Origin: Candidatus Heimdallarchaeota archaeon
GTDB taxonomy: Archaea > Asgardarchaeota > Heimdallarchaeia > Heimdallarchaeales > Heimdallarchaeaceae
Assembly: GCA_019057815.1 (NCBI GenBank)
Contig: JAHLWR010000040.1
Coordinates: forward strand, 1 to 13,211
DNA: 13,211 nt
Direction: 5' to 3'
In this document: piece by piece, positions 1-13,211 of the stretch
Position numbering within the stretch: position 1 is the stretch's first letter
How the letters are laid out: every line of letters starts with the position of its first letter
Notes under the pieces: model-generated
Told to the model about the DNA's origin: nothing
Databases searched by the model: none
The model's input: the letters and a program-made list of their open reading frames with translations, nothing else
Made by a program: the position numbers and the translations under genes

Positions 1-18
1 ACCGCTGGTTTATTAGAA

Positions 19-278
19 GTTACCACCTCCTCTTTTGACGGAGCTAGAATGTAACTTCTTCAAGCTTGAGCTTGAAGAAAGAGTTGCTGCTGTTACCACC
101 TCCTCTTTTGACGGAGCTAGAATGTAACCTTTTAAAAAGGGAAAGAACCATCAAAAACGATCTGGAGTTACCACCTCCTCTTTTGACGGAGCTAGAATGT
201 AACGAATAGAGACTCTTTTCTTCAAGTCAAACTCGGACTTGGTTACCACCTCCTCTTTTGACGGAGCTAGAATGTAAC
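19..278 (-). CRISPR. CRISPR array 1 (leader-proximal end; continues left of the window): 4 identical 37-bp repeats, 3 complete spacers (36, 38, 38 bp)
   Basis: Repeats at 19-55, 92-128, 167-203 and 242-278. Minus orientation inferred from the leader lying to the right, degenerate repeats at the left end of array 2, and the minus-strand stem CUCC(G)UC-AAAA-GAGGAG followed by exactly 8 nt (GUGGUAAC), matching the Cas6 8-nt 5' handle rule. Confidence 0.97.
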
Positions 279-462
279 CGCGGGGATTCTGGTTCTAGTA
301 AACGTTTTATCAGTTTTCACTTTCACCTCGTATACTAGTTGTAGCGTACGCTATTTTCTCTTTCTCCCTCATTCTTAAAGTTTTTGCTGTTTCTCGAGCT
401 CTAGCATTTTTTCTCTTTTTACGTTACTTCGTTTAAGGCTCTAAGAAAACGTTTTTTATTGT
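279..462 (-). promoter_or_regulatory. CRISPR leader of array 1 with archaeal-type BRE/TATA candidate
   Basis: Non-coding AT-rich gap between the cas2 stop and the first repeat. Minus strand reads CAAAAAC-TTTAAGAA at about 372-386. Motif blocks are shared with 10526-10690 at near-identical offsets. Confidence 0.8.
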
Positions 463-741
463 TCATATTATTGTTATTGTTTTCTTCTCCCATGTTTTTT
501 TCTTTCCTATTGTTGTACTTTTTATTAGACAATTGTTACATATTGTAACTATTCCTATTGAATCTTCACTTCCTATTTTTATCATTTTCAATTCTTTCTC
601 TATCTCTTTTCTTGCTTTTTTTTCTAATCTTCCTCCATATACACTATATTGTATTCTTTCCATTCCAAAATATCTACATATTTCTAATGCTTTATTTCTC
701 TGTTTGTCCTCACTTATGTCATACATTACTATATATTGCAT
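463..741 (-). CDS. cas2: CRISPR-associated endonuclease Cas2
   Basis: 92 aa with YIVMYDIS start and RIQYSVY motif; overlaps the end of cas1. Confidence 0.95.
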   Translation of the reverse strand: MQYIVMYDISEDKQRNKALEICRYFGMERIQYSVYGGRLEKKARKEIEKELKMIKIGSEDSIGIVTICNNCLIKSTTIGKKKTWEKKTITII

Positions 742-1738
742 TCCTTTCTCCTTTTTCTCTTTTTGGTCTGTATCCTTTGTATCTTTCTTCTTTTTTTATC
801 GCTCTAATTAGTTTTATTATTTGCTTTTCTATTATTTTTCTCCTTGGTATGCTTTTTTCTTCATATTCTTCCTCCTCTTCTAGTTTTTTATAAATAGCTC
901 CTACATATTTTTTCTTTAGTTCTTCGTTTATTAAGCATTTGTTTCCCTTTGTTATAAAGTGCTCATTCTTTATCTCTTGTTGTTTTATCATCTTTACTAC
1001 TATACTATCTATTATTGGTTGTCTAAATTCTTCTATTATATCAAAAGCTAATGATTTTCTGTTTCTGTATGTTTTATGATATATTCCCTGATAGGGATTT
1101 AGTCCTTTCCTTATTATCTCCTTTTCTATTTTATTTACTATGATCACATATCCATAGCTTAATAATGCATTTATTGGGTCTGTTGCTGGATATTTTTTTC
1201 TTCCTCTGAATTTCAGCTCATTTGGGAACCATTCCTTTAGCTGTTGAAAATACTTTTGTGTTACATTCCCCTCTATTCCCATTATTGAATTAATATTTTT
1301 CAGTCCCTTTAATTTAGTAATTTGACTCTTACAGAATTCTGTTGTTTGTTTCATTGAATCTGTTTTTTCTATCTTGTTAATTAGCCATATTTTATTGTAA
1401 ATACTTGTTTTTACTATCTCCTTTGCTATTCGTGTTTTTAGCTCGTCACTCATCATTATTTGTTTAGCCCATAGTTTAGGTATTTTTGATTTAGAATCTA
1501 TTATGTGATACATTTCTGTATAATTTTGTATGACTATTGCCTTTTTGTGATCCATAACTAATTTTATTGCTCCAGTTGATATCACTGCTTGACAATCTAT
1601 TATTAATGAATTAAAAGTTATAGGGGAAACTAATTGTGTTTCATATTCTTTTTTCCCTATAGGTCTTCTTACTTTTATTAGTCTCCCTTTTCTTGTGATT
1701 TTTGTTCCATGTGTTAATATGAACAAATCTGAACTCAT
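719..1738 (-). CDS. cas1: CRISPR-associated integrase Cas1 (stand-alone, no RT or Cas4 fusion)
   Basis: 339 aa; motifs MGIEG, DPINALLSYGY, GIYH and LAFDIIEEFRQPIIDS with catalytic E/H/acidic residues present; GGAGG RBS. Confidence 0.96.
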   Translation of the reverse strand: MSSDLFILTHGTKITRKGRLIKVRRPIGKKEYETQLVSPITFNSLIIDCQAVISTGAIKLVMDHKKAIVIQNYTEMYHIIDSKSKIPKLWAKQIMMSDELKTRIAKEIVKTSIYNKIWLINKIEKTDSMKQTTEFCKSQITKLKGLKNINSIMGIEGNVTQKYFQQLKEWFPNELKFRGRKKYPATDPINALLSYGYVIIVNKIEKEIIRKGLNPYQGIYHKTYRNRKSLAFDIIEEFRQPIIDSIVVKMIKQQEIKNEHFITKGNKCLINEELKKKYVGAIYKKLEEEEEYEEKSIPRRKIIEKQIIKLIRAIKKEERYKGYRPKREKGERNAIYSNV

Positions 1739-1747
1739 TTTACCCTC

Positions 1748-3058
1748 CTACAACATTTGATCTAATTCAAATGTAATATCATTTTCAAGATCTTTAATAG
1801 TAAACTTCCATGCTTTTTCAATTACAAATGAAACTTTATTATTGATTATTGGCCCTCTTACGACCCCTCCTCTTGCACTTGTTGCTCCTGTAATCATTTT
1901 TATTCCTTGAAGTTGTTCTAGAATTGTTTGCAAGTCTTCTTCTACTATATTATCAAATAGTATAAATGTCTTAAGAACTGTCCCTTTCGGAATATATTTG
2001 GTCTCATTAACTTTTGTTTTTGGTATTGCATCTGTAACAATAATTTTTGATCTTCCTCCACTTTGTTTAATACTACCAAATATTTTTTCTATCCAATCAG
2101 AGCGTTTTCCTTTGATTTTCTTCATTTTATTTCTAAGGAACCCTTTTATTACTGAACCTGGGATAACTGGTTCTCCTCCAAGTGTCACAGATTCTTCTTC
2201 TATTCCTTTTAATGTGAATTTACTTTCTGTTTTTATGTTCATTTCTGCAACAATACAACCATTCAAGGAATCATCTGTAGCTCTATGATATACTCGAAAA
2301 TCTTTCCATTCATCAAAATAGCTGCCAGTTTTCTTTTCTACCAAGTAAGAATGCATTTTTTTTAGGTCAGTTCCAATTTTAAATATTTCGTAACCTATTA
2401 CTTCATTTTCTTCGTATTTAAGTTCTCTCTTATATACTTCAGTATTGATTCTTACTGCTCCATTACCTCTAGAAACTCCTCCCCCTATAAATGCTCTTTT
2501 TAAATTAAACTCATTGAAAGTTAGAAGGATGAGAGCTAACTCTTCTTTAGTTGGTTTAGTTTGGAAATCTATCTGGAAAACGAATTTAGAAGGATTGATA
2601 ATCTCCTCGGGGTAAAATCTATTGTGCTCACTATTGTGGTGAGGTCTCTCACTTACCATGCTGTATTTTTCCGCTTCTTCAACTGGATATGCGGATCTTA
2701 CTATTACATTAGATTGGCTAGTTTCAGAACCGAACAACCGACATCCTAGACATTTCCCACAAGTCTTTTTCTCTTTTCTGTCATCTATAATCTGACACAC
2801 GAAAAAACCAAATGTTTTGGCAATCCTTTCAAAAGTAGCTCGAAAAACACCTTTTAGTGAGCTTCCTGGGATAAAAGGATAATAACTACCATCTTGACTA
2901 TTGTAATCTAACAACACTGGTGCAGCAGCAGATATAGAATATTCCACTACTTCATTTCTCGATCTTCCTATCCGGAGAGGACCTTCTAAAATAATTTCTC
3001 CTATTATGAAGTATTGACCCTTAAAGGTACTATAGTCTATCGTCTCAGTGAGATTCAT
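1748..3058 (-). CDS. Type III RAMP protein with two Cas7-group domains (Cas7-Cas7 fusion; possibly Csm5-like capping role)
   Basis: Domain 1: LRIG, PFIPGSSLKGVFR, CGKCLGCRLFG, IGGGVSRGNG. Domain 2: PVIPGSVIKGFLR, IFGS, divergent G-loop. ATG at 3058 preferred over GTG at 3064 on RBS spacing. Confidence 0.88.
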   Translation of the reverse strand: MNLTETIDYSTFKGQYFIIGEIILEGPLRIGRSRNEVVEYSISAAAPVLLDYNSQDGSYYPFIPGSSLKGVFRATFERIAKTFGFFVCQIIDDRKEKKTCGKCLGCRLFGSETSQSNVIVRSAYPVEEAEKYSMVSERPHHNSEHNRFYPEEIINPSKFVFQIDFQTKPTKEELALILLTFNEFNLKRAFIGGGVSRGNGAVRINTEVYKRELKYEENEVIGYEIFKIGTDLKKMHSYLVEKKTGSYFDEWKDFRVYHRATDDSLNGCIVAEMNIKTESKFTLKGIEEESVTLGGEPVIPGSVIKGFLRNKMKKIKGKRSDWIEKIFGSIKQSGGRSKIIVTDAIPKTKVNETKYIPKGTVLKTFILFDNIVEEDLQTILEQLQGIKMITGATSARGGVVRGPIINNKVSFVIEKAWKFTIKDLENDITFELDQML

Positions 3059-3854
3059 TTTCACTCACTTTTCTAAATTTTTTTAATGTAGTTTGCCATT
3101 CTTTGAGAATAAGATCTAGTTTCTCTTGCTCTTTACATTCGAATTTCCATGTCATTGAGCGATCAGATTCTTTTTTATTATCAAATTCAAGTATTATTGT
3201 TCCTCCTGTAGATTCAAGGTAATCATTTGCAGTAAAAGATCTGACATTGTTAACAATTAACAGAACTTCTCCAAATCCTCTTGATGTTCCTCCTCCTAAA
3301 GATCTATTAGTGTTATTAAAGAAATTCACCATTGAAAGGAAAGCACCTAGTTTAGCATATTTGTGGTTATTAATTTTAGGATTCTCAATCATTATTTCTC
3401 CGTCAAAAATCGTTCCTTTTGGCACAACCTCTATCTCATATTTTGCTCCAGTTATTGCTTTTCTTGTTTTCCTACTTATCGCAACACCATCTCTAATTAG
3501 TGTTTTACTCGATTGAGCTAAAAAATCCTTAACACGTATCGAAGATGCTTGAGTTCCTCCAAATAAAAGACATGATAAGCATTTACCACATGGTTGACGT
3601 GAAGTTTCTAAATCGCAAACTTTTAGATCATTATTCTTCAACATATCAGATAACGAATTCAACAACCTATCATTATCACAACGTAACACACCCTTCAAAC
3701 TTGAACCAGGGATGAATGGTGTTCCATCCGGAGCTTTTATCACAGCTTTATCTATTTCTTGGGGTGCTGTAGTTGTGCTCATTCCTATGTGTAAGCTTGA
3801 AATAGCAACAACTTGTATGTTAATAATTATTCTTTCATCTAATTTCTCAAACAT
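3045..3854 (-). CDS. csm3: Type III Cas7 backbone RAMP (Csm3-like RNase)
   Basis: 269 aa; LHIG followed by EID (D35, the Csm3 catalytic Asp position), PFIPGSSLKGVLR, C..CGKCLSC zinc-site candidate, thumb hairpin, LGGGTSRGFG loop. Confidence 0.88.
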   Translation of the reverse strand: MFEKLDERIIINIQVVAISSLHIGMSTTTAPQEIDKAVIKAPDGTPFIPGSSLKGVLRCDNDRLLNSLSDMLKNNDLKVCDLETSRQPCGKCLSCLLFGGTQASSIRVKDFLAQSSKTLIRDGVAISRKTRKAITGAKYEIEVVPKGTIFDGEIMIENPKINNHKYAKLGAFLSMVNFFNNTNRSLGGGTSRGFGEVLLIVNNVRSFTANDYLESTGGTIILEFDNKKESDRSMTWKFECKEQEKLDLILKEWQTTLKKFRKVSENESH

Positions 3855-3856
3855 TT

Positions 3857-4396
3857 TTATCTTCTCCTTTGATAATCTTTTCTTGTTCCACTTTTTGCTT
3901 TGTTATACCATTTTATGATTTTATCATTTATATCTGTAGGAAAAGGTTCATTAATTATAGCAAATTCAGTTTTTAGCATTCTTTTGACAGCATCATTAAT
4001 TTCAGTTTCAGATATACTTGAAAATATACTCACTAGAGAATCCATTGTCCAAGATGCATAACCTGTTAGATAATGCAGTTGTTCGATTTCATGTTTGTAA
4101 TCTGAATTAGGTTGGGCATTATTTTCAATATCTTGAATAGCTTTAAGAAGTGGAGTGAGAAAATCAGTATCTCCAATATGAAGTCTTGAACGAGGTAAAG
4201 AATAGGTCGCATATTTAATGAAATGTAGAAAAGAAGCTTTGGGGTTGTCAAATTGGCGTAAAGCCATACCTAGATTTTTTATTTTTGTACGACTATCTAT
4301 ATTAAATTCATTTTTATATTTAGAATATTTTAGTTTTGTCTTTAGAACTAGACTATAACTATGTTTTAAGATTCTAGCAAGTTCTTCTTCTTCCAT
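3857..4396 (-). CDS. Small alpha-helical protein, putative Cas11/Csm2-like small subunit (paralog B)
   Basis: 179 aa, no RAMP motifs, tightly coupled within the operon (GGAGG RBS), alignable to the neighbouring 145-aa ORF. Function inferred from position and size only. Confidence 0.6.
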   Translation of the reverse strand: MEEEELARILKHSYSLVLKTKLKYSKYKNEFNIDSRTKIKNLGMALRQFDNPKASFLHFIKYATYSLPRSRLHIGDTDFLTPLLKAIQDIENNAQPNSDYKHEIEQLHYLTGYASWTMDSLVSIFSSISETEINDAVKRMLKTEFAIINEPFPTDINDKIIKWYNKAKSGTRKDYQRRR

Positions 4397-4834
4397 TTAT
4401 TTAACCTCCTTAATTCCTATTTTGTTTAAGAGTGATAATATTTCTGAAACATCAATCTTTTCCGCTTGTAAAGTTCTTATAAGAAGATTGTTTTGTCTGC
4501 TTTTTAGAACAACATCAATAAATGATATATTCCACAAAAGATAGCGGAAAAATAAATTTAACCATTTATCTTTTTTACTTTTTTCTTCCATTAATAGAAG
4601 TAGATTGTCTTCAAATTCAGTGTTTTTCCTCCAAAGTTCATCTTGAGGAGGAGTATAAGCAGAAGCGATTGATTTCACAAGTGTGATCATATTTGTCTTC
4701 CCAACACATGAAGAAAAATCACGTATTCTTTTATTTGAATATAGTTGATATTCACCTTTCTTATCTAGTTTAAAGGTTTTTATTGCTAACTTCCATGAAG
4801 TTCCGTTTAATTCTTGAAGTTTTTCATATTCCAT
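4397..4834 (-). CDS. Small alpha-helical protein, putative Cas11/Csm2-like small subunit (paralog A)
   Basis: 145 aa, abuts both neighbours (TAAATG junctions), GGTGA RBS. Function inferred from context. Confidence 0.6.
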   Translation of the reverse strand: MEYEKLQELNGTSWKLAIKTFKLDKKGEYQLYSNKRIRDFSSCVGKTNMITLVKSIASAYTPPQDELWRKNTEFEDNLLLLMEEKSKKDKWLNLFFRYLLWNISFIDVVLKSRQNNLLIRTLQAEKIDVSEILSLLNKIGIKEVK

Positions 4835-5866
4835 TTATTCACCCCAAAAATATATATCTCCATAACCCATATGAGTTTTTTCTCCAAGTCCAACTGTTGA
4901 TAATATTTGTTGTAATTTGTCAGTTATTTCAATTTCAGCTGTGCTACCAGCAATAATTGCTGGTTCAAGTACATCCAACCTACTTTTTCCTTTAATCGTC
5001 CACCCTCTTGCGACTACTGATTTAAAAAATTGTTTTTCTATTTTTAATTCTTTTATCAAGGTTGAATTTTCACCAAGTATTTCTAAAGATTTTTTAATAT
5101 AATTCAAGATAATCTCGGTAACAAAACCTATAAAATTCTTTTCACTATTCTTATGAAAAATAATCTCTGAATTAGCAACTAACCATTTACCTGTTGGCAA
5201 TTCTGCCATCCAATCTTTTATTGGAATTGTTGTCACATTATTGAATTGGATAATACCAAAACCTTTGCTTCTAAATCCTCCTAATCCATAAAATTCTCCT
5301 GCATCATTCAATATTTCCACTACCTTTAAAGAATAATCTGAATCACATACAATACGAAAAACAAACGAGTATCCACGATTAATACTTTCTATATTGTAAG
5401 GTTTAAGTGTATGTTCAGCAGTTGAATGCGTTTTTCTCTCTATTGGTGCATGAGTGGAAATTGTAGTAGTTAATAAGATTTTATCTAATATAGATTGAAG
5501 TTGAAGATTTTCTTTTAAAGCAATTCCAGAAGTTTGAACAGTTTCATTCAAACACTCTAAACACAATTTTTCTTTTGTTATTTTTTTACATTTCTTACAA
5601 ATGCTCACATTCAGGGGAATAGAAACACCATTATTTGGCATTCCTGGTTTAAAAAGTATTTTTGTTTCTAATGGAGAATCTGCTTCAATTTTGATTTCCT
5701 TAAAAAGCTCTTTATCATTATGAAAAAGGAAATTTCCAATCATTCCACGTAAAGCCCTTCCTGGTATGTACTTAAGTGTAGGTCTAAAGTTCCCCATTTT
5801 TTTTCCTGATCCTAGATGGAGAGGAGAGTCATTTACGATTTTACCAGTTATTATATCCCAAGGCAT
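4835..5866 (-). CDS. csx10: Cas5-group RAMP, Csx10-like (type III-D)
   Basis: 343 aa; SPLHLG, YIPGRALRG, CKKC..CLEC, internal GLGGFRSKGFG and C-terminal GLGEKTHMGYG loops (the two-G-loop architecture of Csx10). Confidence 0.8.
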   Translation of the reverse strand: MPWDIITGKIVNDSPLHLGSGKKMGNFRPTLKYIPGRALRGMIGNFLFHNDKELFKEIKIEADSPLETKILFKPGMPNNGVSIPLNVSICKKCKKITKEKLCLECLNETVQTSGIALKENLQLQSILDKILLTTTISTHAPIERKTHSTAEHTLKPYNIESINRGYSFVFRIVCDSDYSLKVVEILNDAGEFYGLGGFRSKGFGIIQFNNVTTIPIKDWMAELPTGKWLVANSEIIFHKNSEKNFIGFVTEIILNYIKKSLEILGENSTLIKELKIEKQFFKSVVARGWTIKGKSRLDVLEPAIIAGSTAEIEITDKLQQILSTVGLGEKTHMGYGDIYFWGE

Positions 5867-5868
5867 CG

Positions 5869-6411
5869 TTATCTAACCTCCACATTTTTTACTTCAATTG
5901 AACATCCTCCTAAACCTCTGGAACGGTTTGAACCAAAACCATAATGTGCAGCAGATTGAATAGCTCCCATCAATAGTTTTTTTTCATTATTAGTCAAGGA
6001 TTGTTTGCAAAGTATTCTCCCTTTAAACTTCGTTCCTGGAGGAATTAGAATCATCTCAAAAAGTGATTTTTTTGAATGAGAGAGAGAACTTCTAGAAATA
6101 TGCAGTCCTGTTTTTGTTATTGTTCTTATATCCTTATTTATACACAATAAGTCTGCAAAACGTAATTTGGGTTCAAGAAATTCTTCATCTTCCTTATCTT
6201 TTTTTCCAAATAAAAAGGTGATTTGATTATCATTTAATAAGAGCGATTTAACTATCCTTTCAGCTTCACAACGGATAATTCCTTTTACTTGAGAACCAGG
6301 TATGAACACTTTTCCTTTACTGTTTCTAATAACATCTATAAGATTACCTCGACGTACACCTTGACTATTGAAAAATGATGTCAAAGTTAGTTGTATCTCA
6401 TAAATTTCCAT
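5869..6411 (-). CDS. Short Cas7-group RAMP (Csm3 group)
   Basis: FIPGSQVKGIIR, LFG, LRFADL, FGSNRSRGLG. ATG at 6411 has GGTGA 5 nt upstream (the ORF track starts at GTG 6420). Confidence 0.88.
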   Translation of the reverse strand: MEIYEIQLTLTSFFNSQGVRRGNLIDVIRNSKGKVFIPGSQVKGIIRCEAERIVKSLLLNDNQITFLFGKKDKEDEEFLEPKLRFADLLCINKDIRTITKTGLHISRSSLSHSKKSLFEMILIPPGTKFKGRILCKQSLTNNEKKLLMGAIQSAAHYGFGSNRSRGLGGCSIEVKNVEVR

Positions 6412-6412
6412 G

Positions 6413-8845
6413 TTAATCACCTATAACTGGCATGATATCTTTTACTACTTCTCGTAAATTTTCATTTACAACAAATTCTGCTAAATATTCACAAAACTTT
6501 ACATTAGTAATGTCCTTACCTATAGCTGAAAGATATTGAACAGCTTTCTCAATAGTTTCTCTGTGTTCCATTCTTGCATATAAGAATTTTACAGTGTTAA
6601 GTTGGCTTTCAGTATTTTCAGAACATGAAGCGATTATTTCCAGAAGTGATTTTGGAAATTTGTATGTTTTTTTACTATCTTTAGATTTGTATGGTCTAAT
6701 AGCATAATTTAGAATATTCTTGATTTTAATGAAATTATTAATTGGTTCTTGATAATTCAAAATAAAGTTGTGTGATCTGATAGCTGGCATAGCATTAAAA
6801 ACACTAGTTAAGCTTATTGCTCCATGCGGGAGCATAAGTGTTTTATGACTATCAATTTTGGTATTATTACGGAATTGTTCTTTAGCATTTTTAAGATTTT
6901 CAAATGCTTTTTCAAGTAAGAAATAAATTGGAAACTTGTAGTTACCGAATGCTGCTCCTACTGAAAGTGTTATCATAGCACGAGAATGTTCCCACCCTTC
7001 TGTTTTTAGAGAAGATTCAAAGCTAAAAGCAGTATAGATATTTTCACATAGTTTATCAACAAACTCTAAAGCTATATCTGATTTAGTAATAATTAAGAGG
7101 TCATCTCCACCTACATAAAGAACTTCAATTCCAAGAAAATCATCTTCTGAAGAACTTTCCTCTTCAATTGGTGCTCTTGTAGTGATTTCCGAGAGATTTT
7201 TTTTAATAATATCTTTTATAGTTTTAACTAAAGTTTCACGGATAGTTATGTCAACACTTGATGACCTATATGAATAGTCACTTATGGTATTTATCTGTGA
7301 AAAGAACCTCCCCACCATATTACCATCAATAGCTAACACAGCAATATTTTTACCAATTTGTCTTAATTCTCTGGCAGGTTCAAGACTATATTCCTTTCGT
7401 AATAACTCGAGTTCATACTGAACATCGTTTTCCTTCTGATATTCCCTTTTTTTAATTAATGAAGGAATATCATGTCTATATTTTCTTCCGCGTTTAATTT
7501 TTTGGTGACATAAAGAACAATAACTTTCTTCTTTAGACTCAGATGAAACTTCTAATTCGTAACATGAAGAACAAATTCTATTACTCGGAATATGCGAGGG
7601 TTTCGGTGTATCATATGGACTATTTTTGATTTTTGGGAGTTCTGTAATATAAATATCATAGAGAATATCACCGAAGTTCTTCATTAGTTTTTGTACGGTA
7701 TTTTCCTGAATAACACAAGCAACCTGAAGAGATCCATCAAAAACTTGATGGCAATAAGTTTGGATTTTTTCTTTAATTTGCTCTCCTATTTCTTGATCAG
7801 GAATAAAAGCCAAAACACTCCCCCCACCTTGAAAAATAACTGTTTCAGGACAAACAAATTCGGCTATTGTATCACTAATATACTCTTCTAAATCTTGAAT
7901 TAACAGACTCCCACCACTGAGTCCTGCTAGTTTTCTGGTACTCATAACAAATTTTTGTATACCCATAATATCTGCTACAAAAACACAGATATTATCAGGA
8001 AGAGAAATAGTAGAACCAATATAATATGACAGTGATGATTGAGTTGTTATATCTTCTCCTATGAGGAGATAATTGCCTTTAACGGGTTCTAGTTTAGATA
8101 TTTCTAACTTTAAAGAAGGGTTGTTAGGAGAGAGAACGTACTGTCCAATTCTAGTCTTTATAATATGAGGGAAAAATTGATCTGTTGAAAGAAACTCAAT
8201 ATGTGTAGCTTCTTCAAACTTTGAGGTTTTATTTCCTTGAGAATCAAGTAAAGTAATAACAATATCTCCTTGACGGTCGGTTGCAGAAGCTATAGAAACA
8301 GCTCTAGCTACAAGTTTTTCTAATTCTGAAACAGGTTCATATTTGGAATAGGCAGGACCAGTATGATGTCGAGAAGCTAATTTGACTAAATCAGCAAAAT
8401 CACTTTCAGCAAAAAACGATTTTTTAAGAGAGAGAAGACGATCTTTGACAGAAATAAGAAAATCTATAATACCTTTGACATGTTCAACACCCTTCCCTAA
8501 GTGAGAAACTTTACCTATATCGTGAAGTAAAGCACCAAGACGTAGAAGACAAACTTGACGATCAGATAATCCCATTCTGACAGCAAGACATGTAACTATT
8601 GCACTACTATTTTTAAGATGACTGAAAAGAGAGAAAGAAGGAATACGAGTATCTGCAGGGATAGAACTTAGGTCAGTAAGAAGGTTAAGAGAATGATACA
8701 AAAAATCAGCAAAATCACGTAGTGAAGTGGAAGATCGCAGAGAATCAACTAAACGATCAGCAATACTGTGCAAAAGTGAAGAAGATTGAAAGTCACAAGG
8801 AAGACGTTCCTTGGTAAACCAATTGACAATTCCCTCATACGACAT
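6413..8845 (-). CDS. cas10: Type III large subunit Cas10 (HD domain, two Palm domains, intact GGDD)
   Basis: 810 aa; PADTR..SLFSH, LLHDIGK, RHH, ADIMGIQKFV, FQGGGS, CSSC..CSLC, IDGNMVG, YVGGDDLL, LSVG..FPIY. Confidence 0.95.
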   Translation of the reverse strand: MSYEGIVNWFTKERLPCDFQSSSLLHSIADRLVDSLRSSTSLRDFADFLYHSLNLLTDLSSIPADTRIPSFSLFSHLKNSSAIVTCLAVRMGLSDRQVCLLRLGALLHDIGKVSHLGKGVEHVKGIIDFLISVKDRLLSLKKSFFAESDFADLVKLASRHHTGPAYSKYEPVSELEKLVARAVSIASATDRQGDIVITLLDSQGNKTSKFEEATHIEFLSTDQFFPHIIKTRIGQYVLSPNNPSLKLEISKLEPVKGNYLLIGEDITTQSSLSYYIGSTISLPDNICVFVADIMGIQKFVMSTRKLAGLSGGSLLIQDLEEYISDTIAEFVCPETVIFQGGGSVLAFIPDQEIGEQIKEKIQTYCHQVFDGSLQVACVIQENTVQKLMKNFGDILYDIYITELPKIKNSPYDTPKPSHIPSNRICSSCYELEVSSESKEESYCSLCHQKIKRGRKYRHDIPSLIKKREYQKENDVQYELELLRKEYSLEPARELRQIGKNIAVLAIDGNMVGRFFSQINTISDYSYRSSSVDITIRETLVKTIKDIIKKNLSEITTRAPIEEESSSEDDFLGIEVLYVGGDDLLIITKSDIALEFVDKLCENIYTAFSFESSLKTEGWEHSRAMITLSVGAAFGNYKFPIYFLLEKAFENLKNAKEQFRNNTKIDSHKTLMLPHGAISLTSVFNAMPAIRSHNFILNYQEPINNFIKIKNILNYAIRPYKSKDSKKTYKFPKSLLEIIASCSENTESQLNTVKFLYARMEHRETIEKAVQYLSAIGKDITNVKFCEYLAEFVVNENLREVVKDIMPVIGD

Positions 8846-8890
8846 GAGTTAGCACATCACTACAATAACATTCATGTAAAGAAAATCAAC

Positions 8891-8906
8891 TATTTAAAGT
8901 TTCCTC
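8891..8906 (-). promoter_or_regulatory. Archaeal BRE-TATA promoter of the cas10 operon
   Basis: Minus strand GAGGAAAC-TTTAAATA about 45 nt upstream of the cas10 ATG, with an RBS-like GTGAT about 10 nt before the ATG. Confidence 0.7.
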
Positions 8907-8924
8907 AAATCACTCCCTTCACTA

Positions 8925-10432
8925 TGTGACTTTCCAGTTAGTGGTTAATGGTTATAAAGGTTACGAAATATTAACTGGAAAGCGTGAAACAACCGACAAA
9001 AAAAAGAGTGTGTGTTCCTTTGTTGAAATATGCCAACACAAAAAAACACATAAGTGAACAAGGCAAGGGAAGGACTTAAACGTAGCGATAGTAACGGAAG
9101 GGGGAGACAAACCACATTAGAAGGTTTTACACCATTTATGCAACCAATAACCCAAACAATTCCTCTAGGGTCTATACACGAACTAGGGGAGTATATGCAA
9201 GCGTATGTGCTCCCACAGGCGTGTGTAACTCTGTTGCGCTCATTGTATCAACGAAAACCCAGGTATCCACCAGAAGCAATGATAAAAACAGCGATAGCTT
9301 TTTTTCTCTCAAGGGACAAACACTTAACAGTATTCTACCAACGACTCAAGAGATCTATTGATATACAAGGTAATCAGTCACAACAGCTGGGGCTAGCGCA
9401 ACAGCTAGGGTATGAGTGGGACAAAGCACACAAATGTTATAGAATCCCCTCTTATAATGCGTTACATGCATTTTTTTGTATATCGGGTAGGTTACCAGAA
9501 AAGCAAAGAGTTGTTTAATAAGGCAGTACAAGGACTAGAAAAACACGCAAAACGTGAAGGGTTGGTCATTGGACTTCATCAGATTATCGACTCTACACCC
9601 CATGAAGCGAAGAAAGGTGACAAGGGGACAGACATCCATTACAATGGTCACTACAAGAAAAACATGTTCAAAGAATAAAGAATAATCTGTAGATATACAC
9701 GTATACCGCTAAGCTATGAGTGTTCCCCAGGAATAGCATATGACGGAGATTACCTTAAACCACTCGTAGAACAAGCGGAAGGGAATAACTGTTATGGAAC
9801 AAATATCTGGATAGACGGACACTACACAGAGTTAGACAACCTTGCGTATCTTGGGGTAGAGAAAGAGTTGACGGTACATTACCAGATCCAAAAGAGCTGG
9901 AAATGGAACAAGAAGGGTTCACGCAAAGAGATAAGAAAACTATACCAAAAATATTGGAGAGATTCTGCTTTTAAGCCATTTGACGACCCGGAGTGTACTG
10001 AAGAGTTTATTCTACAGTTCCTATACAAGAAAGGGAGAGTGACAGAAGTAGGACATGCGTTGCGAAACAAGTGCATAGAACAGTACTCGCAAACACCTAA
10101 GCAATACCTCAAGACACTTGGGGTTCGAAGCATTATCGAAGGAACTTTTGGAGTCGATAAGCGTATGAGTACGGTAAAAGACAGGGAAGCACGAACAAAG
10201 GATAGTCGCTATGCTGCGATAGGATTCACTAACTGGGGAAAACTCGTTCTTGCTCAGATCCGTATCTTGAATGGGTGGAGAACAGACTTTGTATCTCGTT
10301 CCTTCATGACAACATAGGAGAGTGATAGTCAGACGGTGATGAAATATGTAGCCCTCTATCCCTCTCCGCAAAAGGTTTCCAGTTAAGCTACCATAAGCAT
10401 TAAAAAGCTAAAAGGTAAACTGGAAAGCCATA
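8925..10432 (+). mobile_element. Insertion sequence (~1508 bp, IS4/IS5-like DDE group) with 15-bp imperfect terminal inverted repeats and a CTA target duplication
   Basis: Left end TGTGACTTTCCAGTT (8925-8939) vs reverse complement of right end TATGGCTTTCCAGTT (10418-10432), 13/15 identical; CTA at 8922-8924 and 10433-10435; higher GC than flanks; contains the transposase. Confidence 0.82.
9054..10317 (+). pseudogene. DDE transposase, disrupted (about 420 aa if repaired)
   Basis: The three ORF-track pieces join: frameshift at the T7 run 9471-9477, in-frame TAA at 9676-9678, then the same frame continues (RIICRYTRIPL..WIDGHY..) into ORF 9868-10317. Triad candidates IIDST, WIDGHY, RSIIEGTFG..K. 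Confidence 0.85.
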
Positions 10433-10525
10433 CTATAGAGCTAAACTGTAACTTGAACAAACCAAATTGGATATCCTCTACAAAAAAGGTTACCACCTCC
10501 TCTTCTAACGGAACTGCTTTGTAAC
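10433..10525 (-). CRISPR. Degenerate mini-array: one full divergent repeat (10489-10525), one 36-bp spacer (10453-10488), one IS-truncated repeat (10433-10452)
   Basis: 10489-10525 is 30/37 identical to the consensus; 10433-10452 CTATAGAGCTAAACTGTAAC resembles the repeat's right half at normal spacer distance. Confidence 0.85.
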
Positions 10526-10690
10526 CTCTATGATTCTCTCTTTCTCTTGTTTTTCCTAGTTTTCACTTTCACTCTTTTCTATAAATGAATTCTATCTTTT
10601 TTCTATCATTCTCATTCTTAAATATTCCTTATTTCTAGACCTTTTTCGATCTGTTCTTTTTGCAATATTTCTATTGAGCAGCTCTAATTT
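10526..10690 (-). promoter_or_regulatory. Second CRISPR leader homologous to the array-1 leader
   Basis: Shared blocks with offsets from the repeat (array 1 / here): GATTCT +7/+7, AGTTTTCACTTTCAC +34/+33, CTCATTCTTAAA (TATA-containing on minus) +90/+86, GCTCTAA +160/+156. Confidence 0.8.
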
Positions 10691-10765
10691 AAGTCCTTTT
10701 AACAGTATATTAATATCATACTTTTGTTTTCTTGTTCAATAATTTTGTTTTATTTGTCTTAATAA

Positions 10766-11536
10766 TTACAATCTTTTTACTTTTCCAAAACCAAATGCTG
10801 TTCTTTTGCCTATCTGATAGAATTGGGCTAAAGATAATATTGTGTCTATTTCTTCATTTGACTCCTCGATCAAGTAAGAAACATTTCCGTATATTCCTTC
10901 CATCTTTATCGCTGGTCCAGTTCTCCTTCTCTGGTTCCATTTGAATAATTTTAAATCAACTTTTTGTGTCTTTGCTTTTATCTTATTCCAACTTCTCTCC
11001 CAATGTATTGGATAGCATTCATTAAGATAAAATTTATTGTATCGATTAATGCTTCTGACAAGAGAATCAAGAATTAATTGCAATTCTATATATAGTCGGG
11101 GTTTTCCTTCCTTGTAGAGGGTTGTAGGTGAAAGTAGTTGCATTTTTATGTATTTTGAGGATGGTGCTTTTTCAAATGATTCTCTTATTAGTTTTACTTC
11201 TTTTATTTCAGCATCCACTCCTGCAACATGAAGTTCAGATATTGTAAGCAGATGTTTAATCATCTTTTCAGCTAATTCTTCTAAATCTTCTAGAAAAAGG
11301 AAATGAATAAAAACTCCTGATTTGCCTTGTGAGGTATAAAAGAAGTACGGACGGAAAGGAATATTTTGATTTCTAAAGGCAACCCACAACTCTTTAGAAT
11401 CAAAAAGTCTTGACCCTAACCACCCTCGCAGGACAGGACCATAATAAGGCAATCTAGAAGAGGAATTTAGTTCAACAAAAAAAGAAATATGATGAATAGA
11501 TTTCGAAAGAAGGAAATTAATTTTATCCTTGTACAT
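10766..11536 (-). CDS. cas6: CRISPR pre-crRNA processing endoribonuclease Cas6
   Basis: GPVLRGWLG, PFRPYFF, LLSPT, C-terminal QIGKRTAFGFG G-loop. Start uncertain (ATG 11536 vs TTG 11557). Confidence 0.9.
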   Translation of the reverse strand: MYKDKINFLLSKSIHHISFFVELNSSSRLPYYGPVLRGWLGSRLFDSKELWVAFRNQNIPFRPYFFYTSQGKSGVFIHFLFLEDLEELAEKMIKHLLTISELHVAGVDAEIKEVKLIRESFEKAPSSKYIKMQLLSPTTLYKEGKPRLYIELQLILDSLVRSINRYNKFYLNECYPIHWERSWNKIKAKTQKVDLKLFKWNQRRRTGPAIKMEGIYGNVSYLIEESNEEIDTILSLAQFYQIGKRTAFGFGKVKRL

Positions 11537-11710
11537 AACTAAAAGAACAACTTTCAATTTATTAGTTTTTTCTTACTTTATCGCATTTTCTGGAAAGAAA
11601 AGTACAATTCATTTTGAAATTATTATGAAAGATGATTACATATTAACGATTTCAAAAACTAATTTAATTTAAGATATAGCTTTGATGAATTTACTAGTAT
11701 TTCATACAAA

Positions 11711-11857
11711 TTATGAGTGTTCATCTATATATTCTATAATTTCTCTTAAATTCCAATCTTCACATTCTTTGATTGGTGGTACATTAGGAATGAGTAATTT
11801 ATATTCATAATCATATCGTTGTCCACTGAGTGTAAAAAAGTTGACTAATCTTGCCAT
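11711..11857 (-). CDS. Small hypothetical ORF or gene remnant (48 aa)
   Basis: Hand translation MARLVNFFTLSGQRYDYEYKLLIPNVPPIKECEDWNLREIIEYIDEHS*, protein-like composition, same strand as cas6; no clear RBS. Confidence 0.3.
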   Translation of the reverse strand: MARLVNFFTLSGQRYDYEYKLLIPNVPPIKECEDWNLREIIEYIDEHS

Positions 11858-11957
11858 ACGCGCTCTAACTGCGTAAGAGGAGATGTAGAGGGAGAGGAAA
11901 AATGAACGTTTTTTCTACGGGTTTATATATATGAATTTAAACATATAGAGATAGAGA

Positions 11958-12198
11958 TAGTGTGATCTTCATCACTTATCTGTTTCGCAACTACACAAGT
12001 GGTTGTCCCTCAGTAAACTCTCCATGAAACAGGGAGACTAGCTAGCTCTGTGGTGATGACACACTAACTATAATGGAAAAGTCTTCGTGACTACCCCTCA
12101 ACGCACGTGAGGGGTCAAGGGTGAAACCCACTTCAAACGACGGTTAGAAAGCCTCTGGCAAGTTAAACCAAGTTTCATAACGTGCGTGAGTAGATCAT
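11958..12198 (+). ncRNA. Candidate structured non-coding RNA or non-autonomous mobile element remnant
   Basis: About 47% GC over 12001-12180 vs about 25% at 11581-11640 (hand count); many nested helices with G-U pairs on +; possible pseudoknot; TATA-like TTTATATA at 11922-11929. Confidence 0.5.
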
Positions 12199-12276
12199 GA
12201 AAACGACTAGGTCCTATTTTATAAAAAACTATACAATTTGTACATTTCAAGGAGTTATGATTAAATTTGTCAATTA

Positions 12277-12313
12277 TCAGTTATCTCCTCTTCTTCTACT
12301 ATAGTTAGAGAAT
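12277..12313 (-). repeat. Highly decayed trailer repeat remnant of array 2
   Basis: TATCTCCTCTTCTT at 12282-12295 is identical to 12362-12375 of the next degenerate repeat, one repeat-spacer unit (80 bp) away. Confidence 0.6.
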
Positions 12314-12356
12314 AGTTATGGGATAGAAGGAGAATGAATCCAAACTGTTATCATAA

Positions 12357-13211
12357 GTTACTATCTCCTCTTCTTATAGAGTTAAAATGTAACTGACTAA
12401 AATGCACCTTAAAAAATGTTACGTTACTACCTCCTCTTTTAACGGAGCTAGAATGTGACGTGTTAACCTCAGGGGCATTATGTTGTCTACCAGGGTTGAC
12501 GTTACCATCTCCTCTTTTGACGGAGCTAGAATGTAACTTGTCACAGTACAAGACACCACTAATCCTGTTCTTAGGTTACCACCTCCTCTTTTGACGGAGC
12601 TAGAATGTAACTAGAAATTTTAGATGAGGACTGGAAAAGTCCTCTTAAGTTACCACCTCCTCTTTTGACGGAGCTAGAATGTAACTCAAACTTGTTCATA
12701 TAGACTCTTGGCTTGAAGAAACCAAGTTACCACCTCCTCTTTTGACGGAGCTAGAATGTAACTATGAACCGTTTTACACGGTTTATAGATTGTTTATCGA
12801 GTTACCACCTCCTCTTTTGACGGAGCTAGAATGTAACTTGTTATTATAAGAATCCCCATCATAAGGCGTGGCTCTAACTCTAGAAGTTACCACCTCCTCT
12901 TTTGACGGAGCTAGAATGTAACGAAGAATCAGGCATTGGATATTGCTTGACCTTGAAGTTACCACCTCCTCTTTTGACGGAGCTAGAATGTAACGGCGTT
13001 AACCTTACTGCCGATCTAAGAAAAGCTAAATGTTACCACCTCCTCTTTTGACGGAGCTAGAATGTAACAAAAGACTGCTAAAAAGGAACAAAAGTTAGCA
13101 GAATAGTTGTTACCACCTCCTCTTTTGACGGAGCTAGAATGTAACGGCGTTAACCATACTGCCGATCTAAGAAAAGCTAAATGTTACCACCTCCTCTTTT
13201 GACGGAGCTAG
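12357..13211 (-). CRISPR. CRISPR array 2 (trailer end; continues right of the window): 12 repeats (last one cut by the window edge), 11 spacers of 29-48 bp
   Basis: Repeats start at 12357, 12423, 12501, 12575, 12649, 12726, 12801, 12886, 12958, 13032, 13109 and 13183. The first three carry 8, 3 and 1 mismatches, a trailer-end decay gradient. Confidence 0.97.

Follow-up and report, generated by a model that had tools for sequence, protein, structure and literature searches.

The window, meaning the whole stretch of 13,211 nucleotides of Candidatus Heimdallarchaeota archaeon DNA analysed here, carries a type III CRISPR locus on the minus strand between two arrays, with genes for Cas10, four RAMP proteins, Cas6, Cas1 and Cas2. 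Between the region upstream of cas6 and the degenerate-repeat end of array 2 lies a G+C island (0.43-0.48) amid A+T-rich surroundings, which a preliminary description made from the sequence alone had singled out as a structured RNA candidate at 11958-12198. The helices of that candidate are real but the unit to which they belong is larger, as alignment of its copies together with their flanks places the repeat at 11815-12187, approximately 373 nt. On the right side all copies diverge directly after ...AACGTGCGT (12187), and on the left side the sequence common to the copies reaches back to ACCGTCGTCCACTGAG. The element contains no transposase gene, and the sole overlapping open reading frame of at least 50 aa is a 50-aa minus-strand frame (12098-12250) that extends beyond the element into the flank.

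Searches of the organism's own 3.7-Mb genome with BLAST recover five full copies of the element on five contigs with identities of 88-100%. The window copy is on contig C20 and the other four, on C8, C27, C1 and C12, are 90-93% identical to it in the RNA region, a value that falls to 88-90% when the entire element is compared. Approximately ten partial copies are also present, several of them truncated, and three partial copies correspond to the last ~85 nt of a 652-aa open reading frame. The many dispersed copies unrelated to CRISPR by which an ordinary MITE was to be recognized are therefore found and located in the genome. Among 40 sampled relatives, the repeat or its right end occurs in 18 of the 24 genomes of the same family, distributed over two genera, and in none of the 16 genomes from other families of the order, an absence bounded by genome completeness values of 63-94%. 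Full gene-less copies, with identities of 75-94%, are present in ten genomes of the two genera including the organism's own, and the loci most closely related to that of the window belong to the Candidatus Heimdallarchaeota MAGs 8H_bin2 and AB_125. The parts of the element are collected in Table 1 together with the genes of the parent transposon.

Table 1. Parts of the gene-less element in the window, its candidate guide segment and the related transposon genes elsewhere in the genome (G000, own genome; L010, parent locus on contig C27).
Feature	Position	Strand	Basis or remark
Target-derived pentamer, ATCGT in the window copy	11815..11819	+	Left-flank table; empty versus occupied site
Left end (LE) common with the autonomous IS607-type element	11820..11856	+	93-95% to L010:348-387
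Left-arm spacer, conserved among gene-less copies	11857..11921	+	Alignment A1
Archaeal TATA-box promoter (TTTATATATATG...AATTTAAACATA), homologous to the tnpB promoter	11922..11945	+	Conserved in all copies
Domain 1, five-helix 5′ domain, 114 nt	11956..12069	+	Covariation; only gene-less copies
5′-domain helices P1, P2 and P3	P1 11958-64/12060-66; P2 11969-76/12052-59; P3 11979-86/12026-33	+	
5′-domain helices P4 and P5	P4 11987-94/11999-12006; P5 12034-37/12045-48	+	
Linker	12070..12093	+	Last ~12 nt still tnpB 3′-coding-like; alignments A1/A2, IS right ends
Nexus stem-loop CCCCTCA-ACGCACG-TGAGGGG	12094..12114	+	Stem invariant in 18/18 copies
Pseudoknot 5′ strand, loop bases CGCACG	12102..12107	+	Pairs with 12181-12186
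Small stem-loop 2 (GGG-TGAAA-CCC)	12119..12129	+	Genus-specific 12-nt insertion
Stem-loop 3	12135..12175; P9 12135-38/12172-75; P10 12142-48/12163-69; P11 12152-53/12157-58	+	
Right-end tip CGTGCGT	12181..12187	+	12181-86 is the pseudoknot 3′ strand
Candidate guide segment GAGTAGATCATGAAAACGAC, from the flank	12188..12207	+	Position relative to scaffold
652-aa TnpB, intact copies	L010:1084-3039 = G000 C27:146593-148548; C12:124020-125975; C21:21504-23459		
Sole cognate IS607 tnpA in the genome	L010:443-991 = G000 C27:~145952-146500		

The ends of the element match those of a TnpB-bearing parent transposon in the same genome. The left end (11817-11856) is 95% identical to the stretch just upstream of tnpA at the parent locus (L010:348-387), and the right end (12094-12187) is 83% identical to the parent right end (L010:3001-3082), the last ~97 nt of the element matching the part of the parent that overlaps the tnpB stop codon. 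Nothing in the parent element corresponds to 11946-12089. The 652-aa ORF of the parent is a TnpB, with a match to PF07282 (Cas12f1-like/TnpB TNB domain) at E = 5.7e-8, above the Pfam cut-off, and weak matches, below the cut-offs, to the TnpB, IS607_TnpB and Cas12f2 NCBIfam models. It aligns with TnpB and Cas12f chains from the PDB over the zinc-finger/RuvC-III region. On C27, a serine recombinase TnpA of the IS607 type is encoded upstream of this ORF (NF033518, E = 2.1e-45), and the resemblance to IS200/IS605 ends that had been read from the minus strand is thereby set aside. That no partner protein is encoded in the window is true, and three intact copies of tnpB are found elsewhere in the genome on C27, C12 and C21. 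The cognate tnpA contains an in-frame TGA at codon 11 (MLVRIGIAAE*WGVSASTVRRW...), within the first helix of the HTH, and is either a pseudogene or a gene that needs read-through.

Several related sequences accompany this parent family. Two further IS607-type tnpA genes, 34-38% identical, are located on C18 and C9, and a distant paralogue of the large TnpB (G000 C22:28175-30043) is 41% identical over 634 residues. A parent copy in the sister species (L045, G001 C206:1-4800) has a 580-aa passenger ORF after its left end and a tnpB split into frames of 454 and 198 aa. Another locus in the organism's own genome (L011, G000 C21:23674-23815) holds a truncated 5′ domain that has neither left end nor TATA box and directly adjoins a tnpB lacking tnpA, as if gene-less and gene-bearing copies had undergone rearrangement with each other.

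Between the two ends the element retains a promoter of the tnpB type. The TATA-like box TTTATATATATG at 11922-11933, approximately 25-30 nt upstream of the first stem, is present as the preliminary description had it, and the stretch 11926-11945 gives a 20-nt match (95%) in the C12 and C21 copies, to sequence terminating 15 nt upstream of the ATG of tnpB. A TATA promoter of the archaeal kind is what an Asgard archaeal host would lead one to expect. From the usual distance between TATA box and start site, the RNA would begin at ~11950-11956.

The right part of the predicted RNA has the organization of a TnpB guide scaffold. In omegaRNAs of IS605 and IS607 elements, consecutive stem-loops are found of which the first, the nexus, pairs with the 3′ end of the scaffold immediately before the guide (10.1101/2023.11.20.567912). 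The scaffold of the element likewise ends with the terminal CGTGCGT of the repeat. The hairpin at 12094-12114, whose whole 7-nt loop had been proposed to be complementary to 12181-12187, is real and its loop covaries with the tip, although the loop interaction comprises 6 bp rather than 7, since the first pair, A12101-T12187, is not conserved (the first loop base is A, U or C, opposite U). The remaining pairs were followed in 75 distinct right ends drawn from gene-less and tnpB-bearing copies, and compensatory changes are found at four of the six positions. These comprise C-G to U-A (four ends) or A-U (one end), G-C to A-U (six ends), A-U to U-A (one end) and, at the last pair, G-C to A-U (two ends), with 11 G-U intermediates and only 3 of 450 cells mismatched. 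In the parent copies the nexus hairpin also encodes the peptide PLNAREG near the C-terminus of TnpB; as the loop is coding there and the tip is non-coding, their changing in step argues for selection on the RNA. A nexus stem-loop joined to such a pseudoknot is the signature of TnpB omegaRNAs.

The rest of the scaffold is partly variable. The GGGT-GAA-ACCC hairpin noted at 12119-12129 is present but proves to be an insertion of 12 nt found only in copies from the window's genus and absent from the sister-genus copies and from all tnpB-bearing copies; the copy L026 carries a different insert of its own at that position. Stem-loop 3 has 94-99% of its cells paired, with compensatory changes in P10. 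An invariant sequence in this stem-loop, ACGACGGT (12137-12144), is reverse-complementary to 11815-11822 at the left junction (consensus ACCGTCGT). The left-junction stretch that it matches consists of an ACCGT motif and the first three bases of the element, with no covariation seen between the two, and the match may reflect a repeated binding motif for TnpA or a contact between RNA and DNA.

Upstream of the scaffold is a 5′ domain that occupies the place of the tnpB ORF and mRNA body. All the stems proposed for it are present, namely TAGTGTG/CACACTA (P1), TCATCACT/GGTGATGA (P2), TCTGTTTCG/TGAAACAGG and the hairpin GCAACTAC-ACAA-GTGGTTGT. The preliminary description had further let the two ends of the RNA pair (11962-11968 with 12192-12198), a match that is attributable to chance, as 12192-12198 lies outside the repeat, in flank that is different in every copy, and the pairing competes with P1. 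The plus strand from 11950 to 12210 folds at -78.1 kcal/mol with z = -2.96 against dinucleotide shuffles, compared with z = -1.44 for the minus strand of the same region. The covariation analysis that had been suggested as a check reveals compensatory changes in both parts of the RNA. In an alignment of 18 copies from ten genomes (A2), in which the five 5′ helices, the hairpin, the pseudoknot and the 3′ stem-loop were scored, 89.7% of pair cells are standard as against 32-44% when the partners are slid, and ten pairs show changes on both sides. For the 5′ domain, an alignment of 22 copies has 91% of cells paired and compensatory changes in 16 of 34 pairs, values that lean towards the model because the alignment was fitted by covariance model R1. 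Constant G-U or U-G pairs are numerous (20 of 21 at one P4 pair, for example), and as these would be A-C on the minus strand, the RNA strand is the plus strand, which is also the sense of tnpB in the parent. Second-stem pairing in the sister genus is displaced by one base, and the linker there forms a small hairpin (CAGA...TCTG).

The origin of the 5′ domain within the parent transposon receives no significant support from local alignment, the best score being 27 where shuffled sequences give 20.8 ± 2.1 with a maximum of 31. Covariance model R1 run over the genome matches only the MITE copies and their fragments, and RNAalifold applied to 12 parent 3′ ends reveals no conserved folding on the 5′ side of the nexus hairpin. 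Because the parent copies are without the domain, TnpB is not obviously in need of it. The best guess, held with low confidence, assigns it the stabilisation or presentation of a guide RNA not cut from tnpB mRNA. That it is a new functional RNA module, such as a stabiliser, a loading platform or a switch, is a tentative and rather doubtful proposal. As a stabiliser or loading platform, it could possibly allow a guide RNA that stands alone to compete for TnpB with no need of excision from a tnpB mRNA; as a switch, its invariant CCCTCA (12007-12012) could possibly pair with the nexus hairpin on its 3′ arm.

Insertion can be followed at G001 C35, the closest of the sister-species copies, whose counterpart locus in the organism's own genome (G000 C8) is empty. 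The empty site reads ...CATAACTGT/TCTTG and the occupied site ...CATAACCGT, the element ending in GTGCGT, and then TCTTG. In a longer view, ...AAACATAACTGT is joined directly to TCTTGTTG at the empty site, and the occupied site runs from ...AAACATAACCGT through the element (CGTCGTTC...AACGTGCGT) and then into TCTTGTTG. This sister-species site shows no target duplication; for the window copy itself there is no empty counterpart. Serine recombinases exchange strands at a core dinucleotide, and the comparison fits an exchange at GT, in which case the GT at 11818-11819 and that at 12186-12187 would represent the crossover dinucleotide and 12187 the end of the element. The sequence ACCGT is found at the left junction in 17 of the 18 other copies, with ATCGT in the window copy, and differs from the right tip TGCGT. 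As ACCGT would, after excision, abut the flank that matches the guide, it is likely a TAM-like motif. For the guide of the window copy, no second genomic site with a close guide match and an ACCGT motif was found.

The lack of target duplication and of terminal inverted repeats, together with the complementarity of the nexus loop to the right tip and of ACGACGGT to the left tip and flank, would also suit another kind of guide-RNA cassette, such as an IS110/IS1111 bridge RNA, an IS200/IS605 PATE, an IscB HEARO or a group I intron of the IStron type. Such an assignment is nevertheless highly improbable, as the ends match an IS607 serine-recombinase element with a TnpB passenger, the complementarity of loop and tip covaries as an intramolecular RNA pseudoknot, and Rfam contains no matching family, whether HEARO, RAGATH-18, the group I introns or others, even at E ≤ 10. 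With Rfam, a search of the whole window at gathering scores gives no match to the RNA region, and one of 11500-12450 at E ≤ 10 gives nothing beyond noise (snoRNA and miRNA models, E 0.18-8.6), which likewise leaves the suggested ribozyme without a match, and a tRNA/tmRNA scan found nothing. The covariance models for RAGATH-18/reRNA and for HEARO were tried in both searches and rejected. An IS200/IS605 PATE was rejected because the family's enzyme is a serine recombinase and not a Y1 (HUH) TnpA, and because no matching hairpin is present at the left end. A PATE in the strict sense, as had been among the options considered, is also at odds with the position of the CCCCTCA hairpin, which is an internal nexus 67 nt from the right end and not a subterminal end hairpin.

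The setting of the window copy raises the further alternative of a CRISPR-linked non-coding RNA of the type III locus, acting as a tracr-like RNA, a regulator of the leader or trailer, or an antisense RNA to the pre-crRNA. That the element is located between cas6 (10766-11557, minus strand) and the decayed end of array 2 speaks for such a role, as does the fact that a plus-strand transcript would enter the array end. It has however been largely refuted and has become very improbable. CRISPR repeats occur in the genome only on contigs C20 and C46, whereas the four other full copies of the element lie on C1, C8, C12 and C27, so that only one of five is near an array; the closest copy in the sister species is in an unrelated locus. 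A paralogous array end on C46 (C46:84487-) is 96% identical to the window from 12193 on and does not have the element, and the candidate guide segment from 12193 on accordingly belongs to the conserved end region of array 2. No anti-repeat is present, as the longest match to the CRISPR repeat on either strand is 8 nt, a length equalled in 61 of 300 shuffles and hence at the level of chance. Given the copies away from CRISPR contigs, the element-free array end and the missing anti-repeat, the position beside the array is incidental and the novel CRISPR-associated RNA envisaged earlier falls away.

The array end itself has some features of its own. The first three to four repeats of array 2, at 12283-12460 of the window, are degenerate (67-83% to consensus), and this decayed end is duplicated on contig C46 (G000 C46:84570-84690) with 96% identity. 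The orientation of the cas genes points to the minus strand as the one on which the two arrays are read, which would make the decayed end the trailer end and the element RNA antisense to the trailer. Where homology to the window from 12193 begins, C46:84474-84486 reads ATAGTGTGATCAT, to be compared with window 11957-11969. This 13-mer is identical to the 5′ strand of P1 as found in the C1 copy, with one base different in the C27 copy. Either a deletion scar between two GATC motifs or a chance match, for which a rough estimate is 3e-4, could account for it.

With its left end, tnpB-type promoter and right end encoding the 3′ core of an omegaRNA, the sequence at 11815-12187 is most probably a gene-less IS607-family MITE that keeps the core of the TnpB omegaRNA and would be used in trans for homing, a reading to which we assign a probability of roughly 0.87. 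The labels of orphan omegaRNA-like scaffold and of MITE, offered earlier as alternatives, apply together. In the proposed mechanism, the promoter would drive a plus-strand RNA of ~250 nt through the scaffold into the flank, of which 12188-~12207 (GAGTAGATCATGAAAACGAC) would become the guide, and TnpB made from the three intact genes would load this RNA in trans. After excision of the element, TnpB would cut the rejoined empty site, recognized by its ACCGT-like motif and the guide match, and repair from a sister chromosome or copy still holding the element would restore it. Such homing or retention logic has been shown for bacterial TnpB, and gene-less PATE-like elements (10.1101/2023.03.14.532601) and stand-alone omegaRNAs (PMC10691335) have been considered in the same light. 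Movement to new sites would need the TnpA of the family in trans, exchanging strands at the GT dinucleotide.

For the TnpB of this family, DNA cutting is putative, as its sequence has a histidine in place of the catalytic aspartate of RuvC-III. The motif reads KVNTH.NAA.NI where solved relatives have KVNAD.NAA.NI, and the substitution is found in 14 of the 14 family members examined from several genomes. Clades with Asp-to-His and similar conserved changes in the active site have been described in which the nuclease is probably still active (PMC10691335).

A less functional account is that the element is an inert, decaying MITE, a dead fragment whose folds are leftovers of the parent guide RNA without present use. 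Several copies are truncated, the cognate tnpA has its in-frame stop, and the window copy departs from the consensus of the left junction at two positions (ATCGTTGTCC versus ACCGTCGTCC) and carries two stem mismatches, one A-A in P10 and one A-G in P5. The stop codon and the left-junction changes suggest that the window copy itself may no longer be mobile. Inertness of the element as a whole is nonetheless unlikely in the face of compensatory pairing between genera in both parts of the RNA, including the 5′ domain found only in the MITEs, a TATA box conserved in all copies and three intact tnpB genes.

The homing MITE so proposed is a mobilised stand-alone omegaRNA in an IS607 MITE, a kind already known. 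Gene-less PATE-like elements often encode omegaRNAs that need to be used in trans (10.1101/2023.03.14.532601), mobilised stand-alone omegaRNAs function in trans (PMC10691335), and stand-alone omegaRNAs belong to the OMEGA systems to the extent that Altae-Tran 2021 is represented in PMC10691335. Like these, the element is gene-less and multi-copy, keeps transposon ends and a guide scaffold, has its effector genes elsewhere in the genome and would take its guide from the flank of each copy. It is unlike these in its parentage, which is of the IS607 type with a serine recombinase rather than of the IS200/IS605 type, where a Y1 transposase goes together with palindromes at the ends, and it further differs in its Asgard host, its archaeal TATA promoter and a conserved 5′ domain of 114 nt that its parent is without.

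Among characterized IS607 systems, the IStron of Clostridium botulinum (10.1101/2023.11.20.567912) shares with the family a serine TnpA, a TnpB ORF whose end overlaps the scaffold, a pseudoknot between nexus and 3′ end followed by further stem-loops, and, as judged at the sister-species site, insertion without duplication. In that element the core dinucleotide of the IS607 TnpA (GG) overlaps the TAM (10.1101/2023.11.20.567912), and a similar overlap is likely here, with GT in ACCGT where the IStron has GG within TGGG. The family further differs from the IStron in that it has no group I intron, that the window copy is gene-less and that its TnpB is much larger (652 aa) and has the histidine at the RuvC-III Asp position. 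The IS607 TnpB of ISFba1 takes its guidance from a right-end RNA, the reRNA derived from RAGATH-18, whose stem-loops and pseudoknots are needed for cleavage (PMC11061315). The right-end RNA of the family resembles it in having stem-loops and a pseudoknot, and is unlike it in giving no match to the RAGATH-18 model and in its scaffold architecture and TAM. A search of the literature found no paper on TnpB elements of this kind in Asgard archaea or Heimdallarchaeota.

For the CRISPR locus, these results remove a false lead, as the structured RNA beside array 2 is not a new CRISPR-associated RNA. For a little-studied family of Asgard IS607/TnpB elements they provide a scaffold backed by covariation, consisting of the nexus, the pseudoknot, a variable stem-loop 2 and stem-loop 3, together with an oversized nuclease that has histidine at a catalytic position. 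The likely TAM-like motif (ACCGT) and likely crossover dinucleotide (GT) are facts with which the family can be taken to the bench. Of wider interest is the conserved 5′ domain carried by the gene-less copies only, since if it is indeed a functional module, these elements would be an evolved "guide-only" parasite of the TnpB transposon and not a simple deletion product.
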